From assembly GCA_965541645.1 (NCBI GenBank), contig CBEUCM010000004.1, forward strand, positions 767 to 64,766: a DNA stretch of 64,000 bases. Reading direction: 5' to 3'. The DNA comes from an uncultured Archaeoglobaceae archaeon. Lineage in GTDB: Archaea > Halobacteriota > Archaeoglobi > Archaeoglobales > Archaeoglobaceae. This document shows positions 1 to 64,000 of this stretch, one piece after another. Each line of letters opens with the position of its first letter. The first letter of the stretch is position 1. The position numbers and the translations under genes were made by a program. The notes under the pieces were generated by a model. The model made no database searches. It was given only the letters and a program-made list of their open reading frames with translations, and had not been told where the DNA came from.

Positions 1-865
1 CCCCTTCTCGGACAGTGCCGACGACATCCTCATTCTGGATGGTGTAAATCTCTCTGCTGAGGAGCTGATAGAGCTTACCGGATTGAAGAATCCCACGGCT
101 CAGGCTCTGCTTTATCAGGCCCTTAAGGAGCTGAAGGGCGAGAATTATACGATATCTGACATAATCGAGGAGGTTGAGAGGATAAAACACAACGGAAAGT
201 GGACGTTGCTGGGAGCTTTAACAAAGGTTGAGGAATCAGGACTGTTTGGAGAAAAACCTACAGACATACGAAGGCTTTTGCGGAGGGGAAAGGCAACGAT
301 TCTTGATCTGAGAGGAGTTGAGCCATCTTATCAGGATCTAATTGTGTCCAGAATATGCACAAAGCTTTTCGAAATGAGGAAGAGGGGAGAGGTTGAGCCG
401 GGGATGATTGTTGTCGAAGAAGCGCACAACTTTATACCGGAGAGGGGATTTGACAGGGCCGTCTCTACTCCAGTACTCAGGACGATTGCAAGCGAGGGGA
501 GGAAGTTCGGGCTGGGGTTGATGGTCATAAGCCAGAGGCCTGCGAGGGTTGACAAAAACGTGATAAGCCAATGCAATACTCAGATAATCCTGAGGGTGAC
601 AAACCCCAATGACATAAACGCGATAAGGAGTGGTGTTGAAGGGATAACGGCGGAGATGGTGGAAGAAGTCAAAAGGCTCCCTACAGGGCATGCGCTGGTT
701 GTTAGCCCAGAGCTTGAGAGGCCGGTGATAGTCAGGGTGAGAAGCAGGAAGAGCAGGCATGGGGAAGCGGTGAGGATCACGGCCAAGTCCAAACCCAGGG
801 CGAAGAAGGCTAAAAAGAGCGATGAAAAGAAGAAAAAGAGCCTGTGGCGCAGGCTGTTTGGATAG
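1..865 (+). CDS. HerA/DUF87-like P-loop ATPase, 5'-truncated by the window edge
   Basis: Frame is open from base 2. Walker B VVEEAHNF and the RKFGLGLMVISQRPA motif typical of HerA/FtsK-like ATPases. Confidence 0.85.
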   Translation, partial: PFSDSADDILILDGVNLSAEELIELTGLKNPTAQALLYQALKELKGENYTISDIIEEVERIKHNGKWTLLGALTKVEESGLFGEKPTDIRRLLRRGKATILDLRGVEPSYQDLIVSRICTKLFEMRKRGEVEPGMIVVEEAHNFIPERGFDRAVSTPVLRTIASEGRKFGLGLMVISQRPARVDKNVISQCNTQIILRVTNPNDINAIRSGVEGITAEMVEEVKRLPTGHALVVSPELERPVIVRVRSRKSRHGEAVRITAKSKPRAKKAKKSDEKKKKSLWRRLFG

Positions 866-871
866 CTATAA

Positions 872-1786
872 TTACATCTCCTGAATGGCCAAGCAGTATT
901 TACCAGAGCGCACGTAAAAGTTGTCTAACCCTTCACCCTTTTTGATCATCTGTCTTTTGACGAACCTGGGCTCCATATTTGCGATCATGTCGGCAACAGA
1001 AATTCCGTAGGCCTGCTTGAAGGCCGAAACGGGAGTTGTAAGCCTTGCGTTGATCTCGATTATGTAGGGCTGGTCTGAATAGACAACATCCACCCCAACG
1101 TATCCATTCAGGCCATCAATACACTCAACAGCCTTCACCGCCTCCTCCTTGATTTCGCTCAGGATTTTACCATCAACTCTGGCAGGAACCACTGCCCCGG
1201 CGTAGCTGAAACCGTTCAGGATCTGCTCGTTAACGCTCACAACCCTTACTTCATCACCAGCGATTATGCTCACGCTGAGATTCATCCCCCTGATAAACTC
1301 CTGAGCTATGTAGCCATCCGGGACGTGATCTGAGAAGGCTATCCCCTCTCCAGCGCACGAGATTCTGGGTTTAACTATGAACTCACACTCAAGCGGTTTT
1401 TTTGATGTCATCGGAACTCGCACCTTATCTTTCAGCTTTTTGTAGAGCTTCCATTTGTCTGATACGATCTCTATAGCCCTGCTTGACGATCCAAGATTCT
1501 CAGCATACTTTTCTCCCAGCTTTGTGAGTTCGAGAAGCAGGTTCTCGTCTTCTGGAGCTATTATCAGGAAGGCGTCACAGCTTTCCAAGCTCCTCTCTAT
1601 CTGGTCGATATTGCCAACTGGAAGATCGAACTGATCCCCGTACTCCTCTCTGACAAAAGACACAACATCGTAGTAATCTCTGAAACCATTTAGGGCTGCT
1701 TTGAACATTGCCAACCCTTCAACAGCTATGCTGTCATCTATTTTCTCCCCGCAGGTTGCAAATTCAAAGAGGAACAGTTTCCTCAT
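872..1786 (-). CDS. ATP-grasp ligase, probably tyramine--L-glutamate ligase (MfnD-like, methanofuran synthesis)
   Basis: ATP-grasp motifs (IVKP..GEG, QEFIRG, GVD, IEINARLTT) and an N-terminal LFEFATCG resembling MfnD. Substrate is inferred. Confidence 0.65.
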   Translation of the reverse strand: MRKLFLFEFATCGEKIDDSIAVEGLAMFKAALNGFRDYYDVVSFVREEYGDQFDLPVGNIDQIERSLESCDAFLIIAPEDENLLLELTKLGEKYAENLGSSSRAIEIVSDKWKLYKKLKDKVRVPMTSKKPLECEFIVKPRISCAGEGIAFSDHVPDGYIAQEFIRGMNLSVSIIAGDEVRVVSVNEQILNGFSYAGAVVPARVDGKILSEIKEEAVKAVECIDGLNGYVGVDVVYSDQPYIIEINARLTTPVSAFKQAYGISVADMIANMEPRFVKRQMIKKGEGLDNFYVRSGKYCLAIQEM

Positions 1787-2304
1787 ACTTCTATGATTTC
1801 TTCCGGTTCAGCTTTTTCAGAGGAGTGCTCCTCCTCATTCAGCACAATTGCAATATCTGCCGAGTTCTTGAGGGCTGTGGAAAATCCGGGTTCTGCGCCA
1901 ATTATTATTGTTTCCTTTCCCATTTCCATGGCCTTCATGAGCACGGCCTTGAAATCTGCATCCCTCGTAACTATAGCAATCGCGTCTATCGAGTCGTTGT
2001 ATATTAGTTCCATTGCCTCAACAGCCAGTCTGACATCCACATCTCCTGATGTTACTATCGGCTCAAATCCCTGGTTTTCTATGGCCTCAACAAGTTTTTC
2101 CGTTGCATACTGGTTGAGAAATACCTTTGCAATTTTTATATCTCCGTACTCGCTCAGTATCTCCCTTATCTCTCTCAGGTTGATGTTGAACTCCTTCCTG
2201 AGCATGTTTGGCCCGTCAACAAGAACCCCTACCTTCTTTCTCTGTGAAAGTCTTCGTTTAGAAAGGTATTCTTTAATCCTCTGAATGCGTGAAATAGTTG
2301 GCAT
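1783..2304 (-). CDS. NYN/PIN-like domain protein (LabA/TIGR00288-like)
   Basis: VDGPN, GDVDVRLAVEA and TRDADF acidic motifs. Confidence 0.85.
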   Translation of the reverse strand: MPTISRIQRIKEYLSKRRLSQRKKVGVLVDGPNMLRKEFNINLREIREILSEYGDIKIAKVFLNQYATEKLVEAIENQGFEPIVTSGDVDVRLAVEAMELIYNDSIDAIAIVTRDADFKAVLMKAMEMGKETIIIGAEPGFSTALKNSADIAIVLNEEEHSSEKAEPEEIIEV

Positions 2305-2420
2305 GCTCTTTTATTCTCCTCTATTGAAGTTTAAAAAGGTTTTGTTACACATGGGCAAGTAGAGAGGTGGAGTTTATCAACTGAGGATAGTTTTTTATAA
2401 ATTAAGACCCAAAAAGGGGC

Positions 2421-2840
2421 ATGGAGGAGGGAATCACTCGCATCGGTGTAAGCCTCCCTAAAAACCTTCTTGACGAGTTTGACAGAATAATATCGACGCG
2501 TGGCTACTCATCACGCAGTGAGGCAATAAGGGATGCCATACGAAACTATATTTCCGAGTACAAGTGGCTGGAAAGCGAAAAAGGAGAGGTTGTGGGGGTC
2601 ATGGTGATTGTCTACGATCACAACATAAAGGGTGTGAGTGACATCATCATCGATTTGCAGCATGATTTTGGTGAGATTGTAACCTCCAGCACCCACATAC
2701 ACCTCAACAAGGATCAGTGTCTGGAACTCGTGCTGGTCAGGGGTAGAATGGAGGAAATAAAAAAGCTTGTTGACAAACTCTCCGCAACAAGGGGAGTGCT
2801 GAACGTGAAGCTCATAACAGCCGTTAAGAAGTTTGAGTAG
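2421..2840 (+). CDS. nikR: Nickel-responsive regulator NikR
   Basis: RHH N-terminus [22 protein letters not shown], and the Ni site [11 protein letters not shown]. Confidence 0.93.
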
Positions 2841-3855
2841 GCTCGTACACGGCCATTCCTCTGCATATCAGGAAAATTGCAACGTATTCTGGCACCTTTG
2901 CCCTCCCAGGTGCAAGTCTTGCATAGAAGTCACCAAGTTTTACGCTTCCGCCCTTCGTCACCCTCACTGCAGTGGCGTCTTCTCCAAAAACCACCGCATC
3001 CCTGAGAGGATTAAATGCGTCAACGTCCTCCACCTCTGTAACCCTCAACCCGGTTTTGCCGTGCAGACTTCCGGGCATCCTTATCAGCCTCTTGGTGTCT
3101 GCCGTGACGGGTGCGTCAATGTACACCCTCAGCACGTTTTCTGCTCTTGGAGCGAACTTCTCTATGGCCCTCATCGCCTTCTTTGTGAGCCTTGCCTTCC
3201 TCAGATCCTGGGCGGTAATTTTCAACTTCTCTGAGAGGTCGGAATCTTCTTCGAGCTTCTTTATCATGTAGTTTACTATCCTTCTTGCAGCATTGGAGTC
3301 TGCAATTCTGTATCCGTCCACAATTTTTGGTGAGTTGAGTGTGAGGTAGTCAACGATCTCTCGTCTTTCAGCACTGCCTATGCCTGTGAAGCGCTCATCA
3401 AAAACGTGGACGTGGTAACCTCTACCTCCGGAAAAGTATATGTCCATCTCCTCTATTCCAAAATCTGTTCTGAGAATGGTTATAAGCTTCTTCAGCTCTC
3501 TTTTGGCGTATTCAAGTGCCACTTCAAAGGAAGTTGTTTTTACCGGCAAATGGTCGGCATCTATGTCAAAGATCAGGTCAGCCCCCAGCCACCCCTTGTT
3601 TTCCATCTTCGTTTCATCTGGCCTTTCGTAGTATGCAGATGAAAAGTAGATATGTGCCGGAACTCTGGAAAGAACGTAGCTCCTGAATTCCTCAGGGGAT
3701 TGAAAGGAGATGTGCCTGAACATTACGAAGTCGGGCAGCATTTCCAATGGTACGAAGGCGAACTCCCTGTTTCTGAATCTCCGGGGCATCTTCAGCCTGC
3801 ACTTGGAGTAGTACTCCTCAAACTTCTTTTGCAGGTACAGCTTACTCAGGTCCAT
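2824..3855 (-). CDS. priS: DNA primase small (catalytic) subunit
   Basis: [46 protein letters not shown] motifs. Confidence 0.96.
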
Positions 3856-4279
3856 ACCACGACCTTAGAATTTGTAGAACAACCCTTCTGGTCCTTTTTC
3901 TGGTATCAAAGTTCACGACAACTATCTGCTGCCATCTTCCGAGGAGGAGCTTCCCCTTCTGGAAGGGTACGATTATCGAGGGACCGACAATCGAGGCTTT
4001 GACATGCCCAGATCCGTTGTCATCTCCCCACGTTTTATGGTGCTCGTAGTGGTCGTCGTAGGGGGCAATTCTCTCCATTATTCGTGGAAAGTCCTTTTTC
4101 AAGCCCGGTTCGTACTCGATTGTGGTTATAGCACCAGTTGATCCGATGTTGAAGACCAACACGGCCCCCTCATCCATTCCGCTCTCCCTCACAAATTCCC
4201 TCACAAACTCCTCAACCTCTGCGGTAATGTCGGCCATATCCCCGAACCCGTCAAGCTCAACCTCAATGAACCTAATCAT
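3842..4279 (-). CDS. YjbQ/UPF0047 family protein
   Basis: GSTGAITTIE, HxHxxxGDDNGSGHVKAS, LGRWQQI. Start moved to ATG 4279, which overlaps the upstream gene. Confidence 0.88.
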   Translation of the reverse strand: MIRFIEVELDGFGDMADITAEVEEFVREFVRESGMDEGAVLVFNIGSTGAITTIEYEPGLKKDFPRIMERIAPYDDHYEHHKTWGDDNGSGHVKASIVGPSIIVPFQKGKLLLGRWQQIVVVNFDTRKRTRRVVLQILRSWYGPE

Positions 4280-4649
4280 CCTCGCACCTCCACATGTAGA
4301 ATGAAAGTCCCCTGTGGTTAATGAGCTTTCCATTGGGGTGATCTCCATAGAGGGGCTTTATAATGCAGTCAGCACCAACCCTTCTTGCCGTGGAAATTAT
4401 TGCGTTGAAGATTTCTGGAGGTGGTCTGAGGGAGTATATGAGTTCTGCCCCCTCGTAGATCTTCAGATTTGGTTTTTGTATGTCATCAACAAAGAAATCG
4501 ACCTTAACATTCCTCTCGACAACGTCGGTTGCCACAACTCTTAGCCCGTTTTCAGCGAGAAACTCTGCAAGCTTGGTATAGTTACCAATACCCACTTCTA
4601 CGACCTTTCCTGAGTAGTTTTTCAGAATGAATTCTGCCAGCCTCAGCAT
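4272..4649 (-). CDS. UPF0146 family protein
   Basis: KVVEVGIG, ATDV, DDI..P...IYEGAELIYSLRPPPE signature. Confidence 0.85.
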   Translation of the reverse strand: MLRLAEFILKNYSGKVVEVGIGNYTKLAEFLAENGLRVVATDVVERNVKVDFFVDDIQKPNLKIYEGAELIYSLRPPPEIFNAIISTARRVGADCIIKPLYGDHPNGKLINHRGLSFYMWRCEDD

Positions 4650-4685
4650 GAATGATTTATATATCTGCGAGTACAGTTAAAATTT

Positions 4686-5135
4686 GTGCAGAGTGTAGTG
4701 ATCAGGGAGTACAGTGTAAGGGATTTCAGGGAGATTCTTGAGATAGAGCAGGAGGCCTTCTCCCCACGAAATCCGGCTTATGACATTTACATCTACCTGA
4801 CCTATGGCAGCGACTTCCTTATCGCAGACGCTGGGGGTAAGATTGCCGGGTACATCGTGACGATGGATGTTGATATTGAAACGGGGAAGATCATAGCCTT
4901 TGCCGTGCGGAAGCAGTTCAGGGGTATGGGAATAGGCAAGATTCTGCTCAAAAATGCAATTGAGAGGCTGGAAGGGAGGGGAAAAAAGAAGATAACGCTG
5001 GAAGTGCGGGCTTCAAACGAGACCGCTCAGAACCTGTATAAAAAATTTGGATTTGAAATCGTTGACATCATTCCGGGTTACTACAGTGACGGTGAGGACG
5101 CCTATCTCATGGTTCGCACAGCTCAGGAACAATAG
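4686..5135 (+). CDS. rimI: RimI/Ard1-like GNAT N-acetyltransferase
   Basis: AVRKQFRGMGIG, LEVRASN..AQNLY..FGF, YYSDGEDAYLM. Confidence 0.85.
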   Translation: MQSVVIREYSVRDFREILEIEQEAFSPRNPAYDIYIYLTYGSDFLIADAGGKIAGYIVTMDVDIETGKIIAFAVRKQFRGMGIGKILLKNAIERLEGRGKKKITLEVRASNETAQNLYKKFGFEIVDIIPGYYSDGEDAYLMVRTAQEQ

Positions 5136-5388
5136 ACTCTATCACTATTCTGAGATTCTCGTTTTCCACGAGATCATCGGGGCTGCGCTCCCTAAAGATC
5201 TCAGAGATACCTCTACACAGCAGGAGAATTGCCTTTTTGTGGTCCGACTTGCTTCTATGGATATGCACGGGCTGAATGCCGAGGTCGTCATAGCTTTTAA
5301 AATGGCCGTTTGCAATGCCTGCGTTCTCGAAAAGCTTTTTAATGTGGAACAGGGTCATGTGCAAGAGCACGATTTCTTCTTTGTGCAT
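5107..5388 (-). CDS. UPF0058 family protein
   Basis: MHKEE..LLH, Y..LGIQPVHIHRSK.DHKKAI..L signature. Confidence 0.8.
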   Translation of the reverse strand: MHKEEIVLLHMTLFHIKKLFENAGIANGHFKSYDDLGIQPVHIHRSKSDHKKAILLLCRGISEIFRERSPDDLVENENLRIVIESIVPELCEP

Positions 5389-5527
5389 GGGACATCACTC
5401 CCTGCAGCATGTACGCAAAACCATTTAAAAAGTTTTCTGGAGCGAGAATGTTGTTAGCAAAGTTTTTATAATGTTTTATTTTTTGAGATCTGGACGGAAA
5501 AAATTTATTCAAAAAATTTGAAATAAA

Positions 5528-5728
5528 TCATCCGCCAGATATTACCCTTATGACCTTCACTTCTCCGTCCTCGGCGACATCATCAACAGGCACAGGCGTG
5601 CCGTTTCTAACAATTACGACAGTCTCAGGGTTGATTCCCAGAGACTCCAGGATATCGGAATACTTTCTCCCCTCTGGCCGTACAACCTCCTCCTTTCTGT
5701 CAAATCCAACAAAGACCATCCTCAGCAT
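5528..5728 (-). CDS. Ubiquitin-like sulfur carrier (SAMP/MoaD/ThiS beta-grasp protein)
   Basis: 66 aa with LGINPETVVIVRNG..VP and a C-terminal VISGG di-glycine. Confidence 0.88.
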   Translation of the reverse strand: MLRMVFVGFDRKEEVVRPEGRKYSDILESLGINPETVVIVRNGTPVPVDDVAEDGEVKVIRVISGG

Positions 5729-5886
5729 TATTCTTCAGGCAGGACCTCTCTGGATATCTCTTTTATGCTTCCTCCACCCGTGACATTCTTTATCTCGGCA
5801 ACCTTCCTTTCAAGCAGCCTCTCATCCTTGCTGAAAAGCTTTCTTAAACCCTTCTTTCGGTATTTCCTCCAGTTGAAACGTCTCAT
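5728..5886 (-). CDS. Small basic hypothetical protein (52 aa; not in the ORF track)
   Basis: Hand-translated MRRFNWRKYRKKGLRKLFSKDERLLERKVAEIKNVTGGGSIKEISREVLPEE. Preceded by GGTGA SD; its stop overlaps the SAMP start (TAATG). Confidence 0.6.
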   Translation of the reverse strand: MRRFNWRKYRKKGLRKLFSKDERLLERKVAEIKNVTGGGSIKEISREVLPEE

Positions 5887-6015
5887 GGAATCACCTAATC
5901 TACTATATTAAAGCAGGATGTAGAAAAACTTTTTGTTTCGGTTTTGAAAGAGCAATAGGAAACTTTTAAACCAAAACGGCCTTAACATTATTTCCATTTC
6001 TAAAAAGTAGAACTC

Positions 6016-6330
6016 TCAGGTGAAGGGGCTTGCTACCTGACTTTCAGCAATCTCACCAAACACAGGGAGCTTGAAGTACTCGCCCCTGCTTGCCCTTATG
6101 ATGCAAACTGCCCACACGATAAAGCTCAACCCAATGACGATCCTCGAGAGAACGAACCCTCCTGGAACCACGGGCAGGATGATGGACATCGCTGCAATCG
6201 TTGAGAAGGTCAAAATAGACTGGACAGCGTGAAACCTCACGAAAGGGCTGCTGTCGAGCAGTAGGAAGAAGACACCGGAGATGAATCCCAGCGTATAGCA
6301 CATCGCTCCCCTGATGTTCTCTCCGAGCAT
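6016..6330 (-). CDS. DUF4870-like small membrane protein
   Basis: LCY.LGFISG, FVRFHAVQS, GEYFKLPVFG pattern with three hydrophobic segments. Confidence 0.8.
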   Translation of the reverse strand: MLGENIRGAMCYTLGFISGVFFLLLDSSPFVRFHAVQSILTFSTIAAMSIILPVVPGGFVLSRIVIGLSFIVWAVCIIRASRGEYFKLPVFGEIAESQVASPFT

Positions 6331-6352
6331 GGTATAAAATGTTCCCCGCTGT

Positions 6353-7729
6353 TTAAAAGCCTTTGAATTGCTCCCCGATTATGCCATCCAGTATCTGAAG
6401 GAACCTCTCCTCCTCTCCCTTGGGTATTGTCGCTCCTGCCGCAACGCTGTGGCCCCCTCCAACACCACCAACCCTCTCGGCCGCCTTTTTGATGGCCTTG
6501 GCCAAGTGCAAACCTTTTTCCACAAGTCTGTAGTTTGCCCTCGCAGACACCTTTATTCCGTCATCAGTTTGAGCAAAGGCCACTATTGGCTTGGCAGTGT
6601 CTCCCTTGTGGAAGCACATACCTGCAACGATCCCAACGATCGTGTCGGGAATGTTGTTCCCAGCATGAAAGTACCTTATGTGCTTTAGCTCTTCAATTCC
6701 GTTCTCATCAACGAACCTTATTCCTTCGGACAGGTTCCTTCTGTGATTCTGAAGCAGTGTTCTTGCCCTCCGCTTCGCATCTTCATCACCTAAGCAAACC
6801 CTTAGCCCGACCTCTGCCTCGCCATACCTGGCAGTGGCATTGAGGAGGGTCGAGAACTCCATTGCATCCCTGAGTTCTGTACCCTCCGGATGCTGCAGCA
6901 GCAGGTAGCTATCTCCGACAATTCTGAATATGCTTGTGTGTGGTAGGCGGTAGTTCATAGCTGTATCAACAAGGCCAGACACGACCCTTCTTTTCTCATC
7001 TAAGGTCAGCTCTATCCACCTTTTCCATGGTTCAACATCGATACTGGACAGGAACTCAAGGACTCCCCTCTCGTTGCCGGTTATCCCCGGTATTATCGGG
7101 TCAGTGTTGTACTCCAGCATCTTTGCTACAGGCCTCGTTTGTTTGCCGAAGAATCTTAGGTCTCTCACTACCTTCAAAAATCCACCTTTCATGCCGCTTT
7201 TAACGATGACTCTGTTTATCCCCACGAGCTTTCCCAATTTTGAATCCTGCAAATCTCCCACCGCTCCAACCACTGCGAGAGGAAGGAGATCATCGTTTCC
7301 GTTGGCGTAGTCGCTCAGACTCTGTCCCTTTCTCAGGAACTTGGCTACAAAGAAGGTGCATCCCGATCCGCTCAGATCTGTCGTACCATCGTATCCGTAA
7401 TCGTGTGGGTTTAGCTGCCATCTGTGCCTGCTTTGCGGGAGATGGTGATCCGTTATCGCAAATTCCAGACCATTTAGCATGTCAATCTGCCCGCTGCCAA
7501 GGTCTGTGAACCATACAAAAACGTTCTCATCCTTTATTCTTTCAATTTCCCTTTCATCAAGCTGCTTTACAAACCTTATCCTGTTTTCGATCCCCAGCCT
7601 TTCAAGAGCGAGGTGGGCAATTGTCCCCGATGTTATTCCGTCAGCATCTATATGGGTGACGATCAGAACCTCGTCCTGTGCAGCTATCCTCGAAGCAATT
7701 GAGATCGCCCGCCTTTTGAACTCTTCCAC
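6353..7729 (-). CDS. RecJ-like DHH/DHHA1 phosphoesterase
   Basis: HIDADG, FTDLG, DHH, GDLQD and the C-terminal GGGH..AAGA. Confidence 0.9.
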   Translation of the reverse strand: MEEFKRRAISIASRIAAQDEVLIVTHIDADGITSGTIAHLALERLGIENRIRFVKQLDEREIERIKDENVFVWFTDLGSGQIDMLNGLEFAITDHHLPQSRHRWQLNPHDYGYDGTTDLSGSGCTFFVAKFLRKGQSLSDYANGNDDLLPLAVVGAVGDLQDSKLGKLVGINRVIVKSGMKGGFLKVVRDLRFFGKQTRPVAKMLEYNTDPIIPGITGNERGVLEFLSSIDVEPWKRWIELTLDEKRRVVSGLVDTAMNYRLPHTSIFRIVGDSYLLLQHPEGTELRDAMEFSTLLNATARYGEAEVGLRVCLGDEDAKRRARTLLQNHRRNLSEGIRFVDENGIEELKHIRYFHAGNNIPDTIVGIVAGMCFHKGDTAKPIVAFAQTDDGIKVSARANYRLVEKGLHLAKAIKKAAERVGGVGGGHSVAAGATIPKGEEERFLQILDGIIGEQFKGF

Positions 7730-7779
7730 GCTGAAAAGTTGGGAGAAAAAGACTTAAACTTTTTTGCTCAATTTCCTGT

Positions 7780-8436
7780 GTGAGAAGTGCAGTGGTCTTC
7801 TTGGAGGCATCAATCGAGCCCATTCCACGCAGTATATGGCGACATCCGTCGGTGATTGCAGATGCCAGGAGACGGGGTAAAAAACCATCAGAAATTCTGC
7901 TTGACGATTCAAAGCACCACTCTGCAATGAAAAACCTTGAGCACAGGGAAAAGAGGGGCAGACCGGATATAGTGCATCAGTGCCTCCTTCTCCTGCTCGA
8001 CTCTGAAATTGAGGTGGATGTGTTTGTCCACACCATAAGGGGAGATGTAATCTGGATAAACCCTGAAACGCGATTGCCGAGAAATCTAAACCGTTTCGTA
8101 GGTTTAATGGAGGATCTGCTCGTCAGGAAAAGAATAGTGGCTGATGAAGTTACTCTCCTTGAGATTACCGATTTGAAGCTTGAGGACGTGGTTTCTGGAA
8201 AGAGAGTGCTGCTTTTAAAGGAGGGTGAAAAGAGGGAAGAATTGGGGGAACTGCTTTCCGATGACACCGCCATTTGCATTGGTGCCTTCCCGCATGGTGA
8301 CTTCTTCCCCAGCACATTAAAAGCTCTTGAGCCGTACATAACTGTGAGCTTCGGTCCCAAGCCCTACACGAGCCTTTACGTCACGGCGAGGGTGATATGT
8401 GAGTATGAGAGAGTTCGACTTGCTCAGGATTGTTGA
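7780..8436 (+). CDS. nep1: 16S rRNA pseudouridine N1-methyltransferase Nep1
   Basis: LLDDSKHH, RGRPDIVH, RLPRN.NRF.GLME, IGAFPHGDF. Confidence 0.92.
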   Translation: MRSAVVFLEASIEPIPRSIWRHPSVIADARRRGKKPSEILLDDSKHHSAMKNLEHREKRGRPDIVHQCLLLLLDSEIEVDVFVHTIRGDVIWINPETRLPRNLNRFVGLMEDLLVRKRIVADEVTLLEITDLKLEDVVSGKRVLLLKEGEKREELGELLSDDTAICIGAFPHGDFFPSTLKALEPYITVSFGPKPYTSLYVTARVICEYERVRLAQDC

Positions 8437-9289
8437 GGAACTGCTTGGAAATGAGGACGTTCCCGTCCCGGCAGGCCTTCACGATGCAGCCTATGTAAAG
8501 GTGGGTGGAAAGCTGCTTGTGCTGACGTGCGATACTGTGAATGAGAAAAGCGATTTCCCCCCCTTCATGGAGGCAGAGGAAATGGGGCACATGGCCCTTG
8601 CCGTAACGCTGTCAGACATAGCTGCGTGTGGAGCAAAACCCCTCTTCTTCTTGAGTTCCATATCGATGAGGCATGCTGATGACGAGCTTTTGAAGCGCAT
8701 TCTTCATGGAATGAAAGTGCTTGCAGAGAAGTATGGCGTGAAGATCGTTGGGGGAGATATAGATTTCTCTGAGCTGTTGACAATTGCCGGATTTGCTGTG
8801 GGAGAGGCTGAGAGAGTAATCACACGGAGCGAAGCAAAGCCGGGGCAGAGTGTCTATGTAACCGATCTGCCCGGGAAGGCCCAGCTCTGCTTGGACATGC
8901 TGAATGAAGGTGCTGACAGGAGTGATCTTCCCTACGCTGACAGTCTTTACACCCCTGAGCCAAAAATACGGGAGGGGATGAGGATATGCAAATATGCAAC
9001 GGCAATGACAGACATAAGCGATAGCCTTGCCATCTCTGCACATCTCCTTGCGAGGGCGAGCGGGGTTAGGATAGTTCTGGACAGCATTAACCTCGACCAC
9101 CTTGCCGATTACACCGATAGAGCGCTGGACCTGTTCCTTTATGGGGGAGGGGACTTCGAGCTTCTCTTTACGGCTGATGGAAGTGATGACGGAATCAGGG
9201 TCGGCAGGGTTGAGGAGGGAAGCGGTGTTTTTGCTGAGGTGGGGGGCAGGCTTTTGAGCGTGGAGTTCAGGGGGTACTCTCACTTTTAA
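8399..9289 (+). CDS. thiL: Thiamine-monophosphate kinase
   Basis: DAA, LSDIAACGAKP, VGGD, MTDISDSL, GGGDFELLFT. Confidence 0.9.
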   Translation: MSMREFDLLRIVEELLGNEDVPVPAGLHDAAYVKVGGKLLVLTCDTVNEKSDFPPFMEAEEMGHMALAVTLSDIAACGAKPLFFLSSISMRHADDELLKRILHGMKVLAEKYGVKIVGGDIDFSELLTIAGFAVGEAERVITRSEAKPGQSVYVTDLPGKAQLCLDMLNEGADRSDLPYADSLYTPEPKIREGMRICKYATAMTDISDSLAISAHLLARASGVRIVLDSINLDHLADYTDRALDLFLYGGGDFELLFTADGSDDGIRVGRVEEGSGVFAEVGGRLLSVEFRGYSHF

Positions 9290-9342
9290 CCATGCTATTA
9301 CAAACCACAAACTTTAAGTCTGGTTGACCGAACAATTGTTCG

Positions 9343-10239
9343 ATGGACCTGCTGGAGAGGGTTGCGGAGCTGAAGGAGGAGAAGAATGCTGTAATTCTTG
9401 CACACAACTATCAGCTCCTGGAAATTCAGGAAGTTGCGGATCACATTGGAGATAGTCTTGAACTTGCCAGGACTGCGATGAAGTGTAAAGCGGAAATTAT
9501 AGTGTTTGCGGGCGTTGATTTCATGGCGGAAACAGCCGCAATCCTCAACCCCGACAAGAAGGTCATTGTTCCCTGCAGAGATGCAGAGTGTCCGATGGCA
9601 AGGCAGCTTCCTGCAGAGATGGTCAGGATGGCCAAGCAGAAATACCACGCTCCCTTTGTAATGTACGTAAACAGCTATGCTGAAGCGAAGGCTGAGGCTG
9701 ATATCTGCTGCACCTCTGCCACCGCTGCCAGGGTTGTGGAGAAGCTGGACTCCGAAACCGTGCTTCTTGGCCCTGATGCCAACCTTGCGTGGCATGCAGC
9801 TGAGCGCACCGGGAAGAGGGTTGTGGCTGTGCCGCATGACGGTTATTGCTACGTCCACAAAGCTTTCAGTGCCGGGGATATTGCTAATGCCAGAAGGAAA
9901 TGGCCAGATGCCGAGATAATGGTCCATCCGGAATGCAATCCAGATGTGCAGAAAGCAGCGGATTTTGTTGGATCTACATCTCAAATGTATGAGCGTGCAA
10001 GGAAAACGGATGCCGATGTCGTAGTTGTTGGGACTGAGATCGGCCTTATCGAGAGGATGCGCAGGGAGATAGACGGAAAGGAGTTCTACCCCCTCAGAGA
10101 GGTCGTTTGCAGGGACATGAAGAAGAACACACTCGAAAGACTGTTTAACGCTTTGCTGAATGAGACAAACGTTGTGAATGTTGAAAAGGAGATTGCAGGG
10201 AGGGCTGAGAAAGCTATAAGGAGGATGGTGGAGCTATGA
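9343..10239 (+). CDS. nadA: Quinolinate synthase
   Basis: ILAHNYQ, GDSLEL, GVDFMAETA, YVNS, GPDANL, HPEC, GTE, CRDMKKN. Confidence 0.96.
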   Translation: MDLLERVAELKEEKNAVILAHNYQLLEIQEVADHIGDSLELARTAMKCKAEIIVFAGVDFMAETAAILNPDKKVIVPCRDAECPMARQLPAEMVRMAKQKYHAPFVMYVNSYAEAKAEADICCTSATAARVVEKLDSETVLLGPDANLAWHAAERTGKRVVAVPHDGYCYVHKAFSAGDIANARRKWPDAEIMVHPECNPDVQKAADFVGSTSQMYERARKTDADVVVVGTEIGLIERMRREIDGKEFYPLREVVCRDMKKNTLERLFNALLNETNVVNVEKEIAGRAEKAIRRMVEL

Positions 10240-10976
10240 TCGGGATAATAGGATGTGGCAGTATTGGTAAAGCTGTGGCATCATCGTTTGAAAACGTAAT
10301 TGTCTTCGATGCTGACTGCAGAAAGGCCCTGGAGGTGGCAAAGGTGTGCAATGCAATTGCAGCCAAGTCCTTTGATGATTTGATGCAGCACAATCCAGAA
10401 ATCGTGCTTGAGGCAGCTTCACAGGAAGCCGTGAGGATGTATGCAGAAAAAGTGCTGGAAAAGGCAGATATGGTTGTGATGTCCGTCGGAGCCTTTGCAG
10501 ATCCTCATTTCTTTCGCAGGGTTGTTGATGTGGCGAGGAAAAACTCAAAGCGCCTTGTAATTCCTTCGGGAGCGATAGCCGGGATAGACGCAATAAAGGC
10601 GGTGGCTGAGCACGTTGAAGAGGTTGTGCTGACAACAAGAAAGAATCCACGAAGCCTTGGTGTTGAGGCTGACAGAGAGAGGGTTGTCTTTGAGGGTAAT
10701 GTCATGGAGGCTGTAAAACTTTACCCGAAGAACATCAACGTCGCATGCACTCTCGCTCTTGCTGCAGGATTTGAGAAGGTGAGAGTTAGAATCATTGCCG
10801 ATCCTTCTGTCACTGAGAACATCCACCAGATTGCTGCCAGAGGTGAGTTCGGAGAGCTTAAAATTGAGATCAAAAATAGACCAATGCCTAACAATCCAAA
10901 AACGAGCTACCTTGCAACTCTCTCTGCTGTTAAAGCTTTGAGAGATCTTAGGGGGAAGGTGGTGATTGGGACTTGA
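10236..10976 (+). CDS. nadX: L-aspartate dehydrogenase
   Basis: GCGSIG Rossmann motif, PSGAIAGID, YPKNINVA, NPKTSYLA; lies between nadA and nadC. Confidence 0.93.
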   Translation: MIGIIGCGSIGKAVASSFENVIVFDADCRKALEVAKVCNAIAAKSFDDLMQHNPEIVLEAASQEAVRMYAEKVLEKADMVVMSVGAFADPHFFRRVVDVARKNSKRLVIPSGAIAGIDAIKAVAEHVEEVVLTTRKNPRSLGVEADRERVVFEGNVMEAVKLYPKNINVACTLALAAGFEKVRVRIIADPSVTENIHQIAARGEFGELKIEIKNRPMPNNPKTSYLATLSAVKALRDLRGKVVIGT

Positions 10977-11830
10977 ACTTTCCACGCTTTCTGATCGAGG
11001 AGAAGCTGAAGGAGTTCCTCAGGGAGGATCTGGCCTTCGGAGATATCACGCCCTCTCCGGATGTTGATGTCGTTGCGGAGATCGTATGCAAGAGCAGTGG
11101 CGTTGTTGCAGGAATTGAGGTTGTGAAGGTGCTGTTTGAGATCCTCAACGTGCGTGTGAAAGAAATAGTAAGAGATGGGCAGAAAGTGAAAGAGGGGGAG
11201 GTTGTGGCGATTCTGGAAGGGAGAGCTAAGGACGTGCTCGCTGGAGAGAGGACGGCTTTAAACATTCTTGAAAGGATGAGCGGTATAGCCACAGCAACAA
11301 GGGAGATGGTTGAGGTTGCCGGCATCAGGGTGGCAGCAACGAGAAAGACAACCCCCGGGTTCAGGATCTTTGAGAAGATGGCCGTTGCAGTAGGTGGTGG
11401 AGACACCCATCGCCTTGCTCTGGGCGATGCTGTTTTGGTTAAGGACAACCACATTGCCGTGATGGGCATAGAGAAAGCTGTTAAGGCTGCAAAAAGGGCG
11501 AGCTTCACAAAGAAGGTGGAGGTTGAGGTTAGCAGCGCTGAAGACGCCGTGAAGGCTGTAAAGTGTGGGGCAGACATAGTGATGTTCGACAACATGAGCC
11601 CGCAGGACGTTGCGGAGGCCGTAAAAATGCTGGAGAGATTGGGCTTGAGAGATAGGGTTGTGCTTGAAGCCTCTGGTGGAATCACTCCTGAAAACGCTCG
11701 CAGATTTGCATCAACGGGTGTAGATGTTATTTCAAGCGGTTACATCACCCACTCTGCAAAACCACTGGACTTCAGCCTTCGCATCAGAAGATCTCCGCCT
11801 CCTCATAGACCACAATCCCATTCTCAGTGA
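10973..11830 (+). CDS. nadC: Quinolinate phosphoribosyltransferase
   Basis: EDLAFGDIT, ERTALN, ATRKTTPG, HRLAL.D..LVKDNH, VMFDN, EASGGIT. Confidence 0.95.
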   Translation: MNFPRFLIEEKLKEFLREDLAFGDITPSPDVDVVAEIVCKSSGVVAGIEVVKVLFEILNVRVKEIVRDGQKVKEGEVVAILEGRAKDVLAGERTALNILERMSGIATATREMVEVAGIRVAATRKTTPGFRIFEKMAVAVGGGDTHRLALGDAVLVKDNHIAVMGIEKAVKAAKRASFTKKVEVEVSSAEDAVKAVKCGADIVMFDNMSPQDVAEAVKMLERLGLRDRVVLEASGGITPENARRFASTGVDVISSGYITHSAKPLDFSLRIRRSPPPHRPQSHSQ

Positions 11831-12464
11831 TCATGTAGGGCTTTGGCTTTCTGGAATGCTTCACCCTTCTCATCTTCACAACTTCAAGGCCGAGAGTTGG
11901 CTCGTCAAGCTCGCTCTTCCTTATCACCTTCAGGCTAATCAGCCCATCGCTCACATACTCCAAGATCCCGTACTTGGAGGCTGTTGGCTGGTATTTGTCA
12001 GCCTCACTTGTGATTATTGCGGTGATTCCAGCATCCTTTATAATTTTCCTGAAGGTTGCAAGCATCTGGTATCTTCCAGCATCATTGTAGAGAGTTTCAA
12101 GCACACTTATCGAGTCTATAAGCATTCTTCTGGCCCCAAAACTTTTTATGATTTCTGGAAGCTCGCTCTCAACCCTTTCAAGACTTCTCCTGACTTCAGC
12201 AGCTTCCAGTCTCAGTATCTGCAGCATGTCGGCAAAGCTCTCCAGATCCATCCCAACGCTTTTGGCAGTGCCAAGAATGCTCTCCTCATCCTCATCAAAG
12301 CTCAGAATCATGCATTTCTCCCCATTTTTCAGCCCTTCGTAGATGAAGTGCAGGCCGAGGGTTGTTTTGCCGGTTCCGTAGCTACCCACAACTGCGACAA
12401 CGTGCCCTTCAGGAATTCCACCGCCAAGCATCGCATCTAATCCCTCAATTCCCGTTGCGAGCAT
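11784..12464 (-). CDS. KaiC/RAD55-like RecA-superfamily ATPase
   Basis: TGIEGLDAMLGGGIP, intact Walker A GSYGTGKT, IDS, VVKMRRVKHS. Confidence 0.9.
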   Translation of the reverse strand: MLATGIEGLDAMLGGGIPEGHVVAVVGSYGTGKTTLGLHFIYEGLKNGEKCMILSFDEDEESILGTAKSVGMDLESFADMLQILRLEAAEVRRSLERVESELPEIIKSFGARRMLIDSISVLETLYNDAGRYQMLATFRKIIKDAGITAIITSEADKYQPTASKYGILEYVSDGLISLKVIRKSELDEPTLGLEVVKMRRVKHSRKPKPYMITENGIVVYEEAEIF

Positions 12465-12473
12465 CGCATCACC

Positions 12474-13220
12474 TCACAAAATGCGCATAACCCTCGATAT
12501 GGTAAATCCAAGGCCTGGGTCGATCATAACGTTGTACTTGAGTATCTTTTCTTTCTCTATCTGTGGAAGAACTCCGAGGAACTTCCTGAAGTACATCCAC
12601 CTCGTAATGCTGTCTCTCTCCATCACCCATTCGAAAACTATGATGCCATCCGCCTGATCCAGGAGCTCCTCCTCCCTGCTCGTGTCGAGAACCTTGGCGT
12701 TGAGGAGGGCCATTGTGAGGATATCCCTTTTTGTACAGAGAATCCTCAAACCCTTGAGGAGGTCAACGAGATCCTTCCATCTTGCGTGGGCAATTCTTGC
12801 CAGATCCGTGAGTGAATCCAGAAATACGTAGCTTCCACTCTCGATACTTTCGAAGGTGTTTACCATCTCCGACATAACGTTTCTCTCCCCCTTGAGCAGG
12901 TCTGGGGTGATATCTGAGGTTACCCATCTGATCGGGATGAGCGTATCCTTGAAGTACAGGTCCGCAAAGCTCACGATGTTTATCTTCGACCTCTCCTTCC
13001 TCTCGGGTACTGTGAGCTGTATCTCCTTCTCCACCACTTCTGGTGGTTTGGAGATGGCCAGGTAGTGTGTTGGAAACTTTTCGGAGTTGTTCAGCATGGA
13101 TGTGATTGCGAACTCTCTTCCACCTGCCCCCGTGGACTCATAGAGGATTATCAGCCCGGGGTCAATACCGCCGATCTGGTTATCCAGGAACTCTATTCCG
13201 AGTGGGAACTTCCCCGTCAT
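12474..13220 (-). CDS. KaiC-like RecA-superfamily protein with degenerate Walker A
   Basis: LGIEFLD.QIGG, P-loop ESTGAGGRE (no GKT), LDSL, ADGII.F, RKF.G. Confidence 0.8.
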   Translation of the reverse strand: MTGKFPLGIEFLDNQIGGIDPGLIILYESTGAGGREFAITSMLNNSEKFPTHYLAISKPPEVVEKEIQLTVPERKERSKINIVSFADLYFKDTLIPIRWVTSDITPDLLKGERNVMSEMVNTFESIESGSYVFLDSLTDLARIAHARWKDLVDLLKGLRILCTKRDILTMALLNAKVLDTSREEELLDQADGIIVFEWVMERDSITRWMYFRKFLGVLPQIEKEKILKYNVMIDPGLGFTISRVMRIL

Positions 13221-13781
13221 TCAGTCCACCTCTATGATCTCGTCGCACATGAGGGAAATCTGAGAGTAGTAGCTCTCGTTCATCTCCTTCTCGATCGTGA
13301 AAATGGTTCCAACAAATCCTCTGAGCCTTATCTTCCCGGTTAGATGCCTCAGGAATTTTATCAAGGTTTCAAAGGACTTGTAGAGTGATATTGTGGAGAG
13401 CGAATCCAGGTAGATGAACCTGTTGTCAGAGGTGACGAGATCCATCGCCCTCTCTATCGTCACCTGAAGCTGCACGGGATCGGGAGAGTTGAGGTAAAAG
13501 CACCTGTCCTCATCAATCGTTTCCCCACCAAGCTGCAGCGTTATGCAGTCGATGAACACGAGCTTTGAGAGATCAACTCCGTCCTTGGTCAGCAGCTTTT
13601 TCAGGCTGAAGTAGGGCTTGTTCAGTGTGACATAAATGCCCTCAGCAATCTGTGTGAAGTACTTGACGATCTCTATGCTGACCTTCACGTATCTCTTGGA
13701 ATCTACCTTGACAAGTACAATCTCTGCCCCGTTATCCATCGCCTCCTTTATGAGCTCAACTGCGTTTGTACTCGTACTCAT
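13221..13781 (-). CDS. Truncated KaiC-like RecA-fold protein without Walker A
   Basis: GIYVTLNKP, FIDC, YLDSLST, CDEII match the RecA-fold core of KaiC-associated proteins. Start placed at ATG 13781. Confidence 0.65.
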   Translation of the reverse strand: MSTSTNAVELIKEAMDNGAEIVLVKVDSKRYVKVSIEIVKYFTQIAEGIYVTLNKPYFSLKKLLTKDGVDLSKLVFIDCITLQLGGETIDEDRCFYLNSPDPVQLQVTIERAMDLVTSDNRFIYLDSLSTISLYKSFETLIKFLRHLTGKIRLRGFVGTIFTIEKEMNESYYSQISLMCDEIIEVD

Positions 13782-14469
13782 AGTCCCTTCTAACATACCA
13801 CCCATCCCTTATCACTATCCCGTCATCTGTGACATCGTAGGGTATCCACTCCAAGGGGTGTGCGGTTCTGTACTTCTTCACAATTCTCATGGCCCTGGCA
13901 TACCCCTCAGGAACTCTGAGGAGGTTCAGGAAAATTACGCTCTCCACCATGTTCTTTGTGTCACTCCACTCCCCGTGCATGGGTGCCTCCTCAACCCACA
14001 GGGATGTTACCTCATAGTTATAGGAGAGTTCGGCCATGTAGTTTAGAGCCCTTCTGTAAAGTACTGGGTCTGCAAGTGCTTTTTCCAGGCATGTGCACGA
14101 GTCAAAGACGACCCGGTCAATATCTTTGCCATCCATCCTGAAAGTTGCCCGTAAACCCTCAGCTATTTTTTCCTTTGTCATCGGCATCATTATTCTTGGG
14201 TCTATCCTCACAAACCTCCAGTGAATCTTGCTGTACACGTCTTCCATAAACGAGAACCTTCCGAGGTAGGACTCACAGCTCTTCCTTGTCATGGTGGTGG
14301 AAATGTAAACAACCGTCTCATCGTTTCTCGCCCCTTCTGCAGCCCAGTGAGCAGCGAGAATCGTTTTCCCTATTCCGCTCCTCCCTATTATCAGATTTTC
14401 GGTAAACCTGTCTAAACCACCACCCAGATACTCGTCAAGCTTTGGAATTCCGAATTTTGCATGGTTCAT
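13756..14469 (-). CDS. KaiC/RAD55-like ATPase
   Basis: [13 protein letters not shown], Walker [20 protein letters not shown]. Confidence 0.85.
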
Positions 14470-14562
14470 GATAATTCCGGGATATTCAAGTACTTAAATG
14501 TAACTTGCAGAATCGTAAACTCACAAACGCAAACAACTTTAAACCGCCCACCTACTTCCTGC

Positions 14563-14733
14563 ATGCCTGCTGTGGTTGACAAAACCAAGTGTGATGGATG
14601 TGGTACCTGCGTTGATGAATGCCCTGTGGGAGCGATAGAGCTGAACGATTACGCGCATGTTGATGAGGACATATGCACGGAATGCGGAGCCTGTGTTGAC
14701 GTTTGCCCCAACGAGGCGATCAGCCTTGAGTGA
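14563..14733 (+). CDS. 2x[4Fe-4S] ferredoxin (56 aa)
   Basis: [12 protein letters not shown] and [12 protein letters not shown]. Start placed at ATG 14563. Confidence 0.95.
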
Positions 14734-15634
14734 GCTTAGAGCTGTGGGTTTCGGAGCTTTAAATCTTGACAAGATCTTCTCAGTTGACAAGATCCCAAAG
14801 GAGGACGAAGAGGGTTTTGTTAAGGATGTCAGGCTGTATCCGGGAGGTAGTGCTGCGAACACGATCGTTGGACTTGCAAGACTGAACGTGGAAACTGCTT
14901 ACATTGGAAAAATCGGCGATGATGGGGAGGGCAGGATACTGCTGAAGGATTTTGAGAGGGAAGGAGTTGGAACGGAGCTAATAGTGAGAGGGAAAGGGAG
15001 AAGCGGTAGTGCAATGATCTTTGTGGATGATGCTGGCAATAGAGCCATTCTGGTTGATCCCGGCGTGAACGACACCCTGAAGTATGAGGAAATTGATGTG
15101 GATAAGGCAAAAAAGTACGGGCTGGTGCATCTAACCTCCTTCATATGCAAAAATGGTCTGGACTCCTTAAACTCTCAGAAGAGAATTGTTGAGGAGTTCG
15201 AGAGTGTTAGCTTTGATCCGGGTATGCCCTATGCAGAGAGAGGGCTAAATGACATGGAAAAGATACTGAAGCACACAACCATCTTCCTTCCGAGCAGGCA
15301 GGAGATCGAAATTCTGTTTGGCGTTGATTACAAAACCGCTGCAGAGCGGTGCCTTGACATGGGGATTGAAGTTGTGGCTGTAAAGCTTGGTTCAAAGGGC
15401 TGCTGGGTGAAAAGTAAAGACAGAGAGGTTGAAGTTAAGCCCTTCAGTGTCAGGGTTGTTGACACGACAGGGGCAGGGGATGCCTTCAATGCAGGCTTCA
15501 TATACGGTTTTTTGAGGGGTAAGAGTATCGAGGAGTGCGGGAGGATGGGCAACTACGTCGCCTCGATGTGCATCCAGAAGTTCGGTGCAAGGGAGGGCCT
15601 CCCGAGAGTTTCGGAGGTTGATGAGTTGCTGTGA
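14726..15634 (+). CDS. PfkB-family carbohydrate/nucleoside kinase
   Basis: PGGSAAN..VGLARL and [15 protein letters not shown]. Probable TTG start overlapping the ferredoxin end. Confidence 0.92.
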
Positions 15635-15834
15635 AGGGCAGTGTGAGGGAGGACCTGCTCAGGAGTCTCAACAGGTTGTCCATAGTGGGAAGCGTAGTTA
15701 TGAGTTTCGTGGTTGCCTTGGTTGTGCTGAGCTACATGGGTCTCGATTTTGGGATGTCACTGCTGCTATCACTGCTGTTTTCGGCTCTTGTAGGGCTGTC
15801 CAGAATTGCTGAAGTTTTTGTTAGAAAACAATAG
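15631..15834 (+). CDS. Small two-TM membrane protein
   Basis: GTGA overlap with the pfkB stop; two hydrophobic helices. Confidence 0.6.
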   Translation: MKGSVREDLLRSLNRLSIVGSVVMSFVVALVVLSYMGLDFGMSLLLSLLFSALVGLSRIAEVFVRKQ

Positions 15835-15904
15835 CCCCGGCCGGATTCGAACCGGCGTCGCCGGATCCAGAGTCCGGCAGGATTGACCGCTACCCCACGG
15901 GGCT
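15832..15904 (-). tRNA. tRNA-Gln (anticodon CTG), no intron, CCA not encoded
   Basis: Reverse complement AGCCCCG...GCCGGA CTCTGGA TCCGGC...GCCGG TTCGAAT CCGGC CGGGGCT A folds as a cloverleaf. Confidence 0.96.
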
Positions 15905-16044
15905 TTCACTCTTCCTTGGCCGAAGGGTTTATCAAAATTTTGGTGACGTTTTGTATGGTACTTTTGCTAAAATAAAAAATAATGCCAATTTTAGGCCAAA
16001 TTTAAATTTTACTGTGTTTTGTGGGCTAAAAATAAACATAAAAT

Positions 16045-16062
16045 CGGGAAAGGCTTATATAA
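16045..16062 (+). promoter_or_regulatory. BRE/TATA of the thiolase operon (probably leaderless transcript)
   Basis: GGGAAAGGC-TTATATAA about 25 nt before ATG 16084, with no SD. Confidence 0.6.
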
Positions 16063-16083
16063 TCACCAATTGAGACTTTTACG

Positions 16084-17280
16084 ATGTCGGAGAATGTAGC
16101 TGTTATAGGAGTGGGACATTCCAAGTTTGGAACAAGGAAGGATGTGAACATCGCTGAACTCTGCTGGGAGTCAATGAAACCAGCGTTTGAGACAGCAAAT
16201 CTGGAACCAAAGGACATCGAGTTCTTTGTGGTCAGCAATGCCGGAATGTGGAGCAGTGAAGCTGCCGTACCGGCTTTAATCGCTGAGTATGCTGATCTTG
16301 CACCCAAAGGGTCGATGAGGGTTGAGGCTGCCTGTGCCAGTGGCAGTGCTGCCATGAGAATCGGCTACACAGCGATAAAGTCCGGGTTGGCCGATATTGT
16401 TCTCGTTCTCGGTGTTGAGAAGATGCAGGAATCGCCGAATCCAACAGTGATTGAGCTCATCGGGAGATTTGGTAGCTACTTCTGGGAGTTTGAGAACTTC
16501 GGTCTCACCTTCCCGGCCTACTACGCTCTCCACGGAACTGCCTACATGCTCAAGTATGGTGCAACGGAGGAAGACTACGCCAGAGTTGCGGTGAAGAACC
16601 ACTATTATGGTGCGAAGAACCCATATGCCCAGTTCCAGAGAGAAATCGACATAGAAACTGTCATGAAAAGCCCGTACATAGCATGGCCCTTCAAGCTCTT
16701 CGACTGCTCACCTATCACCGATGGCTCGGCATGTGCAATTCTGGCAAGTGAGGAGAAGGTCAAGGAGCTTGGCATCGAGGACAAGATATGGATTCTCGGT
16801 CAGGGTGTTGGCACTGGCACTGCAAACCTCAGCAGGAGGGAGGAGTTCACATCCCTTGCATCGGCCAGATACGCTGCAGAGCAAGCGTACAAGATGGCGG
16901 GAATCGACATGGATGATCCAGTTAAGTACCTCGATGGAGCAAACGTGCACGATTGCTTCACGGCTCCGGAGATCATAGCCTACGAGGATCTGAGGTTCTG
17001 CAAGCGTGGAGAGGGATACAAGCTCATCAGGGATGAGCAGACCTACATCGGAGGGAAGATCCCGGTTAATGTTGACGGCGGTCTGAAGTCCAAGGGGCAT
17101 CCGATAGGTGCCACTGGTGTTAGCCAGGCTGTTGAGGCCTACAAGCAGCTGTTGAGGAAGGCAGAGCCCGGAAGACAGGCTGATATAAACAAGGGCGTCT
17201 GGCTGGCTCACAATGTTGGAGGAACTGGACACTACACCTACGTGACGATTTACGGGCTTGAGAAGAAGATAGAGGGGTGA
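16084..17280 (+). CDS. Archaeal-type thiolase (acetyl-CoA acyltransferase)
   Basis: VEAACASG catalytic Cys, CSPITDG, HDCFT, GHPIGATG, HNVGG. Confidence 0.92.
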   Translation: MSENVAVIGVGHSKFGTRKDVNIAELCWESMKPAFETANLEPKDIEFFVVSNAGMWSSEAAVPALIAEYADLAPKGSMRVEAACASGSAAMRIGYTAIKSGLADIVLVLGVEKMQESPNPTVIELIGRFGSYFWEFENFGLTFPAYYALHGTAYMLKYGATEEDYARVAVKNHYYGAKNPYAQFQREIDIETVMKSPYIAWPFKLFDCSPITDGSACAILASEEKVKELGIEDKIWILGQGVGTGTANLSRREEFTSLASARYAAEQAYKMAGIDMDDPVKYLDGANVHDCFTAPEIIAYEDLRFCKRGEGYKLIRDEQTYIGGKIPVNVDGGLKSKGHPIGATGVSQAVEAYKQLLRKAEPGRQADINKGVWLAHNVGGTGHYTYVTIYGLEKKIEG

Positions 17281-17783
17281 TTGCGATGGACAAGATGATA
17301 GAGGTAATTAAGAAGAATATGGAAGAATTCGGATTTCCAGTGATACAGGACGAGAAGAGCGGCGCTCTGCAGTGGGTTGACATGAGAGAGCTCAGGCTGA
17401 GATATCTCATCTCCATTGAGAACATAAAGCCCTTCTACGAGGGATTGAAGGAGGGCAAGCTCATGGGGACAAAGTGCAAGAAATGTGGAAGGTTATTCTT
17501 CCCACCTCAAAAGGACTGCCCGAGCTGTCTGACCTCTGACATGGACTGGGTTGAGATGAAGAAGGAGGGGACACTGGAGACTATGACTGTCGTCTTCGTC
17601 AAGCCACCATCCTTCGGCCAGTACGATCCCTATCCGGTGGCCATTGCAAAGCTTGATGATGGGCCAAAAATACTGGCCTGGTACAAGGGCGATCCCCAGC
17701 AGGTTAAGCCTGGGCAGAGGGTTAAAGTTGAGGTAAGCAGGAGAAAGGAAGGTTATTTGATGTACGAGCTTGTTCCCATCTGA
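17277..17783 (+). CDS. DUF35 Zn-ribbon/OB-fold thiolase partner
   Basis: CKKCG..FFPP..DCPSC followed by an OB-fold; GTGA-coupled to the thiolase. Confidence 0.9.
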   Translation: MIAMDKMIEVIKKNMEEFGFPVIQDEKSGALQWVDMRELRLRYLISIENIKPFYEGLKEGKLMGTKCKKCGRLFFPPQKDCPSCLTSDMDWVEMKKEGTLETMTVVFVKPPSFGQYDPYPVAIAKLDDGPKILAWYKGDPQQVKPGQRVKVEVSRRKEGYLMYELVPI

Positions 17784-17792
17784 GGTGGTAGT

Positions 17793-19766
17793 ATGGAGGT
17801 AAAGAAGGTATGTATTCTTGGAGCAGGTGCAATGGGTAGCGGTATAGCGCAGGTCTGCGCTACCGCAGGTTATGAGGTCTGGGTTAGGGACATCAAGCAG
17901 GAGTTCCTCGACAGGGGTAAGGCTGCAATTGAAAAGAATCTGCAGAGGGCAGTTAGCAAGGGCAAGATGAGTGAGGAGAAGGCAAAGGAGATTCTCGGTA
18001 GAATCCACTTCACCCTTGAGATGGAGGAGGCAGTTAAGGATGCAGATCTCGTAATCGAGGCCGTGCCAGAAATAATGGATCTGAAAAAGCAGGTTTTTGC
18101 CGAAGTTCAGCAGTACGCCAAACCCGAGTGTGTGTTTGCCAGCAACACCTCTGGTTTGAGCATCACAGAGCTTGGCAATTCTACAGACAGGCCGGAGAAG
18201 TTCCTTGGCTTGCACTTCTTCAACCCACCACCCGTGATGGCCCTCGTTGAGGTGATAAAGGGAGAGAAGACGAGCGATGAGACAATCAAGTTCGGTGTGG
18301 AGTTCGTCAAGAGTCTTGGAAAGACACCGGTAGTTGTGAAGAAAGACGTTGCTGGTTTCATCGTAAACAGAATTCTGGTTCCCTACCTTGTGCTCGCAAT
18401 CGATGACGTGGAGAAGGGTGTTGCAACGAAGGAGGAGATCGATGCCACGATGATGTACAAGTACAGCTTCCCGATGGGGCCAATTGAGCTTTCCGACTTC
18501 GTCGGGCTGGACATTCTCTACCATGCTGGTCAGCAGTGGGATATAGTCCCAGAATCAAAGCTTCTGGCAGAGAAGTTTGAGGCCAAGGAGCTTGGAATGA
18601 AGACGGGTAAGGGCTTCTATGACTGGAGCCAGGGCAGGCCCAAGATACCTCAGGAGCTGGCCGGGAAGTACGATGCTGTGAGACTGATCGCGCCGATGGT
18701 TAACATTGCAGCAGATCTCATTGCAATGGGTGTTGCCGATGCAAAGGACATTGACACTGCGATGAAGCTTGGAACCAACATGCCGAAGGGTCCGTGTGAG
18801 CTTGGTGATGAGATAGGCCTTGACGTAATACTGGCCAAGGTCGAGGAGCTGTACAAGGAGAAGGGCTTTGAGATTCTCAAGCCCTCAGAGTACCTTAAGA
18901 AGATGGTTGCTGAGGGCAAGCTTGGAGAGAAGAGTGGAGAGGGATTCTACAAGTACTCTGGAGAGATGGTGTTCAAGAACATCACAATTGAGAAGGACGC
19001 TGAGAACAAGATAGCCAAGCTGATAATCAACCGCCCGCAGAGATTGAACGCGCTCTCGCTCGAAACCCTCGATGAGATCTTTGAGGCGTTCAGAAAGCTT
19101 GAGAAGGACGACGAGGTGAGGGTTGTTGTTGTAACAGGTGCTGGAGATAAAGCCTTCTCGGCAGGGTTTGATCTGCAGACAGCGATGCGGGATCCATCAA
19201 CGCTCTCACCTGCGAACTCAATGATGATCGCCGCCAAGGGGCAGTGGGTATTCACGCAGATTGAGAGATTCTCCAAGCCTGTTATTGCTGCAATCAATGG
19301 CTACGCCTTTGGCGGTGGATGTGAGCTGGCCCTCGCATGCGACTTCAGAATAATGAAGAGGGGTGCAAAGATCGGCCTTACGGAGCTAAGCTTGGCCCTG
19401 ATCCCCGGATGGGGCGGCACTCAGAGACTGCCGAAACTTGTGGGCATCGCAAAGGCCAAGGAGATGATCATGCTGGCCAAGCGCATTGATGCCGATGAAG
19501 CAGAGAAAATTGGCCTCGTTAACAAGGCTGTGGATCCAGAGAAGTTCGAGGAGGAGGTAATGGCTCTTGCAAAGCAGCTTGCTGAGGGTCCACCAATAAG
19601 CCTGAGGGCTGCAAAGTATGCAATCAACTTTGGCTATGAGCTGCCAGCGGAGATTGGACAGGTTATCGAGGCAGCCTACTTTGGCATTGCAACATCAACC
19701 CAGGATGTCATGGAAGGAGTTTCGGCCTTCTTCCAGCGCAGAAAGCCGGAGTTCAAAGGTAGATGA
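17793..19766 (+). CDS. Bifunctional 3-hydroxyacyl-CoA dehydrogenase / enoyl-CoA hydratase
   Basis: GAGAMG, EAVPE, SNTS, HFFNPPP, GFIVNR; C-terminal crotonase AFSAGFD, GGGCELALACD, PGWGGTQRL. Confidence 0.95.
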   Translation: MEVKKVCILGAGAMGSGIAQVCATAGYEVWVRDIKQEFLDRGKAAIEKNLQRAVSKGKMSEEKAKEILGRIHFTLEMEEAVKDADLVIEAVPEIMDLKKQVFAEVQQYAKPECVFASNTSGLSITELGNSTDRPEKFLGLHFFNPPPVMALVEVIKGEKTSDETIKFGVEFVKSLGKTPVVVKKDVAGFIVNRILVPYLVLAIDDVEKGVATKEEIDATMMYKYSFPMGPIELSDFVGLDILYHAGQQWDIVPESKLLAEKFEAKELGMKTGKGFYDWSQGRPKIPQELAGKYDAVRLIAPMVNIAADLIAMGVADAKDIDTAMKLGTNMPKGPCELGDEIGLDVILAKVEELYKEKGFEILKPSEYLKKMVAEGKLGEKSGEGFYKYSGEMVFKNITIEKDAENKIAKLIINRPQRLNALSLETLDEIFEAFRKLEKDDEVRVVVVTGAGDKAFSAGFDLQTAMRDPSTLSPANSMMIAAKGQWVFTQIERFSKPVIAAINGYAFGGGCELALACDFRIMKRGAKIGLTELSLALIPGWGGTQRLPKLVGIAKAKEMIMLAKRIDADEAEKIGLVNKAVDPEKFEEEVMALAKQLAEGPPISLRAAKYAINFGYELPAEIGQVIEAAYFGIATSTQDVMEGVSAFFQRRKPEFKGR

Positions 19767-19843
19767 AATCCTACTCTTTTAATTTTTTGAAAAATGGGAA
19801 ATTTTTTATTCACCGAAATTGCATGCAGGCTGGAGGTGGTTGA

Positions 19844-20587
19844 ATGAAAATTATCGTGCTTGCAAAACACGCCCCGGATCCAGAGTCTGAGATCAGCGTA
19901 GGGAGCGATGGTAAGAGTATCAGCGAAAGCGGGCTTGTTTACGATATCAACGACTGGGACAGGTACGCTGTTGAGGAGGCGATAAGGATCAAGGAGGAGA
20001 AGGGCGGAGAGGTCGTAGTTGTTGGTGTTGGCAGCGGCTGCGATGATACACTGAGGAAGTGCCTTGCGATGGGTGCTGACAGGGCAATCAAGATCCCGGT
20101 TGACACCACTTTCGACGCCTATCAGACTGCTGAGGTCATCAAGGAGGCGATAAAGGATGAGCAGTTCGACATGATCTTTGCAGGTCTGATGAGCCAGGAT
20201 CTCAACAACGCACAGGTTGGAGTTTTGCTTGCTGCAATGCTCGACCTGCCAGTTGCAACTGCCGTAACCGAGGTTAACGTTGAAGATGGTAAGGTTAGGG
20301 TTAAGAGAGAGCTTGAAGGCGGATATCTGGAAGATGTGGAGCTTCCAACGCCCTGTGTACTGACGATTCAGAGTGGTATCAACGAGCCCAGATACGTGTC
20401 CATCATGGGTATAAAGAGGGCCAAGACCAAGGAGATGAAAGAAGTGAACGTCTCACCAAGCATGTCAACACTGGAAATAGAGAAGATGTATCTGCCGCCA
20501 GTGAAGAAGGCCGAGATGATTGAGGGTGATCCATCGCAGATTGCCGAGAAGATTATTGAGATACTTAAGGAGAGGGGGTTGATATAA
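19844..20587 (+). CDS. etfB: Electron transfer flavoprotein beta subunit
   Basis: INDWD.YAVEEA, LAMGADRAI, EPRYVSIMGI. Confidence 0.93.
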   Translation: MKIIVLAKHAPDPESEISVGSDGKSISESGLVYDINDWDRYAVEEAIRIKEEKGGEVVVVGVGSGCDDTLRKCLAMGADRAIKIPVDTTFDAYQTAEVIKEAIKDEQFDMIFAGLMSQDLNNAQVGVLLAAMLDLPVATAVTEVNVEDGKVRVKRELEGGYLEDVELPTPCVLTIQSGINEPRYVSIMGIKRAKTKEMKEVNVSPSMSTLEIEKMYLPPVKKAEMIEGDPSQIAEKIIEILKERGLI

Positions 20588-21540
20588 TGAAGATCTTCTG
20601 CGTTGCCGAATACAGGTTTGATGAGCTCAACCCACTCAGCGTGGAACTTCTGAACCTCGCAAACCAGATCAAGGGAGATGGGAGCAGTGAGGCAGTGGTA
20701 ATCGGTAAGGATGTTGGGAAGTACGCTGAGGAGCTTGCGAAGTACGCTGACAAGGTGTGGAAGATCGAGGATGACAGCCTGGAGAACTACAATCCCGAGC
20801 TTTACATCGATGTCCTGATGCAGCTCATTGAAAAAGAGAAGCCAGATATGGTTCTCGTTGGAAACACCTCGCAGGGTGGTGAGTTTGCACCCTACTTGGC
20901 AGCGAAGATGAACGCACCCATAGCAACGGACGTCGTTGGTGTGGATGTGAGTGATGGCGTTAAGGTTTCCAGATACCTCATGCAGGGCAAGCTGATGGTG
21001 GATCTGAAGCTGAAATCAACACCCTGTGTACTGACAGTCAGACAGGGCGTGTTCAAGGAGGGGCCGGAGGTTAATGGAGAGATAGTCGATGCGGGTATAA
21101 AGCCAACGAAGGAGCCTGCAAGGAAGTTCCTTGGCTACATTGAGCCAGAGGTTGGCGAGGTTGACATCGCACAGGCGGACATCATTGTTTCGGTCGGCAG
21201 AGGTATTGAGGATGCATCCAACATCGAGCTTGCAGAGGAACTCGCTCAGCTTCTTGGTGGTGTTGTTGCTGGCAGCAGACCTGTGATCGACAACGGATGG
21301 CTGCCCAAGGACAGGCAGGTCGGCATCTCTGGCAAGGTTGTTAAGCCCAAGCTCTACCTTGCTCTGGGTATCAGCGGTGCCTTCCAGCACGTGATGGGTA
21401 TGAAGGACAGTGAGCTGATAATTGCAATCAACAAGGATCCAGAAGCCCCAATATTCGGCGTGGCACACTACGGAGCTGTGGCCGACCTTTTTGATGTCGT
21501 GCCCGAGATGATAGAAAAGCTCAAGGAGTTGAAAGGCTAA
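20587..21540 (+). CDS. etfA: Electron transfer flavoprotein alpha subunit
   Basis: IVSVGRG, GSRPVID.GW, QVGISG..V.P.LY.A.GISGA.QH..GM, AINKD.EAPIF. Confidence 0.95.
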   Translation: MKIFCVAEYRFDELNPLSVELLNLANQIKGDGSSEAVVIGKDVGKYAEELAKYADKVWKIEDDSLENYNPELYIDVLMQLIEKEKPDMVLVGNTSQGGEFAPYLAAKMNAPIATDVVGVDVSDGVKVSRYLMQGKLMVDLKLKSTPCVLTVRQGVFKEGPEVNGEIVDAGIKPTKEPARKFLGYIEPEVGEVDIAQADIIVSVGRGIEDASNIELAEELAQLLGGVVAGSRPVIDNGWLPKDRQVGISGKVVKPKLYLALGISGAFQHVMGMKDSELIIAINKDPEAPIFGVAHYGAVADLFDVVPEMIEKLKELKG

Positions 21541-21573
21541 GCTATCCTTAAATTTTTTAATATTTTGAAGTTT

Positions 21574-21666
21574 TTAAGCTAAGCGAAGCTGGAGCAGAAG
21601 TAAGACTAACGCTCCAAGCGACAGGAACAGTACATCCCTCCATTCTATAACTGGTTTTGCGTCCAT
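21574..21666 (-). CDS. 30-aa single-TM small protein (not in the ORF track)
   Basis: MDAKPVIEWRDVLFLSLGALVLLLLQLRLA. GGGGGTGAT SD 5 nt upstream; BRE/TATA GAAAAC-TTTAAAT about 40 nt upstream. Confidence 0.55.
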   Translation of the reverse strand: MDAKPVIEWRDVLFLSLGALVLLLLQLRLA

Positions 21667-21885
21667 GGGGCATCACCCCCTAATTAATTATATGTATGCT
21701 ATCGCATTTAAAGTTTTCTCTTATAGATAGGTCAATATCTTGTAATTACCATCATTATCATGCAGCACATCACTATTGGAGGAGAGGGAGGGTAAAAAAA
21801 CAAAAGGTTAATATAAGGCCGATATACTGGCAGACGAGGACTCAGGAAGTTACATGTTGGAAATACATGATCCGGAGGAATAAGC

Positions 21886-22689
21886 ATGATATCGAGACGT
21901 AAATTTCTGATACTAACTGGAGCAGCTACGGCAGCGGCTATTTTGCCTACCCAGATATCTGCTCAGTTCGCAGAATCCCCAGAGGATGTAAGCTCAAAGA
22001 GAAGATGGGCGATGGTCGTGGATGTTGAGAAGTGCACGGAGTGCATGAGGGAGCTAATAGAGAAAACAGGCAATGAAGAGGTGAAGCCACCGTGTGTGGT
22101 TGCATGCGACAAGGAGAACAACGTTCCGGAGTTTGAGGACAAGAGGGTTGATCCACAGTGGATGAGGATAGCAAAGCTAAAGCTGGATAAGCCCAGTGTG
22201 AATCCTGAGGAGTTTTACATTCCGTTGCTCTGCAACCATTGCGAGCATCCACCATGTGTGCAGGTTTGCCTGACAAAGGCCAGCTTTAAGCGACCTGATG
22301 GAATAGTTGAGATCGACATGCACCGCTGCATAGGATGCAGGTACTGCATGATTGCTTGCCCGTATGGAGCGAGAAGCTTCAACTTCAGAGATCCGAGAGA
22401 GGGACTTGAGGAGGTAAATCCAAACGTACAGATGAGGACTGAGGGTGTTGTGGAGAAATGCACCTTCTGCGTCCACAGGATTGATGAGGCGGTTGCGAAG
22501 GGCGAAGAACCGGTGCCTGCCTGTGTCGAAGCTTGTCATCTTTATGGCAAGGGAGCACTCATCTTTGGAAACATAAAGGATCCAGACTCGAAAGTTTCAA
22601 AGCTTCTCAGAGATAACATTGCCGTGCAGCTGAGAGCAAATCTTGGGACAGATCCTCACGTTTTCTATCTCAAACTGGGGGGTGAGTAA
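21886..22689 (+). CDS. dsrO: Hme/DsrMKJOP periplasmic ferredoxin-like subunit HmeA (DsrO)
   Basis: Tat signal SRRKFL; CNHCEHPPCVQVC, CIGCRYCMIACPY, KCTFC, CVEAC. Confidence 0.93.
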   Translation: MISRRKFLILTGAATAAAILPTQISAQFAESPEDVSSKRRWAMVVDVEKCTECMRELIEKTGNEEVKPPCVVACDKENNVPEFEDKRVDPQWMRIAKLKLDKPSVNPEEFYIPLLCNHCEHPPCVQVCLTKASFKRPDGIVEIDMHRCIGCRYCMIACPYGARSFNFRDPREGLEEVNPNVQMRTEGVVEKCTFCVHRIDEAVAKGEEPVPACVEACHLYGKGALIFGNIKDPDSKVSKLLRDNIAVQLRANLGTDPHVFYLKLGGE

Positions 22690-23880
22690 ATGGCTGTAGA
22701 GTTCAGGAAAATTGAAGGCGACTCCCTGCAGTATATGGCCCTTGTTGTGATCCTTGCGATAATCACCGGTGCTGGCTTCTATGCCTACATCTTAGATCAT
22801 CATATCGCCGGTTTGAATGGTCTCAGCAACCGTGTGCCGTGGGGAATTGTGAACGCAGGAATCCCGTACTTCATCGGTCTAAGTGCAGGGTCACTTATAG
22901 TCTCTGCGTTGGCAGGAGTTTTCAACATCAAGAAGTACAAGGTCTTCAGCAGAATCGCTGCCTACATGGCTGCTGCGTGGATCATTGCGGCAATTCTCAG
23001 CATCGCCCTTGACATTGGAAAGCTCTACCACTTCATGAATGCTGTTAGATACTTCAACCCTACATCCATCTTCTCGTGGAACGCCTTCCTGTATTCAAGC
23101 TACTTCGTGATCTGCTCAATCTACCTGCTTGTGCAGTTTGAGGAGATGGAAAGGGCAACAAGGTTCATGGCAGGCCTGGCAGTTTTCTGGGCGGTGCTGG
23201 TTCACAGTGGTACTGGAGCTATCTACAGCTTCATCTACTCGAAGGAGCTCTACCACTCTGCTTTGACTCCACCAATGTTCATAGTCTGTGCCATCACGTC
23301 TGGTTTGGGGCTGCTTCTGGCAAATCTGTACTTCACCTTCAAGTTTACCAAGAGAGAGCTGGATCCAGGGCTCATCAGAGGCTTGGCTCTGATATTTGCC
23401 GGACTTATGATGATCCTGGCCTACTTCCTGACTGTTGAAGCCTTTGAGAAGGGATACATCCCTGCTTTGCACGATGCCGTTCAGTTTGTGTTCTTCAACC
23501 CCAAGGATTCGATATTCTGGAGCATATGGCTCCTTCTCACGGTTGGAATTGCGCTGCCGGTAATCATAGTGCTGAATCCGAAAACTGGCTACGATCTGAG
23601 ATGGATCAGCCTTGCAGGTATCTTGCATGCTGCCATGGTGTTTGCGGAGAGATTCTACCTCATCGTTCCGGGACAGGTTTTCCCCGAAGAGTACCTGCCG
23701 GGATACGAGCTTGAATCGCTGCACACACTTGAGGGGTACATAGTCTCGTATACACCCACACTGATAGAGTGGGCACAGATTATCGGGTTGATAGCGATGG
23801 TCTATCTGATATTCGTTGTCGGGGTGAAGATCTTCGCACTGATTCCAGAAAGGGCAGTTGAGGAGGTGTTGGAAGAATGA
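22690..23880 (+). CDS. dsrP: NrfD-family membrane subunit HmeB (DsrP)
   Basis: VPWG, multiple TM helices, HSGTG; operon position. Confidence 0.92.
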   Translation: MAVEFRKIEGDSLQYMALVVILAIITGAGFYAYILDHHIAGLNGLSNRVPWGIVNAGIPYFIGLSAGSLIVSALAGVFNIKKYKVFSRIAAYMAAAWIIAAILSIALDIGKLYHFMNAVRYFNPTSIFSWNAFLYSSYFVICSIYLLVQFEEMERATRFMAGLAVFWAVLVHSGTGAIYSFIYSKELYHSALTPPMFIVCAITSGLGLLLANLYFTFKFTKRELDPGLIRGLALIFAGLMMILAYFLTVEAFEKGYIPALHDAVQFVFFNPKDSIFWSIWLLLTVGIALPVIIVLNPKTGYDLRWISLAGILHAAMVFAERFYLIVPGQVFPEEYLPGYELESLHTLEGYIVSYTPTLIEWAQIIGLIAMVYLIFVVGVKIFALIPERAVEEVLEE

Positions 23881-24878
23881 TTGGCATAATATTTGGCGTC
23901 ATTATCCCATACATTGCGGTTGCAATATTCGTAGCTGGCGTCATCTACAGGATCGTCAACTGGGCCAACAGCGCTGTTCCACTCAAGATTCCCACAACAG
24001 GCGGCCAGCAGAAGTCCTTCCCCTTCATTAAGAGAACGATTTACGACAGGTTCGACTCTCCCTACACGTGGTGGGAAACTGCTGGAAGAATGCTCCTTGA
24101 GATCTTCTTCTTCCGCAGCTTGCTGAAAAACACGAGATACTATCTGGACAAAACGACCCAGAAAGATGCGCGCTGGCTCTGGCTTTTCGGGATAATGTTC
24201 CACTACTCATTGCTGCTCGTCCTCATAAGACACTCAAGATTCTTCCTTGAGCCCGTACCTTCCTTCGTTGAGATGCTGAGCGATATAGAAGCCTTCAAGG
24301 GCGTTTTCATACCCTCAGTCTATGTCTCTGGCTTGGCCATAGTTGTGGCTCTCGCCCTGCTCTGGGGTAGGAGAATCTTCCTCTCCAGAGAGAGAACGCT
24401 CAGCTTGCCAAGCGATCATTTTGCCCTGATTCTGCTCCTTTCGATAACCATCAGCGGCAACCTGATGAGGTACTTCATCAAGGTGGATCTGGAGAAGGTT
24501 AAGGCCCTTCTCATGAGCCTGATGACCTTCAACATTGGACACGCGATCGAAATCGCAAACCAGATAGAGCCCATGTTTTACGTCCACTTCGCCCTTGGCA
24601 GCTTTTTACTTGCTTACTTCCCCTTCAGCAAGCTGATGCATGCAGGTGGAATTTTCTTCACCCCAACCAGAAACATGCCCAACGACAACAGGGCAAGGAG
24701 GCACGTCAACCCGTGGGATCCAGAACCAACAGCCCCAATACTGACAAAGGGTATTACGGTGGCGGGCAGGACCTTCAAGTCAAAGAAGCTCGACTGGGAC
24801 ACCTACTATGAGATGTACAAGGATCAGCTTGACGAAATCGCTGAGAGTGATTATGTAATAGTACCCGAGGAGTTGTGA
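23877..24878 (+). CDS. dsrM: NarI-like diheme cytochrome b HmeC (DsrM)
   Basis: PLKIPTT.GQQ, FHY..L.VL.RH, H..LG, PFSKLMH, PTRN. Confidence 0.93.
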   Translation: MIGIIFGVIIPYIAVAIFVAGVIYRIVNWANSAVPLKIPTTGGQQKSFPFIKRTIYDRFDSPYTWWETAGRMLLEIFFFRSLLKNTRYYLDKTTQKDARWLWLFGIMFHYSLLLVLIRHSRFFLEPVPSFVEMLSDIEAFKGVFIPSVYVSGLAIVVALALLWGRRIFLSRERTLSLPSDHFALILLLSITISGNLMRYFIKVDLEKVKALLMSLMTFNIGHAIEIANQIEPMFYVHFALGSFLLAYFPFSKLMHAGGIFFTPTRNMPNDNRARRHVNPWDPEPTAPILTKGITVAGRTFKSKKLDWDTYYEMYKDQLDEIAESDYVIVPEEL

Positions 24879-24879
24879 G

Positions 24880-26574
24880 GTGGTAGAGATGGAAGAAGCT
24901 CCTGAGAAATTGGAAATCAGGCAGAGATTCCCGAGCTGGAGTGAAATGCTTGAACCAGTGAAGGAATTTGAGGAGGGGAGGCTCAGCTATCTTGCATTAC
25001 CAAAGCAGGTTGATTCTGATTTCTTTAAAATGCCCTTTGGAGATGTGGAGAGAAACTTTGATGATCTAAAGCTGCCTGAAAACTGGAAAGAGCTGTTTCT
25101 CGATGCGATGAAGGAAACACTTGAGAAGAACCGTGCATTCAAGCTGTTCATGGACATCTGTGTAAGATGTGGAGCATGTGCTGATAAGTGCCACTACTAC
25201 ATAGGAACCGGGGATCCCAAGAACATGCCCGTTGGGAGGGCCGAGCTTATAAGGTCCATTTATCGCCGATACTTCACCCCCGCTGGAAAGATATTTGGAG
25301 AGCTGGCAGGGGCAAGGGAGCTAACTATCGACGTTCTCAAGGAACTCTATTACTACGCCTATCAGTGCTCTCTCTGCAGAAGGTGCAGCCTCTTCTGCCC
25401 CTACGGCATAGACACGGCGGAGATAGTCTGGTGGCTGAGGAGGATGCTTAGCAGAATCGGCCTGAATCAGAGGTTTATGACCATATCCATCGAGGCATCA
25501 GCCAGAACCGGCAACCACCTCGGCCTTCTCCCAGGTGGTATGGCTGGAGCGATCCAGCAGGGTCTTGAGGAGCTGAAGGACATAACAGGTTTTGATCTCC
25601 ACACCTACATCAACAAGAAGGGGGCAGACGTTCTGTTTGTGGCACCCTCAGCAGACTACTTCGCCACCCCCCACTGGTTCGTCATGCTCGGTTACTTAGT
25701 GCTCTTCAACGAGCTTGAGGAGAAGTACGGTCTGACCATTACGTGGTCAACCTACGCGAGTGAGGGTGGAAACTTCGGAACCTTCCACAGCTACGAAGCT
25801 GCACAGCTTTTAAGCTCCAAGATATACAAGGAAGCTGAAAGGCTGGGTGTGAGCTTCATAATCGGCGGAGAATGTGGGCACATGTGGAGGGACAAGCACC
25901 AGTTCATCAACACCATGAATGAGCCTCCAAAGCATGAGGAGTGGAGGAAGTTCTGGGAGGAGCCAGATCTTGGGGAGATAGCTGAGGGACTGAGGGGAAT
26001 CAGGTTCGACAGCTACGCTTCCGGTGAGCATGGGTGGATACACATCCTTGAGTTCGTTGCTGCATTAATTGAGCACAAGAAGATAAAGCTCGACAAGAGC
26101 AGAAACGATCACTGGGTTGCCACCTACCACGATCCCTGTAACGTTGCGAGGGGAATGGGCCTGATAGAGGAACCGAGATACGTTCTGAGAAACGTCATGA
26201 ACAAGTTCTACGACATGCCGGAGCACACAATCAAGGACAAAACCTACTGCTGCGGTGCTGGTGGAGGTATGCTTGCGGATGAGATCATGGATCTCAGGAT
26301 GAGGGGAGTTATGCCAAGAATGATGGCAGTACGCCACGTTTACAAGAAGTACGGCGTGAACATTCTGCTTACTCCATGTGCTATTGATAAGGCTCAGTTC
26401 CCAACCGCACTTGAGTTCTGGAAGATCCCCATTGAAGTTGGTGGTCCCATGGAGATGGTCGGAAATGCTCTGGTTCTTACGGCCTTCGGCGAGAAACCAG
26501 AGGACAGACAGTACGACATGAGGGGTGAGCTGCTGGAGGAGCTGAGGAAGCAGCAGGAGGAGGGAGGTGAGTGA
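24880..26574 (+). CDS. dsrK: HdrD-like catalytic subunit HmeD (DsrK)
   Basis: CVRCGACADKC, CSLCRRCSLFCP, ECGH, YHDPC, CCGAGGG. Confidence 0.94.
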   Translation: MVEMEEAPEKLEIRQRFPSWSEMLEPVKEFEEGRLSYLALPKQVDSDFFKMPFGDVERNFDDLKLPENWKELFLDAMKETLEKNRAFKLFMDICVRCGACADKCHYYIGTGDPKNMPVGRAELIRSIYRRYFTPAGKIFGELAGARELTIDVLKELYYYAYQCSLCRRCSLFCPYGIDTAEIVWWLRRMLSRIGLNQRFMTISIEASARTGNHLGLLPGGMAGAIQQGLEELKDITGFDLHTYINKKGADVLFVAPSADYFATPHWFVMLGYLVLFNELEEKYGLTITWSTYASEGGNFGTFHSYEAAQLLSSKIYKEAERLGVSFIIGGECGHMWRDKHQFINTMNEPPKHEEWRKFWEEPDLGEIAEGLRGIRFDSYASGEHGWIHILEFVAALIEHKKIKLDKSRNDHWVATYHDPCNVARGMGLIEEPRYVLRNVMNKFYDMPEHTIKDKTYCCGAGGGMLADEIMDLRMRGVMPRMMAVRHVYKKYGVNILLTPCAIDKAQFPTALEFWKIPIEVGGPMEMVGNALVLTAFGEKPEDRQYDMRGELLEELRKQQEEGGE

Positions 26575-27001
26575 GATGTACCACAAGCAGTACGTGATCC
26601 CTCTGCTGGTAGTCTTCCTCCTGGGATTCTTCACACCCTACTGGTACAATGCAATGGCTGGGAGCTTTGGTTACGAGCCCGAACTTAAGAAACCCTCCGG
26701 TGAGTGTGTGGAGGATGCGAAATGGATGGCCTCCAACCACATGCTATTGCTGCAGGAGTGGAGAACGCAGGCGATCAGACACGGTGCTGAAGGTGGCAGA
26801 ATCTACCACAGCAGCACAGGTAAGGAGTTCCACGCATCAACAAACACCTGCTGGAGCTGTCACACCAGCAAGGAGGAGTTCTGCGATAAGTGCCACGATT
26901 ACGTCGGGATACATCCGGAATGCTGGGACTGCCACTACACGCCGGACATTGATAAGCCACACTACTCCGGAGTCCAGGAGCTTAGCAAGTACTTCTCCTA
27001 A
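26567..27001 (+). CDS. dsrJ: Triheme cytochrome c HmeE (DsrJ)
   Basis: N-terminal TM anchor; three CxxCH motifs (CWSCH, CDKCH, CWDCH) and CV...WM..NHM. Confidence 0.93.
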
Positions 27002-27855
27002 TTTTTGTACTTTTTGTACAGCTCCGCTCTTCTTGCCTCCAGAAGCTCTTCCTCAACACCTGCAAGCTTTGCTGCTGAGTCAACTGTTACGCCCATCTCT
27101 TCGCCAAGCTCGAACACCTCAGCCATCTTCTCCCTCCACTTCAGATCTCTTGTGAGGTGGTGGTCTAAGGCAAGTTTCTTGATGTTGGTTTTCTCAATCA
27201 GCCTTTTCAGGTTTTCAATGCTGTTCTGGAAGGCCTTCTGTGAAAAGCGGTATCCCAGCATGTAGGTCATCGGCCCGTCAATTATGACTGTCTCTGCATT
27301 CATGTCGAGCATGAACTTCAGCTGCTCATCGTTGTTCGGCCCCTCAACGTCGGATGAGAAAAGGAAGCCGTCTGAGATGTAAACCTCAACCACGTATCCG
27401 AGCCTGCTGTCAGAGCCATGATACACGGCATTTGAGATTATGATGTCTGTGTTGCCGAAGCTGTAGCTTTTTCCATCGCAGAAATCAATCTCAACGTTCA
27501 CGTCTTTTAACTTGTCAAGGAAGTATGCTGCCCTTCCCATCTGGCTTCTGTTGATGTTCTCCTTGGGGTGCTTCAGCAGCAGAGTTTTGCCGTCAAAGAT
27601 CTCAACCTCCTCCGGGTTGTGGTGGTCGTAGTGGTAGTGGGTTATCACAACAACATCGCTCTCGAGGACGCATTTTTTGATCTCCTCCCACTTTTCGTTC
27701 ATCCTCTCGATTTCGATCCTGTGAGGAGGTAGTCTGTACCTCTTTGGGGCCAAGCTTACGCTGGGATCGATCATCACCCTGACATCTCTGGTCTCGACGA
27801 AGGTGGCCATGCTCCTGACACCCATCGAGTCAAAGGCCACTGGTTTTATCTCCAT
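26998..27855 (-). CDS. UPF0282 metallo-beta-lactamase-fold hydrolase
   Basis: [36 protein letters not shown]. Confidence 0.85.
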
Positions 27856-27886
27856 ATTCAGCAGTTTGAAGAAATGTTAAAAAAAC

Positions 27887-28525
27887 TTGGCTCCCAGTTC
27901 TGCTGTGCTCAGAGCAGAGCTTCATGTCCACTCTACATTCAGTGATGGCAGGGATACTGTCCGAACCCTTCTGCTATCAGCAGTTGAGAAGTCCATTGAT
28001 GTGGTGTCGATCACAGACCACGACAGCATTCAGGGCTCTCTTGAGGCGATGGACCTGGTTGAGGAGGAGAACCTGCCCCTCCACATAATTCCGGGAGTGG
28101 AGATTACAACATCCAGCGGTCACCTGCTTGCTTACGGCATAACGGAAGACATTGAGCCACGAATGACCATGGATGAGACCTGCAAGGCGGTGAGAGAGCT
28201 TGGTGGAGTTTGCTTCCTCGCCCACCCCTTTGATGTGGTTCGCGGAGGTAGTGTTAGGCTGAGGGACTTCAAAATCGTCGATGGTGTTGAGGTTTTCAAC
28301 TCGAAGAGCTACTTCAACTTCCTTGCAAGGAGGTATGCGAGAAAGTTTTCAAAGCCAGGCATAGCTGGCAGTGATGCACACTCAGCGAGGTCTGTTGGCA
28401 TGGCCATAACCTTTCTCCGTGAAGGCAGCATATCCTCTCTCTTCAATGCAAGTTACGAGGGCAGAAAAACGCCAATCAGGGAGAGATTTGCCTTTCTGCT
28501 ATTTCGACTAAATCAACGACTTTGA
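27887..28525 (+). CDS. PHP-domain metal-dependent phosphoesterase
   Basis: ELHVHSTFSDG, ITDHD, GVEITT..GH, AHPF, GSDAH. Confidence 0.9.
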   Translation: MAPSSAVLRAELHVHSTFSDGRDTVRTLLLSAVEKSIDVVSITDHDSIQGSLEAMDLVEEENLPLHIIPGVEITTSSGHLLAYGITEDIEPRMTMDETCKAVRELGGVCFLAHPFDVVRGGSVRLRDFKIVDGVEVFNSKSYFNFLARRYARKFSKPGIAGSDAHSARSVGMAITFLREGSISSLFNASYEGRKTPIRERFAFLLFRLNQRL

Positions 28526-29576
28526 TCCTGTTGCCCAGCTTCTCAGCAGACTTTGAAAGGTGATACTCGCAGAAGGGGCAGCATGTGATCAGGTAATCCG
28601 AGCCCGTGGACATTGCTTCTAGAACCCTCATCCTCCCTATTTCAAAGGATATCTCAGGGAACTGGCTTCTCAACCCCCCACCAGCACCGCAGCAGAGTGA
28701 CAGCTCCCGATTCCTCTCCATCTCCACGAAGTCTATGCCGAGCCTCTTTATCACATTCCTCGGCTCATCGTACATTCCCATGTGTCTGCCCAGATGACAG
28801 GGGTCGTGGTAGGTTGCTTTAATGTTCGTTTCCTCAAAGCTTCCATATTTGTCGAGTATCGAGACCGTGTGGATAATCTCTATGTTGAAGTCGTAACCCT
28901 TCTCAGCAGCCATCTTCGGATAGTCGAGGGAGAGGGTGCGGTAGCATCCCGGACAGGAGGTTATGATCCTCTCGATTCCAGCCTTTGTCCAGTAGCGGTA
29001 GTTTTTCTCAAACAGCTTCTCTGCAATATCCCTCTGCCCTGTCCTTATGAATGGGGAGCCGCAGCAGTACTCATCCCTGCCAGCAACCGTGAACTCGATC
29101 CCCAGCTTGTTTAAGGCTCTTGCCGTGCTTTTGGCCAGATTCTGAAGCTTGAAGCTGGCTGTACAGCCTGCAAAGTAAAGGGTTTTTGACTTTTGAACCT
29201 CAAAGTCCACCCAGTCCGCCCTATTTTCTGGATATCCGCTGTACGGGTTGTAGTACCTGTAGGTTATCTCCTTCAGCTTTCTGTGGACGGAGAGGGGTGC
29301 AAACCCCTTCTTGGTCATCTCGTACCTGACTTCTTCCCAGAAGTCGATAAGCGGCAGATCCACAGGGCAGAGAACCTCGCACAGCCCGCAAACCGAACAC
29401 TTGTAGATGTCCTTTACGATCCGGGAGTCCAGCTTCAGCTCATTGCTGAGGTAGGACAGTACAACCTGAATTTTTCCCCTTGGTGATGTCGATTCCCATC
29501 CCTCAATTTTGTAGGTTGGACAGGCGTTGCAGTACCCGCATTTCATGCACCTTGATGCAACTTCTTTGATGTTCAT
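28476..29576 (-). CDS. Fe-S/CCG-domain oxidoreductase (GlcF/GlpC/HdrD-like)
   Basis: Two ferredoxin motifs plus two CCG domains (FAGC..CCG..SCPGC; YHDPC..CCGAGGG..CCPFC). Confidence 0.9.
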   Translation of the reverse strand: MNIKEVASRCMKCGYCNACPTYKIEGWESTSPRGKIQVVLSYLSNELKLDSRIVKDIYKCSVCGLCEVLCPVDLPLIDFWEEVRYEMTKKGFAPLSVHRKLKEITYRYYNPYSGYPENRADWVDFEVQKSKTLYFAGCTASFKLQNLAKSTARALNKLGIEFTVAGRDEYCCGSPFIRTGQRDIAEKLFEKNYRYWTKAGIERIITSCPGCYRTLSLDYPKMAAEKGYDFNIEIIHTVSILDKYGSFEETNIKATYHDPCHLGRHMGMYDEPRNVIKRLGIDFVEMERNRELSLCCGAGGGLRSQFPEISFEIGRMRVLEAMSTGSDYLITCCPFCEYHLSKSAEKLGNRIKVVDLVEIAERQISP

Positions 29577-30802
29577 AGCACCATCTCCGATAGTCTGATA
29601 ATTCTCGAAATTGTGTTCGTCTGAACGGCCTTTCCGGGATTGAGCAGGTTTTCTGGATCTACAGACCTCTTGTACTCAACAACATCCCTTCCGAAAATTT
29701 TCTTGTGCGGAAACAGCATTCCGGTGGAGTAAACCCTGCCACCAAGTTTTTCGGCAACTTTTATGAACTTGACAGCCCTCGCCGCTGTGCGGTAGTAGTT
29801 TTCAAGATCCATCAGGGCGATGAACACCACACCTTTCTTCGTGAAGATCGCCTTGAGCATCGGACTGATCGACCTGGATTTTCTGTAGAACTCTGCAGCC
29901 CTCTCGTAGGGCAAAAACGCCTCGGAGAGTATGACCTCCCTTCTGCATGCGGCTTTAAGCAGGTTGAACCTGTTGTCCCATATCTCCTGGCCAAGCTCCT
30001 TGTCGTAGTTTTCTTCAAATGCTTCTCCCTCATGCGCTCCTTCAAACGTCAAGAGCAGGAGGTCAGAGCCATCAAACCCGAGCCGCTCCGAAAGTTCGGC
30101 GGTCATAAAAACTGCGTAGTACGCTTTATCTGCCATCCTTAAGGCCTCATCAAAGCTGCACCTTACAGCATAGCTGCTCATACTTCTGTTTTCCCTGATC
30201 TTTAAGCAGACCCTCAGTATTAGCCCTGTAGTGCCGTGAAGACCAACGTAGTACTTGAGATCGTCTCCTGAAACCCTTCTAATGCCCTCAAAGTCTGCAA
30301 CCTCAAGCCACTCTACATTGTCTCCAATTCCCCCATACTTCAGGCTTCCAACTCCATATCCACCCTGTGCAACCCACCCCCCCACGGTTGATGCTGGTGC
30401 GCTTGTAGGGTAAACTCTCAAAGCGTAACCCCTCTTGTTCAGTTCCTTTTCAAGATCCAACCACACTACTCCGCTTTCTGCCACAACACATCCGTTTTTG
30501 ACCTCAAATTTGTTCATTTTCGTGAAATCAACGACTATCGAGCTTTTTAGAGTTACAGCTCCACCATATGCGGAGGTTCCGGATCCTCGTGGTACCACAG
30601 GGATGTTGAACTTCCTGCAGACCTTCAAGATTGAAACAACCTCCTCGGCATTCTCTGGTTGCACAACACACACAGGTTGCTTGACGAATCTTCTAAGCTG
30701 AGGGGGTAATTTTAGGAGATCGTACGAATATAGGAAGGTCTGGATTGAATGACAGTCATATCTTTTAACAGAATGTGAAAGTGCAAATTTTAGTGAATCC
30801 AT
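29573..30802 (-). CDS. FAD-binding oxidoreductase (GlcD/Dld-like, VAO/PCMH fold)
   Basis: PRGSGTS..GG, PTSA..STVGG.VA.GG.G, G.HGTTGLI, DPENLLNPGK; ATGA-coupled to the CCG gene. Confidence 0.85.
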   Translation of the reverse strand: MDSLKFALSHSVKRYDCHSIQTFLYSYDLLKLPPQLRRFVKQPVCVVQPENAEEVVSILKVCRKFNIPVVPRGSGTSAYGGAVTLKSSIVVDFTKMNKFEVKNGCVVAESGVVWLDLEKELNKRGYALRVYPTSAPASTVGGWVAQGGYGVGSLKYGGIGDNVEWLEVADFEGIRRVSGDDLKYYVGLHGTTGLILRVCLKIRENRSMSSYAVRCSFDEALRMADKAYYAVFMTAELSERLGFDGSDLLLLTFEGAHEGEAFEENYDKELGQEIWDNRFNLLKAACRREVILSEAFLPYERAAEFYRKSRSISPMLKAIFTKKGVVFIALMDLENYYRTAARAVKFIKVAEKLGGRVYSTGMLFPHKKIFGRDVVEYKRSVDPENLLNPGKAVQTNTISRIIRLSEMVL

Positions 30803-30841
30803 GGTAGGATTTCGTCTTCTAACTAAAAACTTTTTGTGAAA

Positions 30842-30867
30842 ATGATTTATTATCTATAATAATTCAT
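30842..30867. promoter_or_regulatory. 26-bp imperfect palindrome, candidate transcription-factor operator
   Basis: ATGATTTATTAT-CT-ATAATAATTCAT (11 of 12 arm pairs) between divergent promoters. Confidence 0.55.
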
Positions 30868-30926
30868 ATTTGCTCTTGGCCGATAATCAACCCAAAGTTT
30901 ATATTCCGTTATTCAAACTGTTTACG

Positions 30927-31937
30927 ATGAAGATCAAGCTTGAGGAGCTTAGATTCGGAACAGAACTCATCAAAAGAGGTTTCGCCAAAATGCAGAAAGG
31001 CGGAGTTATAATGGATGTGACAAACGCAGAACAGGCGATCATTGCTGAAGAGGCTGGGGCAGTAGCTGTAATGGCCCTGCACAAGGTTCCTGCAGACATA
31101 AGGGCTGCTGGGGGAGTGGCGAGAATGGCAGATCCCAAGAAGATACAGGAGATCATCGACGCCGTGACAATCCCGGTTATGGCCAAATGCAGAATTGGAC
31201 ACATTGCTGAGGCGAGGGCTCTTGAAACCCTTGGGGTGGATATGATCGATGAGAGTGAGGTTTTAACCCCTGCAGATGTGTTCTTCCACATTGACAAGAG
31301 GAAGTTTGTCGTGCCCTTTGTTTGTGGTGCAAGGAGTCTTGGAGAGGCTGTAAGAAGGATATGGGAAGGTGCAGCGATGATAAGAACCAAGGGTGAGGCG
31401 GGGACTGGCAACGTTGTTGAGGCTGTGAAGCACATGAGGTTGATAAACAGGGCAATAGATGAGCTGCAGAGGCTGCCGGAGGAGAGCATATACGATGTTG
31501 CCGAGATATATGCGGCGAGGTATGCAGAGCTTGCAGCGATAGTTAAAGAAGAAATGGGGCTGGGAAGTGTTGGGAAAAACGACATCGTTTTTGAAACCTA
31601 CACGCTGAGGGAGATTATTGACGGCATCTATCAGGTGCTGCTGGAGATCAGAGAGATGGGAAGGCTGCCGGTTGTGAACTTTGCCGCTGGTGGAGTCGCA
31701 ACTCCCGCTGATGCGGCGATGATGATGCAGCTTGGTGCAGACGGTGTGTTTGTTGGATCGGGAATCTTCAAGTCCTCCAACCCGCCAGAATATGCGAAAG
31801 CCATTGTTGAGGCTGTGCAGCACTACGATGAGCCGGAAGTGATCGCTGAAGTCTCGAAGGGATTGGGAGAGGCGATGAAGGGACTTGATGTTTTCAAGCT
31901 TAGTGAAGAGGAGAGAATGCAGACAAGAGGTGTATGA
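30927..31937 (+). CDS. pdxS: PLP synthase lyase subunit
   Basis: [45 protein letters not shown]. Start placed at ATG 30927. Confidence 0.96.
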
Positions 31938-32521
31938 GGGTAGCGGTAGTTGGCGTGCAGGGAGATGTTGAGGAGCACGTTATCGCAGCAAAGAGGGCGT
32001 TGAAAAACCTTGGAATTGAGGGAGAGGTAATTGCGACACGAAGGCGTGGTGTTGTTTCCAAAAGCGATGCAGTCATAATACCTGGTGGGGAAAGCACGAC
32101 GATCAGCAAACTCATTTTTTCAGACGGCATAGCAGATGAGATCCTCGAACTTGCTGAGAGCGGAAAACCGGTTATGGGTACATGTGCTGGATTGATTCTC
32201 CTCTCAAAGCACGGAGATGAGCAGGTTGAGAAGACAGGAACAAGGTTGCTTGGCCTGATGGACATATGGGTTAAGAGAAACGCATTTGGAAGGCAGAAGG
32301 ACAGCTTTCAGGTTGAGCTGGACATAAAGCACATTGGGAAGTTTAATGCAGTCTTTATCAGAGCACCGGCAATAGAGAGGGTTGGAAAAGATGTGGAGGT
32401 TATGGCAACCTTCCAGAACTACGTGGTTGCTGCAAGACAGGACAACGTTCTCGGTTTGGCCTTCCATCCTGAACTGACTAACGACACCAGAATTCACGAG
32501 TACTTTCTGAATGAACTCTAA
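31934..32521 (+). CDS. pdxT: PLP synthase glutaminase subunit
   Basis: [38 protein letters not shown]. Confidence 0.96.
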
Positions 32522-33389
32522 AATCCATGCCCTTCTTGCCCTCACGATGTTTATCTGGGCTGGATCCTTCATCTTCATCAAAGTTGGACTTAGGGAGCTT
32601 GACCCTTACAATCTGGCATTTTACAGGTTCCTGATCGCTTCACCCCTGATTTTTCTCTGGGTTTTTCTGAAGGGGAAGATAGTCCCACTCAGGTTGAGTG
32701 ACCTCCCCTATATTGCGGTTCTCGCTCTCTCTGGAGTGTCACTGCTCTACGTCTTTCAGTTTGTTGCTCTGGAGTACACAACTGCCACCAACGCAGCGAT
32801 CCTCATCAACACCTCGGCGCTGTTCGTTGCAGTTTGGGGCTTCATGAAAGGAGAAGCGAGTGTTAGAAAAATTGTAGGTGTACTAATCTCATTTGCAGGT
32901 GTAATTCTGATCGTATCGAAGGGCACATTGAACTTCTTCACCTCGAGAACGTTCTTGGGCGATGTTTTGATGATAGTGGATGGTGCGCTTTGGGCTGTTT
33001 ACACAGTTCTCGGTTCCAAGATGCTTTTGAAGTACGATCACGAAACGCTTACAGCATACTCCTTTGCTTTGGGAACTCTATTTTTAATTCCGTTTGTTCT
33101 GTGGACTGGAATCTCAAACATCGTTTTAGCAGGTCCTGAAACTGTGGTTGCGTTACTTTACCTCTCAGTTCTCTGCTCTGTCTTTGCATACGCTGTATGG
33201 TACTACGCCCTGTCGAACTCAGATTCAACCAGTGTGGCGGTTTACGTTTATCTTGTTCCGCTTTTCACGGCAATATTTGCATATTATGCCCTTGATGAGG
33301 TACCGGACATCTTCACGGCTGTTGGAGGGATGATTACAATTGCTGGTGTGTACCTGACGGTCTTCACTGGAGCTGAGCTTTCAAACTGA
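32511..33389 (+). CDS. EamA/DMT-family transporter
   Basis: Ten predicted TM helices in two EamA repeats. Confidence 0.88.
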   Translation: MNSKIHALLALTMFIWAGSFIFIKVGLRELDPYNLAFYRFLIASPLIFLWVFLKGKIVPLRLSDLPYIAVLALSGVSLLYVFQFVALEYTTATNAAILINTSALFVAVWGFMKGEASVRKIVGVLISFAGVILIVSKGTLNFFTSRTFLGDVLMIVDGALWAVYTVLGSKMLLKYDHETLTAYSFALGTLFLIPFVLWTGISNIVLAGPETVVALLYLSVLCSVFAYAVWYYALSNSDSTSVAVYVYLVPLFTAIFAYYALDEVPDIFTAVGGMITIAGVYLTVFTGAELSN

Positions 33390-33435
33390 CGGCACATCAA
33401 TAGTTTTATAAATCCTCAGCTTAAGCAAGTGATGC

Positions 33436-33819
33436 ATGGAGTTCAGGGTGGTTATTTCGGATCCAAAGACTGGAAAGGCCTACCAGAAGGTCGTTGAAGG
33501 GGCGAACGCGAATAGACTGCTCGGCAAGCAGATAGGCGACGTCATAAGCGGCACGATCGTTGAACTCCCACCAGACTACGAGCTGAAGATCACGGGAGGT
33601 ACGGACAAGGATGGTTTCCCGATGAGGCCAGATCTCCCGGGCACAGCGAGGAGGAGGCTCCTGCTTTCGGGGGGAGTGGGTTACAGGCCCAAGGAAAAGG
33701 GACTGAGAAAGAGGAAGGGTGTCAGAGGGAAGGTGATCTCAAAGGATATACTCCAGATTAACACCGTGGTTGTAAAGCACGGTAAGGTTCCCTTAGAGGA
33801 GATCTTCAAAAAGGATTGA
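33436..33819 (+). CDS. rps6e: 30S ribosomal protein S6e
   Basis: FRVVISDPKTG, ITGGTDKDGFPMR, GLRKRKGVRG. Confidence 0.96.
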   Translation: MEFRVVISDPKTGKAYQKVVEGANANRLLGKQIGDVISGTIVELPPDYELKITGGTDKDGFPMRPDLPGTARRRLLLSGGVGYRPKEKGLRKRKGVRGKVISKDILQINTVVVKHGKVPLEEIFKKD

Positions 33820-33820
33820 G

Positions 33821-34438
33821 ATGGGAATTCTTGAAGATAAGAAGAGGGCCAGAGTTTTTTACAAGTACTTTTCCAAAATCTACGATTACGTCAATCCCAT
33901 TTTCTATTCTGAGGAGATGAGAAGAAAAGTTGTTGATATGGCCGAACTCAAGAAAGGCGACTTAGTTGTGGAGGTCGGGTGCGGAACGGGTTTTACAACC
34001 CAGGAGATAGTGGAAAGGGTTGGTGAGAGAAACGTCTATGCGGTCGATTTGACACCCGAGCAGATGATGAAGGCCGTTGCCAGGTTTGGAGATGTTAACT
34101 TCGTTCGGGGAGATGCTGAGAACCTGCCATTCAGGGACTCGGTTTTCGATGCTGCAATTTCTGCGGGAAGTATCGAGTACTGGCCGAACCCACAGAGGGG
34201 AATTGAGGAGATGGCGAGGGTTACAAAGAGTGGGGGGAGAGTTGTTATACTTGCACCCAGAAAGCCAGACAACCCCCTTGTGAGGAAATTTGCCGAGAGC
34301 ATCATGCTTTTTCCATCAACCCAGCAGTGCGTTTCCTGGTTTTTGAACGCCGGGCTTGAGGACATACGGTACGTTGAAATGGGTCCCTACCGTTTTTGGA
34401 GCAAGCTTGTGGTGATAATAAGCGGCAGGGTACCGTGA
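33821..34438 (+). CDS. Class I SAM-dependent methyltransferase (UbiE/MenG-like)
   Basis: VVEVGCGTG, VDL, GDAENLPF, FD.AIS. Confidence 0.85.
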   Translation: MGILEDKKRARVFYKYFSKIYDYVNPIFYSEEMRRKVVDMAELKKGDLVVEVGCGTGFTTQEIVERVGERNVYAVDLTPEQMMKAVARFGDVNFVRGDAENLPFRDSVFDAAISAGSIEYWPNPQRGIEEMARVTKSGGRVVILAPRKPDNPLVRKFAESIMLFPSTQQCVSWFLNAGLEDIRYVEMGPYRFWSKLVVIISGRVP

Positions 34439-34469
34439 ACGTTTTTAATCCACTGTCAATTATCAGACT

Positions 34470-34868
34470 ATGGACAGGGTTCTCTACATCGGTCCAGTGG
34501 TTCTCGACGAACCGGAGGAATTTGAGTTAGCGGAGTTCACAAGGCAGGTTGTGGCGATGGAGGCGGAGAGACTGTACTACTCCAACGGCAGGATATACTT
34601 TATCGAGTACGACACCGTGCATGGGATTCTTGACGACAAGCTTGTTGTGGTTGAGCTGATCAACTACTCGTCATTTGCGAGCGTGGGCGAGTTCAGGAAC
34701 TGGGTTGTGTACTACGGTAACGATGATGTGGCCGAGTACGTTGACAAGATAAAGGATTTAAGGGGTGACATGACCATAATACCGGTTTTGAGAACGAGAG
34801 ACCGGTTTATAAGGAAAATTGAGGAGCTGATAGAGGAGGGGAGATTCAGAAGCTTTGTAGGTCGATAA
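34470..34868 (+). CDS. Hypothetical protein
   Basis: 132-aa ORF with its own TATA-like sequence; no family recognised. Confidence 0.65.
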   Translation: MDRVLYIGPVVLDEPEEFELAEFTRQVVAMEAERLYYSNGRIYFIEYDTVHGILDDKLVVVELINYSSFASVGEFRNWVVYYGNDDVAEYVDKIKDLRGDMTIIPVLRTRDRFIRKIEELIEEGRFRSFVGR

Positions 34869-35409
34869 AGTCTGAAACGGTCTTTGCCAGAACGTCAAAC
34901 TTCCCGAAGTAGAAGTGATCTGTGTTAATTTTTACGAGTTCCTTTGGTTGCGAAGCATCATCGTAAAGTTTCAGAGCCTCTGTGGGTGGCACTATCTGGT
35001 CTCTCATTGCGATGATGAAGAGCTTTGGCCTGCTGCAATCTCTGAAGTTTATGGAGTTTATCTGCGGTAACGGGGAGATGTAAACTGCGGCGTCGCAATA
35101 TTCGCAGACGTTGGAGGCAACGACACTTCCAAAGGAGTAACCCACCACGGTTATGTGTTCGTGCCTGTCCTTGAGGTAGCTGATACACTTTTTGGCGTCT
35201 TCAATTTCACCAATACCGCTTCTGAAGGGCTGTGCATAGTCGAATCTCAGAACCGACACGTTTTTTCGCAAAAGCTCGGAAGATATCTTCTCCAAGCGTA
35301 TGTCAAACCGGTCTCCTCCCATCAGCGGATGGGGCGGGCAGAGCAGTGCAACCTTCTCCCCCCTCACGTTGTAGGTAGCCCTTATGGAGTCGATTATTAT
35401 TTCAGCCAT
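34846..35409 (-). CDS. Alpha/beta hydrolase
   Basis: CPPHPLMGG, nucleophile elbow GYSFG, D.IV, DHFY. Confidence 0.85.
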   Translation of the reverse strand: MAEIIIDSIRATYNVRGEKVALLCPPHPLMGGDRFDIRLEKISSELLRKNVSVLRFDYAQPFRSGIGEIEDAKKCISYLKDRHEHITVVGYSFGSVVASNVCEYCDAAVYISPLPQINSINFRDCSRPKLFIIAMRDQIVPPTEALKLYDDASQPKELVKINTDHFYFGKFDVLAKTVSDFIDLQSF

Positions 35410-36313
35410 GTCTATCCCTTATCGCCTCAATTGCCTCCCTTATGGAATCGCCAACCCTTCCATCCATCCTTAGGGTTTCCAGATACTCCGCATCCTCCTC
35501 ACCACCAATCATCCCCAGCATCATCGCAGCATCCTCCCTGATCCTCTCGTCCTCGTGCATTAGAAGATCTCTTATGACGTCCTTAGCTCCAAGCAAGGAT
35601 TCCGGTTTTCTCTCGTTGAGTGATTCGATCGCTGCCATAGCCCCCAGCCTGACCATGAATTCAGGATGGGCCATGAGCATGGCCAACTCCTTTCCAACAC
35701 TTTTCACCATCCCGAACCTTATGACCTCCTCTATCTCCCCGTTCATCAGCTTCTCCAGCAGATATTCGTAGCTGTCACCTCTGATTGCGGCATCAATCCA
35801 TTTTCTTGCCTCTTCCTCATCCATGGCTCCTGTAAGTCTGAACTCGCCGATAATTGCGGTTGGAACACTGCATACGTTGTATCTTTCTACAAATTCAGGG
35901 AAGGCTGAGACGTCAACAACGTGGTGCTCCAGTCCATCCTTCACGGCAAGTTTGTTAATCGAGTCCACCGTTTTTCTGCAGTTGGGGCAGATTTTGGAGA
36001 CGAGGGTTACAACCTGTGTAGCCCTATCTCCCTCTCCGCAGCATCCTTCTGCTGCCAGTTTTACAGCATGTAAGAAGGATTCGAGTTCCGAATGCTGAGG
36101 CACGGCATGAAAGAATATCTTCGACTCCCCAACCCTTATTGCCGGCAGCTTCAGGTAGGGTTCAGGTTCGTCAACGAATTCTGCATGAACATGCTCGCTA
36201 ATCTCCGAAACCCTGCTGGCGAAGTCAAGCATCTCTCTGCTTTCATAAACTGTCAGCGTGACATCTTTTTCAAGGTCCTCAAGGAATTTTTTCACAAGTC
36301 CTACAGGCAACAT
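35402..36313 (-). CDS. Thioredoxin-fold protein with C-terminal HEAT-like repeats
   Basis: CPNC motif, SVPT cis-Pro loop; C-terminal VRLGA..AI and IREDAA..LG.IG repeats. Confidence 0.8.
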   Translation of the reverse strand: MLPVGLVKKFLEDLEKDVTLTVYESREMLDFASRVSEISEHVHAEFVDEPEPYLKLPAIRVGESKIFFHAVPQHSELESFLHAVKLAAEGCCGEGDRATQVVTLVSKICPNCRKTVDSINKLAVKDGLEHHVVDVSAFPEFVERYNVCSVPTAIIGEFRLTGAMDEEEARKWIDAAIRGDSYEYLLEKLMNGEIEEVIRFGMVKSVGKELAMLMAHPEFMVRLGAMAAIESLNERKPESLLGAKDVIRDLLMHEDERIREDAAMMLGMIGGEEDAEYLETLRMDGRVGDSIREAIEAIRDRHG

Positions 36314-36365
36314 TTGAAAAGGGTTGGGCGCAAAGTTTTAAGGTTTTTGTGTTTAACATTTCCCG

Positions 36366-38462
36366 ATGGGTATCAGCAGTCCAGAGCTTTGGACAGAGTT
36401 CTTCGAAAGGTACTACAGGGAGGAGGTAAACAAGCTTGCCTACAGGATAAAGTCTGGAGGAGACAGGAGAGCGGTTTATGTTGACTTTGTCCGGGATCTT
36501 ACAATTTTTCAGGAAGGCAAGCTGGGCGAGGAGCTGGTTGAGCATCCGGATGAGGTTCTGCTCCACGCTGAAAAGGGTTTGGCCAACGTCACCAACATCT
36601 ATGGCGTCTCTCTTGAAGGTTGCAAGCCCAGATTTTACAACCTCCCGACGGCCAGAAGGGTTCTGATAAGGGATTTGAGATCCCAGCATATCGGCAAGTT
36701 CGTTGCTGTGGAGGGGATAGTTAGGAAGGTCACTGAAGTGAGACCGAGGATAGTTGAGGCAGCCTTTGCCTGCACGAATTGCAGCAGCATCACGATGGTC
36801 CAGCAGGAGGATTCTCAGCTCAGGCAGCCCTTTGAGTGCAGCAGATGCAGCTCAAAGCGCCTCGTTTTTCTTCCTGATGCGAGCATTTCCATAGACAGCC
36901 AGAGGGTCAAGATTCAGGAGTACCCGGAGAACCTGAGGGGTGGGGAGCAGCCGCAGACCATAGATGTGATACTTGAAAGGGATCTGGCAGGAGAGGTGAA
37001 TCCTGGAGATAGGGTTGTGATCAATGGAATAATTAGGGCCAAGCCGAGAGGTTTGGGACAGAGAAAGCTGACCCACATGGATCTGTATCTTGAGGGCAAT
37101 TCCGTTGAAATTTTGCAGCAGGAGTACGAGGAGTTTGAGATTACGGAGGAAGACAGGGAAAAAATAATGCAGCTCGCAATGAGTGAGAATCTGTATGAGA
37201 AGATCGTAAAGTCCATAGCTCCGTCAATTTACGGTCATGAGGATGTTAAGCTTGCAATAGCCCTGCAGCTCTTCGGAGGGGTGCCCAAGAAGCTTCCAGA
37301 TGGAACTGAAATCAGGGGAGATATCCACATTCTGCTTGTCGGTGATCCGGGAGTGGCAAAGTCGCAGCTTTTGAGGTATGTGCACAGAATAGCTCCGAGA
37401 AGTGTTTACACAACTGGCAAGGGTACGACAACTGCTGGTCTTACAGCAACTGCCGTCAGAGATGAGGTGGATGGGAGATGGACACTTGAGGCAGGAGCTT
37501 TGGTTCTGGCCGATAAGGGCGTGGCCTTGGTTGATGAGATCGACAAGATGAGGAAGGAGGACCATTCAGCCCTGCACGAGGCTCTTGAGCAGCAGACGAT
37601 AAGCATTGCGAAGGCGGGAATCAACGCAATATTGAGGGCGAGATGCGCACTACTTGGTGCTGCCAACCCCAAGTATGGCAGGTTTGAGAAGTACACGCCC
37701 ATTGCGGAGCAGATAGAGATGTCCCCCACTCTGCTCTCAAGATTCGACCTGATCTTTGTCATGACCGACGAGCCGGATGAGGAGAAGGACAGAAGGCTTG
37801 TCAGTCACATCCTGAACTCCCACCAGTTTGGTGAGATGGCTGAAAGGATGAAGAACGTCTCTGCAGAGTACAGCGAGGAGGTTCTTAACGCCAAAGCTGT
37901 TAAAATAAAGCCAGAGATCGATCCAGATCTGCTGAGAAAGTACATCGCCTACGCCCGAAAGACAGTGTATCCTGTGCTTACCGATGAGGCGAAGAAGAGG
38001 ATAGAGGACTTCTATCTCTCGCTCAGGGCAAGGGCGAAGGAGGATTCACCAGTCCCGATAACTGCGAGACAGCTTGAGAGCATAGTGAGGCTGGCTGAGG
38101 CATCTGCAAGGCTCAGGTTGAGTGACAGGGTGGAGGTTGAAGATGTGGAGAGGGTCATAGGGATAATGGAGAGGAGCCTGATGCAGATTGCCGTTGATCC
38201 TGAAACGGGAGAGATGGACATAGATTTTGCCTTCACAGGCACATCGAAGAGGCAGAGGGACAGGATAATGATTGTGAAGAAGATCATTGAGAACCTGGAG
38301 GAGAACTACGAGTCTGGCGTTCCGGAGGAGGAGATAGTCTCCGAAGCTGTGAGGGAGGGCATTGAGAGGGACAAGGTGAAAGAGATCCTGCAGAAACTCA
38401 AGCAGCACGGGGAGATATACTCTCCAAAGTATGGACACTACAGACTCGTCCCGAGGTCCTGA
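36366..38462 (+). CDS. mcm: Replicative helicase MCM (no intein)
   Basis: Zn motif [27 protein letters not shown] arginine finger, C-terminal winged helix. Confidence 0.97.
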
Positions 38463-38505
38463 GTGTAGGAAGAATTATAAATAAAAAGCTGGAAAAGTTA
38501 ACACG

Positions 38506-39213
38506 ATGAAAGTCAGGAAGACAGGTATACTGCCCCTTGACACTCAGCTTGGTGGGGGGATTCCTGCCGGCAGTGTGGTTCTGGTTCTTGAGGAACCTGG
38601 GGCAGGGGCGGATGTACTCTCCTACCACTTCGCAGTGGAGGGGGCGGTGAACGGGGAGACGGTGTTCTACTTGGCAACTGATGACACTGAAGAGGAGGTC
38701 AGGAGATATTTTGACCTCTACTTCAACATCGATGAGGCTGTTTGGGAGAACATCACGCTGGTAAGCCTGCCATCCACCTTTAGGGGTTATGGAGAGAAGG
38801 ATCCCAAGGACTTTCTGAAGAAAACGATGTACGATCCGATAAGTGGCTTGAAAACGATTCTGCGACATGAGGACTTTGACAGGGTCGTTATAAACAACCT
38901 GACCTACTTTGTGGCCAACTACCCCCTTGGGGATGTCCTTTCCCTGATTGAGACCTTTTCCAATCATGCCAGGGAGAAGGACTCGGTTTTCCTGATGCTG
39001 ATGACGAAGGGCATGTTTGATCTGAGAACAGAGACGACAATAAAGCACTATGCCGATGGGGTCATGGAGCTCACTTTAAAGGAGGTGGAGAACGAGGTGC
39101 AGAGGAGGCTGAAGGTGATCAAGTTTAAAGGCACACTCGTTCCGAAGGCGATACTGAGGTACGAGCTCACGGACAAAGGTATTAAAATGGAGTCCGTGAT
39201 GAGGGTACTCTGA
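38506..39213 (+). CDS. KaiC/RAD55-like protein with degenerate Walker A
   Basis: TGILPLD.QLGGGIPAGS, EEPGAGAD (no GKT), ADGVMEL, VIKFKG. Confidence 0.82.
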   Translation: MKVRKTGILPLDTQLGGGIPAGSVVLVLEEPGAGADVLSYHFAVEGAVNGETVFYLATDDTEEEVRRYFDLYFNIDEAVWENITLVSLPSTFRGYGEKDPKDFLKKTMYDPISGLKTILRHEDFDRVVINNLTYFVANYPLGDVLSLIETFSNHAREKDSVFLMLMTKGMFDLRTETTIKHYADGVMELTLKEVENEVQRRLKVIKFKGTLVPKAILRYELTDKGIKMESVMRVL

Positions 39214-39662
39214 TGATTGTGAAGTTCGGAGAGCTTCTGGTTGAGAACGTCTCCGAGTTTAGGGTTGACTTTGCGACCTTCATCGACAGCAGGTTCGTTG
39301 TGTCCCTGGACGTCGTTGAATTCGCAGCCAGGAAGGCGGTTGAAAACTGGAACAGAGGGAGAAGGATATCGAGATCGCTCGCCCTTGAAACACTCCTTCA
39401 CTATGCGGCGACGAGGCAGATCAAGGATGCCCTCAGGCTGGGTGTGAAGGAGGGTTACAACAGGGTTGCGGCAGTGATCTACGACGAGAGTCAGATGGAC
39501 ACTCTAAAATTCAGAGAGCTGGAGTTTGAACCGGATTACGATCTGCAGGCTGTTATGGAACATTACGAAATAACGAAGGAGGAAATTGAGATAGTGGGTT
39601 TGGAAAAGCTACCACTCCTCCTCAGGGAGAGGATAGCCCTGTTTTCGGCTTTTGGAGAGTAG
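39213..39662 (+). CDS. cgi121: KEOPS complex subunit Cgi121
   Basis: ISRSL.LE.LL.Y.AA.RQI.DAL.LG. Confidence 0.85.
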   Translation: MIVKFGELLVENVSEFRVDFATFIDSRFVVSLDVVEFAARKAVENWNRGRRISRSLALETLLHYAATRQIKDALRLGVKEGYNRVAAVIYDESQMDTLKFRELEFEPDYDLQAVMEHYEITKEEIEIVGLEKLPLLLRERIALFSAFGE

Positions 39663-39674
39663 TATGGTGGTAGC

Positions 39675-40517
39675 ATGGAAGGTACAGCGTATGCTGCAGG
39701 TACAGTCCTGAATGCCCTTGCCACGGGAGTGGGTTCGGCCTTCGCCATAGATCTCAGGACCTCTGTGAGGTTGAGGGAGGGAGATAGTGAGGATGTCAAA
39801 GTCATCGTGAACGGTGTGGAAAGGAAGAGCAACATTGCCCAGAGGATTCTGAGACAGGCTGGCTTTCAGGGTGTTGTTGTTGTGGAGAGTGAAATTCCGG
39901 GTGGATGTGGCCTGGGAAGCAGCAGCGCCTTCGTCAACGCACTACTTCTTGCTGTCAGGAAGTATATAGGATACGACCTCGATGCCGGGGAGATTCTGAG
40001 AACCAATGCGAGACTGTCTGTTGAGGCTGGGATAAGCTACACCGGTGCCTTTGATGATGCGTCAGCCTCCCTCTTGGGCGGATTTGTTGTATCTGAGAAC
40101 TACAGGATGAGACTCTATCGCAGAGATGAGCTTGAGGGTTATGCGGCGGTGCTGATTCCAAAGTTTGGTAGAGTTGAGGTGGACTGGGGGAAAATAAGGG
40201 CAGAGGCTGCGAAACTTAGCTCTGCGGTTGAGGCTGCGAAAAGTGGGGAGTACTGCAGAGCAATGATGGAGAACACGAAGTACTACTGTGGGGTGATGGG
40301 CTATCCGACCAGAATAGCTGAGAAGGGATGGACGCTTGGGATCTGCTGTGGTCTCTCAGGAAACGGCCCGTCTTACGTAGCTTTTGGAAGCAGAAGCGAG
40401 ATGAAGGCGATATCCAACCTGTGGGAGGACTACGGCAGCGTGGTGGTCAAAAAACTCGTTACAGATCCAGCGGAGAAAGTGGTGATCTCAGACGGGCTGT
40501 TCATAGATCCTTCATAG
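39675..40517 (+). CDS. aroK: Archaeal GHMP-type shikimate kinase
   Basis: AGTVLNALATG.GSA, P.G.GLGSSSA, TGAFDDA, GLSGNGPS. Confidence 0.92.
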   Translation: MEGTAYAAGTVLNALATGVGSAFAIDLRTSVRLREGDSEDVKVIVNGVERKSNIAQRILRQAGFQGVVVVESEIPGGCGLGSSSAFVNALLLAVRKYIGYDLDAGEILRTNARLSVEAGISYTGAFDDASASLLGGFVVSENYRMRLYRRDELEGYAAVLIPKFGRVEVDWGKIRAEAAKLSSAVEAAKSGEYCRAMMENTKYYCGVMGYPTRIAEKGWTLGICCGLSGNGPSYVAFGSRSEMKAISNLWEDYGSVVVKKLVTDPAEKVVISDGLFIDPS

Positions 40518-40967
40518 ATCTCTGACCATCCTGATCCACTTCCCCCACTCACCAGCTTCCTGAAAGCCGTGGTGGAGGTAGAACTTTCTCGCCTTGAAGT
40601 TTGTTCTGCCAACCCAGAGTTCTGCCCTCTTCCTCCCCCTCTCCATCGAGTAGGAAATTGCCTTCTCCAGTAAACTGCTGCCCACACCTCTCCCCCTATA
40701 CTCCGGTAGAACGAACAGCTCGTGAATCTCACCGACTCTCTGCCTCTCAAAGACGCTTATCCAGTTTGTATCGCATGCAACGAACCCCACTGCTTTATCA
40801 TCCACTGCGACAAAGAAACCATCACGGTCTCTGGAGAAGAGCCATTTGAAGTAGTTCTTCACGTCCCTCCTCTTGGTATAGGCGTACTCCTCAAGCCCCC
40901 TGTAGGCTTCTGTATAGACAGCCACAAAATCATCGATGTCCTCCCTTTTCACCCTCCTTATCTGCAC
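40512..40967 (-). CDS. GNAT acetyltransferase
   Basis: ELFVLPEYRGRGVG, N.KA..FY...GF. Confidence 0.88.
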   Translation of the reverse strand: MQIRRVKREDIDDFVAVYTEAYRGLEEYAYTKRRDVKNYFKWLFSRDRDGFFVAVDDKAVGFVACDTNWISVFERQRVGEIHELFVLPEYRGRGVGSSLLEKAISYSMERGRKRAELWVGRTNFKARKFYLHHGFQEAGEWGKWIRMVRDL

Positions 40968-41006
40968 GAACGGAGTTTTTATATTCGGCTTTTAAGATCT
41001 ACGTTT

Positions 41007-41963
41007 ATGCTCTTAAAAGAGCTGGTGGAGATCGAATCACAGAGCGGAAGGGAGGACAGGCTAAAAGCCTTTGTTTCCTCCTATCTTGAGGAGAGAGGGT
41101 ACAGCATAGTTGAGGGAAATTACTACGTTGCCACGAAGTGCAGATCAGACCTGATCGTAGCAACGCACCTCGACACTGTAGCTGTGAAGAGAAGGTTCAG
41201 CACGGATGGTGTTTATGCCTACGGCACAGGAGTGTGTGATGCAAAGGCCAGCATCGCTGCAATGCTCCAGGCGGCTGAAAAGGGCGTCCCCTACACTCTT
41301 GCTTTCTTCTGTGATGAGGAGGAGGGTGGAAAGGGTTCGGAGGAGTTTGCAGGTAGCTGGAAATGGGGCAGAATGGCAGTTGTGATGGAGCCTACGAACA
41401 TGGCCATCGCATCAAGGCACTACGGCAGCCTTGACCTGATGGTCGAGGTTCTGGGGAAGGAGAGTCACGGTTCAACGCCTGAAATGGGTGTGAACGCCAT
41501 AGAGAGGGCTTTTGAGCTGATTGAGAGGCTGAAAAATCTTCCCAAGTGTACAGCAACCCCACTCAAAATTGAGGGTGGAAGTGATGAGTACGTGATCCCC
41601 TCCAGATGCAGGGTGTGGCTCGACATCCTGCTTGAACCGGAAGTGAGAGTGGAGGAATTTTTGGGCAGGCTTGGCTTTATAGAAGACTACGGGAGCTTTA
41701 GGGTCGAGTTTGCATACAGCGGGTTTGAGAGCGGTGAAGTGGCACACTTTCTGGAGGAGGCTGTGAGAAGAGCGGGACTTGGGGTTAAGCACGCTGAAAT
41801 GAGGTCGTGGACCGATGCCCTAAATCTTGTCGGAAGGTTTGATTGTGTTGTATGGGGTCCGGGAGAGCTGCACCTCTGCCACACCTACGAAGAGAGGGTA
41901 AAACTCGAGGACATTGCTAAGGCACGCAGAGTTTTGATAGAGCTTGGCGAAATGCTTAAGTAG
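41007..41963 (+). CDS. M20/ArgE-DapE family metallopeptidase or deacylase
   Basis: THLDTV, YGTGVCDAK, DEEEG, MEP, HGS.P..G.NAI, WGPG...CH..EE. Start placed at ATG 41007. Confidence 0.88.
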   Translation: MLLKELVEIESQSGREDRLKAFVSSYLEERGYSIVEGNYYVATKCRSDLIVATHLDTVAVKRRFSTDGVYAYGTGVCDAKASIAAMLQAAEKGVPYTLAFFCDEEEGGKGSEEFAGSWKWGRMAVVMEPTNMAIASRHYGSLDLMVEVLGKESHGSTPEMGVNAIERAFELIERLKNLPKCTATPLKIEGGSDEYVIPSRCRVWLDILLEPEVRVEEFLGRLGFIEDYGSFRVEFAYSGFESGEVAHFLEEAVRRAGLGVKHAEMRSWTDALNLVGRFDCVVWGPGELHLCHTYEERVKLEDIAKARRVLIELGEMLK

Positions 41964-42396
41964 TGGCATGCGTACAAGCGTCATGGGAGCGGTGTCTGAG
42001 GTTCTGATTCCCACCCTGCCCATGGTGGTCGTCTCCACGCTCATTGCTCTGCTCTTCTTCGTATCGCTTCTGCTCTTCAGAACCATTTTGAGGGGCATGA
42101 ACACGAAGGAGATCAGACGTGCCCTCGCCCTCGCCGTAACCTGTGCCTACATCGGGATCGTTACCATGGCCATCTCCGGACTGATCGATGTGAACGAGAA
42201 AACGCTGGCCATAATAGATGGCCTGAACAAGGCCTTTATGGTCGTCGTCGCCTTCTACTTCGGCACGAGGGTTATTGAGACCGGTCTTGATCGGAAGTAT
42301 GGTGATAGCAAAAAGCACTCGGCAAATGCCGCTAAAGCAACCGCTAAAGCAACTGCTGAAGAACGTCCCCGTAAAGAAGATGAAGCGTCAGGATGA
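41944..42396 (+). CDS. Three-TM membrane protein of unknown function
   Basis: Three hydrophobic helices ending in AFYFGTR, then an Ala/Lys-rich tail. Start uncertain. Confidence 0.6.
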   Translation: MAKCLSSGMRTSVMGAVSEVLIPTLPMVVVSTLIALLFFVSLLLFRTILRGMNTKEIRRALALAVTCAYIGIVTMAISGLIDVNEKTLAIIDGLNKAFMVVVAFYFGTRVIETGLDRKYGDSKKHSANAAKATAKATAEERPRKEDEASG

Positions 42397-43039
42397 TCAC
42401 GGGATGCTGGACTATGTAGATCTTGAGTGAATTTTTTCCGAGCACAACTATGGGTTTGGGCCATAAGTGCGAGTTCATTGGCTGCCGGCTCTTGAGATGG
42501 CTCTCCACATAGTTTCCCACATACATTCCAAGGAGGAAAATGCCAAACCACGGCAGCAGAGGGTAGTAGTCCAAGGTTGCAAAGTTTTTTGGAATTAATC
42601 CAAGCCACACAAGCAGGCTTCCATCTACTCTGATCCTTTGCATGTACACACCTATGGCAAAGGCAGCTATGCCTGCTGGCAGCTGCACCTTGGAGTTGAG
42701 AAACAGCAGCCCAAGTAAGGTTGCCAGCGCAAAAAAGTGCAGAATCCCGAAAACAACGTACTCATCAGGCACGAAGATGTAGGTTACTGCCGTTATTCCT
42801 AATGCAAGAACGGAGAGGCGCAAAACCTTCGTCAGAACCCTTCTTGGATCCGGCTTTACCACTGAAAGTGTAACTCCTGAGATGAATATGAACATTCCCC
42901 CGATGAACCGTGGGAAGTAGTACCAGAACGCTCCAGAAAGATCTATTTTCCCAAAATAATACGCATCAAAAAAAGTGTGAAATACGAGCATCAGAACTAC
43001 TGCTATGCCTCTTGCAAAGTCTATTTCAGGATACCTCAT
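42344..43039 (-). CDS. DUF1624 / HGSNAT-like membrane protein
   Basis: R...IDFARGIAVVLM..FH, FGILH, DYYPLLPWFG, LG.NSL.IY..QHP. Confidence 0.85.
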   Translation of the reverse strand: MRYPEIDFARGIAVVLMLVFHTFFDAYYFGKIDLSGAFWYYFPRFIGGMFIFISGVTLSVVKPDPRRVLTKVLRLSVLALGITAVTYIFVPDEYVVFGILHFFALATLLGLLFLNSKVQLPAGIAAFAIGVYMQRIRVDGSLLVWLGLIPKNFATLDYYPLLPWFGIFLLGMYVGNYVESHLKSRQPMNSHLWPKPIVVLGKNSLKIYIVQHPVIILTLHLLYGDVLQQLL

Positions 43040-43815
43040 CTGAAGTATCTCAGATCCTCATCGCTCTTCCACTGCTGTACTGCCATCTCCTGCATTTCCT
43101 TGATCTGGGCTATGATCTTCTCCATCTCCTTTGCCCTCTCTTCAAGAGCCTCAACGGAAACTTTGAGGTTCAGCATCTTTGACAGCACGTCCAGAACGAC
43201 CTTCGCACTCTTCGGATCGACCATATAGCCAGAAGTCACACCCATAAGGCAGGCAGCTTCTAAGCCCTCAAGCTCCGAAACGCCCAAAAGCAATCCCGAT
43301 GCACCAATTATCCCACCACCGGGCTCTCCAGGTTCAAACTTGACTCCAAAACTTCTGAGCTCTTCCACGAGAGACTCTGAGTTTGCCGCCCCGATCACGT
43401 AAGGTTCTTCCACAAGCTTGCCCACACCGTAGCCACCGAGGGTGTAGATCCTTTTAACGTTAAACCTCTTTGCAATGTCAAGGTAGGCATTTACAAGCTC
43501 AAAGTGCCCCTCGTTGCTTATGCTCTGAAAATCACCGACCAGAATCAGAAGATCGCTGCTCTTACCATCTGACTTCCACGCATAGATCTCGTTTTTTGGC
43601 ATCCTCACCGTACCATCTTCCTGTACCATCACCTGGGGCGGGAAGTAGTGGGAGTAGATCTCCACAACCTTCTCAGCCTTAAGCTCGGTAACAAGGTGGT
43701 CGGCAACGAGCTTGCCAACATGCCCTATCCCCGGCAGACCTTCGATGAGTATCGGCCTCTCCAGCCCCAGATCTTCGGGGTTCTTGAGGTATCGCACATC
43801 AACTTTCTTTAACAT
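43036..43815 (-). CDS. PAC2-family proteasome assembly chaperone
   Basis: [32 protein letters not shown]; typical neighbour of nop10. Confidence 0.9.
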
Positions 43816-43999
43816 CTGTCCACCTCCTGAAAGCGAAAAATCCCAACTCCTTTCTCAGCTTTCGCCTGTACTTCCCGTAGGGATCTTCTATTGAGAATCT
43901 TGGCGGTATCGGCATGAAGGTTTTTGATCCACATACCGGGCAGACCTCTTTTAAAGTGTACCGTCCGCACTTTCCGCACTTCCTCATTATAACCTTCAT
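43799..43999 (-). CDS. nop10: H/ACA RNP protein Nop10
   Basis: [34 protein letters not shown]. Confidence 0.95.
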
Positions 44000-44799
44000 G
44001 CAGCCTCTCTTACAAAGTTTCCTTCCCCACCGAGCTTCTTGATCGTTTTAAGAACTCTTTCAGTTGCCTTTTTCAGAACGCTTTCGGCAATCTTGTAGTC
44101 CTCAGCCTCAACAACGATTCTGTACCTCGGTGCACCGAGGTACTCTATTTTCATCTCCACGCCATCCTTTGCAACCTTTTTAGCTTCGGCAAGGGCCTTC
44201 TTTATCCTCTCTATCCCGTCGGAAGCCATGCTTTTCAGCTCGAAGTACCCTCTCACCTTCACTCTCTTTGGCTTGATGTTCTCCCTTGCAAGCTCCGCCA
44301 TCTCCTTTGCAAACTCCTCACCAACCAAAGGTACAAGCACCTCATAGCCCTCGTAGGCAGCATCCTCAAAGGCTGAATATACGGAGTCGTACTCCTTGAG
44401 CAACTTCTTTCCGATTTTCTCAAGCTCATTCATGCTGACGTTCAGCTTTTCACCGATGATTTCCAGCCACTTAAAGGCCCTCATCTCGTTCTTCCACTGC
44501 TGCAGCTTCTCCCTCCTCTGCCTTTCGTTCACGTCTTTAATCGAGAGGTCGATGTGCCCCCTCTTCGGGTTTATGTCCAGAACCTTGCAGATCACCTTCT
44601 GCCCCTTCTTGACGTGCTCTCTGATGTCCTTAATCCATCCCGATGCAACCTCGCTGATGTGGACCATCCCCTCCCTGCCCTCGTACTCGTCAAGCGAAAC
44701 AAAGGCTCCAAAATCCAGCACCCTTTTCACAGTCCCAATGACTATTTCACCTTTTGAAGGATAACCATCCCTCTTTACAATAAGCCTCTTTTCTTTCAT
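43996..44799 (-). CDS. Translation initiation factor aIF2 alpha
   Basis: S1 domain [27 protein letters not shown]-like motif, YLGAPRY. Confidence 0.96.
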
Positions 44800-44824
44800 C
44801 CTCCCAATCTCCCCTTCTTTGAAT

Positions 44825-45541
44825 TTAAAAGTTGCCTAAGCTCTGCAACCTTAAGTCTGAGGCTGGAAAAACAGGACCGTCGGTGCAAACCCTAAGCCCG
44901 TTTTCAAGCACGCACGATCCACACACACCGATCCCGCATCTCATGTACTTCTCAAGGGAGAATTCTACCTTGTGGAGCACTTCAGCCTTCTTGAAATGCT
45001 TGTATAGGGATGCGAGCATCTCCATCCTTCCGCAGGCATAGATTTTTGAATATCCATCCAGATCCTCCTTTTTCAGTGCATCCAGCACCGTGCCTTTGAT
45101 GCCCGCACTGCCATCCTCTGTAGTTATTACCGCATCCTCAAACTCTTCCATCCATATTATCTCCTTCGAAGATTTTTCACCGTATATCACTCTGACTCTG
45201 CCCCCACATCTCTTGAGGTAGTCATGAAGGTACTTGAGCGGTGCTATGCCTATTCCACCTGCAATCAGCAGTGCGTTATCTGTGAGGCTGAAAGCTGAAC
45301 CGAAAGCACCTCTAATTCCCACAACACTTCCTGGTTTTATCTCAACAAGGGCTTTAGTTGTCTCTCCCACAGCCCTTACCGTGACTGAACTTGGTGAGGA
45401 AAGGCTCAAGGGGACCTCCTCGAATCCCGGAAGATACAGCATTATGAACTGTCCTGGAAAAGAGGTGATTTTTATGCTGAAATGCAATGTGGAGGTTTTC
45501 TCGTTGTGTCTCTCTACCTCTGTAACCTTTGCAGAGTACAT
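44825..45541 (-). CDS. pyrK: Dihydroorotate dehydrogenase electron transfer subunit
   Basis: PGQF.M, E.PLSLS, IAGGIGIAPL, M.CGIGVCGSC, VC.DGPVF. Confidence 0.88.
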   Translation of the reverse strand: MYSAKVTEVERHNEKTSTLHFSIKITSFPGQFIMLYLPGFEEVPLSLSSPSSVTVRAVGETTKALVEIKPGSVVGIRGAFGSAFSLTDNALLIAGGIGIAPLKYLHDYLKRCGGRVRVIYGEKSSKEIIWMEEFEDAVITTEDGSAGIKGTVLDALKKEDLDGYSKIYACGRMEMLASLYKHFKKAEVLHKVEFSLEKYMRCGIGVCGSCVLENGLRVCTDGPVFPASDLRLQSLGNF

Positions 45542-45632
45542 GCAAAAACTGTCCTTTGCAGGTTATTAGAGTTTATGTGCATGAGAACTACAGGATTCAC
45601 CGGCTATAGTTGTTATAATAGTAATTAGATAT

Positions 45633-45714
45633 TTCTTGTGCATGATTATAATTACTATAATGTAATCATTATAATTGTCGTAAAATTTAAATATCCAATA
45701 ATCGTCATTACAAT
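45633..45714. promoter_or_regulatory. Array of ATTATAAT-like boxes around a TATA box
   Basis: ATTATAAT at 45645 and 45668, ATTACAAT at 45707; TTTAAATA at 45686-45693; SD GGAGGTGG at 45716-45723. Confidence 0.5.
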
Positions 45715-45728
45715 TGGAGGTGGTGTCG

Positions 45729-45794
45729 ATGGAGAGGAAGGATAGGAAGGAAGTGGAAGAGACCTTCAAGAGAATCAGACTGTACTTCGGTTGA
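45729..45794 (+). CDS. 21-aa peptide ORF (not in the ORF track)
   Basis: MERKDRKEVEETFKRIRLYFG. Strong SD 5 nt upstream; its TGA overlaps the TTG start of the UbiA gene (TTGA). Confidence 0.55.
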   Translation: MERKDRKEVEETFKRIRLYFG

Positions 45795-46720
45795 AGTTTA
45801 AGATGCAGGATAGTAGAGTACATATCGTTTATAAGCTTCTAAAGTTGGGAGCAACCCCAACAACTCTTGTTTATCCCATACCTTTGATCCCTATTTTTGC
45901 GTGGTTGCTTGCATCGGCTTCTGTCCTTGATCTGTTTGTGGTGGTGGCCTTTGTATCGCTATTTTACAATGCGATAAATCTCTGGAACCACCTAAACGAT
46001 CTTGAGGAAGACCTCGCAGCGGGGAAGAGTGGCTCACAAGTCCTCGTTCAAGTTAGGGATAAGGTAAAAACACTGGTTATTATTTTATATTTGGTTTGTT
46101 TTTTTATTGTGTTGATACAGTCCAAGACACAGTCTGCTGCATTACTGTATGTTGTTGTTGCAGCTGTTACATGGTTATACTCCGACAAAATTTATTTTAA
46201 AAGAATTTCCGGTTTCAGACTTAAGGAGAAATATCAGTGGGAGCTTCTGACATACATTGTTGTACCACCTGCTTTTTTCGCGCTGATCTGGGCTTTGATA
46301 TCGGTTTTCTCGTACAGGGCAATGGCTTTTGTGTCTGTGTCATCGATTTACTATCTCTCTGGAGCGTTGTTGAAAGATCTGAAAGACATAAGTAGTGATA
46401 TGGAGGCAGGGTATGCAACTCTCGCCGTTGTATTCGATCCGCAAATTCTATTTAAGACCTCGTTGCTTCTTAATTTTCTTAACCATGCGCTGATAGTATT
46501 TTTTTCGATGGCTTATTTGCCTATTGGTTGTATTTTTGGATCTCTTACGTTTTTTGTACTGCTCAAGGTTCTACTCGACATGCGTAGATACGGATGGAGA
46601 TTGGGTTCCGAGGTTTACAATACTTTGAAACTGTATCCCTTAGTGTATCCCACATCTTATTTGTTGATGGTCCTCGGAGTGGTGTTTACTCAAGCCTTAG
46701 ACTTACAAGGGTTCTGGTGA
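45791..46720 (+). CDS. UbiA-family membrane prenyltransferase
   Basis: NHLNDLEED, YS...FRLK and KDLKDISSDMEAGYATL motifs with many TM helices. Confidence 0.9.
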   Translation: MKFKMQDSRVHIVYKLLKLGATPTTLVYPIPLIPIFAWLLASASVLDLFVVVAFVSLFYNAINLWNHLNDLEEDLAAGKSGSQVLVQVRDKVKTLVIILYLVCFFIVLIQSKTQSAALLYVVVAAVTWLYSDKIYFKRISGFRLKEKYQWELLTYIVVPPAFFALIWALISVFSYRAMAFVSVSSIYYLSGALLKDLKDISSDMEAGYATLAVVFDPQILFKTSLLLNFLNHALIVFFSMAYLPIGCIFGSLTFFVLLKVLLDMRRYGWRLGSEVYNTLKLYPLVYPTSYLLMVLGVVFTQALDLQGFW

Positions 46721-47966
46721 GGTTAACACAAATGTTCTTTTCGATCTCGCTCAAATACTTCCTCCTAAGGTTTTTTGATGTGTAGGAAGGGTATGAAGTT
46801 ATTATACTGTAAACGTTCTTTTTGGCGGTTAAAAGCTTGTGTATCCTTTCTGCGTACATCAATATGAAGTTCTGGTCTATCGCGGTTAAGTTGTCAGAAA
46901 CTCTCTCAAACTCATCCTTTAAATATTCTATACCCCCTCTTACGATCTCCCCCACGTACAGGGATTCTGGTGAGAATGTATCGAGTTCGAAAAGCGATGG
47001 GTATATTTCTATTGGATACTCCAGCAAACCTAAAGATGCGCCGCCGAAAGTTTCCGTACTTATAAAATATAGTGCATAGGGTGTTGCTGCGGAAAACTTA
47101 CCGTCTTGAAGATCCTGTGAGATGTCATGCCGTTTGGTGAACAACTTTACAGATTCCAAAAACTCGCTTAGTTTCAAGCCGTTGATATGACCAACAGCGA
47201 TCCCTTTCTTTTCCACAAATACCTCTTCTCCTATTGCAAACTCTTTTTTTATAATCTCCTTTGTTTCTTGGATACTTTCTCCTCTTTCAGGCAGCGTGTC
47301 TGTGAAGTCACTTTTCATATCGTTCTGAAAACTTATAACCGTGACCCCACGACCAATCTTCTTACCATTTACAGCAATAACAGGCAGACCATATTTCATC
47401 TTAATCGGAAAAATGTTGAAGGAAATAGCACCGACACCAGCGTCTCTGAATGGTCTGAGCATCCTGTTAATTGGGTATATCAATTCATTCTGGTAGATTT
47501 CTGAAGCTTTTTCAAGCACGCGGTAGGGGTCGGACTTGTAATTGGAGTATAGCCGTTTTAGTTTCAAAATAATTTTAATAGCTTGCAATCTGCTTTTAGG
47601 ATATAGCAGTGGGTATATCAGCATGTTAAATTTACCCTTCTTCATCCTATTCATCTTGCCAACAACTTCGTCTGGAGTACCTTTGAGCACGTGCAGTGTG
47701 TACTCGGTATCTATCAGCAGCAGCAAGCACCCCCTCGTCCAGACAGACTCGGGGGTCATGTACCCCTCAACAGGCATACAGACGGAGTTGCACTCAACGA
47801 GCTTTGAAAAGTCGCCGAAGTTGTTTATCAGGCTATCCGTCAAAAAGAATATTGCCAGGTTTGGTTTGAAGTCAATTTCCTGTATCTTCTTTTTGAGGTC
47901 CTGTATAGCCTCCTTGGCTTTTGGATATGGCGTATAAACGAACCTATACATGTTTTTGAAACTCAC
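46686..47966 (-). CDS. Uncharacterised 426-aa protein, weak FIST-domain-like N-terminus
   Basis: Long ORF coupled to the upstream gene; KPNLAIFF...PVEGYMT...GCLLLLI recalls FIST_N. Family call is tentative. Confidence 0.5.
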   Translation of the reverse strand: MSFKNMYRFVYTPYPKAKEAIQDLKKKIQEIDFKPNLAIFFLTDSLINNFGDFSKLVECNSVCMPVEGYMTPESVWTRGCLLLLIDTEYTLHVLKGTPDEVVGKMNRMKKGKFNMLIYPLLYPKSRLQAIKIILKLKRLYSNYKSDPYRVLEKASEIYQNELIYPINRMLRPFRDAGVGAISFNIFPIKMKYGLPVIAVNGKKIGRGVTVISFQNDMKSDFTDTLPERGESIQETKEIIKKEFAIGEEVFVEKKGIAVGHINGLKLSEFLESVKLFTKRHDISQDLQDGKFSAATPYALYFISTETFGGASLGLLEYPIEIYPSLFELDTFSPESLYVGEIVRGGIEYLKDEFERVSDNLTAIDQNFILMYAERIHKLLTAKKNVYSIITSYPSYTSKNLRRKYLSEIEKNICVNLTRTLVSLRLE

Positions 47967-48288
47967 TTTTTACCGATTCAAGGTCGGTCCTCAACTTGAA
48001 AAGGGATACGTCTTCGTGAGCAAGCACACACAGAATGAGTGTTTTGGATAGGGGATGCAGGATTAGGTGCGAGTTCTGAAGCTGAAACTCAGCCTTTTTG
48101 AAATACCCCATGAAAATGTAGTTTATCAGCACTTCTACCTGGTTCTCAAGCCAGTCTATCACCGATATTATTTTTCGATCCTTGAAGTGGACATAGATAG
48201 GTACACCGTCAACTCGGTATATCCCTGCAAAGAGTACCCCGTCATCGTAAATGAGGGGTTTTAGAATTTCCTCAATCAGCTCCTTCAT
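47944..48288 (-). CDS. Roadblock/LC7-like protein
   Basis: 114 aa; helix-GVLFAGIYRVDGVPI...LILCVLA...LFKLR.DL pattern. Confidence 0.65.
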   Translation of the reverse strand: MKELIEEILKPLIYDDGVLFAGIYRVDGVPIYVHFKDRKIISVIDWLENQVEVLINYIFMGYFKKAEFQLQNSHLILHPLSKTLILCVLAHEDVSLFKLRTDLESVKSEFQKHV

Positions 48289-49073
48289 ACCACTCTCCTT
48301 TTGATTTTCTCTACGTCTTCAGGCGTTATGCAACCCTTCTCGGCCAGCTCCGTCAACTCTTTTTTTGCAAGCTCCGAGAGATTTATCCCGTTGAGGTCGG
48401 GTGTGAACCCTTCTCCCCTTTTTTCCTCTATAACAATACCAACTCCTTCGACAATTCTATATGGGTACACACCATCAGCGTGCCTCGACATTCTGTGCTT
48501 GACAATTCTTAACGTTCTGCTGTACAGCTCTCCAACACCCACATTTTTCAGCTGTATAACGGAGTCAGCAAGGAAAAGCGATATGTTTGACAGCGCACTG
48601 GGCTCACCAATGAATGGCTCTTCGAGTGTTACAAGTGCTGTACCGTACTCTCGTAGAGTCTTGAAAAAGAATCCTACAGATGATCTTGAGCTGTAGTCGG
48701 CAGAAGCAATAAGCGGAGAGAAGGAATCGATAACTATTCTCAAATCTTTACCCCTCACAAATTTGATCAGGTCGCTATCCAAAAATGAGGCATCCTTAAC
48801 GTAAAACTGCCCGATTTTCAGCTGCCCGGTTCTGACGTATTTTTCAAGATCCCAGCCCATCGACTCAGCAATTCTGATAAACTCCTCTTCGGTAAGATCT
48901 ATTGACACATACACTCCCCTTTCACCAGCTTCCAGTCCTTCGAGAAGGTACTGTATTGAGAATATCGTCTTTCCGCATCCCGTTGTGCCAATTAGTGCAT
49001 TAACTGTGTTTTTGACAAATCCCCCGTACAGTAGTTCGTCCAGTCCGAAGACGCCGCTCTGTATTCTTGTCAT
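48285..49073 (-). CDS. KaiC/RAD55-like ATPase
   Basis: IQSGVFGLDELL.GG, intact Walker A GTTGCGKT, VIDS, LADSVI.L, IVKHR.S.H. ATG 49073 preferred over 49097. Confidence 0.9.
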   Translation of the reverse strand: MTRIQSGVFGLDELLYGGFVKNTVNALIGTTGCGKTIFSIQYLLEGLEAGERGVYVSIDLTEEEFIRIAESMGWDLEKYVRTGQLKIGQFYVKDASFLDSDLIKFVRGKDLRIVIDSFSPLIASADYSSRSSVGFFFKTLREYGTALVTLEEPFIGEPSALSNISLFLADSVIQLKNVGVGELYSRTLRIVKHRMSRHADGVYPYRIVEGVGIVIEEKRGEGFTPDLNGINLSELAKKELTELAEKGCITPEDVEKIKRRVV

Positions 49074-49281
49074 GATTATAATTTGATTGCTTATCATTAT
49101 TATAGTTTTTTGTTCTGGGTCTTATATCCTCAGAAATCAGTTTTATCGCTTTTTTTGAGTTATTCGATGGGTAGGAGGGGTTCGTCACAAAAATTGACTT
49201 TTTTGGGTGAAAATCTTGCACTCACTTTTTTGACGATTCGTAGGAAAACTTTTAAATATTGCTGTGTTTTAGCATTCCACA

Positions 49282-49488
49282 ATGATGGCCGATCTTCCTG
49301 ACAATCTGAGAAGAACCGTGCTTGTCCTCCTGAGGCTCGGAGAGGCAACGGCAGAAGATGTTGCCCGCCATTCTGGTAGGGGTAGATCGACGGAGAGCTA
49401 CTATCTTAACCTGCTGGCAAAGATGAATATCGTCAAGAAGAAAAAGATGGGACGTAAAATATATTTTTCAATTAATGTTGATGAGTAA
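49282..49488 (+). CDS. Stand-alone winged-helix protein (TrmB/ArsR-like, 68 aa)
   Basis: L..T..VLL.LGEATAEDVA..SGR.RSTES.YLN.L..M.IV.KKK.GRKIYF. Confidence 0.8.
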   Translation: MMADLPDNLRRTVLVLLRLGEATAEDVARHSGRGRSTESYYLNLLAKMNIVKKKKMGRKIYFSINVDE

Positions 49489-50034
49489 ATTATCTAATTT
49501 AGATTTTTATATTTTATTTTTAAATTTAAGTTTTTTTCTGACTATAGTATATTGTATCATAGACTTTTACTTGAACCATATATTTATTTGCCCAATATTT
49601 TTATTCCAAATTACCTGAAATAAATCTTTTTCGGTCTGCCGAAAATCGTCGAATTCGGTGGCTCGGTTGTTACAAAAATTATGTGAATATGGTCAATGTT
49701 GCGTGTTTAAGGGGGGGTAAATGCAAAAATATGTTGGGTTGTTGCATCAAACCCGTTTTGGCTGTGGAGTTGTTACATCTTTTATGGAATAAATTGTTTT
49801 GGCTATTTTAATAACAAAGTATTGTTTAATTTAATTTTAATCTATATTTTTAAATTTTGATTTTTAATTCCATTTAATTTAAGTAAATTTTAGAATCAAT
49901 TATGTTGTAATCGATATTATTTTTATATCTTTAATAATATATCAACTGTAAATTTTATATACAGTTATTTTACTAAAAGTCGTATAATTGTTTGTTTAAG
50001 AAACCCTTATTAATCGGTAAAACCAGTTATTGGT
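49489..50034. other. Long AT-rich non-coding tract with short repeats
   Basis: About 545 bp with no credible ORF; two very AT-rich flanks around a core with RGTTGTTRCA x3 and a G7 run. Confidence 0.7.
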
Positions 50035-51933
50035 GTGGTAAGTGGAGAAGTGAGAGGGGCAGAGGAAGCAGAATATTCTGCGAAGGATATAGAGGTTCTT
50101 GATGATCTTGAAGCGGTAAGAAAACGGCCCGGGATGTATATCGGCGGTGTGGGAGTTAGAGGACTCCATCACCTTCTGTGGGAAGTGGTTGATAACAGCA
50201 TTGATGAGGCCCTCGCAGGGTACTGTGACACGATAAAAGTGAGTCTTCACGAAGACGGATCGGCAAGTGTTGAGGACAACGGAAGGGGGATACCGACCGA
50301 AATGCACGAGCTGGGTAAATCTGCCCTCGAAATTGTTATGACCAAGCTTCACGCTGGTGGGAAGTTCTCAAGAAAGGTTTACAAGGTTTCTGGGGGATTG
50401 CACGGTGTTGGTGTGTCCGTTGTTAACGCCCTGTCTGAGTGGCTGGAGGTTACCGTGAAGAGGAATGGTAGGGTTTACTTTCAGAGGTACGAAAGGGGCA
50501 AGCCTGTAACTGATTTGATGGTTATTGGCGAGACCGATACCCATGGAACCATAGTGAGATTTAAGCCCGATGAGGAGATTTTTGAGACGACTGAGTTCAA
50601 GTATGAGATCGTCTCGCAGAGGCTGAGAGAGCTTGCCTACCTCAACAGGGGTCTTAAGATAATCCTTGAAGATGAGCGGATCGGTAAAGTGGACGTCTTT
50701 CACTATGAGGACGGCATAGTGGGGCTGGTAAAATCTCTTAATAAGAACAGGAAGGTTCTGCACGATCCGATCTATATTGAAACCAGAAGGGATGGTGTGA
50801 GTGTTGAGGTTGCCATCCAGTTCACGGATTCTGAAGTTGAGAATCTCATCGCCTTTGCAAACAACATAAACACGTCTGAAGGCGGATCGCATGTAATTGG
50901 GTTCAGAGCCGGACTCACAAGGGCTGTTAATGAGTATGGTAGGAAGAACATAAAGAAGTTCGAGCCAGTCTCAGGTGCGGATGTGAGAGAGGGATTGACT
51001 GCTGTTGTGAGTGTTAAGGTTCCGGAACCGCAGTTTGAGGGGCAGACAAAAACAAAACTTACGAACAGCGATGTCAGAACAGTGGTGGAGTCTGCAGTTT
51101 ACACCGGCGTTCTGAGATGGCTGGAAGAAAATCCTTCTCAGGCGGAGAAGCTTATTGGCAAGTTTTTGCTGGCCAAAAAAGCGAGGGAAGCTGCAAGAAA
51201 GGCGAGGGAGCTTGTTAAAAGGAGGAATGAGCTTGCCTCAACTCTGCCCGGCAAGCTTGCTGATTGCTCGTCCAAGGATCCGAACGAGCGAGAACTTTTC
51301 ATCGTTGAGGGAGAATCTGCAGGCGGTTCAGCCAAGCAGGCGAGAGACAGGAGATTTCAGGCTATACTCCCGATCAGGGGGAAGATAATAAACGTCGAGA
51401 AGGCCGGGATGTCCAAGGTGCTGAAGAATGAGGAGATAAAGGCCATAATCTCTGCAATCGGTGCGGGGATAGGAAAGGAATTTGACATCACCAAGACGAG
51501 GTATCGGAGGGTTATCATAATGACCGACGCAGATGTCGATGGTGCGCACATAAGGACTCTGCTGCTGACGTTCTTCTACCGGTACATGAGGCCTTTGATC
51601 GAGAGCGGTTACCTCTTCATCGCCCAGCCACCTCTTTATCTTGTACGTAAGGGCAGAAAGACCTACTATGCCTACAGCGATTCGGAGCTTGAGAGGCTGC
51701 TTGAAAGGGTGGGAAATGCGGAGGTGCAGAGGTACAAGGGTCTGGGTGAGATGAACCCTGAGCAGCTGTGGGAAACAACGATGAATCCTGAAAACAGGAT
51801 CCTGATTCAGGTTACCCTTGAGGATGCCAGAAGGGCGGATGAGCTCTTCAGGATTCTGATGGGTGAAGATGTTGAGAGCAGGAGGAACTTCATAATGGCG
51901 CACTCGAAGGAGGTTAAGAACCTTGATGTTTGA
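50035..51933 (+). CDS. gyrB: DNA gyrase subunit B
   Basis: [63 protein letters not shown]. Confidence 0.97.
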
Positions 51934-52687
51934 CGCAGAGAAGTATGAAAGGCAGATAGAGGTCTTTGGTTTTGAGGGTCAGGAAAAACTCGTTGAGTCG
52001 AGTGTGTTGGTTGTTGGTGCTGGAGGGCTTGGCAGTCCTGTTATAGCGTATCTTGCAGCGGCTGGAGTTGGGAGGATAGGGATAGTTGATGGTGATGTAG
52101 TTGAGAAATCGAACTTGCAGAGGCAGATAATACACAACAGTGTTGGTGTTAACAAAGCAGAGTCTGCGGCAAGCTTTGTGGAGAAGCTGAATCCAGATGT
52201 TGTTCTGGACATCTACCCCTACTCCATCACTCCCAGAAATGCCTTAAAGCTAATCGAGCCCTACGATGTTGTTGTCGGCTGCCCGGATAGTTTTAGGGTG
52301 AGGTATCTGATAAACGATGCGTCCATGCTGCTCGGCAAGCCCTTCGTTCATGCTGCCGTCTATGCATGGGAGGGCGAGGTATCTGTTTTTTACGGTAAGC
52401 CCTGCTACCGCTGCTATCTGCCATCAGCTCCTGCTTCAGAAGGAAGTGCCATCGTTGGCGCTACTGCCGGTGTTTTTGGATCTATGCAAGCAGTAGAAGT
52501 AATAAAGATCCTTACCGGGAGTGGAGAAGTGCTGAAGGGGAGGATGATCAGGGGAGATTTGAGCAGGATGGAGTTCTTCACCTTCTCAATACCTGAAAAT
52601 TCCGAATGCCCCGTGTGCAGTGGAAAGCTTAAAGGAATATTCGATGAAAATTATATTGGCAGTTGTGAAATAAGGAAATTGGATTAA
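51923..52687 (+). CDS. ThiF/MoeB E1-like adenylyltransferase
   Basis: GAGGLG, D.D.VE.SNLQRQ, CYRC and CPVC zinc motifs. Confidence 0.92.
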
Positions 52688-52749
52688 ATTATTTTAACAT
52701 GTATTTTATGGCCGAAACTTATATATTCAAAAGTAATGTAGAAGAAAGT

Positions 52750-53973
52750 ATGACTACAATTAAATTTCTGGGAGGATGCAGGGAGGTAGGAAGATCGGCG
52801 GTAATGGTAGATGGTGTTATCCTCGATTACGGCGTTAAGCCCTCCGACCCTCCCGAGTTTCCGCTTGATGGTGTTTCCCCGAGAGCTGTTATGATCTCTC
52901 ACGGTCATCTCGATCATGTTGGTGTCGCTCCAAACCTCATGTACTACAATCCCGATGTCTTTCTCACTCCCCCCTCCCACGACCTGTCCACGATACTGCT
53001 CAAGGATTCTATGAACATAATGCACCCACCACCCTTCACGAAGAGGGAGCTGAGGCAGTTTGAGAGCAATGTTAGAGAGATCGATTACGAGGACACGATC
53101 GAGGTTGCGGATGTGGAAATCGAGTTTTTCAACGCAGGACACATTCCGGGGAGTGCGAGCATACACATAAGGGGCGATGTGAACATTCTGTATTCGGGGG
53201 ACATAAGGCTGGAGGAAACGAGGTTGCTGGAGGGGGCCGACACACACTACCCCGAGACAGACATCCTCATAGTGGAGAGCACGTACTTTGGGACTGAGCA
53301 CCCAGACAGAAAGGAGCTGGAGAGGAAGTTTGCTGAAAGCGTAATCGACACGCTCGACATGGGGGGGCATGCGATAATACCCGCCTTTGCCGTTGGCAGA
53401 ACGCAGGAGGTGCTGATGATACTTGAGAGGTACGGCATAACTGCTTACGTTGACGGCCTTGGCAGAGAGGTGGCCAAGGTAATCCAGAGGTATCCTGACT
53501 ACATAAAGAGCCCAAAGTCGCTGAAAAGGGCTTTAAGGAATGCTGTTCCTGTGGAGTGGAGGAAGAGGGAGAAGGTGCTGGAAGAGCCATCCGCTGTCGT
53601 GACAACAGCAGGAATGCTGAATGGCGGGCCTGCACTCTTTTACATCTCCAAGCTTTACAACGACGACAAGTCGAAAATTATACTCACAGGCTATCAGGTT
53701 GAGGGGACAAATGGGGATCTGGCGCTGAAGCAGGGAATGCTGAACCTGGGCACGAGAACGGTGAAGCTCAAAATGGGCGTTGAGCAGTACGATTTCTCCG
53801 CACACGCTGATGACAGGCAGCTGAAGGAGTACGTCAGAAGAGTGGTGAAGAGGGGAGCTGACATAATCTTTACGATCCACGGTGAGGAAACTGAAGCATT
53901 TGCGAGCTGGATAAGGGAGAACCTGGGTGTTGACGCTTACGCTCCAAAGAACGGAGACATATTCGTGATATGA
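52750..53973 (+). CDS. Beta-CASP metallo-beta-lactamase ribonuclease
   Basis: GGCREVGRS, SHGHLDH, AGHIPGS, SGD, ESTY, FSAHAD, IHGE. Start placed at ATG 52750. Confidence 0.9.
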   Translation: MTTIKFLGGCREVGRSAVMVDGVILDYGVKPSDPPEFPLDGVSPRAVMISHGHLDHVGVAPNLMYYNPDVFLTPPSHDLSTILLKDSMNIMHPPPFTKRELRQFESNVREIDYEDTIEVADVEIEFFNAGHIPGSASIHIRGDVNILYSGDIRLEETRLLEGADTHYPETDILIVESTYFGTEHPDRKELERKFAESVIDTLDMGGHAIIPAFAVGRTQEVLMILERYGITAYVDGLGREVAKVIQRYPDYIKSPKSLKRALRNAVPVEWRKREKVLEEPSAVVTTAGMLNGGPALFYISKLYNDDKSKIILTGYQVEGTNGDLALKQGMLNLGTRTVKLKMGVEQYDFSAHADDRQLKEYVRRVVKRGADIIFTIHGEETEAFASWIRENLGVDAYAPKNGDIFVI

Positions 53974-54593
53974 AGCTGCTACTGCTTTCTGATATCCACT
54001 CGGACTTTGAAAGGCTTGAGACCATTTTAAGGGAAGTGGAGTTTGATGTCGTGCTTGTGGCTGGTGATTTCACACACTTCAGACCATCTGACGTCTTTAA
54101 AGCTGATGAGATACTTTCGAAGTACGCCTCTCTCTGCTATGCGGTTCACGGCAACTGCGATCACGAGCGGGTTCTGCAGCATAGGTATGATGCCATAACC
54201 TTCATACACTGCAGGAGTGTTTCTTTTGAGGATTACACCCTCCACGGGATAGGCGGATCGGGCTTTACACCCTTCAACACACCCTCCGAGTACTCGGAGG
54301 ATGAGATCAGGAGGATGATTGAGGAACTCAGTCTGGGTGAGAGGAACATCCTGCTGTCCCACTGTCCTCCCAGGGGCATCCTCGACAGAACGTACTCTGG
54401 AATTCATGCTGGATGCGATGCAATCAGGGAGGTGGTGGAGCGCTTTGACATCATCCTGTGTGGTCACATTCACGAAGCACACGGCATTGAGGGGAACCCA
54501 ACCTTGACGGTCAATCCAGGGCCTGCAATGTGGGGCAGATATGCTTTAATCGATCTGGAAACTCTGGAAGTGGAGCTCAAAAAGATCTCCTGA
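53970..54593 (+). CDS. Calcineurin-like metallophosphoesterase
   Basis: SDIH, AGD, GNCD, SH.PP, GHIHE, NPG. Confidence 0.92.
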   Translation: MKLLLLSDIHSDFERLETILREVEFDVVLVAGDFTHFRPSDVFKADEILSKYASLCYAVHGNCDHERVLQHRYDAITFIHCRSVSFEDYTLHGIGGSGFTPFNTPSEYSEDEIRRMIEELSLGERNILLSHCPPRGILDRTYSGIHAGCDAIREVVERFDIILCGHIHEAHGIEGNPTLTVNPGPAMWGRYALIDLETLEVELKKIS

Positions 54594-55560
54594 TATACCT
54601 TATTTTACCGTCCTTCTCATCCTCTATCCTCTCAACCAGCCCCATTTTGCAGAGATGCTCAAGATGGGCCATTGTTTCACCAACTGCAAACCACTTCTGC
54701 ACGACGTTCACTTCCTCCCATCTCTCATACTTGAGATCCCAGGTTATGCTCGGTGCAACCTCCCACGCAGTCTTCGGCTCGTTGAGAGCAGCGAACGCCT
54801 CCTGAAGTCTCTTCCTGTGGTGCTGCCTCAACTCTTCGACCCTCTTCCTCAAATCTGTCCAGTACCTCCTGTGTCCTGGAAGAACGAGTTCAGCCTCGAT
54901 TCTGCCAATCTTGTCCAGACTTCTGAGGTAGCTCTCTAAGGAGTCCTCCATCACAGGCCACCAGGTTATATTGGGTGTGATATCGTTGAGAACATGGTCG
55001 CCTGAGAACAGAATTCTGTCCATTAAGAAGCACATGTGTGATGGCGAGTGGCCGGGAGTTTCAATACATCTGAGCACAGCATCGCCAACCTCTATCTCAT
55101 CTCCATCTCTTATCTCCGTAAAATCCACCTCCTTGAGGGAGGTGTACCTTATACCGGGATGCATCCTGAGCATTTTTTCTGCCTCACCTTCAGGAAATCC
55201 GTTTTTTATATAGTGTCTTATAATCTCCTCCCAGTACTCCATCGGGCTTTCAAACATCCTTCTGACAATTTCCGCCTCAACAGCACTGAAGTAAACTTCT
55301 TTCGGGTTCAGCTCTCCGACAAGGCCTATGTGGTCTGCATGGAGGTGCGTTACAGCCACTGCCAGCCCCTCTCTCTCAACTCTCAGCCTTTCAAATGCGC
55401 TCTTTAATGCAGACAAACACTCTTCCCTGTTCATACCGGTGTCCACAAGCAGATCCTGCCCCTCACCCCTTACCAAGTAGGAGTTCGTGTACTTCAACGG
55501 GTTGTTGGGCAGCGGAACCTCAATTCTGAAAATTCTCTCGGTTATTTTTTCAATCATCAA
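54577..55560 (-). CDS. MBL-fold metallo-hydrolase
   Basis: N.YL, VDTG, THLHADH.G, TPGHS..H, SGDH, PGH. Confidence 0.9.
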   Translation of the reverse strand: MMIEKITERIFRIEVPLPNNPLKYTNSYLVRGEGQDLLVDTGMNREECLSALKSAFERLRVEREGLAVAVTHLHADHIGLVGELNPKEVYFSAVEAEIVRRMFESPMEYWEEIIRHYIKNGFPEGEAEKMLRMHPGIRYTSLKEVDFTEIRDGDEIEVGDAVLRCIETPGHSPSHMCFLMDRILFSGDHVLNDITPNITWWPVMEDSLESYLRSLDKIGRIEAELVLPGHRRYWTDLRKRVEELRQHHRKRLQEAFAALNEPKTAWEVAPSITWDLKYERWEEVNVVQKWFAVGETMAHLEHLCKMGLVERIEDEKDGKIRYIRRSF

Positions 55561-55694
55561 CCGTTTCTATACTGGTAGCGTTATAAGTGTAGTGGCTGCA
55601 GTGGATTTAGAGGAAGAATTTTCAGCCAGCATTGTCTGATTGAACAAAGGATTTATATACTATCTTGCATGGATAATTGAAAAAGTAATGGGGG

Positions 55695-56801
55695 ATGTTC
55701 ATGAAATCCATCGTGGAAGAAGCTCTTGCGAGGGCTGAAAGAGAGAAGAGGGAAAGGATTGAGGGAAGGGGAGTTGAAGATGTAGAGGATGAAATCCTAC
55801 AGACACTGCATGAGCTGAGAACAATCATAAAGGTAATAGGCGTTGGTGGTGGAGGGTGCAACACAATTACAAGAATGTATGAGGAGGGAATTGAAGGAGC
55901 CGAGATGATTGCCGTAAACACCGATGTGCAGCATCTTTACTACACCAAGGCCAACAAGAGGCTTTTAATTGGAAAGAGGAGAACAAGAGGACTTGGAGCT
56001 GGAAGTTTGCCTCAAGTTGGAGAAGAAGCTGCAAGGGAGAGTGAGGAGGAGATAAAAAAGCTGGTTGAAGGCGCGGACATGGTGTTTGTTACGTGCGGCC
56101 TCGGTGGTGGTACAGGCACGGGAGCTGCACCAGTCATAGCTGAGGCTGCCCAGGAGGCAGGGGCGTTAACAATAGCTGTCGTCACCTTTCCCTTCTCCGC
56201 TGAAGGTGCTGTGAGAAGGGCAAATGCAGAAGCTGGGCTTGAAAGGTTGAGAGAGGTGGCGGATACTGTTATAGTAATCCCCAACGACAGACTGCTTGAG
56301 GTTGTGCCCAACTACCCGATGCAGCTTGCCTTCAAGGTGGCGGATGAGATCCTGATGAGGGCTGTGAAGGGCATAACGGAGCTCATAACGAAGCCTGCGC
56401 TGATCAACCTGGACTTTGCCGATGTCAGGACAGTGATGGAGAAGGGCGGTGTGGCAATGATCGGTCTCGGAGAGGCAAGTGGAGAAGACAAGGCTGCAGA
56501 ATCTGTAAGGAAAGCTCTGAAGAGTCCGCTGCTTGATGTGGACGTCTCAGGAGCAAAGGCCGCTCTCGTCAACGTTACAGGCGGGCCAGATATGACGATT
56601 GAAGAGGCGGAGAGTGTAATCGAGGAGATATACAGCAAGGTCGATCCCGATGCCAGGATAATCTGGGGAGCAATGATCGATCCGGAGCTGGAGAACACGA
56701 TGAGGACGCTGATAATCGTAACGGGTGTTAAGAGCCCGCAGATTCTGGGCAGGAAGGGTTACCCCGTAACGAGGAAGTACGGGATTGATTTCGTCCGCTG
56801 A
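55695..56801 (+). CDS. ftsZ: Cell division protein FtsZ
   Basis: GVGGGG.N, GGGTGTG tubulin signature, INLDFAD. Confidence 0.97.
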
Positions 56802-56840
56802 GCGGTAAAGCTTAATAAACCATCCGGATAAGAAGGTTGC

Positions 56841-57026
56841 ATGCAGGCCAGTGATGTACAGAATAAGCTCAGGGAGTACTACAACGTGCTGAAGATGGCG
56901 AGGAAGCCGGACTGGGATGAGTTTTCGATGACGGCGAAGGTAGCTATAGCTGTGATGTTTGTAGTTGGCTTTGTAGGCTTCCTAATATATGTGCTGATGG
57001 AAATTCTGCCGGGTGCTCTGAGATGA
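56841..57026 (+). CDS. secE: Protein translocase subunit SecE/Sec61-gamma
   Basis: Y..VLKMARKPDW.EF, then a TM helix with G..GF.IY. Confidence 0.93.
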   Translation: MQASDVQNKLREYYNVLKMARKPDWDEFSMTAKVAIAVMFVVGFVGFLIYVLMEILPGALR

Positions 57027-57478
57027 GCAGGTACTTTGCCGTAAAGACGACTGCAAATCAGGAGAGGGTCGTTGCCAACCTCATGGAGATGGCCGTCAGG
57101 AAGAACAGGCTTGCAGTCTACTCAATTCTGGCTCCAAAGGAGCTGAGAGGGTACATCATAGTGGAAGCTGAAACTCCTGATGATGTTTTAAAGGCCATTC
57201 GTGGCCTTCCTCACGTGAGGGGGGTTGTTAAGGGCGAGATAAGCTTTGGTGAAATTGAGCATTTTCTAACGCCAAAGAAGGCTGCGGAGCAGATAAGGGA
57301 GGGAGACACGATAGAGATAGTGTCCGGGCCGTTTAAAGGTGAGCTTGCAATTGTTAAGAGGGTTGATGAGGCAAAGAATGAAATAACGGTCGAGCTTCTT
57401 GAAGCCGTCGTGCCAATTCCTGTTACGGTTAAGGCAGACCATGTTAGAGTGATTGACAAGAAGGAAGAGGAGGTGTGA
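57023..57478 (+). CDS. spt5: Transcription elongation factor Spt5 (NusG)
   Basis: NGN domain ([14 protein letters not shown]) plus KOW motif GPFKG. Confidence 0.95.
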
Positions 57479-57482
57479 GAAA

Positions 57483-57956
57483 ATGGTGCAGGTGGTTGAA
57501 GTTCTGGTTCCAGGAGGTCAGGCTTCTCCGGGTCCACCGCTTGGTCCAGCCATCGGACCACTGGGGCTTAACGTAAAGCAGGTGGTTGACAAGATAAACG
57601 AGGCTACGAAAGACTACGAAGGCTTGAGCGTTCCGGTTAAGATAATAGTCCACGATGACAGATCCTTCGAAATAGAGGTGGGCATTCCACCAGTTTCGGC
57701 TCTGGTTAAAAGGGAACTGGGGATAGAGAAGGGATCCAGCAATCCGGGAAGGGAGTTCGTTGGAGATCTGACTATGGAGCAGCTGATCAAAATTGCGAGG
57801 ATAAAGAAGGAGCAGTCCCTGTCCTACACTCTGAAGGAAGTCGTGAAGGAGGTACTTGGAACCTGCAACTCCATGGGGATAACGGTTGAGGGCAAGTCGC
57901 CAAAGGAGCTTACAAGGGAAATCGACGAAGGGAAGGTTGAGATTCCGGAGGAATAA
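57483..57956 (+). CDS. rpl11: 50S ribosomal protein L11
   Basis: [33 protein letters not shown]. Start placed at ATG 57483. Confidence 0.96.
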
Positions 57957-57959
57957 AGT

Positions 57960-58661
57960 TTAACTTATATCTCCACAGGAGCAGAAGAGCTCGTTGATGG
58001 CAGAGAAAAGCTCTTCATATCCTGTTTTTTTAACGTTTGACACCTTCAAAATTCTGTACGGGACTGTTGTGTATTCTATGAAGTCAACGACCTTCTCAAG
58101 CAGCTCTGCTAAGACGCCCTCAGCTTTGTAGATCTCGTCCATCATCATCCTGACATCGATGTCGGCAAGATCGGACTTTGTGAAGACGGTAAGTGATGGT
58201 AGGGAGAGACGGAGGGAGACGATCACGTTCTGCAGCACCGCAGACATGAAGCTCTCAGCATCCTGCAGAAGGCTGAGGTCCATGAGGAAGAGCGATGCTG
58301 CAAAACTCCCTGAAAGCTCTTTGACAAACTCTCTGCCCTCTTTTGAAAAAATAAACAGCTCCATCTGCCCGGGAGTGTCGTAGAGCACAAAATCTCCCAT
58401 CGTTTTAAGCTTTTTTGCGTATCTCAGCCCAATCTCGACGGACTTCAGCAGTGCACCGTTGACTCCCAGTTCAAACTCCCTCATAACATCTTCAACTCTC
58501 ACGTAATCCCTGATATCGGCCTGAGCCTCGTAAGCCGGCTTACTTGCAGGATCGAGGTTTACGCACTTCACATCGTAACCCCTGTCTCTTAAAAACTCTG
58601 AGAACCCTCTGACGAGCGTACTCTTTCCGCTTCCAGCACTTCCAACAACAAATATGTCCAT
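57960..58661 (-). CDS. GPN-loop family GTPase
   Basis: GSAGSGKST, NLDPA, LGVNGAL at the GPN position, DTPGQME, TKSD. Confidence 0.88.
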   Translation of the reverse strand: MDIFVVGSAGSGKSTLVRGFSEFLRDRGYDVKCVNLDPASKPAYEAQADIRDYVRVEDVMREFELGVNGALLKSVEIGLRYAKKLKTMGDFVLYDTPGQMELFIFSKEGREFVKELSGSFAASLFLMDLSLLQDAESFMSAVLQNVIVSLRLSLPSLTVFTKSDLADIDVRMMMDEIYKAEGVLAELLEKVVDFIEYTTVPYRILKVSNVKKTGYEELFSAINELFCSCGDIS

Positions 58662-58664
58662 GCT

Positions 58665-59345
58665 CTACCTCCTGAGCAGTGAGAAGTATGAGCCAACGAG
58701 GAAGGCGAGGGTTGTGAAGAACAGCACTTTAAAGATCTCTGAAACCTGATTTGCAGAGCTTAAGCTCTCATTGATTGCACTCAGCCTGATCTTCAGCCCC
58801 TCATTCTCCTTCACAAGTTCGGCAAGCGATGAATTTGCCATCTCAAGCCTTTGTTCAAGGTCCTTTACGTATCCCGAGCAGTTCTGAGCCATCATCTTTG
58901 CTTTTTCCAGCTCATTTTCAAGCTCCCTGTTTTTCTCAGCGTAGGTTCTTATCTTCTCGTACAGCTCAACGTTCATGCTGTTCAGGGTGTTTGTTAAAAC
59001 CTTGTAGTAGTGCACCTTGTTTTGCAGCTTCGTCAGATTTCTTTTGAGTTCCAGGATTTCTTTATCCATCGCCGCAACGTCGGGGTTTGAATCCTTTTCA
59101 ACTATTATCTTTATTTCCTCCGTACCCTCTGCAGTTTTTACGTGGATAAAACGCTCTCCAGAACATGAGTGTGTAATTTTTATGCTGTAAACACCCTCGC
59201 TCAGGTTTTCTGCGCTTGTCAGAGTGTCCGTGAAGTACATGCAGTCGTCAAGAACAACCTCTGCGGGCTGTGTGAGGGTGAGGTTGACAACATCACCCTG
59301 CACTGCAGTCGTGGCTGACAGCATGGCTATTAGAAGCAGTATCAG
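58665..59345 (-). CDS. Secreted or membrane-anchored coiled-coil protein
   Basis: Long heptad-rich segment and a C-terminal TM helix. Probable signal peptide if started at CTG 59345 (the track starts at ATG 59324). Confidence 0.65.
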   Translation of the reverse strand: MILLLIAMLSATTAVQGDVVNLTLTQPAEVVLDDCMYFTDTLTSAENLSEGVYSIKITHSCSGERFIHVKTAEGTEEIKIIVEKDSNPDVAAMDKEILELKRNLTKLQNKVHYYKVLTNTLNSMNVELYEKIRTYAEKNRELENELEKAKMMAQNCSGYVKDLEQRLEMANSSLAELVKENEGLKIRLSAINESLSSANQVSEIFKVLFFTTLAFLVGSYFSLLRR

Positions 59346-59358
59346 GGTACCACCTCCA

Positions 59359-59769
59359 TCAGGCCACCTCCCTCAACGCATTCTGGATAATCAGCCACAC
59401 CTCCGAGAAATCCTCAAGGGACAGAAATCTGCCATGCAGGTACACAAAAACATCTCCTCTTTTTGTCGCATAGCGATAGTCACTCTCTGAGATGAAGAGC
59501 ACCTCATCACTGCCCGAAGTGCTGAGCGTGGTCATGATTTCGTCCACCTCAAACTCGTCAACACCCAGCATTTGCCTGTCGCTTCCTGATATCACTGCAA
59601 CGTTGGCAAGGTATTTGTCCCTCAGAAACCTGGCAAGATCCTTCAGATTTACCTTAAGGGCTCTTCTTCTCGCAGTCAGACCCCTGCTTTCGAGGAGCCT
59701 GTCTGTTATGAGGAATCCTGCAATGACACCTATCACTGCGAGAATGATCAGCCAGGTAATACCCACCAC
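59359..59769 (-). CDS. Hypothetical protein with N-terminal TM anchor
   Basis: Hydrophobic residues 3-22 followed by a soluble domain. Confidence 0.6.
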   Translation of the reverse strand: MVGITWLIILAVIGVIAGFLITDRLLESRGLTARRRALKVNLKDLARFLRDKYLANVAVISGSDRQMLGVDEFEVDEIMTTLSTSGSDEVLFISESDYRYATKRGDVFVYLHGRFLSLEDFSEVWLIIQNALREVA

Positions 59770-59868
59770 CTGTACTGATGTTAGCAGAAGATTATTTTTA
59801 GTTTTCCTATTTGTCTTAAATTATAAAATTAAGTTCAGGTAGATTTTTAACCTTCGTGCTGACGGAGT

Positions 59869-60780
59869 GTGATGCCTGTCTTTGGTCCTGTCCCATCAAG
59901 GAGGCTTGGAAGGAGCCTTGGGGTGAACAACATTCCCTTCAAGTACTGCAGCTACTCCTGCGTTTACTGTCAGCTTGGTAAGACAAGGAATCTTATCGCA
60001 GAGAGAAGGAGGTTCTTTGACCCACAGGACATTTTCAGGGAGGTAAAGGAGAAGGTAGAAGGGGTGGGGATAGGTCGATCCCCACCACTCCCAAAAATTG
60101 ATTACATCACCTTTGTCCCAGATGGGGAGCCAACCCTCGACATAAATCTTGGTGCTGAAATTGAGCTGCTGAAAAGCTTTGGAAGGGTTGCGGTGATAAC
60201 GAACTCTTCCTTGCTTTTCCGTGAGGATGTCAGGGCAGATCTGGCTAAGGCAGATCTTGTCTCGCTGAAGGTGGATGCTGTTGATGTCAAGCTGTGGAAA
60301 CGCATCAACAGACCTCATCCTTCACTGAAGCTGGATGAGATCCTGAGAGGGGTGGAGAAGTTTGCTGAGGAGTATGAAGGTGTAATCATCACGGAAACGA
60401 TGTTGATAGACTTTGCAACTTTGGAAAGCGTTGAGAGGGTTGCAGAATTTCTCGGAAAGATTAATCCACATGCTGCCTACTTGTCCATACCAATCCGGCC
60501 ACCAGCAGAGAGAGTTAAAGCACCAGACTGGAAGTTTATCGCCAAAGCTGCAAAGATCTTTGGCAGATTTGTTAAGGTTGATCTACTGGTTGAAGCTGAG
60601 AGCGGAGAGTTTGGCATAAACAGCAGGGAAGATGTGCTCGCAGTGGCTTCAGTCCATCCCCTGCGGGAAGATGTTCTTGAAGGATATCTCAAAAAGCTTA
60701 ATCTGGAGATCTCAGACCTTCTCGACGAGTTCGAAGAGATTGAATATAGGGGGATAAAATACTACAGAAAAAAGAATTAG
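59869..60780 (+). CDS. Radical SAM Fe-S oxidoreductase
   Basis: FGPVPSRRLGRSLG, CSYSCVYC, GEPTL, TNSS. Confidence 0.9.
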   Translation: MMPVFGPVPSRRLGRSLGVNNIPFKYCSYSCVYCQLGKTRNLIAERRRFFDPQDIFREVKEKVEGVGIGRSPPLPKIDYITFVPDGEPTLDINLGAEIELLKSFGRVAVITNSSLLFREDVRADLAKADLVSLKVDAVDVKLWKRINRPHPSLKLDEILRGVEKFAEEYEGVIITETMLIDFATLESVERVAEFLGKINPHAAYLSIPIRPPAERVKAPDWKFIAKAAKIFGRFVKVDLLVEAESGEFGINSREDVLAVASVHPLREDVLEGYLKKLNLEISDLLDEFEEIEYRGIKYYRKKN

Positions 60781-62387
60781 TGGAACTCCCACTCTATGAA
60801 CGGCTCCTCCAGATCCACCATTGCGTTGACCATCAGCTCCACTAAGCCGCCGTAGTATATGCTGCACTTTTCGGGAGCGTTGTAGTAGTCGAGCATATCT
60901 CTGATCGCTCCCTTGCAGTTGCTGCACGGAGCGCAGACGTACTTGTTGATGTCGGGAGATATGCAGTCCTGGAAGGCTTCGAGGATTTGCTTGAACTTCA
61001 TTCTTGATGCAACTGCATTTCTCCACTCCGGGAAGTTCATGGACTGCATTATCGCAAACCCGCTCCCTCCTCCGCAGCAGTAGTTGTAAACACCATGTGG
61101 CTCCATCTCCCTGAACTGCGGGCAGATTTCGTGCAGAATCTTTCTCTGAGGCTCAACGACACCCATCAGCCTCACCATGTTGCACGGATCATGCAGCGTT
61201 ACTGGGAAGTTGTTTTTCTCCGGATCGAAGTTGATCTTCTTCTTCCTGACAATGTCCCACAGTATTGGCATGCAGCTCTCCCTTGGTATGTTGTATTCAT
61301 CGGCCAAAACTCTGTCCGCTACAACCGATATTGCCTTGTGCGCATGCCCGCACTCTCCAACGACTATTTTCTCAACCTCAAGCTTGGCTGCGATTTCAGT
61401 GTGCTTTGTTGCAACTCTTGCCAGCTGCACGTCGTCATACCACACTCCATAGTTGACAGCATCGTACGCAACCTGCTCGCTGCTGAGTGTCCAGCTTATT
61501 CCAGCCTCCTCGAACAGGATGGCGAAGGCTGCCGGATTTTCGGGCCAGCTCAGATACTCTCCCGCATTGTGGATCAGCAGAATTTCCGCACCCTTCTCAT
61601 CAACTGGAATCTTTATCCTTCTTCCCAGCTTCTCCTCAATGTCATCTTCAATGAACTCTATGATGTCCTTGAAGCCTTCTGGCGTTAAACCGGTCGATGA
61701 CCCTTTCTGGAGATGCTGCACGGTTCCAAGCTCGTGCAGAGCTTTTGGAGCTATCCCCATCTCCTGACTGAAGAGCTTCCTTATTTCGTGGCTTATCAGC
61801 CCGTTATCAACACCTATCGGGCATGTTTGAGTGCACCTCCTGCAGAGTGTGCAGCGATAGGCATCTTCAGCTAACCTGAGAATTGTGTTGGCGTTGAGAT
61901 CTATATCTCCGGTGAGCTTGGCCTTTATTTTCCCCCCTGGAGTGAGGTACTTCTTGATTATCCTCCTGAGCACCTCGGCCCTGTAGGTGGGACGATACAC
62001 TTCCTTCCTGCCTGATGAGATGTAGATTGGGCAAGCATCACTGCAGGTCTGGCAGCGTGCACAGTACTCAATACTGAGCATCAAGGGCTGCAGAAAGGTC
62101 CAGTTGTTCTCCTTGTCCAGAAGTTTCTGCAACCCGCTGAGGAATTTTTTAATCAGCTCCTCCTCTTCTTCCTTGGTTTTGGGCTTCCAGGGAAGATCTA
62201 TGGCGATATACCCATCAAGATCTGTTGCGTATCTATCTCTCCAGTCGGGAGTTGGCTCTGTCAGTTCAGGCTCCTCCCCCGGCTTGTCGTAGGGTGGTGG
62301 GAGGGGCATGAGATCGTCAAGTGTAAGTTTTACCAGCTGCTCAGCGGGTTTTGAAATGTCCTCAATTTTCACCTTCTCCCTGACCAT
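60777..62387 (-). CDS. DsrK/HmeD paralog (Fe-S/CCG oxidoreductase)
   Basis: CARCQTCSDAC, CTLCRRC.QTCP, GECGH, HDPC, CCGGGSG, CSNC. Confidence 0.88.
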   Translation of the reverse strand: MVREKVKIEDISKPAEQLVKLTLDDLMPLPPPYDKPGEEPELTEPTPDWRDRYATDLDGYIAIDLPWKPKTKEEEEELIKKFLSGLQKLLDKENNWTFLQPLMLSIEYCARCQTCSDACPIYISSGRKEVYRPTYRAEVLRRIIKKYLTPGGKIKAKLTGDIDLNANTILRLAEDAYRCTLCRRCTQTCPIGVDNGLISHEIRKLFSQEMGIAPKALHELGTVQHLQKGSSTGLTPEGFKDIIEFIEDDIEEKLGRRIKIPVDEKGAEILLIHNAGEYLSWPENPAAFAILFEEAGISWTLSSEQVAYDAVNYGVWYDDVQLARVATKHTEIAAKLEVEKIVVGECGHAHKAISVVADRVLADEYNIPRESCMPILWDIVRKKKINFDPEKNNFPVTLHDPCNMVRLMGVVEPQRKILHEICPQFREMEPHGVYNYCCGGGSGFAIMQSMNFPEWRNAVASRMKFKQILEAFQDCISPDINKYVCAPCSNCKGAIRDMLDYYNAPEKCSIYYGGLVELMVNAMVDLEEPFIEWEFH

Positions 62388-62403
62388 CCAACCACCTCAC
62401 TCC

Positions 62404-63369
62404 TTACTCCTCCTTCTTCTTCCAGACATCAATTTCGTTGGGGCTGACCTTCAGCACCTCATCTGCCCACGTCATCCCCGGTTTCATGTGTGGAGCGCTC
62501 CAGCTGATCTTGTACTTCAGCACCTCTTTCACCGCCTTCTCTATTTCACTGCCTCTCAAGTTTGGCTCATCCTCCCACAGCACCTTGTGGTAGGTGAAGT
62601 ACTTGCCAATGAAGTGGGTCATCTTGGTGAAGGGCAGGTAGAGGAAGAGCAGCGAGAGCAGGGTTACATGGACAACTGTAGCTCCGCTAACCTCTGGAGG
62701 TGTGCTGAATGTGATTAGCGATTTCATGAAGGCTCTTGCAACTGCAAAGTCTCTGTCGTACTGCCACGCTGCAATGCCAGTAACAACAACCGCCAGAATG
62801 AAAAGGAGGTTGAAGTAGTCAATTGGTGCGCTGTAGCTTCTCATTCCCTCATCGCTGAGCCTTCTGAAGAGCAAACCGAGGCCGAAAACAAACATCAAAG
62901 CCATGGCGAGTACACCAACAATTAGCGTCAGGTAGTAGATTAGGGGAGAAAGCCAAGATAGCGCTCCAAGCTGCTGCACTGCCTGACTGCCAATTGGATA
63001 TCCTGCAACCTCGAAAACAGCACCGATGAAAACGAGCACGAACCAGGCCAGTATCAGGTAGATTCCGGTGTGGAAGGGGTAGGTGAACCACCACAGAGGG
63101 CGCTTGTACTCAAACACTCTCTTTATGAAGAGCATTTCCATGAACATGTCTTTAAGTTCTCCAACGAGCGTAGTCTCCCTTGGCTTCTTCCACCAGTCCA
63201 CCTCCTCAAAGTAGCTTCCTCCGTACTCCGCCCTTCCCTTTTCATGAGGTACCGGGTACAGCTCCCACCTGAGGTGTGTCGGCATCGTCGCATACTGTAC
63301 AGCCTTTGCAAGCACTACAAGTACGAAGACCGTAAACGAGAAATAAACCAAAGCCTGCAGCCAGATCAT
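62404..63369 (-). CDS. DsrM/NarI-like cytochrome b paralog
   Basis: PTHLRWELYP, WWFTYPFH.G, LPFTKMTH; multiple TM helices. Confidence 0.88.
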   Translation of the reverse strand: MIWLQALVYFSFTVFVLVVLAKAVQYATMPTHLRWELYPVPHEKGRAEYGGSYFEEVDWWKKPRETTLVGELKDMFMEMLFIKRVFEYKRPLWWFTYPFHTGIYLILAWFVLVFIGAVFEVAGYPIGSQAVQQLGALSWLSPLIYYLTLIVGVLAMALMFVFGLGLLFRRLSDEGMRSYSAPIDYFNLLFILAVVVTGIAAWQYDRDFAVARAFMKSLITFSTPPEVSGATVVHVTLLSLLFLYLPFTKMTHFIGKYFTYHKVLWEDEPNLRGSEIEKAVKEVLKYKISWSAPHMKPGMTWADEVLKVSPNEIDVWKKKEE

Positions 63370-63485
63370 ACTGCACCTCCTGTGTTTTTTCTGGCTTTCC
63401 TGAGCAAATATAAAAATGTTTTCTTTTGTGCTGGTCTCAAACTGAAGCGTAGTAAAGTATAAGTAATGAAGAATCTACCGCCTCT

Positions 63486-64000
63486 ATGAGTGAGGTAAAA
63501 TTTGGCATGGTTCTTTCAGCCCCGATGCCCTCACTCGATAGGGTGATGAGAATTGCAGAGATGAGCGAAAGCAGTGGTATGAAATCACTGGTATTACCGG
63601 ATCACACCCTTATGGTGCCTCCCGGTTTCACTCCAAATGCCCTTGCCCTCCTTTCTGTTCTTGCCGTGAAAACGAAAACAGCCATGCTCGGCACCGGAGT
63701 CACGGATTTTGCACGCTATCACCCTTCTCTGCTTGCACAGTTCTTTGCAACCTTGGATCATCTCTCGAATGGCAGGGTTTTTCTGGGAGTGGGTGCTGGA
63801 GAGGCGATGAACATAAAGCCCTTTGGCATAGACTGGGGTAAACCCTACACGATTTTGAGGGAGGGGATTGAAATCGTCAAGAGGCTGTGGAAGGGAGAGA
63901 AGTTCTCCTACGAGGGAAAGAAGTTCAGGCTTGAAAATGCATTTCTTCAGATCAAACCCCAGAGAGACATACCGGTTTATGTTGGTGCCAATGGCGTAAA
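63486..64000 (+). CDS. Luciferase-like (LLM) F420/flavin-dependent oxidoreductase, 3'-truncated
   Basis: Hand-translated MSEVKFGMV...PDH...LGTGVT...HPSLLAQ..ATLD.LS.GR..LGVGAGE; open to the window end. Confidence 0.88.
   Translation, partial: MSEVKFGMVLSAPMPSLDRVMRIAEMSESSGMKSLVLPDHTLMVPPGFTPNALALLSVLAVKTKTAMLGTGVTDFARYHPSLLAQFFATLDHLSNGRVFLGVGAGEAMNIKPFGIDWGKPYTILREGIEIVKRLWKGEKFSYEGKKFRLENAFLQIKPQRDIPVYVGANGV

Follow-up and report, generated by a model that had tools for sequence, protein, structure and literature searches.

Introduction

Among the described systems, comQXPA of Bacillus and agrBDCA of Staphylococcus are polymorphic peptide-pheromone loci. In Thermococcales, TrmBL1/Tgr (acting through the TGM motif) and SurR provide examples of single factors that activate or repress depending on the position of their motif, and archaeal regulators bound just upstream of the BRE/TATA typically activate. 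KaiC-like ATPases have been proposed as archaeal signalling hubs, a role that is barely tested, and in Archaeoglobi, to our knowledge, hardly any cis-regulatory elements have been described. Here, we analysed a 64-kb stretch of Archaeoglobaceae DNA (the window), for which a sequence-only reading had proposed that a near-identical motif of 20/21 nt links a peptide-UbiA operon to a KaiC operon, either as the site of one shared regulator or as a recombination scar. The following genes are relevant:

45730 to 45795, plus strand: conserved ORF of 21 aa, MERKDRKEVEETFKRIRLYFG, with a Shine-Dalgarno-like GGAGGTGGTG at 45716-45725
45803 to 46720, plus strand: UbiA-family prenyltransferase, hypervariable (36-41 % amino acid identity to every other allele)
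46686 to 47951, minus strand: member of the AF0772_C family (421 aa when counted from the conserved ATG) whose predicted fold is FIST-like
47944 to 48288, minus strand: AF0774-family protein, 114 aa
48285 to 49073, minus strand: KaiC-like ATPase with a single domain (262 aa), which opens the minus-strand operon
49243 to 49488, plus strand: winged-helix gene of the TrmB/ArsR type (49282-49488; 68 aa), a candidate regulator, preceded by a predicted BRE/TATA (49243-49258)

Similar to comQXPA and agrBDCA, this locus places a small peptide gene beside a prenyltransferase gene. Deeply divergent alleles of the peptide tail, the enzyme, and parts of the putative sensor sit between flanks that are conserved; one of the breakpoints falls within the gene of the signalling ATPase downstream, and different alleles are found together in one population. 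However, the enzyme belongs to the UbiA family and is not ComQ-like, there is neither a histidine kinase nor a response regulator, the peptide shows no evident export signal and no Trp or Cys, and the locus is archaeal, with secretion, modification, and sensing of the peptide being putative. As for TrmBL1 and SurR, the motif sits upstream of the BRE/TATA in one of the operons and covers the TATA/start in the other, and a TrmB-type winged-helix protein is encoded next door. In contrast to both, the sequence is unrelated to the TGM motif or the SurR site, its core is TATA-like and its factor is putative; the neighbouring protein comprises 68 aa and lacks a sensor domain. The A-rich BRE and TATA-like octamer ~31 nt before the ATG resemble leaderless archaeal promoters, and the copy upstream of the peptide operon stands head-to-head with another BRE/TATA, as in back-to-back divergent promoters. 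Unlike in archaeal core promoters, the start region (box A) is unusually conserved and repeated elsewhere, while the BRE of the upstream copy is weak and no conserved gene follows that it could drive. Our main reading, to which we assign a probability of about one half, is that the repeat forms half of a promoter-type control module made of two AT-rich boxes, which would be present twice in the same orientation.

Two copies of a motif in the upstream regions of both operons

Every sequence detail that had been reported for the motif pair (coordinates, one indel, orientation, and spacing) is correct:

45633 to 45653, plus-strand reading: copy 1 (box A and the TTCTTGT arm), TTCTTGTGCATGATTATAATT, upstream of the peptide-UbiA promoter
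49064 to 49083, plus-strand reading: copy 2, TTCTTGTCATGATTATAATT, which covers positions -10 to +10 around the start codon of KaiC

The copies lie on the same (plus) strand, are separated by 3431 nt, and have one additional G as their sole difference; their minus-strand readings are AATTATAATCATGCACAAGAA for copy 1 and AATTATAATC-ATG-ACAAGAA for copy 2. At KaiC the motif is partly coding (codons 2-4), and TCT is found in this copy because of an AGA Arg codon. The operons converge, as had also been stated, with the UbiA ORF (to 46720) and the 426-aa ORF (from 46686) sharing 35 nt. The core, ATTATAAT, is a perfect 8-bp palindrome, i.e. it has the symmetry that would be expected of a site for a dimeric binder, and its three occurrences in the window (45645, 45668, and 49075; 0.54 expected) all fall in the intergenic regions upstream of KaiC and peptide-UbiA. 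The bare 21-mer with one gap reaches E=0.87 in a self-BLAST of all 64 kb (three pairs score higher and five are tied) and by itself is no better than chance in this comparison.

Both copies are accompanied by predicted promoter elements:

49093 to 49111, minus strand: box B of the KaiC region, a predicted TATA (CTATAATAATG) with an A6 BRE, assigned from geometry and conservation
45665 to 45678: ATCATTATAATTGT, box B of the upstream region, which resembles a TATA box when read on the minus strand and abuts the BRE of the peptide promoter
45679 to 45693, plus strand: predicted BRE (CGTAAAA) and TATA box (TTTAAATA) of the peptide-UbiA operon

The KaiC ATG (complement of 49073-49071) yields the 262-aa form that matches the orthologues. 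On the minus strand, the KaiC region reads CAAAAAA-CTATAATA, and the TATA begins 31 nt ahead of the ATG at 49073; an A-rich BRE and a TATA at this distance are common to other promoters of the window and agree with a predicted archaeal core promoter (TATA ~26-31 nt upstream, purine-rich BRE). Given this distance, the KaiC mRNA is probably leaderless. At copy 1, TTATAATG starts at 45674 on the minus strand, again 31 nt ahead of a minus-strand ATG (45643), which equals the KaiC geometry, and the corresponding BRE position (ACGACAA) is purine-rich in part only. The TTTAAATA box of the peptide-UbiA operon, located at 45686-45693, begins 33 nt after the end of copy 1, and the geometry of this BRE/TATA matches other promoters of the window.

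Two potential targets of copy 1 were considered. A conserved small minus-strand ORF (25 aa) was rejected because its ATG and sequence vary among relatives, and control of pyrK is unlikely, as this gene has its own TATA-like box ~27 nt before the start and other lineages carry different neighbours in its place. In an unstranded metatranscriptome (depth 2-11x), RNA contigs 45436-45771 and 45624-45819 span copy 1, contig 48852-49168 covers copy 2, and another contig ends at 49043. The contigs crossing both copies, unstranded and of low depth, fit poorly with simple start sites at the motif.

A second box extends the similarity

The similarity between the two regions reaches ~45 nt through a second box (45665-45678 vs 49093-49106). 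Both boxes are AT-rich, are separated by 22-24 nt, and are themselves alike (CATGATTATAATT in box A vs AATCATTATAATT in box B). A TATA-like core means that AT-rich promoter regions may look alike without a common specific factor, and several observations would fit such chance likeness of two archaeal promoter regions with TATA-like words: the E value of the 21-mer, which eight other window pairs equal or surpass; matches to the 20-mer in 19 unrelated metagenome contigs; and the comparison of KaiC and UbiA regions in nine other lineages, where similarity within genomes (13-22) is no higher than between genomes (17.2 +/- 2.8). However, the local alignment score of 38 exceeds that of all 500 shuffles (19.4 +/- 2.8, maximum 33), and the regions are reciprocal best partners among ~1400 window tiles (38 vs 25 for the next-best pair). 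The second box recurs at matching spacing, and identity amounts to 32/34 positions in the boxes vs 5/13 in the spacer (Fisher p=1.4e-4, with box limits set post hoc). In addition, degenerate versions of the boxes are nearly absent from the rest of the window: box A (ATGATNANAATT) has three matches with 0.23 expected and box B (CAYTATWATWG) has two with 0.06 expected, all except one within the two intergenic regions. Together with the conservation of the boxes in sister species, these results make chance an improbable explanation. The third match to box A (33330) falls in coding DNA of normal GC content that has no box B, and we consider it fortuitous.

Within the 64-kb window, the element thus behaves as expected for an operator, being found in both control regions and rarely elsewhere. 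Scanning of metagenome contigs with the 20-mer returned, apart from the 19 chance matches, a single 1.2-kb contig of the same species (L039), and scanning of genome contigs with the two-box pattern gave 14 chance matches, all in unrelated organisms; neither scan revealed a third site or a regulon.

Conservation of the boxes in relatives and strains

In the window species and its relatives L003 and L001, no part of either intergenic region is better conserved than boxes A and B; in L009, their conservation was seen for the upstream region. The KaiC box B, CATTATTATAGTTTTT, is invariant in the window sequence, L003, and L001. At the position of the peptide-UbiA TATA, AAAATTTAAATAT is kept in 12/12 lineages, and every lineage carrying the cassette has an AT-rich box array immediately 5' of AAAATTTAAATA. 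The identity over 20 nt, including the TTCTTGT arm, is found in this species only. For conservation in orthologous loci, which had been proposed as a check, the picture is mixed: the box cores are kept in L003 and L001, and in L009 for the upstream region, the arm and the long identity are not, and in distant lineages the KaiC and UbiA regions resemble each other no more than background. Among strains, copy 1 is identical in L007 and copy 2 in L007 and L039, and eight metagenomic DNA runs contain no SNP in either copy, while neighbouring positions do vary. Both copies sit in conserved flanks that are common to different cassette alleles.

These patterns bear on the view that a short segment of the KaiC promoter and 5' end reached its place ahead of the peptide operon through a local duplication or gene conversion that took place in the species' ancestor, and is now a functionless relic. 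The restriction of the long identity to this species would agree with such an event, as would the presence of the KaiC start and first codons, put out of frame by an indel of 1 nt as in a dead 5' end, and the poor conservation of the minus-strand ORF at copy 1. In contrast, the upstream region can be aligned base by base to the orthologues of L003, L001, and L009, which already carry both boxes, and the upstream copy is therefore not a recent insertion. Moreover, a recent copy would be uniformly similar, whereas the identity clusters in the boxes and the spacer has diverged, and strains show no variation. We thus regard a neutral relic as unlikely.

A proposed shared control module

If the two-box control module exists, its arrangement would differ between the operons. 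At the KaiC operon (minus strand), box B would provide the TATA and A-rich BRE (49093-49111), and box A would span -10 to +10 about the start codon of the probably leaderless mRNA. At the peptide operon, the module would stand back-to-back with the BRE/TATA, with box B (45665-45678) 8 nt from the TATA and box A another 22-24 nt beyond, which corresponds to the TATA-to-start geometry of KaiC. One putative DNA-binding factor could recognize both copies, be it a dedicated regulator or TBP/TFB in a second, divergent initiation complex. A regulator bound at KaiC would cover the TATA and start site and hence repress. Just upstream of the peptide BRE/TATA, the module could support activation by a regulator or, alternatively, competition from a divergent initiation complex. 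Given its position over the TATA/start at KaiC and upstream of the promoter at the peptide operon, the two operons would be coupled, probably with opposite sign. Directly observed are the sequences with their positions and their rarity in the window, the conserved box cores, and the constancy among strains; where transcription starts, which factor binds, and in which direction it acts are our inference.

Co-control of both operons by a shared cis element is thus plausible. In favour of the co-control that the sequence-only reading had invoked, the copies lie in promoter regions, are specific in the window, have conserved cores, and do not vary among strains. On the other hand, the adjoining winged-helix gene, which that reading had named as a candidate, occurs in this clade only and is missing from most cassette-carrying lineages, and the 20-nt identity is limited to the species. 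The conserved two-box element, predicted to link a KaiC/FIST operon to a peptide-prenyltransferase operon, provides a concrete and easily testable handle.

Coupling could also take place at the RNA level. The copies share their orientation and the operons lie on opposite strands, so that a plus-strand RNA containing copy 1 would match the KaiC mRNA as its complement around the start codon and could block translation. Unstranded RNA contigs cover both copies, and the 20-bp duplex has a predicted energy of -20.5 kcal/mol at 37 C. However, cultivated Archaeoglobus species are hyperthermophiles, and the value drops to -5.9 kcal/mol at 75 C and -3.2 kcal/mol at 83 C. If the KaiC mRNA is leaderless, no more than 10 nt of the site would be part of it (-1.8 kcal/mol at 75 C). 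In addition, the predicted start of the peptide operon lies downstream of copy 1 and the unstranded RNA contigs are 2-7x deep, which makes this route very unlikely.

The other proposal of the sequence-only reading, a scar left by cassette integration or used in excision, is scarcely credible: although two ~20-nt direct repeats around a GC-poor block (0.38-0.41 vs 0.49), here enclosing exactly the five cassette genes, resemble att sites or target duplications of islands, and the cassette occupies at least four genomic neighbourhoods within Archaeoglobaceae, the low-GC block continues from ~45600 to ~50000, so that copy 2 (49064) is internal and off the compositional boundary, searches of the block revealed neither an integrase or transposase nor a tRNA, contigs from eight DNA runs (which miss rare forms) contain no joint between the copies, deletion, or excision product, strains recombine at ~45771 and ~48540 instead of at the repeats, and both repeats coincide with conserved predicted promoter elements.

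Proteins of the cassette and their exchange between strains

The UbiA-family protein keeps both Asp-rich motifs despite its hypervariability, and the 21-aa peptide is conserved in its N-terminal part and variable in the last 4-5 residues. For the 421-aa protein, an AlphaFold model (pLDDT 90) has the FBXO22 FIST domains as its only significant PDB matches (E 1.9e-5 and 7.7e-5; probability 1.0; TM 0.34-0.40), and the predicted structure is of the FIST_N/FIST_C type; a homologue is named FIST domain-containing protein in one source. The model of the AF0774 protein (pLDDT 44.6) is unusable for fold assignment. PDB sequence searches with AF0772 and AF0774 gave no matches, a search of species-representative genomes found no relatives of the 426-aa protein, PADLOC matched the cassette proteins to no defence system, Rfam had no match at 44-51 kb, and a literature search on AF0771-AF0775 returned nothing relevant.

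The comparison with L007 revealed a further feature:

45771 to 48550: segment swapped between coexisting strains, 40-72 % nucleotide identity to L007, with flanks at 99-100 %

This segment contains the peptide tail, UbiA, the FIST-like protein, AF0774, and the KaiC C-terminus, and both motif copies are located outside of it. Amino acid identity to the L007 allele is 39 % for UbiA, 60 % for the FIST-like protein, 57 % for AF0774, 91 % for KaiC, and 99 % for pyrK. The co-located peptide, predicted modifying enzyme, and putative sensor therefore appear to vary jointly as alleles between conserved flanks; no description of allele exchange of this gene set was found in a literature search. Exchange as a unit among otherwise identical, co-living strains is a pattern typical of loci on which frequency-dependent selection acts, for example those for recognition, signalling specificity, or virus interaction, and the swapping of the cassette may matter more than the boxes. 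The predicted FIST-like fold and the allele polymorphism are compatible with the producer/receiver label. One could imagine that the peptide with its variable aromatic tail is prenylated by UbiA and sensed via the FIST-like protein, AF0774, and the KaiC C-terminus, with the motif copies serving as an allele-independent switch. Such an archaeal analogue of a pherotype is a long shot; if true, it would combine a hypervariable yet catalytically intact UbiA with several specificity alleles kept side by side in nature. The alleles do coexist in the same samples (runs X6, X11, and X19).

Two related boxes at the ends of the cassette

The genes around the two motifs are:

44825-45541, minus strand: pyrK
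45730-45795, plus strand: conserved 21-aa ORF with a GGAGGTG ribosome-binding site
45803-46720, plus strand: UbiA-family prenyltransferase
46686-47951, minus strand: AF0772_C-family protein, converging on peptide-UbiA together with the next two genes
47944-48288, minus strand: AF0774-family protein
48285-49073, minus strand: KaiC-like ATPase
49282-49488, plus strand: TrmB/ArsR-type winged-helix protein of 68 aa, with gyrB next

The 35-nt overlap of the two converging operons at their 3' ends, reported in the sequence-only reading, is confirmed by the ORF coordinates (45791/45803-46720 on the plus strand and 46686-47966 on the minus strand). That reading also linked the operons through a 20/21-nt motif (box A), and both strings are where it placed them: copy 1, TTCTTGTGCATGATTATAATT, at 45633-45653 and copy 2, TTCTTGTCATGATTATAATT, at 49064-49083, on the same strand, separated by 3431 nt and differing solely by one inserted G. 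The palindromic core it had seen in both, ATTATAAT, occurs three times in the window against 0.54 expected, always within the two intergenic regions. A second AT-rich box (box B; ATCATTATAATTGT at 45665-45678, ATCATTATTATAGT at 49093-49106) extends the similarity to ~45 nt, with 32/34 identities in the boxes versus 5/13 in the spacer.

Chance resemblance draws support from the bare 21-mer pair, which with one gap reaches E=0.87 in a self-BLAST of the window, where three unrelated pairs score higher and five tie; the 20-mer has chance matches in 19 unrelated metagenome contigs. The context argues against it: the ~45-nt similarity scores 38 compared with 19.4 +/- 2.8 (maximum 33) in shuffles, and the two regions are reciprocal best partners among ~1400 tiles of the window (next-best 25). 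Degenerate forms of box A (ATGATNANAATT; 3 matches, 0.23 expected) and box B (CAYTATWATWG; 2 matches, 0.06 expected) are almost limited to these two regions within the window. The pair is no more than chance as a bare 21-mer and more than chance in context, and we regard coincidence as unlikely. The third exact match of degenerate box A (ATGATTACAATT, 33330-33341) falls in the 3'-terminal part of a coding sequence, ~70 nt before the TATA box of the following gene and with no box B near; it is probably fortuitous.

A predicted promoter module common to two operons

Typical promoters of the window combine an A-rich BRE with a TTTWAAA-type box starting 29-31 nt before the ATG, a sign that most mRNAs are leaderless. 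The predicted KaiC promoter (minus strand, CAAAAAA-CTATAATAATG...AATTATAATC-ATG, TATA start 31 nt before the ATG at 49073) is an exact fit to this geometry, so that copy 2 would comprise its -10..+10 region and the start codon; the TTCTTGT arm is KaiC codons 2-4 (ACA AGA ATA). The peptide-UbiA operon has a predicted BRE/TATA, CGTAAAA-TTTAAATA, at 45679-45693 that every lineage retains. Upstream, 33 nt separate copy 1 from this TATA box, and the companion box B of copy 1 adjoins the BRE. The minus strand shows the KaiC arrangement again at copy 1 and its box B (TTATAATG from 45674 and, 31 nt on, AATTATAATC-ATG-CACAAGAA), and the module therefore occurs twice in the same direction. Judged from position, one copy is predicted to drive KaiC and the other to stand back-to-back with the peptide promoter.

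The motif is a putative promoter or operator element common to two operons, which is a known kind. We give a probability of roughly one half to a shared promoter-type cis-regulatory module that couples both operons at initiation. A factor bound at KaiC would occupy the TATA box and start site and so would repress; at copy 1 the same factor would sit just upstream of the BRE/TATA, the usual position of archaeal activators, and would activate. Alternatively, a divergent initiation complex at copy 1 might compete with the peptide promoter, since only 8 nt separate the two TATA boxes. By analogy with TrmBL1/Tgr and SurR, for which position rules link regulator site to effect, the peptide-UbiA and KaiC operons would be regulated oppositely. 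That the repeated layout is instead a leftover from copying of the KaiC 5' end, without function, seems about as improbable as coincidence.

Conservation among lineages

The five-gene unit (KaiC, AF0774, AF0772, UbiA, peptide) is intact throughout the 12 cassette loci recovered, in at least four different neighbourhoods. Across loci L001-L013 these are gyrB/wHTH...pyrK, Fe-ADH...pyrK, TyrRS or SBP...PAS sensor, and rpL10e...radical SAM or DUF2150; the UbiA-side neighbour is divergent in every case. Among cassette loci, the winged-helix gene is confined to the clade of the window.

In L003 and L001, sister species whose flanks are ~74 % identical to the window, boxes A and B are the best-conserved stretches of both intergenic regions (CATTATTATAGTTTTT and CATGATNATNAT at KaiC; ATGATNANAATTA and ATAATCNNTATAAT upstream of the peptide promoter, where conservation reaches the distant L009 too). 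The TTCTTGT arm shows no conservation in orthologous loci, and the window alone stands out in how similar the two regions of one genome are (38 in a 10 x 10 comparison, with other diagonals at 13-22 and off-diagonal values at 17.2 +/- 2.8). Immediately before the peptide BRE/TATA, TTATAAT-like boxes form an AT-rich array in every lineage.

The small ORF directly upstream of UbiA (window 45730-45795; L001-L012) is kept in all lineages with 21-27 aa and the pattern ME[ER]KD.RKE.E..FK..[RK][LI][FY].., of which the charged part is strongly conserved and the last 4-5 residues vary (LYFG, LFAG, LFVG, LYYG, LFMG, IYGG, IYYA). No Pfam family covers it, and most records do not call it as a gene.

Expression

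Contigs from four unstranded metatranscriptomes of the sample holding the window sequence span the whole cassette in both of its alleles (depth 2-11). The cassette is therefore expressed in situ, and unstranded contigs give no callable start site. Both copies are traversed by some RNA or by remaining DNA: copy 1 lies within contigs 45436-45771 and 45624-45819, with one more contig starting at 45730, and at the KaiC end one contig stops at 49043 and another reaches 49168. Antisense pairing between the two RNAs is very improbable, with a duplex of merely -5.9 kcal/mol at 75 C.

Two further contigs (49119-49453 and 49188-49417) reach 95-160 nt upstream of the winged-helix gene, for which a leaderless start at 49282 is expected from the TATA box (49251). 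The signal at 49119-49281 could reflect antisense transcription or read-through in the direction of KaiC, or else carry-over of DNA.

Allele exchange in populations

Outside one exchanged segment, the 67.9-kb metagenome contig L007 matches the window at 99-100 % identity on either side and has both copies unaltered. From ~45771 to ~48550 (L007 4415-7133) identity is only 40-72 %, and this segment holds the peptide tail, UbiA, the FIST-like AF0772-family protein, AF0774 and the C-terminal third of KaiC. Protein identities are 39 % for UbiA, 60 % for the FIST-like protein, 57 % for AF0774 and 99 % for pyrK; KaiC is 91 % identical, with differences only in its C-terminal third. Any two UbiA alleles are 36-41 % identical with catalytic motifs kept, including both Asp-rich motifs, so the alleles are not decaying. 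The window and L007 alleles of the segment both occur in the same samples, in DNA and RNA, and depths in metagenomic run X6 (flanks ~115, window's allele ~59) show that they coexist.

The sequence-only reading had offered a recombination scar as an alternative, which these data make scarcely credible. In independent runs the contig graphs fork at these same points, ~45771 and ~48550, with the L007 allele at the loose ends, and none of the reads or contigs of eight DNA runs connects the two repeats; the real recombination breakpoints therefore fall away from the repeats, one within the peptide ORF and one within KaiC. In the same runs neither copy has a SNP, though nearby positions vary. An att-type scar was tested for and rejected. 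In one 33.8-kb contig (P0032 / P0008), identity to the window is 82 % for the AF0774 protein and only 60 % for the adjacent AF0772-family protein, which suggests mosaic alleles with breakpoints within the cassette as well.

Relation to known systems

Allelic replacement affects precisely the tail of the peptide, the prenyltransferase and the presumed sensor parts, a pattern that resembles the pherotype systems comQXPA and agr, although the cassette differs from them in enzyme family, signalling proteins and domain of life. A literature search on the cassette gene set found nothing. The AF0772-family protein has a confident predicted model (pLDDT 90), which matches no structure significantly except the FIST domains of FBXO22; the family is tiny (42 representatives among 1.84 billion proteins), and relatives of the 426-aa protein all come from Archaeoglobaceae (29/29). 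The producer/receiver arrangement proposed in the sequence-only reading is compatible with the FIST-like sensor fold and allelic replacement; we nevertheless consider it doubtful, a little more so than coincidence.

The block at 45.6-50 kb has a GC content of 38-41 % versus ~49 % around it and takes in (45600-50000) the winged-helix gene and an AT-rich spacer. This 540-nt spacer (49490-50030, ~75-85 % AT, no Rfam match) separates that gene from gyrB and contains internal repeats ~330-357 nt apart (e.g. 49505/49835, 49520/49873). RNA contigs start at around 49704-49716, a long way before gyrB begins, and the spacer might represent an extended leader of gyrB or an RNA missing from the annotation.

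Follow-up and report, generated by a model that had tools for sequence, protein, structure and literature searches.

A conserved 21-codon gene tightly coupled to an orphan UbiA-superfamily prenyltransferase gene in Archaeoglobi and Methanoperedenaceae

A 21-codon open reading frame (ORF) in a 64-kb stretch of archaeal DNA (the whole stretch analysed, hereinafter the window) genuinely codes for a protein and opens a two-gene transcript, whose second cistron encodes an orphan membrane prenyltransferase of the UbiA superfamily. The linkage between peptide and enzyme is real and specific, and the pair is inherited with a convergently encoded FIST-like protein, to which a KaiC-like ATPase and an AF0774-like protein are usually added. 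We tentatively propose, with a probability of about 0.4, that the peptide is a putative small trans-acting cytoplasmic partner of the prenyltransferase, serving as a regulator or an assembly subunit.

A protein-coding micropeptide gene upstream of UbiA

The TATA box, the Shine-Dalgarno (SD) sequence, the ATG and the encoded peptide described in an earlier note on this DNA are all present in the sequence (Table 1). The TATA box belongs to the promoter of the joint peptide-UbiA transcript, and the known archaeal spacing between TATA box and start site would place the start of transcription ~12 nt before the peptide ATG. In related loci, a TATA-like 8-mer (at most one mismatch) is located either 39–44 nt before the peptide ATG (30 loci, almost all from Archaeoglobi) or 63–68 nt before it (19 loci, mostly from Methanoperedenaceae). 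An SD-like motif is found 4–15 nt 5' of the peptide ORF in 71 of 74 related loci.

Table 1. Features of the peptide-UbiA locus and its neighbours (positions in the window)
Feature	Position	Strand	Remarks
TATA box TTTAAATA	45686–45693	+	Exact match to the archaeal consensus TTTAWATA; 43 nt before the peptide ATG
SD sequence of the peptide ORF GGAGGTGG	45717–45724	+	5 nt before the ATG
Micropeptide gene	45729–45794	+	21 codons plus stop; ATG 45729–45731, TGA 45792–45794; product MERKDRKEVEETFKRIRLYFG
Orphan UbiA-superfamily membrane prenyltransferase	45803–46720	+	305 aa; alternative start TTG 45791; orthologue of A. fulgidus AF_0771
FIST-like cytoplasmic protein, AF0772 family	46686–47966	-	426 aa; Pfam PF27411; convergent to UbiA, 3' ends overlap by 35 nt
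AF0774-family small protein	47944–48288	-	114 aa; Pfam PF27410 assigned to orthologues
Single-domain KaiC-like ATPase	48285–49097	-	Pfam PF06745, E 9e-43; PDB KaiC, E 6e-46

Each of the 74 assessable species-representative GTDB genomes, which come from Archaeoglobi, Geoglobus and Methanoperedenaceae, has a homologous ORF of 15–31 aa beside its homologous UbiA gene. The ORF is upstream of UbiA in 73 of them and downstream in one, and 70 distinct homologous peptides adjoin UbiA homologues. An alignment-based genome scan was needed to find the UbiA relatives; a scan with the single protein gave none. The earlier note had proposed a search for such an ORF beside homologous UbiA genes, and besides these 74 loci the search finds one in A. 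fulgidus, upstream of AF_0771 (22 aa, MERKDERKEAEKVFKEIKIFAG). The downstream copy, at Mnemosynella locus L077, is a 15-aa version (MKAEEVFKKAVLYGL) with its own SD and with no later gene on that strand. Peptide and UbiA have undergone joint duplication, and the paralogues have tails of their own. Small proteins are routinely missed by annotation: the peptide is absent from all Archaeoglobus annotations checked, including that of the 1997 A. fulgidus model genome, and in Methanoperedens it is annotated only as "hypothetical protein".

Sequence comparison indicates that the peptide is under purifying selection at the amino-acid level. Specifically, dN/dS is 0.03–0.43 in the seven clades where it is estimable, the mean pairwise differences at codon positions 1, 2 and 3 are 0.36, 0.32 and 0.57, and different codons are used in 48% of identical-residue pairs. 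Between Archaeoglobi and Methanoperedenaceae, the 13-residue core of the peptide is 46–49% identical, while the UbiA enzyme is ~34% identical. When a profile of the peptide family is compared with the six frames of the window, this ORF is the sole match (E 4.5e-11; next best 3.9), and in ~0.6 Mb of related loci the profile matches only at the peptide position. The reading of the locus as a chance ORF or a conserved non-coding element is already effectively refuted. Alternative frames do stay open here because the region is rich in purines, but the low dN/dS, the excess of third-position variation, the confinement of the profile matches to this one place and the SD before nearly every ORF all argue against it, as does the finding of neither an Rfam match nor a stable fold.

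Among 1.84 billion (1.84e9) representative proteins, the peptide is never fused to any protein. The long N-terminal extensions of the database proteins P0007, P0008 and P0042 ("GGQKEGGGGF...") were rejected as fusions, being the peptide ORF read in another frame. The earlier note had considered that the peptide might be an in-frame N-terminal extension of UbiA, cut off here by a frameshift or a sequencing error. This alternative does not hold, because a stop codon is present in all loci, no fusions occur, and all three frame relations between peptide and UbiA are seen, with the same frame in 18 of 74 loci.

The peptide family is defined by the motif K-x-[AV]-E-[EK]-x-F-K-x-[VI]-[RK]-[LI], followed by a hydrophobic/small tail of 3–5 residues. 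The sole invariant residue of the 74 peptides is E10, with F13 kept in 68 and K14 in 69; in a distant locus, L083, Gln replaces this Glu. The match always ends at a free C-terminus, 3–5 residues after the conserved [LI]. The conserved residues are located at fixed distances from the stop codon (approximately -12, -8, -7 and -3), with an N-terminal part of variable length, and the last three residues and the stop codon itself are variable. No Tyr, Trp, Cys, Ser or Thr is invariant, and Cys occurs in three peptides. The aromatic C-terminus emphasized in the earlier note is common but not conserved: Tyr, Trp or Phe is found in 64 of 74 tails (Tyr or Trp in 32), and 10 tails, such as GAA, GAV, VVS and CAG, are free of aromatic residues. 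The peptide is highly charged and contains no membrane-spanning segment, and no signal sequence on it is visible by eye.

Junction of the two genes

The stop codon of the peptide had been proposed in the earlier note to overlap a TTG start codon of UbiA. The TTGA overlap is present (TTG 45791–45793), but ATG 45803 is more likely to be the UbiA start, judging from homologous sequences. Specifically, the database copy of the protein (P0001, 100% identical) has 305 aa and so begins at this ATG, 8 nt after the peptide stop, and 58 of the 74 related loci likewise have UbiA beginning with an ATG located at the peptide stop or shortly behind it. The tight coupling of both ORFs holds with either start. 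Across the 74 loci, the distance from peptide stop to UbiA start has a median of ~11 nt and is typically ~0–16 nt, or the two overlap, as with the TAATG or TGATG found in eight loci; gaps of 40–83 nt are found in ~10 loci. The UbiA gene has an SD of its own in only 13 of the 74 loci.

Some of the long gaps contain a TATA-like box, possibly a separate UbiA promoter, although these matches are unconvincing because the gap regions are AT-rich. Several loci have T-runs behind the peptide stop, such as T8 in M. nitroreducens. The junction region has no Rfam match at E up to 1, and no stable RNA structure spans the junction (z = 0.10); a structured-RNA or riboswitch reading was dropped on these grounds. 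Metatranscriptome contigs of M. nitroreducens, for which strand is undirected and depth is not quantitative, span the peptide region, and the only RNA runs for the window are flagged "DNA?".

The prenyltransferase and the conserved cassette

The UbiA protein matches Pfam PF01040 over residues 38–261 with 38 bits, compared with a cut-off of 34.2 (E 1.4e-9), and the small margin suggests a divergent member of the superfamily. The catalytic motifs are preserved, with N66xxxD70xxxD74 and D196xxD199xxxD203 invariant in 21 members of the family. The AlphaFold2 model (pLDDT 93.8) has an all-helical multi-pass membrane fold, which Foldseek matches with a probability of 1.0 to DGGGPS, UBIAD1, ApUbiA and AfUbiA. 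The best PDB matches of the model are DGGGP synthase structures 6m31 and 7bpu, with TM of 0.65–0.75 and only 13–14% identity. A profile of the UbiA family likewise finds DGGGPS in the PDB (E 7e-6), followed by chlorophyll a synthase (E 7e-4), while a PDB sequence search with the UbiA protein alone gave nothing usable. None of the NCBIfam models of named UbiA enzymes reaches its cut-off; the DGGGPS model is not hit, and the MenA model NF004751 reaches 20.7 bits where 264 would be required. On the MenA score and the low identity to DGGGP synthase, the earlier note's alternative of an enzyme that groups with lipid or quinone prenyltransferases is not borne out. In the UbiA family, the Asp-rich motifs and the mouth of the cavity lie on the cytoplasmic side, to which the active site opens when unliganded (PMC4106721).

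The FIST-like gene is present in 76 of 81 loci, and among loci whose downstream sequence is long enough only one lacks it. In all 76 it runs convergently to UbiA, with overlapping 3' ends in 69. The AF0774-like gene and the KaiC-like ATPase gene are found in 60 and 58 of the 81 loci, respectively. The peptide, UbiA and the FIST-like gene are all retained even in Methanoperedens paralogue loci without KaiC and AF0774. In an unbiased census of neighbours in the 81 loci, only the UbiA, FIST-like, AF0774-like and KaiC-like families recur, and no protease, exporter or receptor kinase is conserved near the pair.

The AlphaFold2 model of the FIST-like protein (pLDDT 87.3) matches the FIST domain of FBXO22 with a Foldseek probability of 1.0 and E 2e-5, with TM of only 0.36–0.49, and the matched FBXO22 structures are complexes with BACH1 bound. 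Distant orthologues have a weak match to Pfam FIST, and the UniRef name of one orthologue is "FIST domain-containing protein". A PDB sequence search with the 426-aa protein gave nothing usable, and the 114-aa AF0774-like protein has no match in a local Pfam copy or in PDB sequences. We found no paper describing a micro-ORF with a UbiA gene, nor any on AF0771, AF0772 or AF0774 in an archaeal context or on ANME2D_00927 to ANME2D_00930. The peptide, UbiA, the FIST-like protein, the KaiC-like ATPase and the AF0774-like protein form a compact, testable cassette. Of the partners of this orphan prenyltransferase, which is common to the sulfate-reducing Archaeoglobi and the methane-/alkane-oxidising Methanoperedenaceae, the peptide is the most constant, and it is therefore a concrete handle on the function of the enzyme.

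Possible roles of the peptide and related systems

In the proposed partner reading, ribosomes that finish the peptide would re-initiate on UbiA, so that peptide and enzyme are synthesised jointly and the peptide is in surplus. The charged N-terminal part would stay cytoplasmic, and the conserved core (the invariant Glu, F-K and [RK]-[LI]) would bind the cytoplasmic face of the enzyme, where the active site opens. The short hydrophobic tail, with its fixed length of 3–5 residues and free C-terminus, may dip into the membrane interface or the mouth of the cavity. The FIST-like and KaiC-like proteins may tune the action of peptide and UbiA in response to a signal, and the peptide would not be a secreted pheromone. 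An action in trans that is tied to UbiA is suggested by the downstream copy in L077, the gaps of 40–83 nt, the paralogue loci without KaiC and AF0774, and the joint duplication of peptide and UbiA. There is precedent in the PDB for UbiA-family enzymes in complex with other proteins, namely HMGCR-UBIAD1 (8djk) and chlorophyll a synthase (chain C of 9sau and 9sas). Such a partner would represent a new mode of control for membrane isoprenoid chemistry.

Some observations run counter to a partner role. An obligate subunit would be expected to be fused to its enzyme somewhere, given that the two share a frame in 18 of 74 loci, yet there are zero fusions among the representative proteins. A tail that is strictly short and ends freely suits a substrate or a nascent-chain regulator no less well. 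For the last 14 residues, the hydrophobic moment does not significantly exceed that of shuffled sequences (median shuffle fraction 0.21), so we do not rely on an amphipathic helix.

The peptide could instead be the substrate of the enzyme, which we regard as rather unlikely. UbiA would transfer an isoprenoid onto the candidate acceptor, yielding a peptide anchored by its lipid at the cytoplasmic face of the membrane, and the site would be a tail aromatic residue where there is one or, in broader terms, a carboxylate, either that of the invariant Glu or that of the free C-terminus. Consistent with this, the linkage of peptide and enzyme is without exception in the 74 assessable representative loci and extends to their duplication, the peptide is never fused, and its match always ends at a free C-terminus a few residues past [LI]. 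The strong SD on the peptide and the lack of one on the enzyme are as in precursor/enzyme pairs and imply an excess of peptide. Moreover, the enzyme falls in no known acceptor class, and its active site would face, and when unliganded open to, the cytoplasm (PMC4106721). The tails contain Phe, Tyr or Trp in most peptides, and chlorophyll a synthase is the second-best PDB match of the family profile. Chlorophyll a synthase is a UbiA-family enzyme that esterifies a carboxylate with a prenyl diphosphate. On the other hand, the tail has no conserved nucleophilic side chain, since fewer than half of the tails have Tyr or Trp and 10 have no aromatic residue; the invariant Glu becomes Gln in L083; and no leader protease or exporter is conserved nearby. 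We know of no UbiA-family enzyme that accepts a peptide.

The prenylated peptide proposed in the earlier note stands in part: the linkage is real and the results that the note named as refuting it are absent, but its Tyr or Phe acceptor has no positive support, and no acceptor residue is conserved. Its lipopeptide signal is disfavoured, because the protease, exporter and receptor kinase needed for a secreted signal are not conserved nearby and the peptide has no visible signal sequence. A fuller version, in which UbiA prenylates the tail, the C-terminal carboxylate or, as in chlorophyll synthase, the invariant Glu as an ester, so that a charged peptide is lipid-anchored at the inner membrane face and the FIST-like/KaiC-like proteins act as sensor or regulator, seems to us unlikely. 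A peptide substrate would be the first in the UbiA superfamily, and archaea would gain their first ribosomal lipopeptide system with a defined genetic basis. It would also open a new class both of enzyme-peptide chemistry and of protein lipidation in archaea.

The ORF might also be a cis-acting leader peptide, a reading that we find doubtful. The nascent chain, possibly with a bound metabolite, would stall termination from within the exit tunnel and control re-initiation on, or transcription read-through into, UbiA, and the released peptide would be functionless. In favour of it, the ORF precedes UbiA in tight coupling at 73 of 74 loci, UbiA usually has no SD (61 of 74), the whole peptide (19–31 aa) would fit within the exit tunnel, and T-runs follow the stop in several loci, including T8 in M. 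nitroreducens. In addition, the fixed distances of the conserved residues from the stop codon, with a variable N-terminal length, resemble TnaC-type arrest peptides. Against it speak, on few loci, the L077 copy (one lineage), which comes after UbiA on a strand where no further gene is left to regulate, and the long gaps in ~10 loci, together with the variable last three residues and stop codon and the lack of RNA structure across the junction. The conservation across two classes, above that of the enzyme itself, is judged unusual for a leader peptide. To our knowledge, no regulatory arrest or leader peptide has been described in archaea, and an arrest peptide here would be the first.

It is very unlikely that the peptide serves mainly the FIST-like and KaiC-like proteins, as a ligand, adaptor or inhibitor, and is adjacent to UbiA only because the cassette moves together. 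The FIST-like gene is as constant as the peptide, and the FBXO22 structures that it matches hold bound BACH1, but the peptide always lies on the side of the UbiA transcript, its translational coupling is with UbiA rather than with the FIST or KaiC genes, and it persists where KaiC and AF0774 are missing.

Several known systems share features with the peptide-UbiA pair. In the ComQXPA quorum-sensing system of Bacillus, ComX is likewise a small ribosomal peptide encoded beside a dedicated prenyltransferase, ComQ. ComQ has a soluble polyprenyl-synthase fold rather than the nine-helix UbiA membrane fold, and its gene comes before comX. The acceptor in ComX is an invariant Trp, the peptide undergoes processing and export, and a receptor kinase is part of the cluster. 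The archaeal peptide, in contrast, has no invariant acceptor residue, and no exporter, protease or kinase is conserved with it. The cofactor precursors PqqA and MftA resemble it as peptides of ~20–30 aa that are first in their operon, have a conserved Glu and carry their function near the C-terminus. PqqA and MftA clusters carry radical-SAM and peptidase genes, whereas the neighbour census finds no such genes here.

TnaC, SecM, SpeFL and ErmCL are similar in being short coupled upstream ORFs with conserved residues at a fixed distance from the end, but the present peptide is kept even downstream of the enzyme, in L077, and is conserved across two classes. The DGGGPS of M. jannaschii (6m31/7bpu) is the nearest solved structure and has the same UbiA fold and Asp-rich motifs, although at the low identity given above; we know of no micropeptide or FIST partner for DGGGPS genes. 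Parallels to a partner role are cyanobacterial chlorophyll synthase ChlG with HliD/Ycf39 and human UBIAD1 with HMG-CoA reductase, in both of which a UbiA-fold enzyme is complexed with a regulating or pathway-coupling protein, and both types are among the PDB matches of UbiA. Those partners are membrane proteins (HliD has one helix) and are not encoded by coupled upstream micro-ORFs, whereas the present peptide is highly charged, has no membrane span, and is co-transcribed and co-translated with its enzyme.

The micropeptide gene upstream of UbiA

The elements described in the earlier note, namely a TATA box, an SD, a 21-codon ORF starting with ATG and a TTGA overlap at its stop codon, are all present in the window. 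That note placed the UbiA start at the overlapping TTG. The TTG does overlap the peptide stop, but ATG 45803, 8 nt past the stop, is the likelier start, because the database copy of UbiA has 305 aa and because most relatives start with an ATG at or just past the peptide stop. Whichever start is used, the two ORFs are tightly coupled.

Features of the micropeptide locus, with counts from the neighbour census
Feature	Position in window	Strand	Detail	Loci in census	Basis
TATA box	45686-45693	+	TTTAAATA		window sequence
SD	45717-45724	+	GGAGGTGG		window sequence
Peptide ORF	ATG 45729, TGA 45792-45794	+	21 codons, MERKDRKEVEETFKRIRLYFG		window sequence
TTG	45791	+	overlaps peptide stop (TTGA); opens 309-codon ORF ending at 46720		window sequence
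UbiA	45803-46720 (likelier start)	+		81	census
FIST-like protein	46686-47966	-	400-450 aa	76	census
AF0774 family	47944-48288	-	~115 aa	60	census
KaiC-like ATPase	48285-49097	-	single-domain	58	census

We compared 79 species-representative GTDB loci, A. fulgidus loci and two distant metagenomic loci, using a peptide profile built from clear examples. A homologous short ORF lies directly upstream of UbiA in 72 GTDB loci, in the window and in A. fulgidus, where its sequence is MERKDERKEAEKVFKEIKIFAG and the TAA stop shares bases with the UbiA ATG. The short ORF is also present in locus L047. In the Mnemosynella locus L077 (UbiA identity 28%), a 15-aa peptide, MKAEEVFKKAVLYGL, with a strong SD is encoded at 4967-5014, between UbiA and the convergent FIST-like gene and thus downstream of UbiA, unlike in the other assessable loci. 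Homologous UbiA genes do carry the short ORF: it is present in 74/74 assessable representative loci, as well as in A. fulgidus. Five GTDB loci were left out as unassessable: three with the UbiA N-terminus cut off, one with 43 nt of upstream sequence, and L029, whose contig begins inside an apparent peptide end, "RIKIFF". Of the two distant loci, L083 encodes a diverged peptide, …AAQEIFEKTKMFGV, and in L084 none is detectable. The profile finds the peptide in the 64-kb window with an E value of 4.5e-11, versus 3.9 for the next-best hit, and has no other match in the window or elsewhere in the fetched loci.

The 70 distinct peptides are 15-31 aa long. Their ORFs differ pairwise at codon positions 1, 2 and 3 by 0.36, 0.32 and 0.57 on average, 48% of same-residue codon pairs differ, and dN/dS, estimable in seven clades, ranges over 0.03-0.43 (synonymous sites are saturated in Geoglobus). 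The region matches no Rfam family and has no stable RNA fold. Between two archaeal classes the 13-residue core is 46-49% identical, compared with ~34% for the enzyme. Comparative analysis at the sequence level shows that the short ORF is a real, conserved, protein-coding micropeptide gene, and that it is a chance ORF or a non-coding element is extremely improbable. The coupled short ORF reported in the earlier note is thereby confirmed, on much stronger grounds than a single sequence allowed.

The peptide consists of a Lys/Glu-rich N-terminal stretch of variable length, a core (K-x-[AV]-E-[EK]-x-F-K-x-[VI]-[RK]-[LI]) and a tail of three (56 peptides), four (17) or five (one) residues. The sole invariant residue among the 74 peptides is a Glu (E10 of the window peptide), while F13 and K14 are conserved in 68/74 and 69/74, respectively. 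The tail is hydrophobic or small, with Gly or Ala as the final residue in 51/74. Its first residue is Phe in 28, Tyr in 22, Trp in nine, Gly in nine, Gln in three and another residue in three. Tyr or Trp occurs anywhere in the tail in only 32/74, and ten of the 74 tails have no aromatic residue. Of the proposed upstream ORF ending in an aromatic motif, the ORF is kept in all assessable representative loci and the aromatic ending is not.

A word-index search of 5.8e9 proteins returned 156 peptide relatives (E up to 10). Among the matches listed (120 of 156), all have 29-62 aa without a Pfam domain, and the only names are "hypothetical" or "uncharacterised". Searching 1.84e9 representative proteins exhaustively with HMMER gave 38 relatives of 29-52 aa, in which the match is always C-terminal, and no fused peptide. 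The Archaeoglobus peptides are too short for any gene call. A literature search found no paper on the micropeptide; the family and its five-gene cassette are undescribed.

Expression signals and coupling to UbiA

A TATA-like box is located 39-44 nt upstream of the peptide ATG in 30 loci, nearly all from Archaeoglobi, and 63-68 nt upstream in 19 loci, mostly from Methanoperedenaceae. An SD precedes 71/74 peptide ORFs but just 13/74 UbiA genes, even counting weak ones. The gap from peptide stop to UbiA start has a median of ~11 nt; the two codons overlap by one base in eight loci, and gaps of 40-83 nt occur in ~10. All three frame relations are seen across loci and the stop codon is present in every one, so the short ORF is not an in-frame N-terminal extension of UbiA. 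The UbiA transcript opens with the peptide cistron, and the two ORFs are translationally coupled. From these signals we infer that most UbiA translation is by ribosomes coming directly from the end of the peptide ORF. Metatranscriptome contigs of M. nitroreducens, which carry no strand or quantitative information, span the peptide region.

Several loci show local peculiarities. In the window, the 187 bp that separate the divergent pyrK-like and peptide genes (45542-45728) are AT-rich, as are the upstream regions of Archaeoglobus relatives, and contain several 12-17 nt direct and inverted repeats of ATTATAAT-like units, which could be an operator array. In M. nitroreducens ANME-2d (L039, 3948-3975), a T8 run lies 12 nt past the peptide stop, one metatranscriptome contig ends 18 nt beyond the stop, and assembler depth, an unreliable measure for contigs, falls ~10-fold across the 5' portion of UbiA; transcription may partially terminate between peptide and enzyme. 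In one Archaeoglobaceae clade (L004, L006 and L008, ~3920-4060), the UbiA frame has no ATG, GTG or TTG from the peptide stop to the conserved N-terminal helix, and in L007 of the same clade the sole candidate is a TTG five codons upstream of a conserved Pro. In these four loci the database UbiA ORF starts 7-13 nt upstream of the peptide ATG, so that the entire peptide ORF lies within it in a different frame; the frame under purifying selection is that of the peptide (dN/dS 0.05). Candidates for UbiA initiation there are dual coding, re-initiation at a non-canonical codon and frameshifting. In L073 (3966-4010), an apparent 1-nt deletion at the UbiA start (ATGCTGG versus ATGTGCTGG in relatives) shifts the frame, reflecting either a pseudogene or an error of assembly.

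The UbiA enzyme and the conserved cassette

The large ORF encodes a divergent UbiA-superfamily protein (Pfam PF01040, 38 bits; cut-off 34.2). Scores against NCBIfam models of named enzymes all fall far short of the cut-offs (MenA, 20.7 versus 264), and the protein does not group with a known lipid or quinone prenyltransferase. A plain sequence search of the PDB gave no match; the family profile finds M. jannaschii DGGGP synthase (E 7e-6), chlorophyll a synthase (7e-4) and UBIAD1 (0.02). The AlphaFold2 model (pLDDT 93.8) superposes on DGGGPS, UBIAD1, ApUbiA and AfUbiA, with identities of 13-18%. Both Asp-rich motifs are invariant across the family, and the enzyme is therefore probably active. 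Homologues occur only in Archaeoglobi (Archaeoglobus, Geoglobus, Mnemosynella) and Methanoperedenaceae, including GoM-Arc1. The A. fulgidus orthologue, AF_0771 ("uncharacterized protein"), is distinct from the crystallised AfUbiA.

An unbiased census of ORFs neighbouring UbiA recovered only four conserved protein families, UbiA itself included, and no conserved protease, transporter, kinase or radical-SAM gene. The structural model of the FIST-like protein (pLDDT 87.3) matches FBXO22 at its FIST domain; the name FIST domain-containing has been given to one orthologue, and a weak Pfam FIST match is seen in distant ones. The FIST-like gene is convergent to UbiA in 76/76 loci and absent from only one locus among those with enough downstream sequence. 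The 3' ends of the two genes overlap in 69/76, usually by 4 nt and by 35 nt in the window (46686-46720), which implies overlapping antisense 3' ends of the transcripts. The peptide gene belongs to a fixed cassette. A second Methanoperedens paralogue lacks KaiC and AF0774, yet retains the other three members (peptide, UbiA and FIST-like).

In L083 and L084 the cassette is rearranged with its gene set unchanged: the strand of the KaiC-like and AF0774-like genes is the reverse of that in the window, which makes them divergent from the FIST-like gene. Two genes are split in A. fulgidus DSM 4304 (L081, AE000782): that of the FIST-like protein (6898-8114; ORFs of 349 and 62 aa) and, upstream, that of a PAS sensor (3859-5735; ORFs of 546 and 54 aa). 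Each is a single ORF in strain DSM 8774 (405 and 625 aa), and the 1997 sequence probably has frameshifts or sequencing errors at both places.

Possible roles of the peptide and its paralogues

The earlier note proposed that UbiA prenylates a C-terminal Tyr or Phe of the peptide to make a lipopeptide signal. None of the outcomes that the note named as refuting this idea was observed. Neither the modification nor the signalling role is supported, because the aromatic residue is not conserved and the cassette gives no hint of export or of external-signal sensing. We tentatively favour, with a probability of about 0.4, a peptide that acts in trans as a partner or regulator of the enzyme. The swapped gene order in the single lineage of L077, the loci with long peptide-UbiA gaps and the persistence of the peptide where KaiC and AF0774 are absent argue for this role, as does the UbiA active site, which faces the cytoplasm (PMC4106721). 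The lack of any fusion argues against it, and the amphipathicity of the peptide is not significant. Absence of fusion would instead suit a prenyl acceptor of UbiA, a possible but doubtful role. The free C-terminus, whose spacing from the core is fixed, the probable production of the peptide in excess and the orphan status of the enzyme point the same way, and chlorophyll synthase, a UbiA-family enzyme that esterifies a carboxylate, provides a precedent. However, no acceptor side chain is conserved, and the Glu is replaced by Gln in L083.

Somewhat less probable still is a cis-acting nascent-chain regulator, for which the constant spacing between conserved residues and the stop would speak, as would the tight coupling; the L077 gene order, the long gaps and the variability of the last residues do not fit it. 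That the peptide works with the FIST and KaiC proteins is unlikely. The micropeptide fits three known kinds of system, namely leader peptides, precursors of the RiPP type and small-protein partners of membrane enzymes, but it matches none of them. Proof that UbiA uses the peptide as a substrate would make the system categorically new.

In Methanoperedens, two paralogous peptide-UbiA-FIST modules occur within single genomes (pairs L034/L062, L038/L069, L075/L068, L074/L064 and L058/L072). Their tails mostly track the paralogue: ...LG[AF][AG] in the copy with KaiC and AF0774, with the exception of L058 (...LWFL), and ...[LM]WxW/F in the copy without them.
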